From Escherichia coli (lineage in GTDB: Bacteria > Pseudomonadota > Gammaproteobacteria > Enterobacterales > Enterobacteriaceae): a stretch of DNA of 64,000 bases. The stretch is from assembly GCF_003790525.1 (NCBI RefSeq), contig NZ_CP033635.1, one strand, 5' to 3'. Shown here piece after piece: positions 1 through 64,000 of this stretch. The notes under the pieces were generated by a model. The model saw only the letters and a list, made by a program, of their open reading frames with translations. It had not been told where the DNA came from and did not search any database. The position numbers were made by a program, and so were the translations under genes. Position 1 is the stretch's first letter; every line of letters begins with the position of its first letter.

Positions 1-473
1 TGGAAAAAGCATTGTTTGGCGACAACACCACCAAAGGGATGGATAAGTACGCTGACCAGCTTTATACCGATGTGGTCGATTTGCAAAAACGCATCAGTGA
101 ACTGGCTTTCCCACCTTCAAAAGTGGTCGGCGGTGCAGCCGGACTGATTGAGGAAGTGGCAGCCAGCAAAATCAGCGGTGAAGAAGATCGCTACAGCCAC
201 ACCGATCTGTGGGATTTCCAGGCTAACGTTGAAGGCTCGCAGAAAATTGTCGATCTGCTGCGTCCACAACTACAAAAAGCGAATCCGGAACTGCTGGCAA
301 AAGTCGATGCCAATTTCAAAAAGGTCGATACCATTCTGGCGAAATACCGTACTAAAGACGGTTTTGAAACCTACGACAAATTGACCGATGCTGACCGTAA
401 TGCGCTGAAAGGGCCGATTACTGCGCTGGCGGAAGATCTGGCGCAACTTCGCGGTGTGCTGGGGCTGGACTAA
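1..473 (+). CDS. efeO: EfeO iron uptake component, C-terminal part (5' end lies upstream of window)
   Basis: ORF runs from window edge to stop at 471-473; sits immediately upstream of the Tat-signal peroxidase efeB as in the efeUOB operon; identity from recollection of K-12 gene order. Confidence 0.8.
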
Positions 474-478
474 GCGTT

Positions 479-1750
479 ATGCAGTATGAAGATGAAAACG
501 GCGTGAATGAACCGTCACGCCGACGTTTACTGAAAGGGATTGGTGCGTTGGCGCTGGCGGGAAGTTGTCCGGTCGCTCATGCACAAAAAACGCAAAGTGC
601 ACCGGGCACGCTTTCACCGGATGCGCGCAGTGAAGCGCAGCCGTTTTATGGCGAACATCAGGCGGGTATTCTGACGCCGCAGCAGGCGGCAATGATGCTG
701 GTGGCGTTTGATGTGCTTGCCAGCGATAAAACCGATCTTGAACGGTTGTTTCGCTTGTTGACTCAGCGTTTTGCTTTTCTGACTCAGGGCGGAGCGGCAC
801 CAGAAACGCCAAATCCGCGCCTGCCACCACTCGATTCCGGCATTCTTGGCGGCTACATTGCGTCCGATAATCTCACCATAACGTTATCGGTGGGCCATTC
901 ATTGTTTGATGAGCGGTTTGGCCTTACACCGCAGATGCCGAAAAAGTTGCAGAAAATGACGCGTTTCCCCAACGACTCGCTGGATGCGGCGTTATGTCAT
1001 GGTGATGTGTTGCTACAAATTTGCGCCAACACCCAGGACACGGTGATCCATGCGCTGCGCGATATCATCAAACACACGCCGGATTTGCTCAGCGTGCGCT
1101 GGAAGCGGGAAGGGTTTATTTCCGATCACGCAGCGCGTAGTAAAGGCAAAGAGACGCCGATAAATTTGCTGGGTTTTAAAGACGGCACAGCCAATCCCGA
1201 TAGCCAGAATGCGAAGTTGATGCAAAAAGTGGTGTGGGTGACGGCAGATCAGCAGGAGCCTGCGTGGACAATCGGTGGCAGCTATCAGGCGGTGCGGTTG
1301 ATTCAGTTTCGGGTGGAGTTTTGGGACAGAACGCCACTGAAAGAACAGCAGACGATTTTTGGTCGCGACAAACAAACTGGTGCGCCGCTGGGCATGCAGC
1401 ACGAGCATGATGTTCCCGATTACGCCAGCGATCCGGAAGGGAAGGTGATCGCGCTGGACAGCCATATTCGGCTGGCGAATCCCCGCACGCCAGAGAGTGA
1501 GTCAAGTCTGATGCTGCGTCGTGGCTACAGTTATTCACTGGGCGTCACCAACTCCGGGCAACTCGATATGGGGCTACTGTTTGTCTGCTACCAACACGAT
1601 CTGGAAAAGGGCTTCCTGACAGTACAAAAAAGGTTGAATGGCGAGGCGCTGGAGGAATATGTCAAACCTATCGGTGGCGGCTATTTCTTTGCGCTGCCGG
1701 GTGTGAAGGACGCGAACGATTATCTCGGAAGCGCATTATTGCGGGTTTAA
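479..1750 (+). CDS. efeB: Dyp-type peroxidase / deferrochelatase EfeB with Tat signal
   Basis: 423-aa ORF; N-terminal twin-arginine motif [16 protein letters not shown]; Dyp peroxidase-like length; operon context. Confidence 0.93.
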
Positions 1751-1759
1751 TGTTTTTAG

Positions 1760-1900
1760 GCGTATAAGGCATTCGTGCGCAGATGCCTGATGCGACGCTT
1801 GCGCGTCTTATCATGCCTACAATCGGTGCGGGTTCGGTAGGCTGAATAAGGCGGTCACGCCGCATCCGGCGTTCGTGCGTTGATGCCTGATGCGAATCCT
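1760..1900. repeat. REP/BIME palindromic repeat cluster
   Basis: repeated gcctgatgcga...cttatca / cacgccgcatccggc motifs typical of enterobacterial REP elements in the efeB-phoH intergenic region. Confidence 0.7.
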
Positions 1901-1927
1901 GCTGAAAGCACACAGCTTTTTTCATCA

Positions 1928-1945
1928 CTGTCATCACTCTGTCAT
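1928..1945 (+). promoter_or_regulatory. Pho box (tandem PhoB half-sites CTGTCAT) of phoH promoter
   Basis: sequence ctgtcatcactctgtcat read directly, followed by AT-rich -10 region about 40 bp downstream. Confidence 0.7.
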
Positions 1946-2094
1946 CTTTCCAGTAGAAACTAATGTCACTGAAATGGTGTTTTATAGTTAAATATAAGTG
2001 AATATATTGTTGCAATGAATGCGAGATCTGTTGTACTTATTAAGTAGCAGCGGAAGTTCCCGGCAGTGATAGTCAGTCACTATGGAGATCGCGG

Positions 2095-3159
2095 ATGGTA
2101 ACGTCCTGTACTGGACATGTTTTAGATAATCAACGCGCCACCACTCGCGGAGTTTTCTCCTCCGGTAGTCATCTCGTCACTTTGCATTTTCAACCTCATC
2201 CTTTCTTTTCATGTGTTACCGACGCCGCAAACGGTGTGCGTAGCCGTTTTTCGGCATTTTATCCAAAAGCAAACTATGGCTTACAAGGAAGCCAACCCTC
2301 TGATGTTCGTGCGCATAATCGCGCTGCCAACGGCGCGTGTGATGAATACAAACAACTCAAGGTGCTCTCCATGGGAAGACAAAAAGCAGTGATCAAAGCT
2401 CGTCGCGAGGCAAAACGTGTGCTGAGACGGGATTCGCGCAGCCATAAGCAGCGTGAAGAAGAATCGGTCACCTCGCTTGTGCAGATGAGCGGCGTAGAAG
2501 CCATTGGTATGGCCCGCGACAGTCGCGATACTTCGCCCATCCTCGCGCGAAATGAAGCGCAATTGCACTATCTGAAGGCTATTGAGAGTAAGCAGCTGAT
2601 ATTCGCCACGGGCGAAGCCGGGTGCGGAAAAACCTGGATCAGCGCAGCAAAAGCGGCAGAGGCCCTGATACATAAGGATGTCGACAGGATTATCGTCACC
2701 CGTCCAGTTCTGCAAGCCGATGAAGATCTTGGCTTCTTACCTGGTGATATCGCAGAAAAGTTTGCTCCCTATTTTCGCCCGGTCTACGATGTGCTGGTTC
2801 GGCGCTTAGGGGCTTCCTTTATGCAGTACTGCCTGCGACCAGAAATAGGGAAGGTGGAAATTGCGCCGTTCGCCTATATGCGTGGACGTACCTTTGAAAA
2901 TGCAGTCGTCATTCTTGACGAGGCGCAGAATGTGACTGCCGCGCAAATGAAAATGTTTTTAACCCGCCTCGGGGAGAACGTGACGGTTATCGTCAACGGT
3001 GATATCACGCAATGCGATTTGCCTCGCGGCGTGCGCTCCGGATTAAGTGACGCGCTGGAACGTTTCGAAGAAGATGAAATGGTCGGGATCGTCCGATTCG
3101 GTAAAGAGGATTGCGTACGTTCAGCACTTTGCCAACGTACGCTACATGCATACAGTTAA
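2095..3159 (+). CDS. phoH: PhoH, phosphate-starvation-inducible ATPase (PhoH/PhoL family)
   Basis: 354-aa ORF with Walker A GEAGCGKT; internal in-frame start at 2372 (MGRQKAVIKA...) could give a shorter product. Confidence 0.9.
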   Translation: MVTSCTGHVLDNQRATTRGVFSSGSHLVTLHFQPHPFFSCVTDAANGVRSRFSAFYPKANYGLQGSQPSDVRAHNRAANGACDEYKQLKVLSMGRQKAVIKARREAKRVLRRDSRSHKQREEESVTSLVQMSGVEAIGMARDSRDTSPILARNEAQLHYLKAIESKQLIFATGEAGCGKTWISAAKAAEALIHKDVDRIIVTRPVLQADEDLGFLPGDIAEKFAPYFRPVYDVLVRRLGASFMQYCLRPEIGKVEIAPFAYMRGRTFENAVVILDEAQNVTAAQMKMFLTRLGENVTVIVNGDITQCDLPRGVRSGLSDALERFEEDEMVGIVRFGKEDCVRSALCQRTLHAYS

Positions 3160-3174
3160 GTGTATTATCGGCGC

Positions 3175-3205
3175 AGAGCCCGGGCGAACCGGGCTTTGTT
3201 TTATT
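3175..3205 (+). terminator. rho-independent terminator after phoH
   Basis: GC stem agcccgggcgaaccgggct followed by T-run ttgttttatttc. Confidence 0.6.
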
Positions 3206-3721
3206 TCATTAACAGCAAAGACTTTCACTTCAGGTTAACGTTCTGGGGGGCGACTTTGAGCGTGTTGATAAGCTGAAATTAATTCTGGTTTAGATGCTTT
3301 TACCAGGCATTTTTCGTCATAGCACGCGACCAATGTAATGCCTCCAGCGCGGAGAGTTTTTTGCCTATCTTTTTCCAGCCATTCAACCTGTACAGGAGGT
3401 CTGGTGCCAATTTTGCGTATGAGGTTTAATCAACAATGAGCCAAAATTTGACTGACTGATTAACACCAAATATATTCTCCTGATTTTATTTTTTAGGGAT
3501 AATATTAAAAATATAAGGTTAATCTTAATTAAATTTTTGGCTAATATTGTGTCTTGTTATTTTTTGTGGACGGCAAGCCGCAATGGCAAAATAGGTATGG
3601 TTGTAATAATCAAAACATGATACTAACTATATATAGATCGTTGAATTGTTGGCATGTAACTCGCTACAGCGAGTAGCGTTAGTAATGAAATATAATCAAC
3701 ATGGATAGGTGAAGATTAATT

Positions 3722-4408
3722 ATGAGCTTTATGGTTTTTGTAACTTGTTTGACAATTGCATTTGTCGCCGGTTTTGCTGTTGCCAGAAAATTGACACTCC
3801 GAAAAGTTGCCTCATCGGTAATCATCACTAAATCGCAACCAGTTCCTTCCTCTGCAACTTCCCCTGCTGTTAAGGCGTCGACAAGGAGCTATACACCGCA
3901 GAAAACCTATCGTGACTCTCGTTGGCAAGAACGAGATGAGTTGTTCCAGGGAATGGTTGCCGAAGGTATTTTATTGGAAGGAAAAGAGTGGTTAATTACG
4001 CGTTGTGAAAAAATCTATTTTGATAATCTGGAGAAATGGTTTGGACATTATTGTCATATCCATTGCCAGGTCTCTCTGGGGCGCTTGATCAACTTTCCAG
4101 AACAACCCGAGTTTAGCGAAGAAGAAAGAAAGCGTTTCTTTGCAATTTATAATGGAATGGCAATGGATTATGTTCTGGTTTCAAAGAAGAACAATAAAAT
4201 AGTCTGTGTTATTGAGCTGGATGATCCGAGTCATGAAAGGGCAGATCGCATTATTCGTGACCGTTGGTTGAATACGATTATGACTATTGCACGGGTGCCT
4301 TTTGTACGAGCTTCTGTCACTAAATTGGATGAAATCCCTCCGGTCTGGGATACCCGTGACAAAATGCGCCCATTAGCCGCGGCGACAAAGGGTGAACCGT
4401 TGCATTAA
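3722..4408 (+). CDS. hypothetical membrane-anchored protein; N-terminal TM helix, Ser/Pro/Thr-rich linker, Cys/His cluster, DUF2726-like (PD-(D/E)xK-fold-like) C-terminal module; not present at this position in K-12
   Basis: 228-aa ORF preceded by very AT-rich leader; hydrophobic N-terminus MSFMVFVTCLTIAFVAGFAVA; motif MDYVLVSKKNNKIVCVIELDDPSHERADRIIRDRWL resembles the DUF2726 core; about 40% GC on hand count of first 120 nt. Confidence 0.6.
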   Translation: MSFMVFVTCLTIAFVAGFAVARKLTLRKVASSVIITKSQPVPSSATSPAVKASTRSYTPQKTYRDSRWQERDELFQGMVAEGILLEGKEWLITRCEKIYFDNLEKWFGHYCHIHCQVSLGRLINFPEQPEFSEEERKRFFAIYNGMAMDYVLVSKKNNKIVCVIELDDPSHERADRIIRDRWLNTIMTIARVPFVRASVTKLDEIPPVWDTRDKMRPLAAATKGEPLH

Positions 4409-4499
4409 CTAAGTACCCCGATCGGGGCTTCTCATCCCCCCGGTGTGTGCAATATACGAAAAAAAAGCCCGTACTTTCGTACGAGCTCTTCTTTAAAGA

Positions 4500-4587
4500 T
4501 GGCGGTGAGGGGGGGATTCGAACCCCCGATACGTTGCCGTATACACACTTTCCAGGCGTGCTCCTTCAGCCACTCGGACACCTCACC
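4500..4587 (-). tRNA. serX: tRNA-Ser (anticodon GGA), serX-like
   Basis: reverse complement reads GGTGAGGTGTCCGAGTGGCTGAAGGAGCACGCCTGGAAAGTG...GGTTCGAATCCCCCCCTCACCGCCA with long variable arm and CCA end; A-run on + strand 4462-4469 gives terminator on - strand. Confidence 0.9.
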
Positions 4588-4781
4588 AAATTGTTGTTCC
4601 TGTCTTGCTGGAACGGGCGCTAATTTAGGGAAATCATGACCTGAGGTCAACAAACTTTTTTAAAAAATCGCGCGTTTATTCAAACTTCAATCAATATGCA
4701 GTTTTAATAAGCGAAATTTGCTTTTTTTGCCACCGACCACGGATTTGTTATGCTGGTGGCTTTTGTAGATCATAACGATAA

Positions 4782-5759
<978 letters not shown>

Positions 5760-5813
5760 TAAAGCATCAGGTTTCCTGCTATCCTTGGCGGGAATTGAAT
5801 ACAGGAGAGAGTT

Positions 5814-6551
5814 ATGTATCCCGTCGACCTTCATATGCATACCGTTGCCAGCACGCATGCATATAGCACATTGAGTGATTACATTGCCCAGGCCAAACAA
5901 AAGGGCATTAAACTTTTTGCAATCACCGATCATGGCCCGGATATGGAAGATGCGCCGCATCACTGGCACTTCATTAACATGCGTATCTGGCCGCGAGTGG
6001 TTGATGGAGTAGGGATCCTGCGCGGCATCGAAGCTAACATTAAAAATGTTGATGGTGAAATTGATTGCAGCGGCAAAATGTTTGATTCGCTGGATCTGAT
6101 TATTGCCGGTTTTCATGAGCCGGTTTTTGCGCCGCATGATAAAGCGACCAATACACAAGCGATGATCGCCACTATTGCCAGCGGCAATGTGCATATAATA
6201 AGCCATCCCGGAAATCCGAAATATGAAATAGATGTTAAAGCCGTTGCTGAAGCAGCCGCGAAACATCAGGTGGCGCTGGAAATCAATAATTCCTCTTTTT
6301 TACACTCACGTAAGGGAAGTGAAGACAATTGTCGTGCGGTAGCCGCAGCGGTACGTGACGCTGGAGGTTGGGTGGCATTAGGCTCGGATTCTCACACCGC
6401 GTTTACCATGGGTGAATTTGAAGAGTGTCTTAAAATCCTCGACGCGGTAGATTTTCCGCCAGAGCGCATTTTGAATGTTTCTCCGCGCCGCTTACTGAAC
6501 TTCCTTGAATCTCGCGGTATGGCACCGATTGCGGAATTTGCAGACCTTTAA
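5814..6551 (+). CDS. ycdX: PHP-family zinc phosphatase YcdX
   Basis: 245-aa ORF, N-terminal DLHMHT PHP motif. Confidence 0.9.
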
Positions 6552-6574
6552 TTACTAGTAATGGAAATATATTA

Positions 6575-7129
6575 ATGAACGAGTTTTCTATCCTCTGTCG
6601 TGTGCTGGGTTCGCTCTATTACCGCCAACCACAAGATCCTTTACTGGTGCCGCTGTTTACCCTGATTCGTGAGGGGAAACTGGCTGCGAACTGGCCACTG
6701 GAGCAGGATGAGTTGCTGACACGTTTGCAGAAAAGCTGTGATATGACGCAAGTCTCTGCCGATTACAATGCGTTGTTTATCGGCGATGAATGTGCTGTGC
6801 CGCCATATCGTAGCGCATGGGTTGAGGGCGCGACGGAAGCGGAAGTGCGCGCTTTTCTTTCCGAACGGGGGATGCCATTAGCGGATACGCCAGCCGATCA
6901 CATCGGCACATTGCTGCTCGCGGCTTCCTGGCTGGAAGATCAGTCAACGGAAGATGAGAGCGAAGCACTGGAAACACTGTTCAGTGAGTATCTGTTACCC
7001 TGGTGTGGTGCGTTCCTTGGTAAAGTGGAGGCCCATGCAACTACGCCTTTTTGGCGCACCATGGCACCGCTAACCCGCGATGCTATTAGTGCAATGTGGG
7101 AAGAGCTGGAAGAAGATCCTGAAGAGTAA
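6575..7129 (+). CDS. ycdY: TorD-family chaperone YcdY
   Basis: 184-aa ORF directly downstream of ycdX. Confidence 0.88.
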   Translation: MNEFSILCRVLGSLYYRQPQDPLLVPLFTLIREGKLAANWPLEQDELLTRLQKSCDMTQVSADYNALFIGDECAVPPYRSAWVEGATEAEVRAFLSERGMPLADTPADHIGTLLLAASWLEDQSTEDESEALETLFSEYLLPWCGAFLGKVEAHATTPFWRTMAPLTRDAISAMWEELEEDPEE

Positions 7130-7230
7130 ATGTGATCTGCATCACTCATAACTGCAACAGATAATTTGTTGTTGCATAAAATGTGTGCTCGATCTCATTC
7201 ATGGCCGCGTTTTCTGCTATCATGCGCGGC

Positions 7231-7722
7231 ATGAACATACTTCTCTCTATTGCAATCACAACAGGTATTCTCTCCGGTATCTGGGGATGGGTGGCTGTTT
7301 CCCTGGGCTTACTAAGCTGGGCGGGCTTCCTGGGCTGTACGGCCTACTTTGCCTGCCCGCAAGGTGGGCTGAAAGGGCTGGCGATCTCCGCTGCAACCCT
7401 GCTTAGTGGCGTGGTGTGGGCGATGGTCATTATTTACGGTAGTGCACTGGCACCACATCTGGAAATTCTCGGTTATGTCATAACCGGTATTGTCGCGTTT
7501 CTGATGTGTATTCAGGCGAAACAGCTGCTGCTTTCATTTGTTCCGGGGACGTTTATAGGCGCATGCGCGACGTTTGCCGGGCAGGGTGACTGGAAACTGG
7601 TGTTACCTTCGCTGGCGCTTGGGCTGATATTTGGTTACGCAATGAAAAACAGCGGCCTGTGGCTGGCGGCGCGTAGTGCAAAGACGGCGCACCGTGAGCA
7701 GGAAATCAAAAATAAAGCGTGA
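7231..7722 (+). CDS. ycdZ: inner membrane protein YcdZ (DUF1097)
   Basis: hydrophobic 163-aa product starting MNILLSIAITTG; track ORF extends 16 codons upstream. Confidence 0.85.
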   Translation: MNILLSIAITTGILSGIWGWVAVSLGLLSWAGFLGCTAYFACPQGGLKGLAISAATLLSGVVWAMVIIYGSALAPHLEILGYVITGIVAFLMCIQAKQLLLSFVPGTFIGACATFAGQGDWKLVLPSLALGLIFGYAMKNSGLWLAARSAKTAHREQEIKNKA

Positions 7723-7785
7723 GGGGCACTCACGCTTTCGCTTAAACCGTAAAATGCCGGATGATAATTCCGGCTTTTTTATCTG

Positions 7786-8619
7786 TCAGGATTCCGGTGG
7801 AACCGACATATGGCGGTATTTCACCAGAATGTCGTTCTGCCGTTCTGCTTTGTTCTGCAAATCCCACAGACCACGGTCAATACCATCATTAATCAGGAAA
7901 ATGACCCCTGTTTCGATAGCCGACATCAGGCACAGCATAACGGGTTCGTTCGAGGTGTAACCCACTTCCCCTTCCAGCAAGCGCTGGTAGTCAATAAAGC
8001 GGAAAACCCCGGCCTGAACTTCATAGGAAAGTATCGTCTTACTGGTGTTCACCGAGGAGAGAATCTCACCGGTACTCACATTGACGACACGCAGGTTCAC
8101 GGCAATCTGATCAAGCTGGTATTGCGTGTCGGCACCGATCCCAAAATATCTTGCCCCAACACCGCCCGATTTAACGTTGCTTTCGTAACCGATAATCGAA
8201 CCTTCAACCATGATATTTGCCGCCGTTAAAGACTGCAGCGGGATTCGGTTATTAATGGCAACCGTACCGTTTTCTTGTGCCGCACGAATAATCTTGCGCT
8301 CGTTAAGCAGGTTTTGTAAGCCCTGGCGCTCCAGCGGTATAAACCAGCGAGAATCTTTCAATGCCGTGACCAGCATTGCCGTGGCGCTTTGCGGAACAGC
8401 AGTGGAGAAGTTACTTGCCGGGTAAGGTTTAAATTGCCCGGTTTCGTCCTGAATGTTGTATACCGAAACAAAGATCTTACCCGTCGGCGCTGGCAGATGG
8501 GTCAAATCTTTGTAGCTCTGAGCACGAGGCATTAATGTCGGTCTGGCTGCTTCTTTAGGCGGGGCGGTTAAGCATCCGCTCAGTAACATGACGGCAACCA
8601 AAAGAAATAAGCGCTGCAT
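7786..8619 (-). CDS. csgG: curli secretion channel lipoprotein CsgG
   Basis: 277-aa ORF, lipoprotein signal LLSGCLTAPPK; csgDEFG operon context. Confidence 0.93.
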   Translation of the reverse strand: MQRLFLLVAVMLLSGCLTAPPKEAARPTLMPRAQSYKDLTHLPAPTGKIFVSVYNIQDETGQFKPYPASNFSTAVPQSATAMLVTALKDSRWFIPLERQGLQNLLNERKIIRAAQENGTVAINNRIPLQSLTAANIMVEGSIIGYESNVKSGGVGARYFGIGADTQYQLDQIAVNLRVVNVSTGEILSSVNTSKTILSYEVQAGVFRFIDYQRLLEGEVGYTSNEPVMLCLMSAIETGVIFLINDGIDRGLWDLQNKAERQNDILVKYRHMSVPPES

Positions 8620-8645
8620 GATTATTTTCCTTATGAAGCTGGGGC

Positions 8646-9062
8646 TTAAAAATCGGTTGAGTTATTTTGTAAACCCGAAACCTGGATGGTCGAGGTTTGT
8701 CCGGTTTTACGATCTGTCACGTTCAACTGCAATTGACCATCGCGGTTAGCAATATCAACAATATAATCGTTGGTCACCATGCGGCCCGGTTTACCGGTAT
8801 TAATATTCGACAGTAGCCCACCTAAAATTTGTGACTGGATGGCCTGAGTAAAGTTATCTAACGCTGAGGGTGTTTCAATACCAAAGTCATCGTTATAGCT
8901 CGGATCTTTATACGAGTTTTGGGCCTGGGCGCTATTTAATAAAAAAGCGCCATTATTTGGGTTACCACCAAAGTTTGGGTTACGGAACTGAAAAGTCATT
9001 GTTCCAGCCCAACTTAATGGCGAAATAAGCATGAGTAGAACTACTGCATGTTTGACACGCAT
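8646..9062 (-). CDS. csgF: curli assembly protein CsgF
   Basis: 138-aa ORF with signal peptide, between csgE and csgG. Confidence 0.93.
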
Positions 9063-9086
9063 TGCAGCCTCCGAACAATTTTTTAT

Positions 9087-9476
9087 TTAGAATTCATCAT
9101 GCGCCAAATCGCCCGTACTTAATAACGCCTGATTTATCTGGCGACGATTTAGTGCTTCTTCAGTTTGAATCAGTGCAAAGACGACAGTTTTTTCGAAGTC
9201 TCTTTTCAACGGGAATAAAAAAGTCTGGAAAATAACGTCCTGATTGACCGTTATAGTGATCCAGCTTCCCCATCGTGCACTGGGCCTTTCATTAATCGTT
9301 AAGTTACCCGTATAGTCACTTTCCCATTTATCACTAAAGGCTCGGTAAAAATCATGGCCAATAGATGAAACAGTATGGTCAGTTAACAATCCCGGGACTT
9401 CTACCTCAACGGCGTGAAGATTCCCTGCGGCGAACAGAAATTCTGCCGCCACAATCCAGCGTAAATAACGTTTCAT
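9087..9476 (-). CDS. csgE: curli secretion specificity factor CsgE
   Basis: 129-aa ORF with signal peptide. Confidence 0.93.
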
Positions 9477-9480
9477 GGCT

Positions 9481-10131
<651 letters not shown>

Positions 10132-10885
10132 GATGAAACCCCGCTTTTTTTATTGATCGCACACCTGACAGCTGCCTCTAAAATAGAAGCACCAGAAGTA
10201 CTGACAGATGTTGCACTGCTGTGTGTAGTAATAAATCAGCCCTAAATGGGTAAAATATAAAACTAATGGATTACATCTGATTTCAATCTAGCCATTACAA
10301 ATCTTAAATCAAGTGTTAAACATGTAACTAAATGTAACTCGTTATATTGAAATGTTAATCTTAAGGTTTTATTAAGTTTAGAAATGATAGAAAAGTTGTA
10401 CATTTAGTTTTTATTGCACAATTTTAAAAAATCATACAAATGGTGCTAACTTGCTAATAATGCATATAAAAAATATTTCGGTGTAGTCCTTTCGTCATGT
10501 AAAACGTTCTTGTTTTTTCTCTACACCTCCTTGGACAATTTTTTACTGCAAAAAGACGAGGTTTGTCACGGCTTGTGCGCAAGACATATCGCAGCAATCA
10601 GCGACGGGCAAGAAGAATGGCTGTCTGGTGATTTTTGATTGCGAAAAACGGAGATTTAAAAGAAAACAAAATATTTTTTTGCGTAGATAACAGCGTATTT
10701 ACGTGGGTTTTAATACTTTGGTATGAACAAAAAAAGAAAAATACAACGCGCGGGTGAGTTATTAAAAATATTTCCGCAGACATACTTTCCATCGTAACGC
10801 AGCGTTAACAAAATACAGGTTGCGTTAACAACCAAGTTGAAATGATTTAATTTCTTAAATGTACGACCAGGTCCAGGGTGACAAC
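10132..10885. promoter_or_regulatory. csgD-csgB divergent intergenic regulatory region (csgDEFG and csgBAC promoters, long csgD 5' UTR)
   Basis: about 750 bp non-coding, strongly AT-rich with A/T tracts, between divergently transcribed csgD and csgB. Confidence 0.8.
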
Positions 10886-11341
10886 ATGAAAAACAAATTG
10901 TTATTTATGATGTTAACAATACTGGGTGCGCCTGGGATTGCAGCCGCAGCAGGTTATGATTTAGCTAATTCAGAATATAACTTCGCGGTAAATGAATTGA
11001 GTAAGTCTTCATTTAATCAGGCAGCCATAATTGGTCAAGCTGGGACTAATAATAGTGCTCAGTTACGGCAGGGAGGCTCAAAACTTTTGGCGGTTGTTGC
11101 GCAAGAAGGTAGTAGCAACCGGGCAAAGATTGACCAGACAGGAGATTATAACCTTGCATATATTGATCAGGCGGGCAATGCCAACGATGCCAGTATTTCG
11201 CAAGGTGCTTATGGTAATACTGCGATGATTATCCAGAAAGGTTCTGGTAATAAAGCAAATATTACACAGTATGGTACTCAAAAAACGGCAATTGTAGTGC
11301 AGAGACAGTCGCAAATGGCTATTCGCGTGACACAACGTTAA
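10886..11341 (+). CDS. csgB: minor curlin subunit / nucleator CsgB
   Basis: 151-aa product from MKNKLLFMMLTILGAPGIAAA; Q/N/G-rich repeats. Confidence 0.93.
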   Translation: MKNKLLFMMLTILGAPGIAAAAGYDLANSEYNFAVNELSKSSFNQAAIIGQAGTNNSAQLRQGGSKLLAVVAQEGSSNRAKIDQTGDYNLAYIDQAGNANDASISQGAYGNTAMIIQKGSGNKANITQYGTQKTAIVVQRQSQMAIRVTQR

Positions 11342-11381
11342 TTTCCATTCGACTTTTAAATCAATCCGATGGGGGTTTTAC

Positions 11382-11837
11382 ATGAAACTTTTAAAAGTAG
11401 CAGCAATTGCAGCAATCGTATTCTCTGGTAGCGCTCTGGCAGGTGTTGTTCCTCAGTACGGCGGCGGCGGTAACCACGGTGGTGGCGGTAATAATAGCGG
11501 CCCAAATTCAGAGCTGAACATTTACCAGTACGGTGGCGGTAACTCTGCACTTGCTCTGCAAGCTGACGCCCGTAACTCTGATCTGACCATTACCCAGCAC
11601 GGCGGCGGTAACGGCGCAGATGTTGGCCAAGGTTCTGATGACAGCTCAATCGATCTGACTCAGCGTGGTTTCGGCAACAGCGCTACTCTTGATCAGTGGA
11701 ATGGTAAAGATTCTACTATGACTGTTAAACAGTTCGGTGGCGGTAACGGTGCTGCTGTTGACCAGACTGCATCTAACTCCAGCGTTAACGTCACTCAGGT
11801 TGGCTTTGGTAACAACGCGACCGCTCATCAGTACTAA
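11382..11837 (+). CDS. csgA: major curlin subunit CsgA
   Basis: 151-aa ORF; signal peptide; repeated S-x5-Q-x-G-x-G-N-x-A-x3-Q amyloid repeats. Confidence 0.95.
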   Translation: MKLLKVAAIAAIVFSGSALAGVVPQYGGGGNHGGGGNNSGPNSELNIYQYGGGNSALALQADARNSDLTITQHGGGNGADVGQGSDDSSIDLTQRGFGNSATLDQWNGKDSTMTVKQFGGGNGAAVDQTASNSSVNVTQVGFGNNATAHQY

Positions 11838-11856
11838 TACACATCTGTATTAAAGA

Positions 11857-11883
11857 AACAGGGCGCAAGCCCTGTTTTTTTTC
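11857..11883 (+). terminator. rho-independent terminator after csgA
   Basis: hairpin acagggcgcaagccctgt followed by T8. Confidence 0.7.
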
Positions 11884-11894
11884 GGGAGAAGAAT

Positions 11895-12659
<765 letters not shown>

Positions 12660-12753
12660 GTTTCTGAACAACTCACCTTGCTGAGCAGAAAAATGCGATT
12701 TAACCAAAAAGCCTGCTGTACACTTAAGAAACAAGAAGGTGTAAGGAGGCGTT

Positions 12754-13287
12754 ATGAAAACGCGTATTCATGTTGTGCAGGGTGATATTACCAAACTGGC
12801 CGTTGATGTGATTGTGAATGCGGCTAATCCGTCATTAATGGGAGGCGGCGGCGTCGATGGGGCCATTCATCGCGCAGCGGGTCCGGCGCTGCTGGATGCC
12901 TGTTTAAAAGTCAGGCAACAGCAGGGCGATTGCCCTACGGGGCATGCCGTTATTACGCTTGCAGGCGATCTTCCCGCTAAAGCCGTAGTGCACACCGTCG
13001 GGCCAGTCTGGCGTGGTGGTGAACAAAACGAAGACCAGCTTTTGCAGGATGCCTATCTCAATAGCCTACGACTGGTGGCGGCAAACAGCTATACGTCAGT
13101 GGCTTTTCCTGCAATTAGTACTGGGGTTTATGGTTACCCTCGTGCGGCAGCGGCTGAAATCGCAGTAAAAACCGTTTCAGAATTTATTACCCGTCACGCT
13201 TTACCCGAACAGGTATACTTTGTCTGTTATGATGAAGAAAACGCCCACCTCTACGAAAGACTCCTTACTCAACAAGGAGATGAATGA
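12754..13287 (+). CDS. ymdB: macro-domain O-acetyl-ADP-ribose deacetylase YmdB
   Basis: 177-aa ORF; macro domain motifs [19 protein letters not shown]. Confidence 0.92.
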
Positions 13288-14710
13288 TTTGCCCCGGCTG
13301 GCGAGCGCGGTGCTGCCACTGTGTTCGCAACATCCCGGTCAGTGTGGCCTTTTTCCTCTGGAGAAAAGTCTGGATGCGTTTGCCGCCCGGTATCGTCTGG
13401 CCGAAATGGCAGAGCATACGCTGGATGTTCAGTATTACATCTGGCAGGACGATATGTCGGGTCGGTTACTGTTTTCCGCCCTGTTAGCCGCAGCAAAGCG
13501 TGGCGTTCGCGTCCGTTTGTTGCTGGACGACAACAATACGCCCGGACTTGACGACATTTTACGCTTGCTTGACAGTCATCCACGCATTGAAGTCCGGCTT
13601 TTTAATCCTTTCTCGTTTCGCTTGCTACGTCCGCTTGGTTATATCACCGACTTTTCCCGTCTCAATCGCCGTATGCACAATAAAAGTTTCACTGTCGATG
13701 GCGTGGTTACCCTGGTGGGAGGACGAAATATTGGTGATGCCTATTTTGGGGCAGGGGAAGAGCCACTTTTTTCGGATTTAGATGTCATGGCAATAGGACC
13801 GGTGGTAGAGGACGTTGCCGATGATTTCGCCCGCTACTGGTATTGCAAATCGGTTTCACCCTTACAGCAGGTGCTGGATGTCACGGAAGGTGAAATGGCG
13901 GATCGCATCGAGTTACCCGCCTCCTGGCATAACGATGCCATGACGCATCGTTATTTACGCAAAATGGAATCCAGTCCGTTTATAAATCATCTGGTTGATG
14001 GAACGTTGCCGCTTATCTGGGCGAAGACACGTTTATTAAGTGATGATCCGGCGAAAGGGGAGGGCAAGGCAAAACGGCATTCACTGTTACCGCAGCGCCT
14101 GTTCGATATCATGGGCTCACCCAGTGAACGCATCGATATTATCTCTTCCTATTTTGTACCGACACGCGCAGGTGTGGCGCAACTCTTACGTATGGTGAGA
14201 AAAGGGGTAAAGATTGCGATCCTAACCAATTCTCTTGCCGCTAACGATGTTGCTGTCGTCCATGCCGGATACGCACGCTGGCGCAAAAAATTGCTCCGCT
14301 ACGGCGTGGAATTATATGAACTCAAGCCGACGCGTGAACAAAGTAGTACGTTACACGATCGCGGCATCACCGGTAATTCCGGTGCCAGCCTGCATGCTAA
14401 AACCTTTAGCATCGATGGTAAAACGGTGTTTATCGGCTCTTTCAATTTCGATCCGCGTTCGACATTGCTCAATACTGAAATGGGCTTCGTGATAGAGAGC
14501 GAAACGCTGGCACAGTTAATTGATAAACGCTTTATTCAGAGCCAGTATGATGCGGCCTGGCAGCTCCGTCTGGACAGGTGGGGACGGATCAACTGGGTTG
14601 ATCGTCATGCAAAGAAAGAGATTGTTCTCAAAAAAGAACCCGCCACCAGTTTCTGGAAGCGGGTTATGGTCAGACTGGCGTCGATATTGCCCGTGGAATG
14701 GTTATTATAA
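13280..14710 (+). CDS. clsC: cardiolipin synthase C (phospholipase D family)
   Basis: ORF overlapping ymdB stop; two HxK(x4)D motifs (HNKSFTVDG and HAKTFSIDG); start ambiguous between ATG 13280 and TTG 13289. Confidence 0.88.
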
Positions 14711-14717
14711 GCATGGC

Positions 14718-15875
14718 TTAACGGGCTGGTGCTTTATCGTTCTCACGCTTAACAACCGGTTTACCAGAGAACAAAAACTTCAGTAACGGGATGCGTAAAT
14801 GAATTTCATACAGAATTATCGCAATCCCTACTACGAATATCAGGCCACAGAGAAAACCAAGCCAGTTGGAGGTGATGTGCGGTGTAATGTACGCGCCGAA
14901 AAACAGCGTTAACGGGTGGTGAACCAGATAGATAAACAGCGATGCATTAACAAAGTAAGTCACCCGCGCTGACTGGAAGTTAAGCAAACGGTGGCCGAAG
15001 GAGAAGACCACATTCACCATCCACAGACCGAGGACCATGGTGATCACAGACTCGGTTTCGTACATCCAGGCATCGCCACTGCCATAGCGCTGGTTGAGTA
15101 AGTAAGCGACAAATGCCAATGCTGCTGCAAGGGTACAGCCACGAGACGGCGTGGTAAACAAGGCTTTAAGATGAGGGAAAATGAAAGCCAGTGCGCCGAG
15201 GATAAAGAACGGCAAATAAAATAGCGTTTGCATGACAATAAAATTGAACATGCCGTTACTCAGAATGGGCGGATACACAATAAAAATCGTTCTTCTTATT
15301 ACCGCATAACCGATGCCGAGGCACAAAAAAATCACCGATAGTTTTACCATCGAGAATTTTTTATTCGTTTTATCAGAATTTTCTAAATTATTTCTGATGC
15401 GTTTAAATATCCATACGCACAGCGTCGTCATGACTACTAACACCAGTAAAAACCACAGGTGTGATATTAATTCCCAGGCCAACGTATTATATTTGTCATA
15501 CAATGACAGTCCAGGCCAACTTTCCGCTTTCCCTTTGACGTATTGCAGCATAATAAATTGCGGCAATGTCAGTAGGGGGATGGCTGTTAACATCGGGATC
15601 CCTACACGTTTGACACGTACTTTCCACCATTTTTTCAAGGGATAGCGTAAAAAAAGCATGTAGGAAAAGTACCCGGATATAACGAAAAATACCTGCATGC
15701 GGAACGAGTGGATGAAGTCATTAAAAAGGGTCAGCCATAATGACGGTTCGGCGCTATTCACATGCCATGTATGGCTCGAATAGATTAAAGAAATATGAAA
15801 AGGGATCCCTAACAACATCAGCCAGGCGCGGATGGAGTCGAGGAAATATTCACGTTGCGCGGGTACTGGGTTCAT
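14718..15875 (-). CDS. opgC: osmoregulated periplasmic glucan succinyltransferase OpgC (acyltransferase-3 membrane protein)
   Basis: 385-aa polytopic membrane ORF, divergent from opgGH. Confidence 0.9.
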
Positions 15876-16157
15876 ATATGGTTAACTAATCTCGGATTTT
15901 TCGTCTTATCCCTGTCGGGTTATGCCTTTAGGCTTGTTGCCATAGCGACACCGACCTGACCGCGCCAGGCGCAGGCTTCAAGGTTTTTATGCATAGCATC
16001 ATCGCTACCACTAACCAGAATGGAAGCGTCTGTAAGACGGTTGATAAATAAATTTGCTGGCAAACCCTACACGAAGTCGATGCTTCTGTCTTTAGGAGAA
16101 GCACGGAAAGTGAAAACGGTTGCAATCAGGTGCTTAATCCATGAGCCAGCGTGCTGA

Positions 16158-20340
<4,183 letters not shown>

Positions 20341-20350
20341 AAACGTAGTT

Positions 20351-20450
20351 GCCTGATGCGCTACGCTTATCAGGCCTACATCGCTCCTGCAATGTATTGA
20401 TTTTGCAAGATTTTGTGGGTCGGATAAGGCGTTCACGCCACATCTGGCAA
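20351..20450. repeat. REP palindromic elements downstream of opgH
   Basis: gcctgatgcgctacgcttatcaggcctaca and ggataaggcgttcacgccacatc REP-like motifs. Confidence 0.65.
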
Positions 20451-20465
20451 AAACAACGAGCCAAT

Positions 20466-20497
20466 AAAAATACCGGCGTTATGCCGGTATTTTTTTA
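20466..20497 (+). terminator. rho-independent terminator
   Basis: hairpin taccggcgttatgccggta followed by T7. Confidence 0.65.
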
Positions 20498-20512
20498 CGG
20501 AAGAGGTATCAA

Positions 20513-20740
20513 ATGCGTTTAATTGTGGTGAGCATCATGGTGACCTTGCTGAGTGGCTGTGGCAGCATTATTAGTCGCACTATACCGGGGCAGGGGCATG
20601 GCAACCAATATTATCCCGGTGTGCAATGGGATGTGCGTGACTCCGCCTGGCGTTATGTCACGATCCTTGATCTGCCATTCTCCCTGGTTTTTGATACTTT
20701 ACTGCTGCCGATCGACATTCATCATGGCCCGTATGAGTAA
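20513..20740 (+). CDS. yceK: lipoprotein YceK
   Basis: 75-aa ORF with lipobox LLSGC. Confidence 0.85.
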   Translation: MRLIVVSIMVTLLSGCGSIISRTIPGQGHGNQYYPGVQWDVRDSAWRYVTILDLPFSLVFDTLLLPIDIHHGPYE

Positions 20741-21115
20741 TTAACGTTCATCCCACTCATCAGCTGCTGCGCGTCCTTCCTCGGTATCCAGCGGTGGCTC
20801 AAGCTGAAATTCCCCCTCGTCCCATTCATGTAATGTATTCTCTTCCTGCCACTCCTGGCGGATCTCTATCTCATCATAGTCGCCGTCAAAGACACTTTGC
20901 GCAGCTTCACCGCTAAGCATGGGTAAACATTCACCTTCTTCCCCTTCGTCGGCAAAAAACTCAACTTGCCACATGATGTCGCCGTCCTGCAAAACGTATT
21001 TTTGGGCATTGAACTGTTGCACATTCGCGTTTTCGGCGTCGATGCCGGGGTTGTCTGCAAGAAATTCTTCGCGTGCAGCGTCAATGGCTTCTTCAAGCGT
21101 TGCGTACATGGTCAT
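20741..21115 (-). CDS. msyB: acidic protein MsyB
   Basis: about 124-aa highly acidic (D/E-rich) ORF. Confidence 0.88.
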   Translation of the reverse strand: MTMYATLEEAIDAAREEFLADNPGIDAENANVQQFNAQKYVLQDGDIMWQVEFFADEGEEGECLPMLSGEAAQSVFDGDYDEIEIRQEWQEENTLHEWDEGEFQLEPPLDTEEGRAAADEWDER

Positions 21116-21197
21116 CACGATTCTCCCTTTGAGTTGATGAGGTTTCAGGGAAAAGGATAGCTGATTCTCCGCTTTTGCAAGTATGAAAGGCGAAAAA

Positions 21198-22424
21198 TCA
21201 GTTCGATACCTGGGGTATTCGACGACGACGTAGACTGTTCCATGAATAGACTGCGTTGAATAACACTACGCCAGCGGTGACGAGAAATACCGCTCTGAAA
21301 CCGTAGTTCGCTGAAATCGCGGCTCCCATCAATGGTCCGGTAACGTTTCCAATATCACGAAACGACTGGTTATAGCTGAAGATACGCCCGGCGATTTGGT
21401 TGCTCGAGTTGTAAACCAACAGTGTCTGTACGGCGGGGAGTAGTGCACCATCGGCGGCACCGAGCAAAAAACGTAAAATCCCAAGTTGTAATGGCGTCTG
21501 AACGTATGACATTGGGATCAACAGCAGTACAGAAAAGATCAGCGCCGTAATCAGGATCTTTTCGGGGCCGATTCGATCGCCAAGTTTGCCGAGTCGTGGT
21601 GCACTCAGCAGAGCCGCCACGCCTGGCACCGAGGCGATCATGCCACTGATAAAAGCGACGTTACTGACGTTACCCGCCAGTTCGCGGACATACAGCGTCA
21701 GAATGGGGGCAATTGAGCCCGTCGCCACCTGGATGATTAACGTGGTGACAAACAGGCTGAGTATCAGTTTCGGGTTTTTAAGTGATGTCACCACTTCCCG
21801 CATATGCAGCATCTCTTTTTTGCTGACCGGCTGGAATTTTTCTCTGATGCAAAACAGGGTGACGAAAAAGCAGAGTATGAGCACACTGGCGGTAATAAAG
21901 AATACCGGACGTAAGCCGTAGCTATCAGCGAGCAAACCGCCAGCCATTGGGCCGAGCAACGCGCCGCTAACGCCGCCTGTGGAGAGCGTACCCAGCGCCC
22001 AGCCGCTTTTATTACGCGGTACTTGTGTGGCGATAAGAGCATTAGCGTTGGGGACAAATCCGCCAAGTAAACCAAGAAGCGCCCGCAGGATCAAAAACTG
22101 CCAGATATTTTGTGCCAGTCCCATCAACACCATCACGATGCCCATGCCGAGAGCAGAGCGTAATAGCATGAGTTTTCGGCCTTTACGGTCGGCGAGTCCA
22201 CCCCAAAACGGTGAGGCGATGGCCGAAAATAAAAATGTAATGCTGAAGACAATACCGGACCACATATTCAGGGCGGAGTGACCGGTAACGCCAAGCTGCT
22301 CAACGTAGAGGGGTAAGAAGGGCATTACCAGACTGAAGGCGGCACCGGTAAGAAAACAGCCTAGCCAGGCGACGATCAGGTTTCGTTTCCAGTTTATAGG
22401 GGTGTCATTTTCACAGGGTGACAT
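21198..22424 (-). CDS. mdtG: MFS multidrug efflux transporter MdtG
   Basis: 408-aa 12-TM MFS-like ORF. Confidence 0.92.
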
Positions 22425-22595
22425 AGCAATCCGCTGTTGGTGCGCCAGGCGCGGTGAACATAAGAAGAAAAGATAAGCACACTAATTATGCGCCCGACTT
22501 CCAGGGGGCGCAATCCAGAGAGCTTTTATCGCTAAATCAGGGGGATTTGCTGTGGTAATGCCGGATGCCATTCTGAAGCATCCAGCATGGAAGAT

Positions 22596-23516
22596 TTAAT
22601 AGCGTGAAGGAACGCCTTCCGGGCGTGTTTTAAAGCGACGGTGTAACCACATATACTGCTCTGGTGCCATCATGATGCATTTTTCGACCACTTTGTTCAT
22701 CCACGCGGCGGTGGTTTCGGCATCATCCAGCGGCGGAGAACACTCTGGCGGCAGTATAATCAACTGATACCCTTTGCCATCTGGCTTACGGCATGGAACG
22801 AAGGGCACCAGACATGCGCCGGACATCCGTGCCAGCATCCAGGTTCCGGTCGTGGTCGCAGCCTGCTCAACGGCAAACAACGGGACGAAAACGCTTGAGC
22901 GCGGGCCGTAATCATGATCCGGTGCGTACCAGACCACTTCGCCTTTTTTCAGGGCTTTAATCATGCCTTTTAAATCTTTGCGGTCGAGCATCGATTTATT
23001 TGAGCGTAAACGGCCCCAGGTTTGTAGCCAGTCAATCAGTGGATTATCGTTCGGGCGGTAAACGCCAATCCCCGGTTCCTGCATACCAAACTGCCGCGCA
23101 CCAAGCTCCAGTGTCAGAAAATGGATGCCAACTAACAGGATGCCGCGTTTTTGCGCCTGCACGTCACGAATGTGTTCCATGCCGATCACTTCCGTCCAGC
23201 GGGCGATTCTGCGGTCCGACCAGAACCACGCCATGCCAGTTTCCATCAGTCCCATGCCAACGGATTCGAAATTCTTCACCACCATTTTACGGCGTTCTTG
23301 TTCGCTCATTTCCGGGAAGCACAGTTCCAGGTTGCGATGCACAATTTTTGCGCGTCGTTTCATAAAACGTAACGCAAGTTTTCCTAATCCACAACCGAGG
23401 CGGTAGATAACCGGGTAGGGCAATTGCACGACTAACCAAAGTACGCCAATACCCAACCAGGTTAACCAATAACGCGGATGAAGCAGTGCGGTGGAGAACT
23501 TGGGTAGATTCGTCAT
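22596..23516 (-). CDS. lpxL: lipid A biosynthesis lauroyltransferase LpxL (HtrB)
   Basis: 306-aa product from [17 protein letters not shown]; track ORF extends 21 codons upstream. Confidence 0.92.
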
Positions 23517-23740
23517 ATCAATCCTGTTTTTCAACCTATACGGGCAATTGTATGTATTGTCGCATTTTTTCGTCCGCAACCAAAATTTGTGACTGAAGAC
23601 TGGGCGAAATTGCCGCGATTGTAAATAACAAATAATTTTTAATGCGCAAATGTAGCGTAAAATGTGTGGATGTTAATTATCGATAATTGCTATATCATGC
23701 CGCGGATTTTTACTTTCCCATCTCGCAGGAACCGTACACC

Positions 23741-24793
23741 ATGCCAGTGTTACACAACCGCATTTCCAACGACGCGTTAAAAGCCAAAATGTTGGCTGAG
23801 AGCGAACCGCGAACCACCATTTCGTTTTATAAGTATTTCCACATCGCCGATCCTAAGGCGACCCGTGACGCTTTATATCAGCTGTTTACCGCGCTGAATG
23901 TTTTTGGGCGAGTGTATCTGGCGCATGAGGGCATTAACGCGCAAATCAGCGTACCTGCGAGCAATGTTGAAACATTTCGCGCGCAGCTTTATGCCTTCGA
24001 CCCGGCTTTAGAGGGCTTACGCCTGAATATCGCGTTGGAAGATGACGGGAAATCCTTCTGGGTACTGCGCATGAAGGTCCGCGATCGTATCGTTGCCGAC
24101 GGTATTGACGATCCTCACTTTGATGCCAGCAATGTGGGTGAGTATCTGCAAGCGGCGGAAGTGAACGCCATGCTTGACGATCCCGATGCATTGTTTATCG
24201 ACATGCGTAACCACTATGAGTATGAAGTGGGGCACTTTGAAAACGCGCTGGAAATTCCGGCAGATACCTTCCGTGAGCAGCTGCCAAAAGCAGTTGAGAT
24301 GATGCAGGCACATAAAGATAAAAAAATCGTCATGTACTGCACCGGCGGCATTCGTTGTGAAAAAGCCAGTGCCTGGATGAAACATAACGGATTCAATAAA
24401 GTCTGGCATATCGAGGGTGGAATTATTGAATACGCCCGTAAGGCGCGCGAGCAGGGCTTGCCGGTGCGTTTTATTGGCAAAAATTTTGTTTTTGACGAGC
24501 GGATGGGCGAACGTATATCTGATGAGATTATCGCGCATTGCCACCAGTGCGGTGCGCCGTGCGACAGCCATACCAACTGTAAAAATGATGGCTGCCATCT
24601 GCTTTTTATTCAGTGTCCAGTATGTGCGGAAAAATACAAAGGTTGTTGTAGTGAGATTTGCTGCGAAGAAAGCGCGTTACCGCCAGAGGAACAGCGACGC
24701 CGTCGGGCAGGACGTGAAAATGGCAATAAGATCTTTAATAAGTCTCGTGGACGTCTGAATACAACACTGGGCATTCCTGATCCAACAGAGTAA
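23741..24793 (+). CDS. trhO: rhodanese-domain tRNA uridine(34) hydroxylase TrhO (YceA)
   Basis: 350-aa product from [17 protein letters not shown]; rhodanese active-site Cys ([11 protein letters not shown]) and C-terminal Cys-rich tail. Confidence 0.9.
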
Positions 24794-24834
24794 ATATCAT
24801 TGCCGGATGCGTGCCATCCGGCAACATTTCACTC

Positions 24835-25410
24835 TTACTTCTGCTGTACGCCTTCCACTGAAATAATCAGATCCACTTCCTGAGAAGCTGGACCTAAATC
24901 TGTTTTGATATTGAAGTCCTTGAGCTTAATTTTGCCTTCGGCCTCGAAGCCTGCACGTTTACCACCCCACGGGTCGTCGCCTTGACCAATTAATTTCGCT
25001 TCCAGCGTGACGGGTTTGGTTACGCCATTCAGCGTCAGATCGCCGGTAATATCCAGTTCGTCACCGTCTTTCTTCACGCTGGTGGAGGTGAATGTTGCCT
25101 GTGGATATTTTGCAGTATTGAGGAAATCTGCACTGCGAAGATGTTTATCGCGTTCGGCGTGATTAGTATCGACGCTGGTGGTGTTAATTGTCACATTCAC
25201 TTTATCGGCAGCCGGATTTTTTTCATCAAAGGTAAAAGTACCGTCGAAATCTTTAAAGGTGCCATATAACCAGCTATAGCCAAGATGCTGGATGCGGAAG
25301 TTAACAAAGGCGTGCTGACCTTCTTTGTCAATTTTGTAATCGGCGGCAACCGCTGAACCGGCAGAGAACATCAGGGAAGCGAAGGTTAAACCAAGCAGGC
25401 TTTTTTTCAT
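24835..25410 (-). CDS. yceI: periplasmic polyisoprenoid-binding protein YceI
   Basis: 191-aa ORF with signal peptide. Confidence 0.9.
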
Positions 25411-25413
25411 TTT

Positions 25414-25980
25414 TTATACTCCATAGTCAGATGACGACTTTCCCAGCATGCGCTTCAGAGTGTCGTCTTTATCGATGAAATGATGCTTCAGGGCCATAAA
25501 TCCATGCATAACGGACAGTACTACGACGCTCCACGCGAGCCAAAAATGCAGGGCACCGGCAAAGTCAGCCTGTGCGCCAGCGTCGGCGAGGGTCGCGGGG
25601 ACGTCAAACCAGCCAAAAACGCTGATCGGTTTACCATCGGCAGTTGAGATCAGATAGCCGCTGATGCCGATGGCGAACAGCAATAGGTACAATGCGAGAT
25701 GTCCAGCCTTTGCGCCAAGACGAGTCATTGACGAATAACTTTGCAGCGGACCCGGCGGTGGAGATATGACGCGCCACAGAACGCGAATAACCAGCCCCAT
25801 CATTAACAAAATACCGATGCTTTTATGCAGTTCGGGTGCTTTGTGATACCAGCCATCGTAATAACTGAGCGTGACCATCCACAGACCTAAAGCAAACATG
25901 CCGTAGACAATAATTGCGCTTATCCAATGTAAGGCCGCAGATATAACACCATAGCGTTCAGGGGTATTTGTGAATGACAT
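25414..25980 (-). CDS. yceJ: cytochrome b561 family protein YceJ
   Basis: 188-aa membrane ORF from MSFTNTPERYG. Confidence 0.88.
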   Translation of the reverse strand: MSFTNTPERYGVISAALHWISAIIVYGMFALGLWMVTLSYYDGWYHKAPELHKSIGILLMMGLVIRVLWRVISPPPGPLQSYSSMTRLGAKAGHLALYLLLFAIGISGYLISTADGKPISVFGWFDVPATLADAGAQADFAGALHFWLAWSVVVLSVMHGFMALKHHFIDKDDTLKRMLGKSSSDYGV

Positions 25981-26217
25981 AAGTGCATCCAAAACGAATT
26001 TGCGAGAGAAAGAAAATGGCGTGTCGGAGAATGAATTGCAACACAAAAATAACAAATCGAATGATATTTATTTTTATTTCAATAATTTTGAATTAATAAT
26101 GAAAGAATCTTCATAAGTTTAGTGGGTTCAGCATCAGAGATGTCTGGTGAGTGCTGTTGAAGCAGGAATAATCTCATTCAATTTTTCACGCTAAATGAAA
26201 GGGAGATTAAATATTTG

Positions 26218-26382
26218 TCAGTTTATGTCAGTGCGGAAAACTAAAAATAAAACACATAGATCAGATCCATAATTGCCAACAATCCCCAGAGAAAAAGATA
26301 AAGCATCAGATGCTCGCGAATATTATTGATGAGATAGTGCAACAGCCGACGCATTAAATACTCCTGTAAAAACGGCCTCATT
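26218..26382 (-). CDS. yceO: small protein YceO (short ORF, start uncertain)
   Basis: short ORF translated by hand ([34 protein letters not shown]...), between yceJ and solA; not in ORF track because under 60 aa. Confidence 0.4.
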
Positions 26383-26401
26383 CTGGAGGCCGTAATGATG
26401 A

Positions 26402-27520
26402 TTATTGGAAGCGGGAAAGCCTGAATGGCGTCAAATCAAAATCGCTTTTTTTGTCTTGCGCAAAATCGGCAGCTATTTCCCCTAAAACTGACGCAAATTT
26501 AAAACCGTGCCCACTCAGGCCGGTAATGAGCAGTGTATTATCGTGGGCGGGTAGAGTATCGATAATAAAATCCTCGTCAGGAGAATTATCATAGGTGCAG
26601 GCAGCGCCGTACAGGCAGCAACCGATACCCGGCAACACATTGCGCAAGAACGGGAAGGCTTCCGAACCATCGCTGACCACTTCCGCAAACGGAACACGTT
26701 CATCCGCTGAATGGATAACCTGGCCTCCGTTATGTTTGCCAATCTTCAACGCGTCGTTTTCTGCCGGAAAACCATAATATTGATCGCCATTGGGCAGTTC
26801 ACCGGTAAACGCCGGGAATTTATTCTTCACGCTATAGCGACCATCGGCCTGATACCAGGCAAATACTTTGCGTACGGGCTGGACAGGCAGCTCCGGGAGT
26901 AGGTCTTTTACCCATGTTCCCGCGCAGACAATCGCTTTTTTCGCCTGATACTCACCGTCTGCCGTTTCAATAGTTACGCCATCATCGTCATGACGAATTT
27001 CGGTGACCGGGCAGTTGAACAGCTGCGCACAGCCCGCTTCCTTCGCCAGTTGGATCCAGGTTTTAATCGCCAGTTCGCTGCGCAAAAAACCGGAATCAGT
27101 TTCAAATAAACCGATGTAGTTGTCCGGGACGCGTATTTCTGGCCAGCGGGCCATAATCCCTTGCGCGTCGAGCTGTTCAACGTTGAGTTGCCACTGTTCG
27201 GCGCTGTGGGCGACGTTGGCGAGAAATGCTGAGTCAGCCGGACCGAGGTTAATGACACCAGAGCGTACAAAAATGGGATCATCTTCGTTGTGGCGGGAAA
27301 GTTCATCCCACAGCATTTGCGCGCGGAGGACCAGCGGGACATACTTTTCGCCTTCACCATAAGCATGGCGAATTAATCGCGTATCGCCGTGGTGGCTGCC
27401 GTGTTGATGCGGTGGCATATGGGCGTCGGTCATTAGCACGTTTAAACCGGCGCGGGTTGCATAATACCCGGCGGCAGCGCCTACGGAACCGCTGCCAATA
27501 ATGATGAGATCGTATTTCAT
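26402..27520 (-). CDS. solA: N-methyl-L-tryptophan oxidase SolA (FAD-dependent)
   Basis: 372-aa ORF; N-terminal FAD Rossmann motif [16 protein letters not shown]. Confidence 0.93.
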
Positions 27521-27634
27521 TTTTTTCTCTCTGCTCTCATGGTTTAAGCAGAGTAATTAACTGAATGCAGATATACAACCCAGAAATGGTAAAGGCACCG
27601 GTGAGGTGCCTTTTGGGTGGATGGTCATGTCATG

Positions 27635-27889
27635 TTAATGACGCCGATACTCGTTTACCGGGAAATCACCGGATTCAATTTTGGCGATTCCTGCTTCTAA
27701 TATCGAAATAAATTGTCTGGCAACATCAGTGGTTAACCAGAGCGTCTGACCAACTTCAGTCCCTTCCTGCTCGGACTTATTTGGGGTCTGGTAGTGCAAA
27801 CGCAACATCAGCGCATCATAGCTATCAACGGTGCTGATGTCCCACCCTACGAGCGGATGAGTCTGAATGACTTCATTATTTTTTTCCAT
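27635..27889 (-). CDS. bssS: biofilm regulator BssS
   Basis: 84-aa ORF MEKNNEVIQTHPLVGW. Confidence 0.88.
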   Translation of the reverse strand: MEKNNEVIQTHPLVGWDISTVDSYDALMLRLHYQTPNKSEQEGTEVGQTLWLTTDVARQFISILEAGIAKIESGDFPVNEYRRH

Positions 27890-28178
27890 CATGGCCCCCT
27901 AATTCGTGTTACTAGACAACGTTATTCGAGGTTCAATGCGTTTTTATCTGAAGCAACTTCAGTATACCAATAAGTAAGGGTATTCACCGAATTTTTAAAG
28001 GGGGGAACAGATAAATTTCTGCTTTTAAGATTTATATGAACAATAAAACAGCATGTCATTCATATTTTTTTAGCATATTGTGCAATTATTTTGAGGAAGT
28101 GTAGAAATTTTGTACTCACAATTCGCAAGTAAAATAAAAAAGCCGGGGCGACCCGGCAAAAACAAAAATCACTGCATA

Positions 28179-28424
28179 TTATTCGCTGACAAACCAGTCA
28201 TCGGCGCTTTCCCACGTTTCCTGGAGAATTTCGCTAATGCGCTGTTTATCTTCTTTTGTTGCGCCAATAACCGATAAATTATTCGCTGCGGCATAACGTA
28301 CCGATACGTGGCCTTCATTATCAGGAAACGCATACTGAATACGGCGGGAAAGTTCGCCAGCCAGGGCGTCAATAGCCCCAGCTGGCAATGGAGAAGTTTT
28401 CGCTATGGTGACTTCAATTCGCAT
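28179..28424 (-). CDS. dinI: DNA damage-inducible protein DinI
   Basis: 81-aa product from MRIEVTIAKTSPL; LexA box immediately upstream. Confidence 0.92.
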   Translation of the reverse strand: MRIEVTIAKTSPLPAGAIDALAGELSRRIQYAFPDNEGHVSVRYAAANNLSVIGATKEDKQRISEILQETWESADDWFVSE

Positions 28425-28445
28425 AATAGCCCCCTGTTGAATATA

Positions 28446-28461
28446 CTGGTTATTTATACAG
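28446..28461 (-). promoter_or_regulatory. LexA (SOS) box of dinI
   Basis: minus-strand reads CTGTATAAATAACCAG, matching CTG-N10-CAG. Confidence 0.8.
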
Positions 28462-28497
28462 GCAAAATAACCTAATGACAACAGGAAGCTACGATTT

Positions 28498-29544
28498 TTA
28501 TTGTTTAACGGACCAGCGTACCGTTTCCCCAGCGAGGAATGGCACCAGGGTGTCATCAGTCAGTGCGATGCTTTCAGCAACCTGTTGCTCTTCACGTACC
28601 AGTTCGATGAATGTGTCGTTGACCGGCAAGCCATAGAACTGCGGGCCGTTTACAGAACAGAATGCTTCAAAGTGCTGCAAAGCATTCATCTCTTCAAAGA
28701 CGGTAGCGTAACTGCCCAGCGCGGTTGGGGCGTTGAAACAGCCCGCGCAGCCGCAGCTGCTCTCTTTGCGATGACGTGCATGTGGCGCAGAATCCGTTCC
28801 GAGGAATACACGATTAAAACCGCTGGCGACCAGTTCACGCAATGCCTGTTGGTGGATATTGCGTTTGAGGATGGGTAGACAATACAGGTGCGGACGCACG
28901 CCACCAACCAGCATATGGTTGCGGTTAAACATCAGATGCTGCGGAGTGATGGTGGCAGCCAGCCGTTCATTTCCGTCACGGACATAGTCGGCAGCATCTT
29001 TGGTGGTGATGTGCTCAAAAACGACTTTCAGCGCAGTCAGACGCTGGCGTAGCGGTTCCATCACGCTTTCTATAAAGCGCGCTTCACGATCAAAAATGTC
29101 GATATCTGCATGTGTCACTTCACCATGCACCAGTAGCGGCATACCGATTTTTTCCATGCGCTCAAGTACCGGCATGATTGCGTCAACTGACGTAACGCCG
29201 TGGCTGGAGTTAGTGGTTGCGTTTGCCGGATAAAGTTTTGCAGCGGTGAACACGCCTTCGTTAAATCCGCGCTCCAGCTCATTAGGATCCAGCGAATCTG
29301 TTAAATAACAGGTCATCAGCGGGGTGAAATCGTGCCCGGCAGGTACGGCGTCAAGAATGCGCTGGCGATACGCCACGGCAGCCTCAACGGTGGTCACGGG
29401 CGGAGCCAGATTGGGCATTACGATAGCCCGTCCATAAATTTCGCTGGTATACGGCACGACAGTTTTTAACATGTCGCCATCGCGGAGGTGAAGGTGCCAG
29501 TCGTCTGGGCGGCGGATCTTTAATACCTGGGATGGTGCAGTCAT
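28498..29544 (-). CDS. pyrC: dihydroorotase PyrC
   Basis: 348-aa ORF; amidohydrolase motifs (DDWHLHLRD). Confidence 0.95.
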
Positions 29545-29649
29545 TAATCTCTATGCTCCGGCTGAAGGGATGTTTTTGCCGGACACAAAGGATAAGCGGA
29601 AACGTTTTCCTTTGCACGAAAAATAAAGGGCGCGAATGCGCCCTCGTGA

Positions 29650-30210
29650 TTAATCAGTAAACGGAATGACAATTTCGCCTGGCTTCACTTCAATGCCTTT
29701 CGCCAGTTTCTTCGCCATTGCTTCGCCCTGGCTGCCATCTTCGCGCAGGACGTAAGCAGGTTGCTGGTTAAAGTAATTGCGTAATGCCTGGTTCAAATAG
29801 GGGAGCAACGTTTGCATCACCGTTTGCATTTTTTCCGGTTGTACCGTCGCATCGACCACTTCAATCTCTTTCAGGAAGATCGCGCCTTTTTCTTTATCAA
29901 ACACGGGCAGCGCTTTCAGCTTCAGTTTCATGGTCGCTTTCTGGCTACCGAACAGGGAGTTCATGTCCAGATTGGCGTCTCCGGTTAGGGTAACCTTATT
30001 CGGCTCTTCGCGACCAATTTGGCTGGTCAGGTTTGTCAGAACAATATGGGCGTCAGCCACGCCGGGTAAACCGATATCTTTTGAGAAATTATTATGTTTC
30101 GCAAGCGACTGGTTAATTTCTTGTTCGGTGATGGTGTATTGGGTGAGTTGATTACAGCCAACGAGCAGGCCACTGACGATCAATGCAGCGGCAAATAAAA
30201 ACTTGTTCAT
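29650..30210 (-). CDS. yceB: lipoprotein YceB
   Basis: 186-aa product from MNKFLFAAALIVSGLLVGC (lipobox); track ORF extends 67 codons upstream. Confidence 0.88.
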   Translation of the reverse strand: MNKFLFAAALIVSGLLVGCNQLTQYTITEQEINQSLAKHNNFSKDIGLPGVADAHIVLTNLTSQIGREEPNKVTLTGDANLDMNSLFGSQKATMKLKLKALPVFDKEKGAIFLKEIEVVDATVQPEKMQTVMQTLLPYLNQALRNYFNQQPAYVLREDGSQGEAMAKKLAKGIEVKPGEIVIPFTD

Positions 30211-30343
30211 GGTAGTCCTCGACATGAAATCTGCGTCAATATCCTGACACAACGCAGCATGTGTCACCAGCGATAAACGCGCCAGCAGAAAAAACTGAAA
30301 ACGGCGGCAACCCGCGAATACAGGCTGCCGCGGCGGGTCAGTA

Positions 30344-30991
30344 TTAAATCGCCATTGATGATAACAAATTGATTTGTGTCTGTTTCGCCATATTATCGCG
30401 GTAATCAGCAACGCGGCTTGGCCAGTTAATTCCGGCTACCAGCGTCAGATTACGCAGCAGCGGAAATAGCTGAATATCATCTTCCGAAAGTTCGCCATTC
30501 ACGGCGTTCGGTTTGACGATCAGTTTGTCCAGCGCACGTAAATCATCGCTGATATTCTTAATCAGACCGTCAGAGTGGGCCAGCAGGTCGGCAAAATTAC
30601 CCGCGCTGGCCTCTTTCTTGTCGACGAAATATTTGCGCGCGGCAGGAGTAGAAAACTCATCAAATGCCGATTTGGCAAAACGCGGCAACAGCAGTTTGTT
30701 GGCGTAGCCATTGACCTTGCGCAGCCACTCTTCAATGGCAGGGGAACGTTTGCCGGTCAGTAACGGTTTGCCGTCGAGTTTATCGACATAGTGAACGATG
30801 TCCATGCTTTCTGGCATATAGCGGCTGTCATCTTTTTGCAGAATGGGAACCTGTTTTTGACCGACCATCCGGGTGGGTGTTTCTGCGTCGTCGTTGAGCA
30901 GAACATGTAATTCGACGGGGATATTTTTCAGGCCGAAAATCATGCGGGCTTTGAGGCAGTAAGGGCAGTGATCGTAAATGTATAGCTTCAC
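30344..30991 (-). CDS. grxB: glutaredoxin 2
   Basis: 215-aa ORF with CPYC active site (MKLYIYDHCPYCLKARM). Confidence 0.93.
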   Translation of the reverse strand: MKLYIYDHCPYCLKARMIFGLKNIPVELHVLLNDDAETPTRMVGQKQVPILQKDDSRYMPESMDIVHYVDKLDGKPLLTGKRSPAIEEWLRKVNGYANKLLLPRFAKSAFDEFSTPAARKYFVDKKEASAGNFADLLAHSDGLIKNISDDLRALDKLIVKPNAVNGELSEDDIQLFPLLRNLTLVAGINWPSRVADYRDNMAKQTQINLLSSMAI

Positions 30992-31054
30992 GTGACTCCT
31001 CCATTTGGCTGTCAGTTCACTTTCAGTATGGAGGAGTCAGGGGGGAGTATCAAA

Positions 31055-32263
31055 TCAGGCGTCGCGTTCAAGCAAACGACGCGCGGTGCGTTTCTGGCTA
31101 AACTGCCAACCCAGCGCAAGGAAAGTGAAGATGCCAATAATGCCCAGCATCATCCACGGAAGCTCTGGCTGGTGCGCCGATTTGCCCAGGTCAAACAGCC
31201 AGCCGCCACCGATATAACCAATAGCGCCGCCAATCGCCAGACCCAGACGGCTAAACCCCATATAGCTGCCGCGAGCTCTTGCGTCTGCCAGCGAAGCACT
31301 TAAGGTTTCACGCGCAGGCTCGGCAATGATCGACCCGATATAAAACAGACAAATCAGGGTGAAAAGTTGTTGCAGACCGCTGACCATGCCCACTGGCATC
31401 ATGCTTAATGACATTATCAACAGCCCAGCCATCAACCGATGTTCCAGACGAAAATGCTTTTCACTCCAGCGGGCGATAGGATAGAGCAACGTTAACGACA
31501 GACACGCTTCAATGGCATACATCCATTTAACGGCAGAGGGCGCGCCAGCCACGTCGTTGACCATAATTGGCAGCATCAGCATCACTTGTACAGCCAGCAT
31601 GTAGTAACCCGCCAGCGTCAGGACATAGGTGACAAAACGCTTGTCGCGCATCACGCGGGTCATGCCTTCGCGAACGGGCGTGCGTACGGTGGAGAGTTTC
31701 CATGCCGGTAACAACCACGCATTGAACGCTGCACACAGCACAAACAAAACTGCCCCTGTGGCGCAGACCAGGCGAAAGTCGTATTGCAACAGCCAGCTCC
31801 CCAACAATGCGCCAATGACCGCACCGGCACTGTCCTGCATCATCAACAGCGAAAAAAAACGACCACGCTGTTGTGGACGGATTAGTTTCACCACCAGCGC
31901 CGAACGCGGAGGATCAAACAACGTGCCGCCGAGTCCCGAAAGCAGGCATGAAAACCACAGTAGCCACGGTTCGTGGGCGATACCCATTGTGGCGAATCCG
32001 GCGGCACGCATCAGCATACCGGTAACAATCATCGGTTTGGCACCAAAGCGGTCGGCAATTGCTCCGCCGAAAATACCCAGACCTTGCTGAATAAACTGGC
32101 GTAGGCCGAGGGCAATACCGACCATGACGGCGGCCCAGCCCATTTGATCAACGAAGCGGATAGAGATCAGCGGGAAGACAACAAAGAACCCCAGCACGAC
32201 CAGCATATTATCGATGAGCAGGAAATATTTACCCAGGTTCCTCGCCTGCGACACGCGGGACAT
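31055..32263 (-). CDS. mdtH: MFS multidrug transporter MdtH
   Basis: 402-aa product from [21 protein letters not shown]. Confidence 0.9.
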
Positions 32264-32498
32264 TTCCCCTCCCGGGAAATAAAAGATGAGCACTTTCTAT
32301 TCTGCATTGCCGCTAAGACTTTTCCCATCACTTCGGGGACAATATTTTTTTATCAAAACGTCGCTTTGATAGAGAGTTTTTATCAAATATGTGAATAATG
32401 CAGAAAATGGCATTCTGGACTTTTCACAGGGTCTGGTTGCGCAGGTATAGTAATACTTACAGCGTATTAAAGACGTTACGGGAAGGAGTAGGTATAGA

Positions 32499-33741
<1,243 letters not shown>

Positions 33742-33742
33742 A

Positions 33743-34666
33743 GTGAAAAAATTACGTATCGGCGTAGTGGGGTTAGGCGGCATCGCGCAAAAAGCGTGGT
33801 TACCGGTGCTGGCGGCAGCGTCTGACTGGACGTTACAAGGTGCGTGGTCGCCTACGCGCGCCAAAGCCCTGCCAATTTGTGACAGCTGGCGCATTCCTTA
33901 TGCTGATTCGTTATCCAGCCTTGCCGCCAGTTGCGATGCGGTTTTTGTGCATTCCAGCACCGCCAGCCACTTTGACGTGGTCAGTACGTTACTCAATGCG
34001 GGGGGACATGTCTGTGTCGATAAACCGCTGGCAGAAAATCTGCGCGATGCTGAACGGCTGGTGGAACTGGCGGCGCGGAAAAAATTGACGTTGATGGTCG
34101 GTTTTAACCGTCGTTTCGCACCACTCTACGGTGAGTTAAAAACGCAACTCGCCACCGCAGCCTCGCTAAGAATGGATAAACATCGTAGCAATAGCGTCGG
34201 GCCACACGATCTTTATTTCACGTTGCTGGATGATTATCTGCATGTGGTGGATACCGCGCTGTGGTTGTCGGGCGGTAAAGCCTCTCTGGATGGCGGTACG
34301 CTACTGACTAATGACGCTGGCGAAATGCTGTTTGCCGAGCACCATTTTTCGGCCGGTCCTTTGCAGATCACCACCTGTATGCATCGCCGTGCCGGAAGTC
34401 AGCGTGAAACCGTGCAGGCCGTGACTGACGGTGCGCTCATCGACATTACGGATATGCGCGAATGGCGTGAGGAGCGCGGGCAGGGCGTAGTGCATAAACC
34501 GATTCTTGGTTGGCAGAGTACGCTTGAGCAACGTGGATTTGTCGGCTGTGCGCGGCACTTCATTGAATGCGTGCAAAATCAGACAGTTCCGCAAACCGCC
34601 GGCGAACAGGCAGTGCTGGCGCAACGTATCGTTGACAAGATCTGGCGCGATGCGATGAGTGAATAA
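33743..34666 (+). CDS. yceM: Gfo/Idh/MocA-family oxidoreductase YceM (MviM)
   Basis: ORF with probable GTG start just after yceH stop (VKKLRIGVVGLGGIAQKAW Rossmann motif). Confidence 0.85.
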   Translation: MKKLRIGVVGLGGIAQKAWLPVLAAASDWTLQGAWSPTRAKALPICDSWRIPYADSLSSLAASCDAVFVHSSTASHFDVVSTLLNAGGHVCVDKPLAENLRDAERLVELAARKKLTLMVGFNRRFAPLYGELKTQLATAASLRMDKHRSNSVGPHDLYFTLLDDYLHVVDTALWLSGGKASLDGGTLLTNDAGEMLFAEHHFSAGPLQITTCMHRRAGSQRETVQAVTDGALIDITDMREWREERGQGVVHKPILGWQSTLEQRGFVGCARHFIECVQNQTVPQTAGEQAVLAQRIVDKIWRDAMSE

Positions 34667-34688
34667 ACCCTGTAACATCTGGCGGTAG

Positions 34689-36311
<1,623 letters not shown>

Positions 36312-36350
36312 CAATGCATTCCGGCCTGCAGTGCAGGCCGGAGATAATCT

Positions 36351-36767
36351 TCAGATCGAAATCTTTTTACTGCCGCGATGGGTTGTTGAGGTCTGACCGT
36401 TCGCCCCATATAGCGTCGGTTCCTGATGCGGTTTCAACATTTCCAGCGCCTGTTGATTGCGCTCAATCTGTCCTTCCAGTAACCAGCCGTTATGTTGATT
36501 CATTTGACGTAGTTGCTGCGTTTTCACAGTAATTTCCTGCCAGCGTTGACTAATATCAACGCTATTTGCTGAATTGGGTTCTTTCCTGCGTAACTGTTCG
36601 AGGTAATCCAGCGTCGCCAGCAGTGAGCTTTTTTGTTCTGTAATCCATTGCAACTGGCTGCCGTTGATCTGCCCCATTGAGAGATGTTGCTGCTCTTGAT
36701 CCATTACCGTTTTGAGATCGTTAAGCACAGCGGACATCTGGTCGAGGATCTCTGCAAGACGCGTCAT
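36351..36767 (-). CDS. flgN: flagellar export chaperone FlgN (for FlgK/FlgL)
   Basis: 138-aa ORF downstream of flgM. Confidence 0.9.
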   Translation of the reverse strand: MTRLAEILDQMSAVLNDLKTVMDQEQQHLSMGQINGSQLQWITEQKSSLLATLDYLEQLRRKEPNSANSVDISQRWQEITVKTQQLRQMNQHNGWLLEGQIERNQQALEMLKPHQEPTLYGANGQTSTTHRGSKKISI

Positions 36768-36771
36768 ACGA

Positions 36772-37065
36772 TCAGTTACTCTGCAAGTCTTGCTGCGCTT
36801 CGTTGATCAGCGCATCGGCAATTTTGCCGGTGTCCATTTTTAGTTCACCGTTACGAATCGCCAGCTTTAACGCTTCGACACGTTCAGGATTGATATCACT
36901 GCTGCCGGGTTGCATCAGTTTTGCTTGCGCGTCGCTTAACGTCACACTGGTGCTGGTGGCGGCGGTTGTTTTTGCCGCCCGGGTATTCGTTACCGGCGCG
37001 TCAGTGGTTTCACGCGGTTGAACGGTGCTTACGGGCTTCAGAGGTGAAGTGCGGTCAATACTCAT
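36772..37065 (-). CDS. flgM: anti-sigma-28 factor FlgM
   Basis: 97-aa ORF. Confidence 0.92.
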
Positions 37066-37140
37066 GGTTTATTCCTCATTGAGGGCGCTTTTATCATGTG
37101 TTGCTTATTTATCGGCAAGGGACGGGTAATCTTTAACAGC

Positions 37141-37800
37141 TTACAGGTTTATAAGAATATTCCCATCTGCATCAACAACGCCGCTGACCACCTGTCCCGA
37201 TACCATGCGCACCCGCGCATTCTGTGCGACGGCAGCATTGTTCAGCGCCTGACCTTCTGCGTTGGCGCTAAACCCATCACCGCTGGCGATCACGTTGACG
37301 CGTTGTCCCGCTTTTACCCGCCATGCCTGGCGAAACTGGGTTAACTGGATAGGTTGATCGGGTGATATATCGCGCAGGCTAACGGCATCAACAAGTTGAT
37401 TGATATCCAGCACCGTACGCGGTGGCAGGGTATCCAGCCTGCCGCGTTTCAGTTTGACATTGCCAGCTTCCAGTTTTCCTCCCCGCACAATGGGCATCGC
37501 GGCAACCACATAATTTCCTGTAGCCTGCACATTAACTTGTAAATATCGTTTGTCGTTACCGCAGCGAGCCAACACATTCACATTGCCCCACAGGCGGGAA
37601 TTATTGCTCATCGAAAGCAATGGCTGCTCGCACGGCGGTAGTAGATTGGGCGCTGTACGAATAGAAACACGAACCTCATCACTTACCCCCGCGAGCTGGG
37701 CGCTAAAAAAGGTGTGCAATTGCGATGTGAGATTGCTCGCCGCACTTAACGGACTGAACAGTATCGCGATGATCGCCACGCGACGTTTTATTGCCAGCAT
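37141..37800 (-). CDS. flgA: flagellar P-ring assembly chaperone FlgA
   Basis: 219-aa product from MLAIKRRVAIIAILFSPLSAAS (signal peptide); divergent from flgB. Confidence 0.9.
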   Translation of the reverse strand: MLAIKRRVAIIAILFSPLSAASNLTSQLHTFFSAQLAGVSDEVRVSIRTAPNLLPPCEQPLLSMSNNSRLWGNVNVLARCGNDKRYLQVNVQATGNYVVAAMPIVRGGKLEAGNVKLKRGRLDTLPPRTVLDINQLVDAVSLRDISPDQPIQLTQFRQAWRVKAGQRVNVIASGDGFSANAEGQALNNAAVAQNARVRMVSGQVVSGVVDADGNILINL

Positions 37801-37955
37801 TTTCGCCCCCCAGCCATTTCTACAACGTGAATTGTACCTGTCCGCAATGACCATCAACGGCATAAATAGCGACCCATTTTGCGTTTATTCCGCCGATAAC
37901 GCGCGCGTAAAGGCATTTAAGCTGATGGCAGAATTTTGATACCTGCGGAGGAGAT
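37801..37955. promoter_or_regulatory. flgA-flgB divergent promoter region (FlhDC-dependent class 2 promoters)
   Basis: 155-bp non-coding spacer between divergent flgA and flgB; function assigned from established flagellar regulon organisation. Confidence 0.6.
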
Positions 37956-38372
37956 ATGCTCGATAAGCTCGACGCCGCCTTACGTTTTCAACAAGAGGCG
38001 CTCAATCTGCGCGCCCAGCGTCAGGAAGTGCTGGCAGCAAACATCGCCAATGCCGATACCCCTGGTTATCAGGCTCGCGATATCGATTTTGCCAGTGAAC
38101 TTAAAAAAGTCATGCAACGTGGACGGGATGCAACAAGTGTGGTTGCACTGACGATGACCTCAACGCAACACATTCCGGCGCAGGCGCTGACGCCTCCTAC
38201 CGCAGAACTGCAATACCGTATTCCGGACCAGCCTTCGCTTGACGGTAATACCGTCGATATGGATCGCGAACGCACCCAGTTTGCCGATAACAGCCTGCAA
38301 TACCAGATGAGCCTTAGCGCGTTGAGCGGGCAAATCAAAGGCATGATGAACGTTTTACAGAGCGGAAATTAA
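37956..38372 (+). CDS. flgB: flagellar basal-body rod protein FlgB
   Basis: 138-aa ORF. Confidence 0.93.
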
Positions 38373-38375
38373 CGG

Positions 38376-38780
38376 ATGGCACTGCTGAATATTTTTGATA
38401 TCGCCGGTTCGGCGTTAACTGCCCAGTCCCAGCGCCTGAACGTGGCGGCCAGTAATCTGGCGAATGCTGATAGCTTGACCGGTCCCGATGGACAGCCATA
38501 TCGGGCAAAACAGGTGGTATTTCAGGTTAACGCTGCGCCAGGTGCTGCGACAGGCGGCGTAAAAGTTGCCGATGTTATAGAAAGTCAGGCCCCGGACAAA
38601 CTGGTTTATGAACCGGGTAATCCGCTGGCGGATGCAAAGGGCTACGTGAAAATGCCAAACGTTGATGTCGTCGGGGAGATGGTTAACACCATGTCGGCGT
38701 CACGCAGTTATCAGGCCAATGTTGAAGTGCTCAACACGGTGAAAAGCATGATGCTGAAAACCCTTACGCTCGGTCAATAA
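38376..38780 (+). CDS. flgC: flagellar basal-body rod protein FlgC
   Basis: 134-aa ORF. Confidence 0.93.
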
Positions 38781-38791
38781 AGGAGAAAGCT

Positions 38792-39487
38792 ATGTCCATT
38801 GCGGTAACAACCACCGATCCGACAAATACCGGCGTCAGCACCACCAGTAGTAGTTCGCTCACGGGCAGCAACGCCGCAGATTTACAAAGCAGTTTTCTGA
38901 CTTTGTTGGTGGCGCAGCTGAAAAACCAGGACCCGACCAATCCAATGGAAAACAACGAGCTGACGTCGCAATTGGCACAAATCAGCACGGTCAGCGGGAT
39001 TGAAAAACTCAATACCACGCTCGGATCTATTTCCGGACAGATTGATAACAGCCAGTCGTTACAGGCCAGTAACCTGATCGGTCACGGTGTGATGATCCCC
39101 GGTACCACAGTTCTTGCGGGAACCGGCAGTGATGAAGGGGCTGTGACCACGACCACGCCGTTTGGTGTTGAGCTGCAACAGGCGGCAGACAAAGTTACGG
39201 CCACCATCACCGATAAAAACGGTGCAGTTGTCCGTACCATTGATATCGGTGAACTGACTGCCGGAGTCCACAGTTTCACCTGGGACGGTACGTTGACTGA
39301 CGGCAGCACTGCGCCGAACGGTTCTTACAATGTAGCGATTAGCGCCAGTAGCGGTGGTACACAACTGGTTGCCCAGCCGCTGCAGTTTGCTCTGGTGCAG
39401 GGTGTGATCCGCGGCAACAACGGTAATACGCTGGATCTCGGCACTTACGGCACCACCACCCTCGACGAAGTACGGCAGATAATTTAA
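38792..39487 (+). CDS. flgD: flagellar hook capping/assembly protein FlgD
   Basis: 231-aa ORF. Confidence 0.93.
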   Translation: MSIAVTTTDPTNTGVSTTSSSSLTGSNAADLQSSFLTLLVAQLKNQDPTNPMENNELTSQLAQISTVSGIEKLNTTLGSISGQIDNSQSLQASNLIGHGVMIPGTTVLAGTGSDEGAVTTTTPFGVELQQAADKVTATITDKNGAVVRTIDIGELTAGVHSFTWDGTLTDGSTAPNGSYNVAISASSGGTQLVAQPLQFALVQGVIRGNNGNTLDLGTYGTTTLDEVRQII

Positions 39488-39511
39488 GCCTTCACATTTC
39501 AGGAGTCAGTC

Positions 39512-40717
39512 ATGGCCTTTTCTCAAGCGGTTAGCGGATTAAACGCTGCCGCCACCAACCTCGATGTTATTGGCAACAATATCGCCAACTCCGCCACCTA
39601 CGGCTTTAAATCAGGCACGGCCTCTTTTGCCGATATGTTTGCCGGTTCGAAAGTGGGACTGGGGGTAAAAGTTGCCGGTATCACTCAGGACTTTACCGAT
39701 GGCACGACCACCAACACCGGGCGAGGTCTGGACGTTGCTATCAGCCAGAACGGTTTTTTCCGTCTGGTAGACAGCAACGGTTCGGTGTTCTACAGCCGTA
39801 ACGGACAATTTAAGCTGGATGAAAACCGTAACCTGGTGAATATGCAAGGTTTACAGCTGACGGGTTACCCGGCAACCGGTACGCCGCCGACTATTCAGCA
39901 AGGGGCGAATCCGACCAATATTTCGATCCCGAATACCCTGATGGCAGCGAAAACTACCACCACGGCGTCGATGCAGATCAACCTGAATTCCAGTGATCCG
40001 CTTCCCTCTGTTAAAGCATTCGATGCCAGCAATGCGGATAGCTATAACAAAAAAGGTTCGGTGACTGTTTTCGATAGTCAGGGTAATGCTCATGATATGA
40101 GCGTTTATTTTGTGAAGACCGGGGATAACAACTGGGATGTTTACACCCTGGATAGCAGTGATCCAACAGGCACAGCTAACCCTGCAACGACGCTGGTGTT
40201 TAATGCCAATGGCGTTCTGACCTCAGATCCAACAAAGGATATTACCACCGGCGCAATTAACGGCGCAGATCCCGCCACGTTTAGCCTGAGCTTCCTCAAC
40301 TCCATGCAGCAAAATACCGGCGCGAACAACATTGTGGCAACCACCCAGAACGGCTACAAACCGGGCGATCTGGTGAGTTATCAAATCAATGATGACGGTA
40401 CGGTTGTCGGCAACTATTCCAACGAACAAACCCAACTGCTGGGGCAGATTGTACTGGCGAACTTTGCCAACAACGAAGGTCTGGCATCCGAAGGCGACAA
40501 CGTCTGGTCTGCGACGCAATCTTCTGGCGTGGCGCTGTTGGGGACAGCCGGGACGGGCAACTTTGGCACCCTGACCAACGGTGCGCTGGAAGCGTCCAAC
40601 GTCGATCTCAGTAAAGAACTGGTCAATATGATCGTTGCCCAGCGTAACTATCAGTCTAACGCCCAGACCATCAAAACCCAGGACCAGATCCTCAACACGC
40701 TGGTTAACTTACGCTAA
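39512..40717 (+). CDS. flgE: flagellar hook protein FlgE
   Basis: 401-aa ORF with conserved N-terminal MAFSQAVSGLNAA and C-terminal rod/hook motif. Confidence 0.93.
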   Translation: MAFSQAVSGLNAAATNLDVIGNNIANSATYGFKSGTASFADMFAGSKVGLGVKVAGITQDFTDGTTTNTGRGLDVAISQNGFFRLVDSNGSVFYSRNGQFKLDENRNLVNMQGLQLTGYPATGTPPTIQQGANPTNISIPNTLMAAKTTTTASMQINLNSSDPLPSVKAFDASNADSYNKKGSVTVFDSQGNAHDMSVYFVKTGDNNWDVYTLDSSDPTGTANPATTLVFNANGVLTSDPTKDITTGAINGADPATFSLSFLNSMQQNTGANNIVATTQNGYKPGDLVSYQINDDGTVVGNYSNEQTQLLGQIVLANFANNEGLASEGDNVWSATQSSGVALLGTAGTGNFGTLTNGALEASNVDLSKELVNMIVAQRNYQSNAQTIKTQDQILNTLVNLR

Positions 40718-40736
40718 TCGCTGACGGGATAGCTCA

Positions 40737-41492
40737 ATGGATCACGCAATTTATACCGCGATGGGAGCAGCCAGCCAGACGCTGAATCAACAGGCGGTAA
40801 CCGCCAGTAATCTGGCCAATGCCTCTACGCCCGGTTTTCGCGCGCAGTTAAACGCCTTGCGCGCAGTGCCGGTGGAAGGGCTTTCACTGCCCACGCGCAC
40901 GCTGGTAACGGCGTCAACGCCGGGTGCAGACATGACGCCCGGTAAGATGGATTACACCTCGCGCCCGCTGGACGTTGCGTTGCAGCAGGATGGCTGGCTG
41001 GCCGTGCAGACCGCTGACGGTAGCGAAGGGTATACGCGTAATGGCAGCATTCAGGTTGATCCCACCGGGCAACTGACAATTCAGGGACATCCGGTGATAG
41101 GCGAGGCTGGGCCAATTGCTGTGCCGGAAGGGGCGGAAATCACTATTGCTGCCGATGGCACAATCTCGGCGCTGAATCCGGGCGATCCGGCAAATACGGT
41201 TGCGCCAGTGGGGCGTCTGAAACTGGTGAAAGCCACGGGCAGCGAAGTGCAGCGCGGTGACGACGGCATTTTTCGTTTAAGCGCGGAAAGCCAGGCCACG
41301 CGTGGGCCGGTACTGCAGGCAGATCCAACCTTGCGTGTGATGTCGGGAGTTCTGGAAGGCAGTAACGTCAATGCCGTTGCGGCAATGAGCGACATGATTG
41401 CCAGCGCGCGGCGTTTTGAAATGCAGATGAAGGTGATCAGCAGCGTCGATGATAACGCAGGCCGTGCCAACCAACTGCTGTCGATGAGTTAA
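40737..41492 (+). CDS. flgF: flagellar basal-body rod protein FlgF
   Basis: 251-aa ORF. Confidence 0.93.
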   Translation: MDHAIYTAMGAASQTLNQQAVTASNLANASTPGFRAQLNALRAVPVEGLSLPTRTLVTASTPGADMTPGKMDYTSRPLDVALQQDGWLAVQTADGSEGYTRNGSIQVDPTGQLTIQGHPVIGEAGPIAVPEGAEITIAADGTISALNPGDPANTVAPVGRLKLVKATGSEVQRGDDGIFRLSAESQATRGPVLQADPTLRVMSGVLEGSNVNAVAAMSDMIASARRFEMQMKVISSVDDNAGRANQLLSMS

Positions 41493-41610
41493 TTAAACGA
41501 TTGATGACATTGCAATAAAAGCGCGCGGACTATTCTCTCGCCCATTTTGGGAGAGGTTAGGGTGAGGGGAAATTCGCACCGTCGCGTGCTTCTGCTCTGC
41601 TTGTCACTAA

Positions 41611-42411
<801 letters not shown>

Positions 42412-42463
42412 GGCATAACCGGTGGCAGATTCACCGGTTTACTGATTTTTGAAGATGATAGCC

Positions 42464-43162
42464 ATGCAAAAAAACGCTGCGCATACTTATGCCATTTCCA
42501 GCTTGTTGGTGCTTTCACTAACCGCCTGCGCCTGGATACCCTCCACGCCGCTGGTACAGGGGGCGACCAGTGCACAACCGGTTCCCGGTCCGACGCCCGT
42601 CGCCAACGGTTCTATTTTCCAGTCTGCTCAGCCGATTAACTATGGCTATCAACCGCTGTTTGAAGATCGTCGACCACGCAATATTGGCGATACGCTGACC
42701 ATCGTGTTGCAGGAGAACGTCAGCGCCAGCAAAAGCTCCTCTGCGAATGCCAGCCGTGACGGTAAATCTAATTTTGGCTTTGATACTGTGCCGCGCTATT
42801 TGCAGGGGCTGTTTGGTAACGCTCGTGCCGATGTCGAAGCCTCCGGTGGTAACACGTTCAACGGAAAGGGCGGGGCCAATGCCAGCAATACCTTTAGCGG
42901 CACGTTGACGGTGACGGTTGACCAGGTACTGGTCAACGGCAACCTACATGTGGTGGGTGAAAAACAGATTGCCATTAATCAGGGTACCGAATTTATTCGC
43001 TTCTCTGGCGTGGTTAATCCACGCACCATCAGCGGCAGCAATACCGTACCGTCTACTCAGGTGGCGGATGCGCGCATTGAATACGTAGGCAATGGCTACA
43101 TTAACGAAGCGCAAAATATGGGCTGGTTGCAGCGTTTCTTCCTTAACCTGTCGCCAATGTAA
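42464..43162 (+). CDS. flgH: flagellar L-ring lipoprotein FlgH
   Basis: 232-aa product with lipobox LSLTAC. Confidence 0.92.
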
Positions 43163-43173
43163 GTGAGGCTGTG

Positions 43174-44271
43174 GTGATTAAATTTCTCTCTGCATTAATT
43201 CTTCTACTGGTTACGACGGCGGTTCAGGCTGAGCGTATTCGCGATCTCACCAGTGTTCAGGGGGTAAGGCAAAACTCACTGATTGGCTATGGCCTGGTGG
43301 TGGGGCTGGATGGCACCGGTGACCAGACAACTCAGACGCCGTTTACCACACAAACGCTTAATAACATGCTCTCACAGCTGGGAATTACCGTTCCGACGGG
43401 CACCAATATGCAGCTAAAAAACGTCGCTGCGGTAATGGTGACGGCGTCACTTCCACCGTTTGGACGCCAGGGGCAAACCATTGACGTGGTGGTTTCTTCC
43501 ATGGGAAATGCCAAAAGTCTGCGTGGCGGTACGTTATTGATGACACCGCTTAAGGGCGTTGACAGTCAGGTGTATGCGCTGGCACAGGGCAATATTCTGG
43601 TTGGCGGCGCAGGGGCCTCCGCTGGCGGTAGCAGTGTTCAGGTGAACCAACTGAACGGTGGACGGATCACCAATGGTGCGGTTATTGAACGTGAATTGCC
43701 CAGCCAGTTTGGCGTCGGGAATACCCTTAATTTGCAACTTAACGACGAAGATTTCAGTATGGCGCAGCAAATCGCTGACACCATCAACCGCGTGCGTGGA
43801 TATGGCAGCGCCACCGCGTTAGATGCGCGGACTATTCAGGTGCGCGTACCGAGTGGCAACAGTTCCCAGGTCCGTTTCCTTGCCGATATCCAGAATATGC
43901 AGGTTAATGTTACCCCGCAGGACGCTAAAGTAGTGATTAACTCGCGCACTGGTTCGGTGGTGATGAATCGCGAAGTGACCCTCGACAGCTGCGCGGTAGC
44001 GCAGGGGAATCTCTCGGTTACGGTAAATCGGCAGGCCAATGTCAGCCAGCCAGATACACCGTTTGGTGGCGGGCAGACTGTGGTTACTCCACAAACGCAG
44101 ATCGATTTACGCCAGAGCGGCGGTTCGCTGCAAAGCGTACGTTCCAGCGCCAGCCTCAATAACGTGGTGCGTGCGCTCAATGCGCTGGGCGCTACGCCGA
44201 TGGATCTGATGTCCATACTGCAATCAATGCAAAGTGCGGGATGTCTGCGGGCAAAACTGGAAATCATCTGA
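43174..44271 (+). CDS. flgI: flagellar P-ring protein FlgI
   Basis: 365-aa product, probable GTG start ([20 protein letters not shown] signal peptide). Confidence 0.92.
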
Positions 44272-45212
44272 TGATCAGCGACAGCAAACTACTGGCAAGT
44301 GCGGCCTGGGATGCACAATCGCTCAACGAACTTAAGGCGAAAGCGGGCGAAGATCCGGCGGCAAATATCCGTCCGGTGGCCCGCCAGGTGGAAGGGATGT
44401 TCGTGCAGATGATGTTGAAAAGCATGCGCGACGCTTTACCAAAAGATGGCCTGTTCAGCAGCGAGCACACTCGCCTGTATACCAGTATGTATGACCAGCA
44501 GATTGCCCAACAGATGACGGCGGGCAAAGGTCTGGGGCTGGCAGAGATGATGGTTAAACAGATGACGCCAGAACAACCATTGCCAGAGGAGTCCATGCCA
44601 GCAGCACCGATGAAATTCCCGCTCGAAACCGTGGTGCGTTATCAAAATCAGACGCTTTCGCAGCTGGTGCAAAAGGCCGTACCACGTAACTACGATGATT
44701 CGCTGCCGGGTGACAGTAAAGCATTCCTCGCGCAACTCTCGTTGCCCGCCCAACTGGCAAGCCAGCAAAGCGGTGTGCCACATCATTTGATCTTCGCTCA
44801 GGCGGCGCTGGAATCTGGCTGGGGACAACGGCAAATCCGCCGTGAAAACGGCGAGCCGAGCTATAACCTGTTTGGCGTCAAAGCCTCTGGCAACTGGAAA
44901 GGGCCAGTCACTGAAATCACCACGACTGAATATGAAAATGGCGAAGCGAAGAAAGTAAAAGCGAAGTTTCGGGTCTACAGCTCGTATCTGGAAGCATTGT
45001 CGGATTACGTTGGGCTGTTAACGCGTAACCCGCGCTACGCCGCCGTGACGACCGCCGCGAGTGCGGAGCAGGGGGCGCAGGCCCTACAGGACGCGGGCTA
45101 TGCCACCGATCCTCACTATGCCCGCAAACTCACCAGCATGATTCAGCAGATGAAATCGATAAGCGACAAGGTGAGCAAAACCTACAGCATGAACATTGAT
45201 AATCTGTTCTGA
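44271..45212 (+). CDS. flgJ: flagellar rod-assembly protein / peptidoglycan hydrolase FlgJ
   Basis: 313-aa product from [14 protein letters not shown]; ATG overlaps flgI stop (ATGA). Confidence 0.92.
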   Translation: MISDSKLLASAAWDAQSLNELKAKAGEDPAANIRPVARQVEGMFVQMMLKSMRDALPKDGLFSSEHTRLYTSMYDQQIAQQMTAGKGLGLAEMMVKQMTPEQPLPEESMPAAPMKFPLETVVRYQNQTLSQLVQKAVPRNYDDSLPGDSKAFLAQLSLPAQLASQQSGVPHHLIFAQAALESGWGQRQIRRENGEPSYNLFGVKASGNWKGPVTEITTTEYENGEAKKVKAKFRVYSSYLEALSDYVGLLTRNPRYAAVTTAASAEQGAQALQDAGYATDPHYARKLTSMIQQMKSISDKVSKTYSMNIDNLF

Positions 45213-45277
45213 ATAACTCAAGTCCGGCGGGTCGCTGCCGATAATACTCTGTAATTGAAGGCTTATAAGGAACCTCC

Positions 45278-46921
45278 ATGTCCAGCTTGATCAATAACGC
45301 CATGAGCGGACTGAACGCGGCCCAGGCGGCGTTAAATACGGCAAGTAATAATATCTCCAGCTATAACGTTGCCGGATATACCCGCCAAACCACTATTATG
45401 GCGCAGGCCAATAGCACGTTGGGCGCTGGCGGCTGGGTTGGCAATGGCGTCTACGTTTCTGGTGTGCAGCGTGAGTATGATGCGTTTATTACCAACCAGT
45501 TACGTGCTGCGCAGACGCAAAGTAGCGGCCTGACTGCCCGCTATGAGCAGATGTCGAAAATCGACAATATGCTCTCCACCAGTACCTCTTCGTTGGCAAC
45601 ACAGATGCAGGATTTCTTCACCAGCCTGCAAACGCTGGTGAGTAACGCGGAAGACCCGGCAGCGCGCCAGGCGCTGATTGGGAAATCAGAAGGGTTGGTG
45701 AATCAGTTTAAAACCACCGATCAATATCTGCGCGACCAGGACAAACAGGTCAATATCGCGATAGGTGCCAGCGTTGATCAGATCAACAATTACGCTAAAC
45801 AAATCGCCAGCCTGAACGATCAGATCTCCCGCCTGACAGGCGTGGGGGCAGGGGCGTCACCTAACAATCTGCTGGATCAACGCGATCAACTGGTGAGCGA
45901 ATTAAACCAGATTGTTGGCGTAGAAGTCAGCGTTCAGGATGGTGGCACTTATAACATCACGATGGCCAATGGCTACTCACTGGTTCAGGGAAGTACGGCG
46001 CGGCAGCTGGCGGCAGTTCCTTCCAGCGCCGACCCTTCTCGTACGACTGTCGCTTATATTGATGGGACGGCTGGCAATATTGAGATCCCGGAGAAATTGC
46101 TGAATACCGGGTCGCTGGGCGGCATTCTGACATTCCGTTCTCAGGATCTGGACCAGACGCGTAATACGCTCGGACAACTGGCGCTGGCATTTGCCGAGGC
46201 TTTCAACACCCAACACAAAGCCGGATTTGATGCTAACGGCGATGCCGGTGAAGATTTCTTTGCTATCGGTAAGCCCGCGGTTCTGCAAAACACGAAAAAC
46301 AAAGGTGACGTTGCGATCGGTGCAACGGTAACTGATGCCTCCGCGGTACTGGCGACAGATTACAAAATCTCGTTCGATAATAATCAGTGGCAGGCCACCC
46401 GCCTTGCCAGCAATACCACTTTTACGGTGACGCCGGATGCCAACGGTAAAGTGGCATTTGATGGTCTGGAGTTGACGTTTACAGGAACGCCTGCCGTTAA
46501 CGACAGCTTCACGTTGAAACCGGTAAGTGACGCCATCGTCAACATGGATGTATTAATCACTGACGAAGCGAAAATCGCCATGGCGAGCGAAGAAGATGTG
46601 GGTGATAGCGACAACCGCAACGGTCAGGCCCTGCTGGATCTGCAAAGCAACAGTAAAACGGTGGGCGGTGCGAAATCCTTTAACGACGCTTATGCCTCGT
46701 TAGTGAGTGATATCGGTAATAAAACCGCGACGTTGAAAACCAGTAGCGCCACGCAAGGTAATGTGGTGACGCAGCTTTCCAATCAGCAGCAGTCGATTTC
46801 CGGTGTCAATCTCGATGAGGAGTACGGAAATCTGCAACGTTTTCAGCAGTATTACCTGGCGAATGCGCAGGTTCTGCAGACGGCAAACGCGATTTTTGAT
46901 GCGCTGATTAACATTCGCTAA
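45278..46921 (+). CDS. flgK: flagellar hook-associated protein 1 FlgK
   Basis: 547-aa ORF. Confidence 0.93.
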   Translation: MSSLINNAMSGLNAAQAALNTASNNISSYNVAGYTRQTTIMAQANSTLGAGGWVGNGVYVSGVQREYDAFITNQLRAAQTQSSGLTARYEQMSKIDNMLSTSTSSLATQMQDFFTSLQTLVSNAEDPAARQALIGKSEGLVNQFKTTDQYLRDQDKQVNIAIGASVDQINNYAKQIASLNDQISRLTGVGAGASPNNLLDQRDQLVSELNQIVGVEVSVQDGGTYNITMANGYSLVQGSTARQLAAVPSSADPSRTTVAYIDGTAGNIEIPEKLLNTGSLGGILTFRSQDLDQTRNTLGQLALAFAEAFNTQHKAGFDANGDAGEDFFAIGKPAVLQNTKNKGDVAIGATVTDASAVLATDYKISFDNNQWQATRLASNTTFTVTPDANGKVAFDGLELTFTGTPAVNDSFTLKPVSDAIVNMDVLITDEAKIAMASEEDVGDSDNRNGQALLDLQSNSKTVGGAKSFNDAYASLVSDIGNKTATLKTSSATQGNVVTQLSNQQQSISGVNLDEEYGNLQRFQQYYLANAQVLQTANAIFDALINIR

Positions 46922-46932
46922 GGGGAGATAAA

Positions 46933-47886
46933 ATGCGTTTCAGTACCCAGATGATGTACCAGCAAAACATGCGCGGCATCACCAATTCTCAGGCAGAATG
47001 GATGAAGTACGGTGAACAGATGTCGACGGGTAAGCGAGTCGTTAACCCTTCAGATGATCCCATTGCTGCATCACAAGCTGTTGTTCTCTCCCAGGCACAG
47101 GCGCAAAACAGCCAGTACACGCTGGCGCGTACTTTCGCCACTCAAAAAGTGTCACTGGAAGAGAGTGTACTTAGCCAGGTCACCACTGCTATCCAGAATG
47201 CTCAGGAAAAAATTGTCTACGCCAGCAATGGCACCTTGAGTGACGATGACCGGGCCTCGCTGGCTACGGATATTCAGGGGCTTCGTGACCAGTTGCTGAA
47301 TCTGGCGAACACCACTGACGGTAACGGGCGCTACATTTTTGCCGGTTATAAAACAGAATCCGCACCGTTTAGCGAGGTGGATGGCAAATACGAAGGCGGA
47401 GCAGAAAGTATTAAACAACAGGTCGATGCTTCGCGTTCGATGGTGATAGGGCACACGGGGGACAAAATTTTCGACAGTATTACCAGCAACGCGGTAGCGG
47501 AACCAGACGGTAGCGCTTCTGAAACCAATCTTTTTGCCATGCTGGATAGCGCCATCGCAGCCCTGAAAACGCCGGTCGCGGATAGCGAAGCGGATAAAGA
47601 AACCGCCGCTGCGGCACTGGATAAAACCAACCGCGGACTGAAAAACTCGCTGAACAATGTGCTGACTGTTCGCGCGGAATTAGGCACGCAGCTGAACGAA
47701 CTGGAGTCGCTGGATTCATTAGGTAGCGATCGCGCTTTAGGGCAAACGCAGCAGATGAGCGATCTGGTTGATGTGGACTGGAATGCAACTATTTCATCTT
47801 ACATCATGCAGCAAACGGCATTGCAGGCGTCGTATAAAGCATTTACCGATATGCAGGGATTGTCGCTCTTCCAGCTCAACAAATAA
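46933..47886 (+). CDS. flgL: flagellar hook-associated protein 3 FlgL
   Basis: 317-aa ORF. Confidence 0.93.
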   Translation: MRFSTQMMYQQNMRGITNSQAEWMKYGEQMSTGKRVVNPSDDPIAASQAVVLSQAQAQNSQYTLARTFATQKVSLEESVLSQVTTAIQNAQEKIVYASNGTLSDDDRASLATDIQGLRDQLLNLANTTDGNGRYIFAGYKTESAPFSEVDGKYEGGAESIKQQVDASRSMVIGHTGDKIFDSITSNAVAEPDGSASETNLFAMLDSAIAALKTPVADSEADKETAAAALDKTNRGLKNSLNNVLTVRAELGTQLNELESLDSLGSDRALGQTQQMSDLVDVDWNATISSYIMQQTALQASYKAFTDMQGLSLFQLNK

Positions 47887-47980
47887 TTTCGCTTTAAAAC
47901 ATATCATGAAACTGGGTATGTTTTGTCTGCCTGCTCTGGGATCGCCGGGGCGGGCATTTTTTTGCATGAGACATAACGAA

Positions 47981-48764
<784 letters not shown>

Positions 48765-48847
48765 AAATATATCCTTCGGCTTTGCGTGGATGATAATTAT
48801 ACAGCACATGTAACGCTAATGTCATTACAGCAAAGATGCTACCCCTG

Positions 48848-48880
48848 AAATAAAAAAGCCCTGGCAGTTACCAGGGCTTG
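48848..48880 (-). terminator. rho-independent terminator downstream of rne
   Basis: minus strand hairpin gccctggtaactgccagggc followed by T-run ttttttattt. Confidence 0.65.
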
Positions 48881-48897
48881 ATTACTTGAGCTAATTA

Positions 48898-51800
48898 TTA
48901 CTCAACAGGTTGCGGACGCGCAGGAGCGGCAGAGGCATGATGCGTTGCCGTATGACCTCCTGCGGCACCTTTGCCTTCGAAGGCAAAAGTAGGGCGCTGC
49001 CAGTCACTGTGACGCGGTGCCTCCGGAACATATTCCGGTGCCGGAGCGCGCGTCATTGGCGCGGTAGCGTGGTTATGCTCAACGGTGATCTCTGGTTCAA
49101 CCGCGGCTACCGTTTCAACTTCTGCTGCGACTGGTGCGGCAGGTTGAGCAACAACTTCAGGTTCAGCAACCACAACCTCAGCAGTTTCGGCAACTTCTTC
49201 AATATCAGCCGTCTCTTCCTGCGGTTCAACTACCGGTTCTGCGTGTTCTGCAACTTCCTGGGCTACGGCAACATCAGACTCGGTAATCACCTGCGGCTGT
49301 TCAGTTACCGCGGCGGCAATTACTTCAGGATGCGTCGTTTCAACCACTTCCGGTTGCGGTTCGGCAACGTGAACGGGGGCTTCTACGACTTCAGCCACTT
49401 CTTCAACAACCGGTGCGCTAACAACCGGTTCGACAGCGGCGGCGACAGGGACCTCAGTCACCATCGGCTGCACTTGTACTTCTTCCTGTTCGCGCTGCTC
49501 TTCAACCTGTACATCTTGTGGACGTACAATCGGATAGCGGATCCAGACTTTGCCAGAGGCCAGTTCCGGAGACGCGCACGCTACGGTCAACGGCATTGGC
49601 GATTGGGTTGGATAACGCTCGTCACGATAGCGACGACGACGCTGACCACTCACGCGCAGGTGACGAGGCGAGCGGCGAGAACGACGCGGCATGCCACCGT
49701 TGTCACGGTTATCGGCATTGTTCTCTTCTTGCTGTTCTGGTGCAGCTTGCGCTACGACTGGCAGCGGGACTTTCACCAGTTCTGTGCGTGGAGCTGGCGC
49801 TTCCTGAACAATTGGTTCGCCAGCGACAGTTTCTTCAACCACCGGTGCGACTACCGCTTCTTCGGCTACGCTTTGCTCGTAACGCACTTTCTGATTGAGC
49901 TGACGCTGTTTACGACGCGGCTGAACCGGACGTACACGTTCTTCCTGTTCGGTTTCCTGAACAGATTGCTCTTCAACATTCAGCGCCTTCGCTTCTTGTT
50001 GCGCCTGACGTTTATCATCGTTACGGCGGCGGCTACGTTCACGACGCGGCGCTTGCTGCTCGTCGGTGGTACGCGCTTTTTCCGTTACCTCAGCCTGCTG
50101 ACGGCTCTCACGCGTCTCGACAGTCTGCTGCTGTGCCTGGCGACGATTACGACGGTTTTCTTCGCGATTATCGCTGCCTTCTGTACGTTCACTACGGGAG
50201 TCGCGGCGCTCATTACGGTCACGGCGGTTGTTCTGACGAGGCTTGCGACGATCCTGTTGACGTTCCGGTTTCGCTTCTGCTTTCGGTGCTGGTTGCTCGG
50301 CCGGTTTGGTTTCTTCACCACCGCTGAACAGCGCTTTCAGTGCGCCGAAGAAGCGGCTCAACAACCCTGGTTGTGCAGGAGATGCTGGTGTTGCCGTTGC
50401 AGCTTTAGGTGCTGGGGCTACAACAGGCGCGGCAGGTTCAGCTGGGGTTGGCGCTGGCGGCACATCCGGCATGGCAAAGGTTGCCAGCGCAGGTTGTTCC
50501 GGACGCTTACGTTCAGCGAACTCTTCTTCAGACGGCAGCGCCATCGCTTCTTCATGCAGCTTCGGCAGCATGTAGCTTAAGGTTGGAGTTTCTTCCCCTT
50601 TACGCACGCGCAGCACATGGTAGTGCGGGGTTTCCATCTGATCGTTTGGCACAATCACACAGCGCACGCCGTCCTGACGAGTTTCAATCGCATTCACTGC
50701 AGAACGTTTTTCATTCAGCAGGTAAGACGCGATTGGCACAGGAACAATGGCGTGAACTTCCTGAGTGTTCTCTTTCAGCGCTTCTTCTTCGATCAGACGC
50801 AGAATAGAGAGCGACAACGATTCGTTGTCACGCACGGTACCAGTACCGGAGCAGCGCGGGCAGACGTGATGGCTGGATTCACCCAGTGATGGGCTCAGAC
50901 GCTGACGGGACATTTCCAGCAGGCCAAAGCGAGAAATATGGCTGATTTGAATACGCGCACGGTCCTGACGCACCGCTTCACGCAGACGATTTTCTACCGC
51001 ACGCTGGTGGCGTACAGGCGTCATGTCGATGAAGTCGATAACAATCAGGCCGCCGAGGTCACGCAGGCGCAGCTGACGAGCAATCTCATCGGCAGCTTCG
51101 AGGTTAGTGTTAAACGCGGTTTCTTCGATATCGCCGCCGCGGGTCGCGCGTGCGGAGTTGATGTCGATGGCCGTTAACGCTTCGGTGCTGTCGATAACAA
51201 TCGAACCACCGGATGGCAGACGAACTTCACGCTGGAAGGCGGACTCGATCTGCGACTCGATCTGGTAGTGGCTGAACAGCGGGATCTCGCCGGTGTACAG
51301 TTTGATTTTGCTGCTGAAATCCGGGCGGCCTAATGCAGCGATATGCTGACGTGCCAGTTCGAGCACTTTCGGGTTATCGATAAGGATTTCACCGATGTCC
51401 TGGCGTAAGTAATCGCGGAATGCGCGAACGATTACGTTGCTCTCCTGATGAATCAGGAACGGAGCCGGGCGGCTTTCAGCGGCTTTTTTGATGGCTTCCC
51501 AGTGTTTCAGACGGAAGCTTAAATCCCATTGCAGCGCCTCAGCAGATTTGCCGACGCCAGCGGTGCGCACGATAAGCCCCATGCCTTCCGGCAGTTCAAG
51601 GCTTGCCAGTGCTTCTTTTAATTCGGTACGGTCGTCGCCTTCGATACGACGAGAAATGCCACCCGCGCGCGGGTTGTTCGGCATCAGAACCAGATAGCTA
51701 CCCGCCAGACTGATAAAGGTGGTTAATGCCGCGCCTTTGTTGCCGCGCTCTTCTTTATCGATCTGAACAATGACTTCCTGACCTTCACGCAACACATCTT

Positions 51801-52071
51801 TAATGTTGGGACGACCATGAGCACTGTAGTTAGCAGGGAAATATTCGCGGGCAATTTCTTTTAGTGGGAGGAAACCGTGACGTTCAGCGCCGTAATCAAC
51901 AAAAGCAGCTTCCAGACTCGGTTCAATGCGGGTGATTTTACCTTTGTAGATGTTTGCCTTTTTCTGCTCGTGCCCTGGACTTTCGATATCCAGGTCATAC
52001 AGACGCTGCCCATCTACAAGGGCAACGCGCAACTCTTCCTGCTGAGTTGCGTTGATTAACATTCTTTTCAT
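48898..52071 (-). CDS. rne: ribonuclease E
   Basis: 1057-aa ORF; N-terminal [32 protein letters not shown]1/catalytic domain; Arg-rich and acidic low-complexity C-terminal scaffold half. Confidence 0.95.
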
Positions 52072-52432
52072 CGTAACTTACTCATTATTCTTACATTGAC
52101 GACTAAGCTGCGGGCAAAGTAACGCCTTTCCGGGTGTGAACCGATGGCCTCGTGTCTAGTCGCGTCGCCAACCTCACGGTTATCGTCAGCTCAAAGAGGC
52201 GCAGAGTGTCGGTTGCCCGTTTTTCATGCGGAAAAACAGCGCAATTATCAAAGAAACAGACTGGGTATTACTCTCCAGAAATATTTCCATCTACCGGTAA
52301 GGACTGCAACCCGCAGCCCGCTAACTGCCTGAAAGATCAATACGTCTTACGCCATTGCTGCGTGGATGATCGGTCGGGCAAAATGGGTTATTCCGTAAAA
52401 TTTCTTGTTTTAACAAGGATGGACACGGAAAC
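52072..52432 (-). promoter_or_regulatory. rne 5' untranslated leader (autoregulatory) and promoter region
   Basis: long non-coding region upstream of rne start; extent assigned from established knowledge of the roughly 360-nt rne leader, not resolved from sequence. Confidence 0.55.
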
Positions 52433-52526
52433 GGCCTCATTATTCCACTGCAAGCCTTGTTATAGCAAGATGACTTTTACCATTTATCACCCGCTTACTC
52501 ACAGTTTTTTCACTTCTTGCTGGTGA
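52206..52526 (+). CDS. yceQ: questionable ORF opposite the rne leader (yceQ-like)
   Basis: ORF on + strand overlapping rne leader/promoter; no recognisable domain; weak call. Confidence 0.25.
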
Positions 52527-52643
52527 TTGGTTTAATAACCATCAATAAAGTGATCACGTAGTGAAGTAATAAGGTGCAAAACTAAATATAAGCATAGAAA
52601 AATGAGTGGCGCGAATCCTGTTGGCTAATTAGAATCGCCCACC

Positions 52644-53603
52644 ATGAAAACAGAGACTCCATCCGTAAAAATTGTTGCTATCACCGCTGACGAAGCGGGG
52701 CAACGTATCGATAACTTTTTGCGTACCCAATTGAAAGGTGTACCAAAAAGTATGATTTACCGTATTTTGCGTAAAGGCGAAGTGCGGGTGAACAAAAAAC
52801 GTATTAAGCCTGAATATAAACTCGAAGCGGGTGATGAGGTACGTATCCCACCGGTTCGCGTTGCTGAACGGGAAGAAGAGGCGGTTTCGCCACATCTGCA
52901 AAAGGTGGCAGCGCTGGCGGACGTCATCTTATATGAAGATGACCATATCCTGGTGCTGAATAAACCTTCCGGTACGGCGGTACATGGCGGCAGTGGTTTA
53001 AGCTTCGGCGTTATCGAAGGTTTGCGGGCGTTGCGCCCGGAAGCGCGGTTCCTTGAACTGGTTCATCGTCTCGACCGGGACACTTCAGGTGTGTTGCTGG
53101 TAGCGAAAAAACGCTCGGCGTTGCGTTCTCTGCATGAGCAATTACGTGAAAAAGGGATGCAAAAAGATTACCTGGCGCTGGTGCGCGGTCAGTGGCAGTC
53201 GCATGTGAAGAGCGTTCAAGCGCCGTTATTGAAAAATATTTTGCAAAGCGGCGAACGTATCGTGCGTGTCAGTCAGGAAGGCAAACCGTCGGAAACACGC
53301 TTTAAAGTGGAAGAACGCTATGCATTTGCCACCCTGGTGCGTTGTAGCCCGGTAACAGGGCGTACTCATCAGATCCGTGTGCATACACAATATGCGGGTC
53401 ATCCGATTGCCTTTGACGATCGCTACGGTGACCGTGAATTTGACAGACACCTCACTGAAGCAGGCACGGGATTAAATCGCCTGTTCCTGCACGCCGCAGC
53501 GTTGAAGTTTACTCATCCGGGGACCGGTGAGGTGATGCGTATTGAAGCGCCGATGGATGAAGGTTTGAAGCGTTGTTTGCAAAAGCTGCGTAACGCGCGC
53601 TAA
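52644..53603 (+). CDS. rluC: 23S rRNA pseudouridine synthase RluC
   Basis: 319-aa ORF; S4 domain plus RluA-family catalytic motif (HRLDRDTSGVLLVAK). Confidence 0.93.
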   Translation: MKTETPSVKIVAITADEAGQRIDNFLRTQLKGVPKSMIYRILRKGEVRVNKKRIKPEYKLEAGDEVRIPPVRVAEREEEAVSPHLQKVAALADVILYEDDHILVLNKPSGTAVHGGSGLSFGVIEGLRALRPEARFLELVHRLDRDTSGVLLVAKKRSALRSLHEQLREKGMQKDYLALVRGQWQSHVKSVQAPLLKNILQSGERIVRVSQEGKPSETRFKVEERYAFATLVRCSPVTGRTHQIRVHTQYAGHPIAFDDRYGDREFDRHLTEAGTGLNRLFLHAAALKFTHPGTGEVMRIEAPMDEGLKRCLQKLRNAR

Positions 53604-53713
53604 TACAAGCATATAAACCTGATAATGGGTGTTGGGGTTCAGTTCAGTTTACGCCGCATCAGGCCGCCAGCACCGATTGCCGGATGCGACGTAACCGCAT
53701 CCGGCGCAAACAA

Positions 53714-54298
53714 CTATCCCATCAGCGGGTTTTTCCCTTCCCGACGTAACATCTGACACAGCGCGATTAGCGGTAAACCAACCAGCGTGTTAGGATCACG
53801 CCCCTCTAAACGCTCAAACAGCGTAATGCCAAATCCTTCACTCTTAAAGCTACCCGCGCAGTGCAGAGGATGCTCCTTACGCACGTAATTATCAATCTCC
53901 GCCTCGCTCAGGTGACGGAAATGGACGTCAAAAGGCTCCACTTCTGTTTGCAGATGCCCATTCGCCGAATTAAACAACGCCAGTCCAGTATAGAAGGTGA
54001 CGATATTGCCGCTGGCTTTGCGTAATTGCAGACGGGCATTTTCTTCCGTTAACGGTTTACCGGTGATTTCGCCATCAAGAACACATACCTGGTCTGAACC
54101 AATAATTAAATGATCCGGATAACGTGACGCCAGAGATTGCGCTTTTTCTTGTGCCAGTCGAAGCACCAACTGTCGCGGTGATTCGTCGCTGCGTGGGGTT
54201 TCGTCGACCTCTGGTGCTGCACATTCAAAAGAGATTTGCAGTTTTTCCAGAAGAGCGCGACGCCAGGGCGAAGTGGAGGCTAAAATAAGTTTAGGCAT
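53714..54298 (-). CDS. yceF: Maf-like nucleotide pyrophosphatase YceF
   Basis: 194-aa product from [20 protein letters not shown] (Maf family). Confidence 0.9.
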
Positions 54299-54339
54299 AT
54301 TTTTTTCCATCAGATATAGCGTATTGATGATAGCCATTT

Positions 54340-55018
<679 letters not shown>

Positions 55019-55057
55019 TTGGTGCTCCCCGTTGGATCGGGGATAAACCGTAATTGA

Positions 55058-55243
<186 letters not shown>

Positions 55244-55323
55244 TCACGCGTCTGCGTGATGAAGCTTAGTGAGGATTTTCCCCAGGCAACTGGGGAAAGA
55301 CCAAACCGGGCGGCGACGATACC

Positions 55324-56394
55324 TTGACACGTCTAACCCTGGCGTTAGATGTCATGGGAGGGGATTTTGGCCCTTCCGTGACAGTGCCTGCAGCATTGCA
55401 GGCACTGAATTCTAATTCGCAACTCACTCTTCTTTTAGTCGGCAATCCCGACGCCATCACGCCATTACTTGCTAAAGCTGACTTTGAACAACGTTCGCGT
55501 CTGCAGATTATTCCTGCGCAGTCAGTTATCGCCAGTGATGCCCGGCCTTCGCAAGCTATCCGCGCCAGTCGTGGGAGTTCAATGCGCGTGGCCCTGGAGC
55601 TGGTGAAAGAGGGTCGAGCGCAAGCCTGTGTCAGTGCCGGTAATACCGGGGCGCTGATGGGGCTGGCAAAATTATTACTCAAGCCCCTGGAGGGGATTGA
55701 GCGTCCGGCGCTGGTGACGGTATTACCGCATCAGCAAAAGGGCAAAACGGTGGTCCTCGATTTAGGGGCCAACGTCGATTGTGACAGTACAATGTTGGTG
55801 CAATTTGCCATTATGGGCTCAGTTCTGGCTGAAGAGGTGGTGGAAATTCCTAATCCTCGCGTGGCGTTGCTCAATATTGGTGAAGAAGAAGTAAAGGGTC
55901 TCGACAGTATTCGGGATGCCTCAGCGGTGCTTAAAACAATCCCTTCTATCAATTATATCGGCTATCTTGAAGCCAATGAGTTGTTAACTGGCAAGACAGA
56001 TGTGCTGGTTTGTGATGGCTTTACAGGAAATGTCACATTAAAGACGATGGAAGGTGTTGTCAGGATGTTCCTTTCTCTGCTGAAATCTCAGGGTGAAGGG
56101 AAAAAACGGTCGTGGTGGCTACTGTTATTAAAGCGTTGGCTACAAAAGAGCCTGACGAGGCGATTCAGTCACCTCAACCCCGACCAGTATAACGGCGCCT
56201 GTCTGTTAGGATTGCGCGGCACGGTGATAAAAAGTCATGGTGCAGCCAATCAGCGAGCTTTTGCGGTCGCGATTGAACAGGCAGTGCAGGCGGTGCAGCG
56301 ACAAGTTCCTCAGCGAATTGCCGCTCGCCTGGAATCTGTATACCCAGCTGGTTTTGAGCTGCTGGACGGTGGCAAAAGCGGAACTCTGCGGTAG
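55324..56394 (+). CDS. plsX: phosphate acyltransferase PlsX
   Basis: 356-aa ORF (apparent TTG start) [17 protein letters not shown]. Confidence 0.9.
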
Positions 56395-56461
56395 CAGGAC
56401 GCTGCCAGCGAACTCGCAGTTTGCAAGTGACGGTATATAACCGAAAAGTGACTGAGCGTAC

Positions 56462-64000: not shown

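Follow-up and report, generated by a model that had tools for sequence, protein, structure and literature searches.

The 81 bases that lie between the rne terminator and an RHH antitoxin gene in the Escherichia coli window (the whole stretch of DNA that was analysed, 64,000 nt long) are very probably the autoregulated control region of a chromosomal tacAT3-type operon, in which a GNAT toxin is paired with an RHH antitoxin. The earlier note had read this region as the promoter of the toxin-antitoxin (TA) operon combined with the operator of its antitoxin, and the comparative evidence supports that reading: the promoter geometry and a palindrome are the only upstream elements conserved with the antitoxin clade, in about 55 species and in unrelated genomic contexts.

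In this segment of the window flgK and flgL lie on the plus strand, and rne followed by a two-gene TA insert lies on the minus strand (Table 1). Alignment with an empty-site genome indicated that the insert stands in place of about 60 nt of the K-12-like rne-flgL spacer. Homology with module-free genomes stops exactly at 48846, after the tail TTTTTTATTTCA of the rne terminator, so that the interval 48765-48846 corresponds exactly to the insert-specific upstream region. Comparison of the insert (about 47965-48845 of the window) with the empty site (L003, 1560-1640) also revealed short sequences close to both junctions, a 6-nt microhomology, TCTTTG, at the left one and ATGCAAAA at the right one.

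The insert of about 880 bp was found in 685 of 5426 complete E. coli genomes, all the remaining genomes having a short rne-flgL spacer. It was always chromosomal, and it occupied the rne-flgL locus in every carrier genome examined, so that about 13% of the complete genomes of the species have a TacAT3-type module at one fixed site. In strain HS-02 (NZ_CP172818.1, 1117796-1117856) the match, at 100% identity, ends after the first 61 nt of the control region (82 nt), and the module may be truncated or rearranged there. At the other end of the TA operon no T-tract terminator is present in the direction of its transcription. The only structure downstream is the flgL terminator hairpin (47928-47956), with its T-run on the plus strand, and TA transcripts may in consequence enter flgL in antisense or stop at the hairpin alone.

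Table 1. Genes and predicted control elements of the rne-flgL segment (coordinates of the window).
Feature	Position	Strand	Basis or remarks
flgL	46933..47886	+	Window segment
TA insert, about 880 bp (control region, antitoxin and toxin genes)	47965..48845	-	Alignment against the empty-site genome ER1821R; right boundary approximate
GNAT acetyltransferase toxin gene, 164 aa, intact	48475..47981	-	Pfam GNAT domains; product WP_000613626.1
RHH antitoxin gene (TacA1/DUF1778), 97 aa	48764..48472	-	Pfam PF08681, E = 3e-22 and 1e-26; frameshifted in the window
Shine-Dalgarno AAGGA	48776..48772	-	7 nt before the ATG
Predicted transcription start zone	48787..48791	-	5-9 nt after the -10; from promoter geometry alone
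-10 hexamer TATAAT (6/6)	48801..48796	-	18 nt from the -35; consensus scan
Proposed operator, 21-bp pseudo-palindrome TGTAATGACA-T-TAGCGTTACA	48829..48809	-	-65..-45 from the ATG
-35 hexamer ATGACA (5/6)	48825..48820	-	Inside the left operator arm; consensus scan
rne intrinsic terminator hairpin AAGCCCTGG-TAAC-...CCAGGGCTT	48879..48856	-	Tail TTTTTTATTTCA extends to 48846
rne	48898..52071	-	Upstream of the TA insert

The best solved-structure match for both gene products was PDB 7AK7 (E = 1e-45 for the antitoxin with chain C, and E = 8e-76 for the toxin with chain A). Some antitoxin alleles are named 'TacA family antitoxin' by PGAP, and the NCBIfam HMMs matched neither the antitoxin nor the toxin. 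The ATG of the toxin overlaps the stop of the intact antitoxin frame, giving a 4-nt ATGA overlap in intact alleles. One intact antitoxin allele is WP_001110446.

A consensus scan for promoters returned ATGACA-18 nt-TATAAT (48825..48796, minus strand), which agrees with the sigma-70 consensus at 11/12 positions; the consensus -10 had been pointed out before at precisely the place where it was found. The TATAAT ends 31 nt before the antitoxin ATG, and this promoter has no TG extended -10. Nowhere else in the window, on either strand, does a sigma-70 match reach 11/12. Shuffled sequence yielded a mean of 0.76 such matches per window, so that finding one inside the given 81-nt gap is an event of about 5e-4.

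The AAGGA reported as a Shine-Dalgarno sequence was likewise present, although its distance to the ATG is 7 nt and not the approximately 8 nt that had been estimated, and a GAGGA or GGAGG block occupies the equivalent place in related loci. The antitoxin ATG (48764..48762) is the start used by PGAP in related genomes. An in-frame ATG further upstream, at 48809, begins the longest open reading frame; it was rejected as the start codon because it falls inside the operator, precedes the -10 and has no counterpart in other loci.

The proposed operator is built around gtaatgacattagcgttac (48828..48810, minus strand), a sequence that is unique in the window even when three mismatches are allowed. 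With one more base on each side it forms the 21-mer, which is symmetric at 7 of 10 positions, a value reached by 0.4% of the 21-mers in the window. The centres of its outer half-sites, GTAA and TTAC, are 15 bp apart, and the element takes in the -35 hexamer as well as the 11 nt of promoter spacer that follow it. The imperfect palindrome described in the earlier note is thus real, rare and conserved, but the "acatgt core" assigned to it does not belong to the conserved element: the ACATGT found at 48811..48806 (minus strand) gives way to ACATGC in other E. coli and to ACGGCT or ACGCGT elsewhere.

A second operator covering the -10, TGTATAA-TTATCAT-CCACGCA (48803..48783), had been prompted by a direct repeat of TGCTGTA with copies 26 nt apart. 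This candidate was rejected: the upstream copy of the repeat occurs in E. coli only, TACA is missing from the right arm, and nothing comparable was seen in distant taxa. Separately, the block just 3' of the -10 (window 48783-48795), TTAATATCCAGAG or, in E. coli, TTATCATCCACGC, is conserved in Enterobacterales (alignment of L005-L041) and absent from distant taxa; it could correspond to the first transcribed bases or to a weak additional site.

To survey related loci, one genome per species was scanned with the antitoxin protein, which yielded 66 loci, and upstream sequence was extracted for 55 of them. All 55 carried the element (C/T)GTAATGACA-N-...TTAC(G/A) upstream of the orthologous antitoxin gene, with ATGACA at positions 5-10 of the element. 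The element starts 55-68 nt before the ATG, except in two loci (-39 in L045 and -50 in L046). A -10-like hexamer, mostly TAnnnT, followed the -35 at 17-18 nt in nearly all of the loci, the exceptions being L035, which has none, and L066, which has a weak one at 16 nt. These loci range from Pectobacterium, Salmonella (the true TacAT3) and Klebsiella to Xanthomonas, Marinobacter, Desulfobulbaceae and Acidobacteria, and their comparison shows a predicted -35 box built into the proposed operator across several bacterial phyla.

The information profile of the Enterobacterales loci peaks at the 21-mer, at the -10, at the block just after the -10 and at the Shine-Dalgarno sequence, while the sequence is freely variable in the final 5-6 spacer bases and ahead of the element. 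Among 18 distinct distant sequences (from Xanthomonas, Sphingomonas, Marinobacter, Methylocaldum, Desulfobulbaceae and Acidobacteria, among others) the flanks are unrelated, and the element and the -10 persist. Near-perfect palindromes, symmetric at 9/10 positions, occur in L025, L035 and L047 (for example TGTAATGACATTGACATTACA and CGTAATGACTTGGTCATTACG), and the G7-C15 pair is invariant in all distinct versions of the element (32/32). On the protein side, the N-terminal beta-strand of the antitoxin, R-x-x-L-N-x-R-I-K-P (LNxRIKP), is invariant across the 55-locus set.

Some genomes harbor two copies of the module, as in one Pectobacterium carotovorum contig (L010 and L011, about 4 kb apart) and in P. 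aroidearum (L016 and L017). Diverged operators were recorded in L010 (CGTAATGAGATAAGCTTTACG) and L043 (CGTAATGGGATAATCTTTATG), both with an unchanged RHH strand, and may reflect drift or insulation between paralogues. In one Salmonella locus (L074, 5237-5294) a second TacA1-family antitoxin gene starts about 2.4 kb downstream of tacAT3.

Part of this conservation would also be expected of a promoter on its own, the palindrome being kept for its -35 box and for a spacer that contacts the polymerase, with no repressor bound. The most conserved bases of the left arm (ATGACA) are the -35 hexamer itself and, in Enterobacterales including E. coli, the inner arms (TGACA on the left, TAGCG on the right) lack symmetry, the dyad being confined to the outer half-sites. 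However, a sigma-70 promoter alone does not constrain the sequence of its spacer. The right arm GCGTTAC is almost invariant in Enterobacterales although it lies within the spacer, which argues for a second ligand that reads the dyad. The near-perfect dyads of distant homologues, the register shared with the KacAT operator and the autorepression documented for RHH antitoxins of this family also speak against a bare promoter, which we consider unlikely.

Fragments resembling the 3' end of tRNA-Phe (TGGTGCCGGACTCGGGA...) and GGTTCG(A/T)TTCC repeats stand ahead of the module in Pectobacterium, Pantoea, Salmonella and Klebsiella. These sequences were located at 2247-2275 and 2391-2420 in L009, about 30-55 nt upstream of the operator in L026, and also in L005, L019, L020 and L073; tRNA-Phe genes lie downstream of the module in L023 and L032. 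ARAGORN detected no tRNA gene upstream of the module in the other genera, where only 3' fragments, and the downstream tRNA-Phe of two loci, were present. These fragments and genes suggest that the module is carried at the margin of islands that have integrated at tRNA-Phe.

Such a position at the edges of genomic islands in other Enterobacterales, together with the frequency of inverted repeats at the ends of mobile elements, could mean that the palindrome serves another protein, be it a recombinase or integration function that mobilises the module or a host regulator. The distance of the element is nearly fixed with respect to the -10 and the ATG, not to the boundary of the insert; moreover, it is present as a single copy with no flanking pair, no recombinase gene accompanies the module, and the E. 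coli insert contains neither tRNA-Phe fragments nor GGTTCG(A/T)TTCC repeats. We therefore hold this alternative to be highly improbable.

The terminator of rne had been placed immediately upstream of the TA operon, and it was found there, as a hairpin whose T-tract reaches 48846. Its stem comprises 10 bp, six of them G-C pairs, closed by a 4-nt loop and followed by TTTTTTATTT; the 61-nt fold has an energy of -24 kcal/mol (z = -4.5), and practically every E. coli genome has the hairpin, with or without the TA insert. By its sequence it is a canonical terminator that looks strong. Read-through from rne into the TA operon is possible in principle, since the module is co-oriented with rne, begins 1 nt past the T-rich tail of the terminator, and no terminator is 100% efficient. 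That the module should be expressed in E. coli mainly in this way, with an internal promoter-like sequence that is weak or silent, has very little likelihood: the terminator has a G-C-rich stem of 10 bp followed by TTTTTT, a promoter matching the consensus at 11/12 positions is unlikely to be silent, and the same promoter travels with the module in dozens of contexts that lack rne, so that read-through is not needed to explain expression. The inverted repeat downstream of rne could also be taken for an RNA hairpin acting in read-through transcripts as an attenuator or processing site, an idea with practically no chance of being right given that the element lies upstream of the predicted start site, that its fold (-5.9 kcal/mol, z = +0.33) was equalled by 123 of 200 shuffles, and that Rfam gave nothing near any gathering score in this region of the window or in L009.

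An RHH antitoxin operator that overlaps the promoter of its own operon is textbook for type II systems, and an autoregulated control region of this kind accounts best for the elements described above. In the proposed mechanism, sigma-70 RNA polymerase would initiate near 48787-48791, about 25 nt upstream of the antitoxin ATG, from ATGACA-18-TATAAT, and AAGGA would serve as the ribosome-binding site in a 5' UTR whose length, about 25 nt, is predicted from promoter geometry. The palindrome (48829..48809) would be bound, by analogy with KacAT and AtaRT, by the two antitoxin RHH dimers of an antitoxin4-toxin2 heterohexamer, the beta-sheet of each dimer (R-x-x-L-N-x-R-I-K) entering the major groove at the GTAA/TTAC half-sites. 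Occupancy of the operator would block RNA polymerase at the -35 box and keep the operon repressed, and a change in the toxin:antitoxin ratio would relieve this repression; the antitoxin-toxin complex thus probably occludes the -35 box and autorepresses the operon. The rne terminator, whose juxtaposition with the operon is due to the place where the 0.9-kb module was inserted, would insulate the TA operon.

The antitoxin gene of the window departs from this scheme. Compared with other E. coli, one base has been lost in a run of C (48535..48539, minus strand; run CAGCC(C/T)CCCGCG), so that the antitoxin frame holds only to about residue 77 and the new frame continues into the toxin gene. The frameshift removes the conserved C-terminal P-N... 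segment of the antitoxin, and the toxin frame stays open; the window therefore lacks an intact toxin-neutralising antitoxin C-terminus. Since the antitoxin is frameshifted before the C-terminus that binds the toxin, the hexameric repressor may not form in this strain, and the frameshift, if real, bears directly on how the operator would be occupied.

The exact 61-nt stretch with the C-run deletion was detected in two of the 685 carriers, 2015C-4136CT1 and E686, and was absent from the other 683. The antitoxin gene is annotated by PGAP as 'frameshifted' in both strains, and their toxin is annotated as intact under the same accession as in other carriers (WP_000613626.1). The two strains differ in their rne and flgL alleles, and over about 1.9 kb the window is identical to neither of them, nor to strain 2014C-3075. 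Differing alleles among the carriers of the deletion imply either recurrent slippage or recurrent homopolymer sequencing error. It is conceivable, if very unlikely, that an antitoxin which keeps its RHH head and has lost its neutralising tail leaves the toxin checked mainly or only by operator occupancy, leakage through the rne terminator being then the main route of toxin expression. Were this true, such leakage would couple the transcription of RNase E to a toxin that acetylates tRNA, and the deletion could be no sequencing artefact but a slippage switch that arises repeatedly and is open to selection.

The comparison provides a testable operator consensus for the TacA3 clade of GNAT/RHH systems, GTAATGACA-N-TGTCATTAC, which degenerates to GTAATGACATTAGCGTTAC in Enterobacterales. 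In the accessible literature we found no description of a TacAT3-clade operator or of the E. coli module, and no experimental evidence of binding or of a transcription start for either the E. coli module or TacAT3. The consensus should be useful for annotation and for the design of EMSA and reporter assays; it leaves the understanding of such systems unchanged.

The closest characterised relative is TacAT3, a functional acetyltransferase TA module of S. Typhimurium (Rycroft et al. 2018, PMC5959882). The Salmonella enterica loci were retrieved with the 7AK7 antitoxin sequence minus its two extra N-terminal residues, the only respect in which that chain differs from the antitoxin of the TacA3 locus. 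Gene pair and gene order are the same in both species; the intact E. coli antitoxin is 81% and the toxin 74% identical to the Salmonella proteins, and the RHH strand is identical. The Salmonella locus carries the 21-bp element CGTAATGACATCTGCGTTACG at -66 from the ATG, with ATGACA inside it and 18 nt to the -10. The two modules differ in their chromosomal site (rne-flgL in E. coli, and next to AraC/LuxR-type regulator genes and a PAP2 gene in Salmonella), in the -10 (the consensus TATAAT in E. coli versus TATGCT), in the outermost operator bases (T..A in the window versus C..G) and in the frameshift, which the antitoxin of the window has and that of Salmonella TacAT3 does not.

For KacAT of Klebsiella pneumoniae the operator has been seen in a co-crystal of the KacA4-KacT2 heterohexamer with the DNA AAATGTACGGTTATTAACCGTACATGA (PDB 5ZGN; Qian et al. 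2019, PMC6698736), in which an antitoxin4-toxin2 hexamer is bound via two RHH dimers. The KacAT dyad TGTACGGTTA-T-TAACCGTACA can be aligned with TGTAATGACA-T-TAGCGTTACA in register and without gaps, with 14/21 positions matching: TGTA, G7, A10, the central T, T12, A13, C15 and TACA. The shared register is TGTA-NN-G-N7-C-NN-TACA, with G2 and C20 18 bp apart, and the outer half-sites therefore have exactly the spacing of a complex in which a single palindrome is read by two RHH dimers of the same hexamer. In that structure KacA touches the G of TGTA with R12 and the C of GTAC with D10 (PMC6698736). These residues align with R17 and N15 of the E. coli antitoxin, whose half-site is GTAA instead of GTAC; a contact between Asn15 and adenine in place of the one between Asp10 of KacA and cytosine would fit this difference. 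The relationship between the two antitoxins is remote (E = 2e-7). The palindromes also differ in position, lying across the transcription start in KacAT (PMC6698736) and over the -35 box in the E. coli module.

AtaRT, from E. coli O157:H7, belongs to another clade of the family (PDB 6GTS/6AJM, antitoxin match E = 6e-5). PMC8138530, which summarises Jurenas et al. 2019, describes a GNAT/RHH heterohexamer that binds its palindromic operator tightly, with an affinity that is lowered by excess toxin, and states that both the AtaRT and the KacAT hexamers repress with high affinity and lose it at high toxin ratios. In Salmonella TacAT (TacAT1) the complex binds within -81..-6 of the start codon and requires the N-terminal RHH (VanDrisse et al. 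2017, PMC5449658); the E. coli element, at -65..-45, falls within this range. TacAT1 has two separable sites (-81..-46 and -46..-6), whereas one conserved dyad is evident in the clade of the E. coli module. The architecture is therefore not identical to that of the characterised relatives, given the two sites of TacAT1 and the KacAT palindrome that spans the start site. Binding to their own promoters has been reported for the TacAT (PMC5449658) and KacAT (PMC6698736) complexes and for AtaRT (PMC8138530); an operator lying over its own promoter, as proposed here for the E. coli module, is an arrangement already documented in all three systems.

Follow-up and report, generated by a model that had tools for sequence, protein, structure and literature searches.

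The open reading frame on the minus strand of the window, i.e., of the whole 64,000-nucleotide stretch of Escherichia coli DNA analyzed here (contig NZ_CP033635.1), at positions 48898 to 52071 is the RNase E (Rne) of the gamma-Proteobacteria, present as a full-length allele of 1057 aa. The locus can be read with high confidence as an ordinary rne allele that carries a 12-nt in-frame deletion and, on the opposite strand, a non-coding frame -1 shadow ORF. Neither part is new: RefSeq already lists the allele as what it is, ribonuclease E, and the antisense ORF is a shadow ORF of the textbook kind.

RNase E of the window strain

The rne gene is essential, and the disordered tail of RNase E serves as the scaffold on which RhlB, enolase, and PNPase come together in the RNA degradosome. 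The gene and its elements are given below, with the residue numbers of the six microdomains (MTS, AR1, HBS, AR2, EBS, PBS) taken from Ait-Bara et al. (PMC4435900).

48856..48879, minus strand: rne intrinsic terminator, a stem-loop followed by a T run (terminator-like site with 10 pairs, 6 of them G-C)
48898..52071, minus strand: rne coding sequence, 1057 aa plus stop (ORF list, Pfam, DNA identity to the rne of strain XDL)
48898..50484, minus strand: intrinsically disordered C-terminal scaffold half, codons 530-1057 plus stop (boundary from PMC4435900)
48901..49023, minus strand: PNPase binding site (PBS), K-12 residues 1021-1061, i.e., window residues 1017-1057; identical to K-12
49522..49572, minus strand: EBS, residues 834-850; identical to K-12
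49630..49686, minus strand: AR2 arginine-rich site, residues 796-814; identical to K-12
49879..49917, minus strand: HBS, residues 719-731; identical to K-12
50140..50262, minus strand: AR1 arginine-rich RNA-binding site, residues 604-644; T625S with respect to K-12
50326..50379, minus strand: MTS, residues 565-582; identical to K-12
50485..52071, minus strand: catalytic N-terminal half, codons 1-529; protein identical to K-12
52096..52432, minus strand: autoregulatory element of the rne 5' UTR (Rfam RF00040, rne5; 260 bits, with the gathering score at 180)

In the Pfam search, the 1057-aa protein matched S1 (E = 9.7e-13), RNase_E_G (1.1e-98), RNase_E_G_Thio (1.8e-31), and PNPase_C (1.9e-17), the last covering residues 1018-1054. 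The gene lies between flgL (downstream) and rluC (upstream), the same neighborhood as that of the K-12 MG1655 gene (b1084, NP_415602.1), and the rne5 element and the terminator are common to both strains. The ORF named yceQ in K-12 sits opposite the rne 5' UTR. The closest counterpart is the rne of E. coli XDL (NZ_CP043033.1), 100% identical at the DNA level over 3174 nt, of which the product (WP_023141578.1) is annotated as ribonuclease E.

Compared to K-12, the window strain has a toxin-antitoxin pair inserted between flgL and rne, consisting of a TacA-like antitoxin and a GNAT toxin. The pair was found in 685 of 5425 genomes. The antitoxin gene of the window contains a run of five Cs, where 683 of the 685 genomes have six, and its last quarter is consequently frame-shifted. 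The lack of this single C also separates the window from XDL, whereas no difference is found inside rne.

Alignment of the RNase E proteins showed that residues 1-558 are the same in the window and in K-12. The first 1587 nt of the two genes differ at 29 nucleotides, all of them synonymous. Residues 404-411 form the CPRCSGTG motif, and the window agrees with K-12 at positions 303 and 346; the roles of these residues are described in PMC11788932. The C-terminal half is strongly biased in composition (A 14.6, E 14.2, V 12.3, P 11.2, R 10.2, and Q 8.3%). All six microdomains are nevertheless retained, with the conservative T625S in AR1 as the sole change, and a back-translated MTS pattern matches the window at 50326-50358. 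Because the microdomains and the catalytic half are intact, the 1057-aa Rne is expected to work like the K-12 enzyme. Both its endonuclease activity and its assembly of a degradosome are predicted from this sequence identity.

A four-residue deletion in the acidic linker

The first-pass annotation had set the 1057 aa of this ORF against 1061 aa for K-12, and both lengths are correct (the K-12 gene measures 3186 nt). It had also proposed a pairwise alignment with K-12 Rne, which located a single indel: K-12 V981-V-A-E984 is missing from the window protein. Apart from this gap, 15 substitutions separate the two proteins, every one within residues 559-999. At the DNA level, there is one 12-nt in-frame gap after window position 49133.

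49129..49134, minus strand: junction of the 12-nt in-frame deletion of K-12 codons 981-984, VVAE (DNA alignment, population and outgroup comparison)

At this site, K-12 reads CC followed by AGTAGTCGCTGA and then AGTCGCAGCAGAA, whereas in the window, CC is directly followed by AGTCGCAGCAGAA. A 3-nt microhomology, AGT, makes the placement ambiguous over 3 nt, and hence the exact breakpoint as well.

The length difference had been expected in a repetitive, acidic and Arg-rich part of the tail. The acidic, low-complexity scaffold is indeed where it lies: VVAE belongs to a Glu/Val/Ala/Pro-rich linker that joins the enolase-binding site to that of PNPase. The Arg-rich RRxRR segments, on the contrary, are not involved, and the deletion is outside all six microdomains as delimited in PMC4435900. 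Likewise, the tail is repetitive as far as its composition is concerned, but it is not a tandem array. Tandem Repeats Finder reported no array in the acidic region and, elsewhere, one weak 2-copy 12-mer; a repeat finder gave only short degenerate motifs of 12-21 nt. True tandem repeats were rejected as the cause of the indel, or of the open antisense frame, since the bias is compositional and the DNA has no repeat array. A 9-nt slippage between two AGTCGC copies was rejected too: it would remove three codons, not four, and the real 12-nt loss is bounded by AGT only. VVAE was taken out by a 12-nt in-frame deletion with 3-nt microhomology inside a quasi-repetitive GTN-GCN-GAA stretch, and either replication slippage or short-homology recombination may have caused it.

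The distribution of the allele was assessed with a 100-nt query spanning the deletion junction, compared to complete E. coli genomes at ≥99% identity. The short junction was present in 108 of the 5378 genomes (~2%), and 5270 carry 12 nt more than the query. The 1057-aa rne is a minority natural allele of E. coli. At least two rne sequences that can be told apart carry the deletion, namely the type shared by the window and XDL and that of strain 20AR0192 (98.9% identity).

Across species, the comparison covered one outgroup, Escherichia sp. MOD1-EC7003, and one metagenome relative found via the search with the antisense protein. The outgroup was the sole locus obtained from a contig scan with a back-translated membrane-targeting-sequence pattern. 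As MOD1-EC7003 keeps VVAE, the difference is a derived deletion and not an insertion in K-12. The Rne of this outgroup has a 6-aa deletion of its own (PEVVAQ, K-12 971-976), five residues upstream. A larger loss was found in the urine isolate GN4738, where rne encodes only 858 aa: residues 743-945 are gone through a 609-nt in-frame deletion (203 aa), which falls exactly between two perfect 13-nt repeats, ACCGGTGGTTGAA. Short-repeat deletions therefore do occur in the Rne tail. Copies of this motif are located in the window at 49834-49846, 49402-49414, and 49225-49237. With 4 aa lost here, 6 aa in the sister species, and 203 aa in GN4738, the tail is prone to short-homology in-frame deletions. 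In the sense frame, its dN/dS of 0.10-0.28 indicates purifying selection overall; in the catalytic half, zero amino-acid changes were found across all comparisons made.

This purifying selection, together with the persistence of the allele in ~2% of the genomes and on at least two rne backgrounds, could be taken as a sign that the loss of VVAE is selected and functional, a shorter tether between enolase and PNPase altering the geometry of the degradosome or its condensate behavior. Such a role is very improbable. Only 4 of the ~170 residues of the linker (851-1020) are concerned, in a region to which no microdomain is assigned, and nearby in-frame indels arise independently in relatives, as for weakly constrained disordered linkers. 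Moreover, the C-terminal half of RNase E as a whole is dispensable for viability, according to PMC11788932. Its position suggests that the 4-aa deletion is neutral.

A sequencing or assembly error is hardly credible as the origin of the difference: low-complexity regions are prone to assembly problems, and elsewhere in the window a 1-nt homopolymer difference from the nearest relatives exists, but the gap in rne is exactly 12 nt, in frame and outside any homopolymer, its junction is shared by 108 independently assembled complete genomes, and it is present on two distinguishable alleles.

Geometry and origin of the antisense frame

An antisense ORF of 556 aa, reported in the first-pass annotation as a frame that should not be called a gene, was found opposite the tail of rne.

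48910..50580, plus strand: probable non-coding shadow ORF of 556 codons that begins with TTG, antisense to rne codons 498-1053 and in phase with them

The ORF shares the codon phase of rne, in frame -1 ((48910-48898) mod 3 = 0), and the stop-free frame to which it belongs comprises the 561 codons of 48895..50577. The TAA that ends it reads, on the rne strand, as the TTA codon of Leu498. Because each codon of the plus frame reverse-complements one codon of rne, stops are possible solely opposite sense TTA, CTA, or TCA. None of these three is used in rne codons 499-1057, which include 15 Leu and 22 Ser. In comparison, codons 1-497 comprise 49 Leu and 33 Ser, nine of them encoded by TTA, CTA, or TCA. 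The plus frame is hence open because the tail, with which it is in codon phase, contains little Leu and Ser and none of these codons. This agrees with the biased composition invoked by the first-pass annotation; the repetitiveness that it invoked along with it does not play this part. The ORF would be a frame -1 shadow of rne, held open passively by the composition of the sense codons.

Long frame -1 ORFs opposite bacterial genes have been attributed mainly to codon usage, even if some authors argue for a function (PMC3454372). For these "shadow" ORFs, Mir et al. 2012 (PMC3454372) cite Merino 1994 and Silke 1997. The window ORF resembles them in being codon-aligned antisense, in being open via scarce TTA, CTA, and TCA, and in its non-coding codon statistics. 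It differs from the other shadow frames of the window by its length: its 561 stop-free codons form the longest in-phase antisense run, the other long ORFs giving runs of 42-219 codons. The great scarcity of Leu and Ser in the Rne tail accounts for this unusual length.

The expected run length was estimated by resampling, in which synonymous codons were redrawn for the actual Rne protein under three codon-usage models. A run of at least 556 codons was obtained in 4% of the resamplings when the codon usage was that of the N-terminal half of rne, in 8% when it was that of the whole gene, and in 1% when it was that of the long ORFs of the window. The 561-codon run is uncommon, yet it is an expected tail event in a genome of several thousand genes and not remarkable as such. 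In the metagenome relative, which is more distant and has a 1009-aa rne, the same in-phase frame yields ORFs of 485 and 373 aa. The effect therefore follows composition, and in that organism, it reaches into the catalytic half.

Coding signals in the antisense frame

The competing reading is that the plus ORF, or the part from the ATG at 48937, is a genuine translated antisense overlapping gene for an Arg/Phe/Leu-rich protein. Several observations point in this direction. None of the eight E. coli alleles examined has a stop in the frame, its length lies within the top 1-8% of the resampled expectation, and an AGGAG is found 10 nt upstream of the in-frame ATG 48937 (pair at 48922-48939). Some authors hold that long frame -1 ORFs exceed what codon usage predicts (PMC3454372). 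Furthermore, antisense overlapping genes of E. coli O157:H7 are on record, namely ano (PMC5960689) and three more (PMC9927249), for which these papers report expression by RNA-seq and ribosome profiling. Like them, the window ORF lies antisense inside an annotated gene. Unlike them, it is known from sequence alone, and its evolutionary tests are negative.

The conservation test and the codon-usage test, both put forward in the first-pass annotation, gave no sign of coding. In the comparison with K-12, the antisense frame itself has a dN/dS of 1.08, and in that with the outgroup, 1.02 (0.34-1.9 across pairs). The synonymous rate of rne is undiminished under the ORF: dS is 0.078 (K-12) and 0.152 (outgroup) in the overlapped tail, compared to 0.086 and 0.145 in the non-overlapped N-terminal half. 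As the sense dS is not depressed in the tail, no second layer of constraint is present. The codon log-odds score of the plus ORF, -0.053 per codon, is like that of non-coding antisense frames, whereas the rne frame of the same DNA reaches +0.335. As controls in the window, real genes had a mean of +0.307 (+0.12 to +0.35 or more), and the in-phase frames opposite them had a mean of -0.112.

The frame is not maintained in the sister species. In MOD1-EC7003, two stops interrupt it, originating from the synonymous sense codon TCA at Ser801 and Ser824, inside or adjoining the strongly conserved AR2 region, and the antisense ORF left there measures 286 aa. To evaluate stop avoidance, the expected number of stop-creating synonymous changes was scaled from control third-position changes. 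For the eight E. coli alleles, 2.3 were expected and none observed (Poisson probability of zero ~0.10); with the outgroup added, 3.8 were expected and 2 observed. Stop avoidance in the plus frame is not significant.

A Pfam search of the 556-aa product matched no family. Look-alikes were limited to five of 5.8 billion protein clusters, none with a domain of its own. The assembly from which one of them derives (P0002) has rne itself called as fragments; another (P0005) stems from a metagenome scaffold that contains a stretch of unknown bases and on which the gene caller chose antisense frames. The look-alikes were rejected as proof of an antisense gene, being few and apparently the result of gene-calling errors. 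The annotation of XDL contains no feature opposite rne. No sigma-70-like promoter site was found on the plus strand within 48500-50700. Finally, rne is unmentioned in the text and supplements, as far as these were available, of two E. coli antisense ribosome-profiling surveys, which argues only weakly against a gene, as genes may be listed under other identifiers in the survey tables.

Taken with the resampling, these results make a genuine antisense gene exceedingly unlikely. That the frame is translated at a low level from the AGGAG-ATG pair, as a young, E. coli-restricted gene nested in the rne tail, is even more doubtful. The non-coding shadow of rne is the preferred interpretation, and judging from the sequence, the 556-aa ORF should stay unannotated.

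For annotation hygiene, the same locus has a second consequence: a 1057-aa rne is a legitimate full-length allele, neither a truncation nor an error. For RNase E itself, the disordered tail tolerates short-homology in-frame deletions, while the catalytic half remains invariant at the protein level.

The toxin-antitoxin insert between flgL and rne

Between flgL and rne, at a site where the K-12 interval is only about 195 nt, the window carries a two-gene module with a homopolymer in its antitoxin gene:

Window 47981-48764, minus strand: type II toxin-antitoxin pair, between flgL and rne
Window 48535-48540, minus strand: C run in the antitoxin gene, CAGCCCCCGCGCC

The toxin of the pair is a GNAT acetyltransferase, and its antitoxin partner resembles TacA, with a match to Pfam TacA1 at E = 1.8e-22. 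Of 5425 complete E. coli genomes, 685 contain the insert; K-12, ERL03-1416, O111:H8 and M3 are without it. The C run has five C in the window, compared with six in XDL (the strain whose rne is identical to that of the window), GPEC657, ST38 and 20AR0192. With one C fewer, the antitoxin gene is read in another frame from about codon 75 (of 97) onwards, so that the C-terminal quarter is replaced and the ORF runs on to position 48399, inside the toxin gene. Only 2 of the 685 module-carrying genomes share this form. Either the antitoxin has really been inactivated by mutation, or the missing C is a sequencing error in the homopolymer.

Antisense ORFs and irregular database records

Two further ORFs of the window lie opposite other elements:

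Window 52152-52526, plus strand: ORF corresponding to K-12 yceQ (DUF2655, b1085)
Window 57065-57946, minus strand: 293-codon ATG ORF

The first runs antisense to the rne 5' UTR element (RF00040, 52096-52432). As yceQ is annotated in K-12 but has no feature in the PGAP annotation of XDL, it is a candidate for another dubious antisense ORF. The second is antisense to two adjacent plus-strand ORFs (56462-57415 and 57431-58360) and is probably another shadow ORF.

Among the database clusters resembling the product of the 556-aa antisense frame opposite rne, P0004 is a 760-aa entry named "ribonuclease E, partial". It contains the N-terminal domains of RNase E and also matches the antisense-frame product, with 98% identity over 34% of that product. 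The presence of both in one entry suggests that its source is a chimeric or inverted contig, in which rne is joined to its own reverse complement. In addition, the search of E. coli genomes returned five rne matches on plasmid-labelled records, which are probably mislabelled or mis-assembled replicons.

Conserved and variable parts of rne

A degenerate pattern for the membrane-targeting sequence of Rne, which matches the window, was scanned against the contigs of a 100,044-species collection and found one locus only. This is fewer than expected, because the membrane-targeting peptide is identical across the E. coli alleles examined; the lack of further matches is therefore not to be over-read.

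Two other rne sequences are shortened in the tail:

L012 (E. coli GN4738, NZ_CM177114.1) 801-3377: rne, 858 aa only
L003 (Escherichia sp. MOD1-EC7003) 2104-5271: rne, 1055 aa

In GN4738, an in-frame deletion of 609 nt removes K-12 residues 743-945, and with them the AR2 and enolase-binding sites, although the gene is annotated as an intact ribonuclease E. It is bounded exactly by two perfect 13-nt direct repeats, ACCGGTGGTTGAA; the strain may truly have lost this part of the scaffold in nature, or the assembly may have collapsed there. MOD1-EC7003, from a sister species, lacks six residues (PEVVAQ, K-12 971-976). Since this deletion is independent and lies five residues upstream of the deletion site of the window, it suggests that in-frame indels have a local hotspot here.

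What the first reader, a model, noticed from the sequence alone, without database searches (positions are those of the whole stretch)
52072..52526. Long rne leader with an overlapping opposite-strand ORF of doubtful reality
About 570 bp separates rne from rluC. Established knowledge places the long autoregulated rne 5' UTR and multiple promoters here. The + strand ORF (yceQ-like, 52206-52526, or the longer 124-aa frame from 52152) overlaps this leader, has no recognisable domain and may be an annotation artefact rather than a gene.
Basis: partly seen in the sequence, partly recalled or inferred. Interest (0 to 1): 0.2.

Follow-up and report, generated by a model that had tools for sequence, protein, structure and literature searches.

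The report
rne leader; yceQ is spurious
The 572-bp gap between the E. coli genes rne and rluC holds the long structured leader RNA and promoters that control RNase E, and the opposite-strand "yceQ" reading frame shows no sign of encoding a protein; both points are already published, so the finding is correct but ordinary.

Summary
It is already in the literature.

**What is there**
- The window is E. coli. rne lies at 48898-52071 (-) and rluC at 52644-53603 (+), with a 572-bp gap.
- The minus strand of the gap carries a full-length Rfam rne5 match (52096-52432, 260 bits, E 4e-82).
- The rne P1 promoter sits at 52439-52468, with its start site at about 52432.
- A published DnaA double box lies at 52483-52504.
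- The -10 box of rne P3 lies at 52585-52592.

**The ORF**
- The + strand ORF at 52206-52526 is identical to K-12 yceQ (b1085).
- Across 106 Enterobacterales loci the frame is free of stops only in Escherichia.
- pN/pS is 0.36-1.46, against 0.05 or less for rne and rluC. Its "synonymous" sites are 2.5-28 times more conserved than those of the neighbours.
- Third-position excess is 1.3-fold, against 9-19-fold in the neighbours.
- Codon usage looks like that of shadow ORFs.
- Pfam and NCBIfam give no match.
- The leader structure shows strong covariation: 89% of cells paired against 32-44% when the partners are slid, and 46 of 84 pairs carry compensatory changes.

Published ribosome profiling, TraDIS and CRISPRi studies already concluded that yceQ is not a gene and that its apparent essentiality reflects the rne promoter.

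The parts
48898..52071 (-). rne coding sequence (RNase E, 1057 aa)
   Evidence: ORF list. Its first 200 aa are 100% identical to K-12 rne.
52072..52432 (-). rne 5' untranslated leader transcribed from P1 (361 nt), the cis element for RNase E autoregulation
   Evidence: Rfam RF00040 rne5 matches 52096-52432, 260.1 bits against a gathering score of 180, E 3.9e-82, model positions 1-333 of 333. Covariation on 96 Enterobacterales sequences: 89.2% of cells paired, 46 of 84 pairs with changes on both sides, 0 of 500 shuffles as high. The 361-nt length and the feedback role are from the literature.
52391..52430 (-). hp1, the 5'-terminal stem-loop of the leader (RNA nt 3-42)
   Evidence: Rfam consensus structure projected onto the window. 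These are helices 1-2. They are the weakest helices, at 82% and 66% paired.
52325..52381 (-). hp2, the conserved stem-loop reported as the RNase E sensor (RNA nt 52-108)
   Evidence: Helices 3-6 (89-100% paired, with compensatory changes in helices 3 and 4). The sensor role is from Diwa 2000 and Schuck 2009, as cited. The invariant apical 17-mer was my search pattern, so its invariance in this sample is by construction.
52105..52319 (-). hp3, the large branched domain of the leader (RNA nt 114-328)
   Evidence: Helices 7-14. Six of the eight are 87-100% paired; helices 9 and 10 are 62% and 72%. The closing 11-bp helix is 98% paired. The minimum-free-energy fold reproduces the overall architecture.
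52072..52104 (-). Single-stranded 3' segment of the leader with the rne ribosome-binding region
   Evidence: Unpaired in the Rfam consensus. Almost invariant in 47 Enterobacteriaceae.
52439..52468 (-). rne promoter P1: -35 TTGCTA, 18-nt spacer, TG-extended -10 AATAAT; start site about 52432
   Evidence: This is the only promoter-like site found in 51900-52800. Both hexamers are conserved across Enterobacterales. The distance to the ATG matches the published 361-nt UTR.
52483..52504 (.). Double DnaA box TTTATCACCCgcTTACTCACAG, at -51 to -72 from the P1 start, inside the 3' part of the yceQ frame
   Evidence: The sequence is identical to the ChIP-seq-defined site '(yceQ) rne' at K-12 1144772 (PMC11317965). 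It is read directly in the window and is conserved in Enterobacteriaceae. The motif alone is not above chance in the window.
52585..52592 (-). -10 box (CTTATATT) of the upstream rne promoter P3; start site about 52581, so this transcript is antisense to the whole yceQ frame
   Evidence: Mendoza-Vargas 2009 supplement: an rne start site at -510 with -10 box tatgCTTATATTtact, assigned to rnep3. It lies within a block conserved across Enterobacterales, 52586-52612.
52206..52526 (+). yceQ reading frame (106 codons; longer 124-codon form from 52152). Judged a chance ORF and a legacy annotation, not a gene.
   Evidence: Identical to K-12 b1085. Not annotated in any PGAP-annotated RefSeq genome sampled. 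It fails the conservation, dN/dS, periodicity, codon-usage and family tests.
52644..53603 (+). rluC coding sequence (23S rRNA pseudouridine synthase), divergent neighbour
   Evidence: ORF list. K-12 annotation.

Best explanation
The interval is the regulatory region of rne, read from the minus strand.

Shown here:
- The leader RNA is present and complete.
- Its secondary structure is maintained by compensatory evolution across Enterobacterales.
- A P1-type sigma-70 promoter sits at its 5' end.
- The conserved DNA under the 3' part of the plus-strand ORF coincides with P1 and with the published double DnaA box.

From the literature:
- rne is transcribed from P1 (start about 52432) and from at least one upstream promoter, P3 (start about 52581).
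- The 361-nt leader folds into hp1, hp2 and hp3.
- RNase E senses the leader through hp2 and speeds decay of its own mRNA, which keeps the enzyme level constant.

Inferred:
The plus-strand frame called yceQ is a by-product of this region. The sequence is held nearly constant by RNA-structure and promoter constraints. In the Escherichia lineage alone it happens to lack stop codons in one frame. Part of the reason is that codon 83 is AAG in Escherichia, where relatives such as Citrobacter carry a stop; that codon lies inside the P1 spacer. The Shine-Dalgarno-like AAGAGG 6 nt upstream of the GTG start overlaps the complement of the 5' arm of a covarying leader helix.

The frame is not translated and has no function of its own. 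Its reported essentiality arises because deleting it removes P1 and the leader of an essential gene.
For: Leader and promoters:
- Full-length rne5 match, 260 bits.
- Covariation: 89.2% of cells paired against 32-44% with slid partners, 46 of 84 pairs with double changes, 0 of 500 shuffles as high.
- Pairing is slightly better on the rne-sense strand, 89.2% against 84.1%, with 8.8% G-U cells.
- P1 consensus site.
- rnep3 start site at -510.
- DnaA ChIP-seq site with identical sequence.
- The conservation profile follows these elements, not the ORF boundaries.

ORF not coding:
- It is free of stops only in the 5 Escherichia sequences of 106 loci. Every other species has at least one stop or frameshift. 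The longest + strand ORFs fall in different frames and positions in different genera.
- pN/pS is 0.36-1.46, against 0.00-0.05 in rluC and rne.
- pS is 0.015-0.154, against 0.11-0.64 in the neighbours.
- Variability at codon positions 1/2/3 is 0.119/0.096/0.143, against 0.019/0.006/0.238 (rne) and 0.052/0.023/0.324 (rluC).
- Codon-usage log-odds is -0.11 per codon. Shadow ORFs give -0.04 +/- 0.12. Real genes give a mean of 0.31 and a minimum of 0.15.
- The predicted protein is 7.5% Cys.
- No Pfam or NCBIfam match.
- Only 30 clusters among 5.8 billion proteins and 28 representatives among 1.84 billion. The named ones are all from Enterobacteriaceae, with lengths of 21-156 aa apart from three long repeat proteins, and mostly partial coverage.
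- E. coli and Shigella variants exist with frameshifts or a lost stop codon.
- No feature is annotated here in any of the PGAP-annotated genomes sampled.

Literature:
- No ribosome-profiling reads in three conditions; the ORF is disrupted in some strains; transposon insertions are tolerated only in the orientation that can drive rne.
- TraDIS gives the same result.
- CRISPRi is effective only on the strand that blocks rne transcription.
Against: - A stop-free run of 128 codons is somewhat longer than shuffles of this one region give (P about 0.02).
- There is a weak excess of variation at the third codon position (ratio 1.34, permutation p 0.024 before correcting for three phases).
- A Shine-Dalgarno-like AAGAGG lies 6 nt upstream of the GTG.
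- The minimum-free-energy value of the leader alone is not exceptional (z = -0.66), so the case for structure rests on covariation and the Rfam model.
- The loci were collected with an exact 17-mer from hp2, so the sample is biased towards species that keep that loop.
- I could not examine expression data myself. Absence of translation rests on one published analysis of ribosome profiling.
Confidence: 0.93

Rival explanations
1. yceQ is a real but very young (de novo) Escherichia-specific small protein. It would have arisen on the antisense strand of the rne leader and would be expressed only in conditions not yet sampled.
For: - The frame is open in all five Escherichia sequences examined, including E. 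albertii, and the DNA is at least 99% identical in 5413 of 5425 E. coli genomes.
- A Shine-Dalgarno-like motif lies 6 nt upstream of the GTG.
- The ORF is longer than 97-98% of shuffles of the region.
- There is weak third-position excess.
Against: - The openness of the frame within Escherichia is explained by near-invariance of the DNA. Only 4-8 substitutions separate the species, with pS 0.015-0.044 against 0.29-0.42 in rluC, so there has been little opportunity to break it.
- There is no excess of synonymous over non-synonymous change.
- Codon usage resembles shadow ORFs.
- No promoter-like site is found on the + strand.
- No ribosome-profiling reads are reported.
- E. coli and Shigella variants carry frameshifts, and an O121 clinical isolate has ISEc11 inserted in codon 101.
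Confidence: 0.03
2. The plus strand is transcribed into a non-coding antisense RNA that pairs with the rne leader and modulates rne expression. The region would then be functional on both strands without yceQ being translated.
For: An RNA-seq-based tool lists rne-yceQ among 16 'divergent excludons' of E. coli MG1655, meaning overlapping transcription was called in at least half of 58 transcriptomes. Pervasive antisense transcription is common in E. coli (general knowledge).
Against: - That call follows automatically from the rne 5' UTR running across an annotated opposite-strand gene. The passages I read do not show plus-strand transcripts starting inside the leader.
- No plus-strand promoter-like site was found in 51900-52800.
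- Conservation is accounted for by the minus-strand structure and promoters.
- Transposon and CRISPRi data are explained by polarity on rne alone.
Confidence: 0.04

Closest known systems
Rfam RF00040 (rne5), the RNase E 5' UTR autoregulatory element of Enterobacterales
   Same: Full-length match above the gathering score, directly upstream of rne on the same strand, with the same hp1, hp2 and hp3 architecture and the same conserved hp2 loop. The window sequence is identical to E. coli K-12 over the whole leader.
   Different: Nothing. It is the E. coli element itself.
E. coli K-12 yceQ (b1085, NP_415603.2, 'DUF2655 domain-containing protein')
   Same: The 321-bp ORF is 100% identical at the DNA level and lies at the same position between rne and rluC.
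   Different: The label is an annotation, not a demonstrated protein. No Pfam-A or NCBIfam model in the copies held here matches it. PGAP does not call it in the other RefSeq E. coli genomes sampled.
Other 'essential' Keio artefacts caused by polarity on an adjacent essential gene, such as rnc upstream of era, or psrO in the pnp promoter region
   Same: Apparent essentiality or a strand-specific CRISPRi effect that stems from disrupting expression of a neighbouring essential gene.
   Different: rnc and psrO are real genes. For yceQ the annotated gene itself appears to be spurious.

Membership tests
Rfam RF00040 rne5 | Covariance-model score at or above the curated gathering score, over the whole model | tested here: met
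   260.1 bits against 180; model positions 1-333 of 333; E 3.9e-82.
Rfam RF00040 rne5 | Located immediately 5' of the rne coding sequence, on the rne strand | tested here: met
   The match at 52096-52432 (-) ends 24 nt upstream of the rne ATG at 52071. The same arrangement is found in 106 Enterobacterales loci.
Rfam RF00040 rne5 | Secondary structure (hp1, hp2, hp3) maintained by compensatory substitutions | tested here: met
   89.2% of cells paired against 32-44% with slid partners; 46 of 84 pairs with changes on both sides; 0 of 500 shuffles as high. Caveat: the structure was taken from the Rfam consensus through the window row, which favours the unslid register.
Rfam RF00040 rne5 | Mediates RNase E-dependent feedback on rne mRNA stability through hp2 | not testable with these tools
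   Literature only: Jain & Belasco 1995, Diwa 2000 and Schuck 2009, as cited in PMC10989929.
Protein-coding gene (yceQ / 'DUF2655') | Reading frame kept open in orthologous loci of related species | tested here: not met
   The frame is open only in Escherichia (5 of 106 loci). All others have at least one stop or frameshift in the homologous segment. Several carry insertions of 106-130 nt.
Protein-coding gene (yceQ / 'DUF2655') | Purifying selection on the protein (dN/dS well below 1) | tested here: not met
   pN/pS is 0.36-1.46 for yceQ against 0.00-0.05 for rluC and rne in the same species pairs. The other two frames of the same DNA give similar ratios, 0.68-2.0.
Protein-coding gene (yceQ / 'DUF2655') | Three-base periodicity of substitutions (third position most variable) | tested here: not met
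   The ratio of position 3 to positions 1 and 2 is 1.34, against about 19 (rne) and 8.6 (rluC). The permutation p of 0.024 is uncorrected for three phases.
Protein-coding gene (yceQ / 'DUF2655') | Codon usage like that of the host's genes | tested here: not met
   -0.11 log-odds per codon. The 27 long genes of the window give a mean of 0.31 and a minimum of 0.15. The 26 shadow ORFs give -0.04 +/- 0.12.
Protein-coding gene (yceQ / 'DUF2655') | Match to a curated protein family model | tested here: not met
   0 families in Pfam-A (copy with models to 2025) and in NCBIfam release 20.0, at E values up to 1.
Protein-coding gene (yceQ / 'DUF2655') | Evidence of translation (ribosome footprints, peptides) | not testable with these tools
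   Literature: no ribosome-profiling reads in minimal glucose or in two other conditions (10.1101/038851).
Protein-coding gene (yceQ / 'DUF2655') | Own promoter upstream on the + strand | tested here: inconclusive
   A consensus scan found no + strand sigma-70-like site in 51900-52800. Such a scan cannot exclude weak or alternative-sigma promoters.
Sigma-70 promoter (rne P1) | -35 and -10 hexamers with 16-18-nt spacing at the right distance from the mapped 5' end | tested here: met
   TTGCTA, 18 nt, TG-AATAAT, 9 of 12 matches. The -10 ends at 52439, 7 nt from the Rfam model start at 52432, which is 361 nt from the ATG. Both hexamers are conserved.
DnaA-bound regulatory site | Pair of closely spaced DnaA boxes, bound in vivo | tested here: inconclusive
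   The sequence is identical to the published double box and is conserved in Enterobacteriaceae. Matches to the box with up to 2 mismatches occur at chance frequency in the window: 587 against 567 +/- 21. Binding rests on the published ChIP-seq, and a regulatory effect on rne has not been shown.

The most novel reading that the evidence does not exclude
The yceQ frame is an Escherichia-specific de novo protein-coding gene, or the template of an antisense regulator, born on the opposite strand of the rne autoregulatory leader. It would be expressed only under conditions not covered by existing ribosome-profiling data, making the rne control region functional on both strands.
Probability: 0.04. 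Interest if true: 0.45.

Novelty: already known. Interest (0 to 1): 0.08.

Why it matters
It matters mainly as annotation hygiene. The legacy gene b1085 is still in the K-12 reference record, and it propagates into downstream analyses:
- It was scored as an essential gene in Keio and PEC.
- It makes a DnaA ChIP-seq peak in the rne promoter look intragenic.
- It yields an 'rne-yceQ excludon' in an RNA-seq tool.

The comparative tests here add independent evolutionary evidence to the published expression and genetic evidence. The ORF is broken in every non-Escherichia genus sampled. Selection acts on the nucleotides, not on the protein, and strong covariation supports the opposite-strand RNA. 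There is no new biology.

Tried and rejected
- **Thermodynamic stability of the leader.** The minimum free energy is -103 kcal/mol and z = -0.66 against shuffles. This is not informative by itself, so I relied on covariation.
- **DnaA-box motif scan of the window.** With 2 mismatches it gave 587 hits against 567 expected. The motif alone says nothing, so the site rests on the published ChIP-seq.
- **Long hits in the exhaustive HMMER search.** P0033 (1613 aa), P0035 and P0037 could have suggested a Cys-rich repeat family. P0033 has 12 identical copies of a 124-aa repeat, each giving a 22-bit match of 11/30 identities, so the summed score is an artefact. Pfam gives no meaningful family for any of the three: every hit has no matched stretch that passes on its own, including the single one (THUMP in P0037) whose summed score exceeds its cutoff.
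- **Locating rne P2.** I tried Ow et al. 2002 and Diwa et al. 2000, but neither paper is held. Only P3 could be placed, through the Mendoza-Vargas supplement. The Thomason 2015 start-site data are not held either.
- **Structure prediction of YceQ.** Not run. With no real homologues, a low-confidence model would not discriminate between the readings.
- **Codon-wise stop counting on the large MAFFT alignment.** Insertion columns disturbed it: 17 'indel codons' were flagged even for the window row. I therefore used the naive in-frame translation of each homologous segment and the per-species ORF lists instead.

Full report
**Identity of the window.** The region is Escherichia coli. The 572-bp interval 52072-52643 is 100% identical to E. 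coli O157:H7 chromosomes. It is present in 5425 of 5426 complete E. coli genomes, at 99% identity or more in 5413 of them. It differs from K-12 MG1655 at three positions, all downstream of the ORF in question. rne occupies 48898-52071 on the minus strand and rluC occupies 52644-53603 on the plus strand.

**Check of the observation.**
- The gap is 572 bp.
- The plus strand has a 124-codon ORF from a GTG at 52152 to the stop at 52524-52526.
- The 106-codon version from the GTG at 52206 is base-for-base the annotated K-12 gene yceQ, b1085.
- A stop-free run of 128 codons is longer than 97-98% of dinucleotide-preserving shuffles of this one region.
- The 64-kb window alone contains 114 ORFs of at least 100 aa, so length is not evidence of a gene.
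- Neither ORF version matches any model in Pfam-A or NCBIfam. The 'DUF2655' name in the K-12 record has no counterpart in the library copies held here.
- None of the PGAP-annotated RefSeq genomes I sampled has any feature annotated under this interval, apart from inserted IS elements.

**What is on the minus strand.**
- *Leader.* Rfam's covariance model for the RNase E 5' UTR element (RF00040) matches 52096-52432 over its full length, at 260 bits against a gathering score of 180.
- *Sub-elements.* Projecting the consensus structure onto the window gives hp1 at 52391-52430, hp2 at 52325-52381, hp3 at 52105-52319 and an unpaired ribosome-binding segment at 52072-52104.
- *P1.* The only sigma-70-like site in 51900-52800 is on the minus strand: -35 TTGCTA, 18 nt, TG-extended -10 AATAAT, at 52468-52439. 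It places the start at about 52432, 361 nt from the ATG. That is the published length of the P1 leader.
- *P3.* The supplement of Mendoza-Vargas et al. 2009 lists a further rne start site at -510 with the -10 box CTTATATT, assigned to rnep3. In the window this -10 is at 52585-52592 and the start is near 52581, so the P3 transcript is antisense to the entire yceQ frame.
- *DnaA site.* A 2024 ChIP-seq study reports a DnaA-bound double box, tTTATCACCCgcTTACTCACAg, at '(yceQ) rne'. That exact sequence is at 52483-52504, which is -51 to -72 from the P1 start.

**Comparative data.** Of these, 106 have rne and rluC divergently arranged with complete intergenic regions, most of them 552-600 bp long. 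Two caveats apply. The sample is conditioned on that 17-mer, so its invariance is by construction. Species that have lost it are not represented.

**Structure of the leader.** On a 96-sequence alignment (A2) I counted pairs for the Rfam consensus structure.
- 89.2% of cells form standard pairs, against 32-44% when the 3' partners are slid by 1-3 columns.
- 46 of 84 pairs show changes on both sides.
- None of 500 column shuffles reaches any of the observed measures.
- Pairing is a little better on the rne-sense strand than on its complement, 89.2% against 84.1%, owing to G-U pairs.
- The single-sequence folding energy is not exceptional (z = -0.66), although the minimum-free-energy fold reproduces the three-domain architecture.

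**Tests of the ORF.**
1. *Openness.* The homologous segment is free of in-frame stops only in the five Escherichia sequences: the window, K-12, two divergent E. coli-like genomes and E. albertii. Every other species has at least one stop or frameshift. The longest plus-strand ORFs in other genera lie in other frames and positions. Codon 83 (52452-52454, AAG in E. coli, inside the P1 spacer) is a stop in Citrobacter and many others, which gives the 82-aa products seen for Citrobacter and Salmonella.
2. *Selection.* Nei-Gojobori pN/pS for yceQ is 0.36-0.82 within Escherichia, from only 4-8 substitutions, and 0.74-1.46 against Citrobacter. For the first 200 codons of rluC and rne it is 0.00-0.05. 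The other two frames of the same DNA give 0.68-2.0. The 'synonymous' divergence of yceQ (0.015-0.154) is 2.5-28 times lower than that of the neighbours (0.11-0.64), while its non-synonymous divergence is 3-10 times higher wherever the neighbours' is measurable. The constraint is therefore on the nucleotides, not on the protein.
3. *Periodicity.* Among 47 Enterobacteriaceae, variability at codon positions 1/2/3 is 0.119/0.096/0.143. For rne it is 0.019/0.006/0.238 and for rluC 0.052/0.023/0.324. The ratio of 1.34 has an uncorrected permutation p of 0.024, which I treat as noise.
4. *Codon usage.* The log-odds is -0.11 per codon. That falls within the range of shadow ORFs and below every long gene of the window. 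The product would be 7.5% cysteine.
5. *Homologues.* The indexed search found 30 clusters among 5.8 billion proteins. The exhaustive HMMER search found 28 representatives among 1.84 billion. All that carry a name come from Enterobacteriaceae. They are 21-156 aa long and mostly cover part of the query, as expected if gene callers pick different chance frames on conserved DNA. The few long hits are tandem-repeat artefacts.
6. *Variants within E. coli and Shigella.* Some carry internal frameshifts or a lost stop codon. An O121 clinical isolate has ISEc11 inserted at 52507-52509, in codon 101.
7. *The Shine-Dalgarno-like motif.* The AAGAGG at 52194-52199, 6 nt upstream of the GTG, overlaps the complement (52196-52200) of the 5' arm of helix 13 of the leader. 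That helix is 100% paired, and three of its five pairs covary. The motif is explained by the RNA structure.

**Conservation profile.** The best-conserved stretches are the rne ribosome-binding segment, the helices of hp3 and hp2, the P1 hexamers, the DnaA-box region, and a block at 52586-52612 that contains the P3 -10. The least-conserved part inside the ORF (52252-52291) is the apical part of hp3. Conservation collapses at 52512-52585, which straddles the ORF's stop codon without regard to it.

**Literature.**
- Price et al. found no ribosome-profiling reads for YceQ in three conditions. They noted that the ORF is disrupted in some strains, and they recovered transposon insertions in it only in the orientation that can drive rne. 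They concluded that it does not encode a protein.
- Goodall et al. (TraDIS) and Rousset et al. (CRISPRi) reached the same explanation for its 'essential' status in Keio and PEC.
- The autoregulatory role of the 361-nt leader is long established.

**Verdict.** The finding is real and correctly interpreted, but already known. The interval is the rne control region: leader, P1, P3 and a DnaA site. yceQ is a chance antisense ORF retained as a legacy annotation. The remaining uncertainty, about 5-7%, is that the plus strand has some condition-specific coding or antisense function. Expression data that I could not examine would be needed to exclude that.

Noticed in passing
Insertion point after window 52290 (RNA nt 142/143 of the rne leader); loci L033 710-835, L054 2520-2644, L068 10137-10264, L042 4161-4288, L065 1564-1684, L072 141-263, L022 8632-8739, L099 1686-1741: In Citrobacter youngae, Citrobacter sp. 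Cu233, Pseudocitrobacter, Pluralibacter, Enterobacteriaceae RIT691 and two Kluyvera, a 108-128-nt imperfect palindrome sits at the same unpaired junction inside hp3 of the rne leader. Four of the five insertions folded give long hairpins of -24 to -57 kcal/mol. The fifth, an unrelated 123-nt insertion in Erwinia persicina at 52392, folds only partly (-34 kcal/mol). A pair of insertions lies at 52267-52269 in one MAG. Related copies occur elsewhere in two loci (L068 7046-7163, L020 10460-10573), so the element looks like an ERIC-type mobile repeat. Its effect on rne autoregulation is unknown.
   Followed up: partly
Window 52585-52593 (L122, E. coli ECSD228) and window 52507-52509 (L123, E. coli O121 201805972): Two complete E. 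coli genomes carry IS elements in this gap. An IS1 has a 9-bp target duplication that coincides with the -10 box of rne P3. An ISEc11 lies just upstream of the DnaA boxes, inside codon 101 of yceQ. Both leave P1 and the leader intact, which suggests P1 suffices for viability.
   Followed up: partly
Window 52586-52612: The block ATATAAGCATAGAAAAATGAGTGGCGCG is conserved across Enterobacterales about as strongly as the leader helices. It is longer than the P3 -10 box it contains. It may also hold the rluC promoter or another binding site. It includes an 8-codon mini-ORF, ATG at 52602 to TAA at 52626-52628, whose downstream part is not conserved.
   Followed up: partly
Window 47981-48764 (-): A toxin-antitoxin-like pair lies directly downstream of rne: a TacA-type antitoxin (PF08681, E 3e-22) followed by a GNAT acetyltransferase (PF13508, E 5e-9). 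K-12 has only the small RNA gene flgO in the 195-bp flgL-rne gap, so this is an insertion relative to K-12.
   Followed up: partly
K-12 record NC_000913.3 1144502-1144822 (homologue of window 52206-52526): The product name 'DUF2655 domain-containing protein YceQ' has no matching model in the Pfam-A or NCBIfam copies searched. The annotation still affects later work: a DnaA ChIP-seq peak is labelled intragenic, and 'rne-yceQ' is listed as a divergent excludon.
   Followed up: yes
Protein P0033 (1613 aa, from the exhaustive protein search): A predicted protein made of 12 identical 124-aa tandem repeats weakly matches residues 35-64 of the yceQ translation, the stretch opposite hp2. It is probably a translated tandem DNA repeat or an assembly artefact. 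Its origin was not examined.
   Followed up: no
Window 52206-52523, yceQ frame, in 47 Enterobacteriaceae: There is a slight excess of variable sites at the third position of the yceQ frame (0.143 against 0.119 and 0.096; permutation p 0.024, uncorrected). It is far below real genes and is probably chance, but it is not positively explained.
   Followed up: partly
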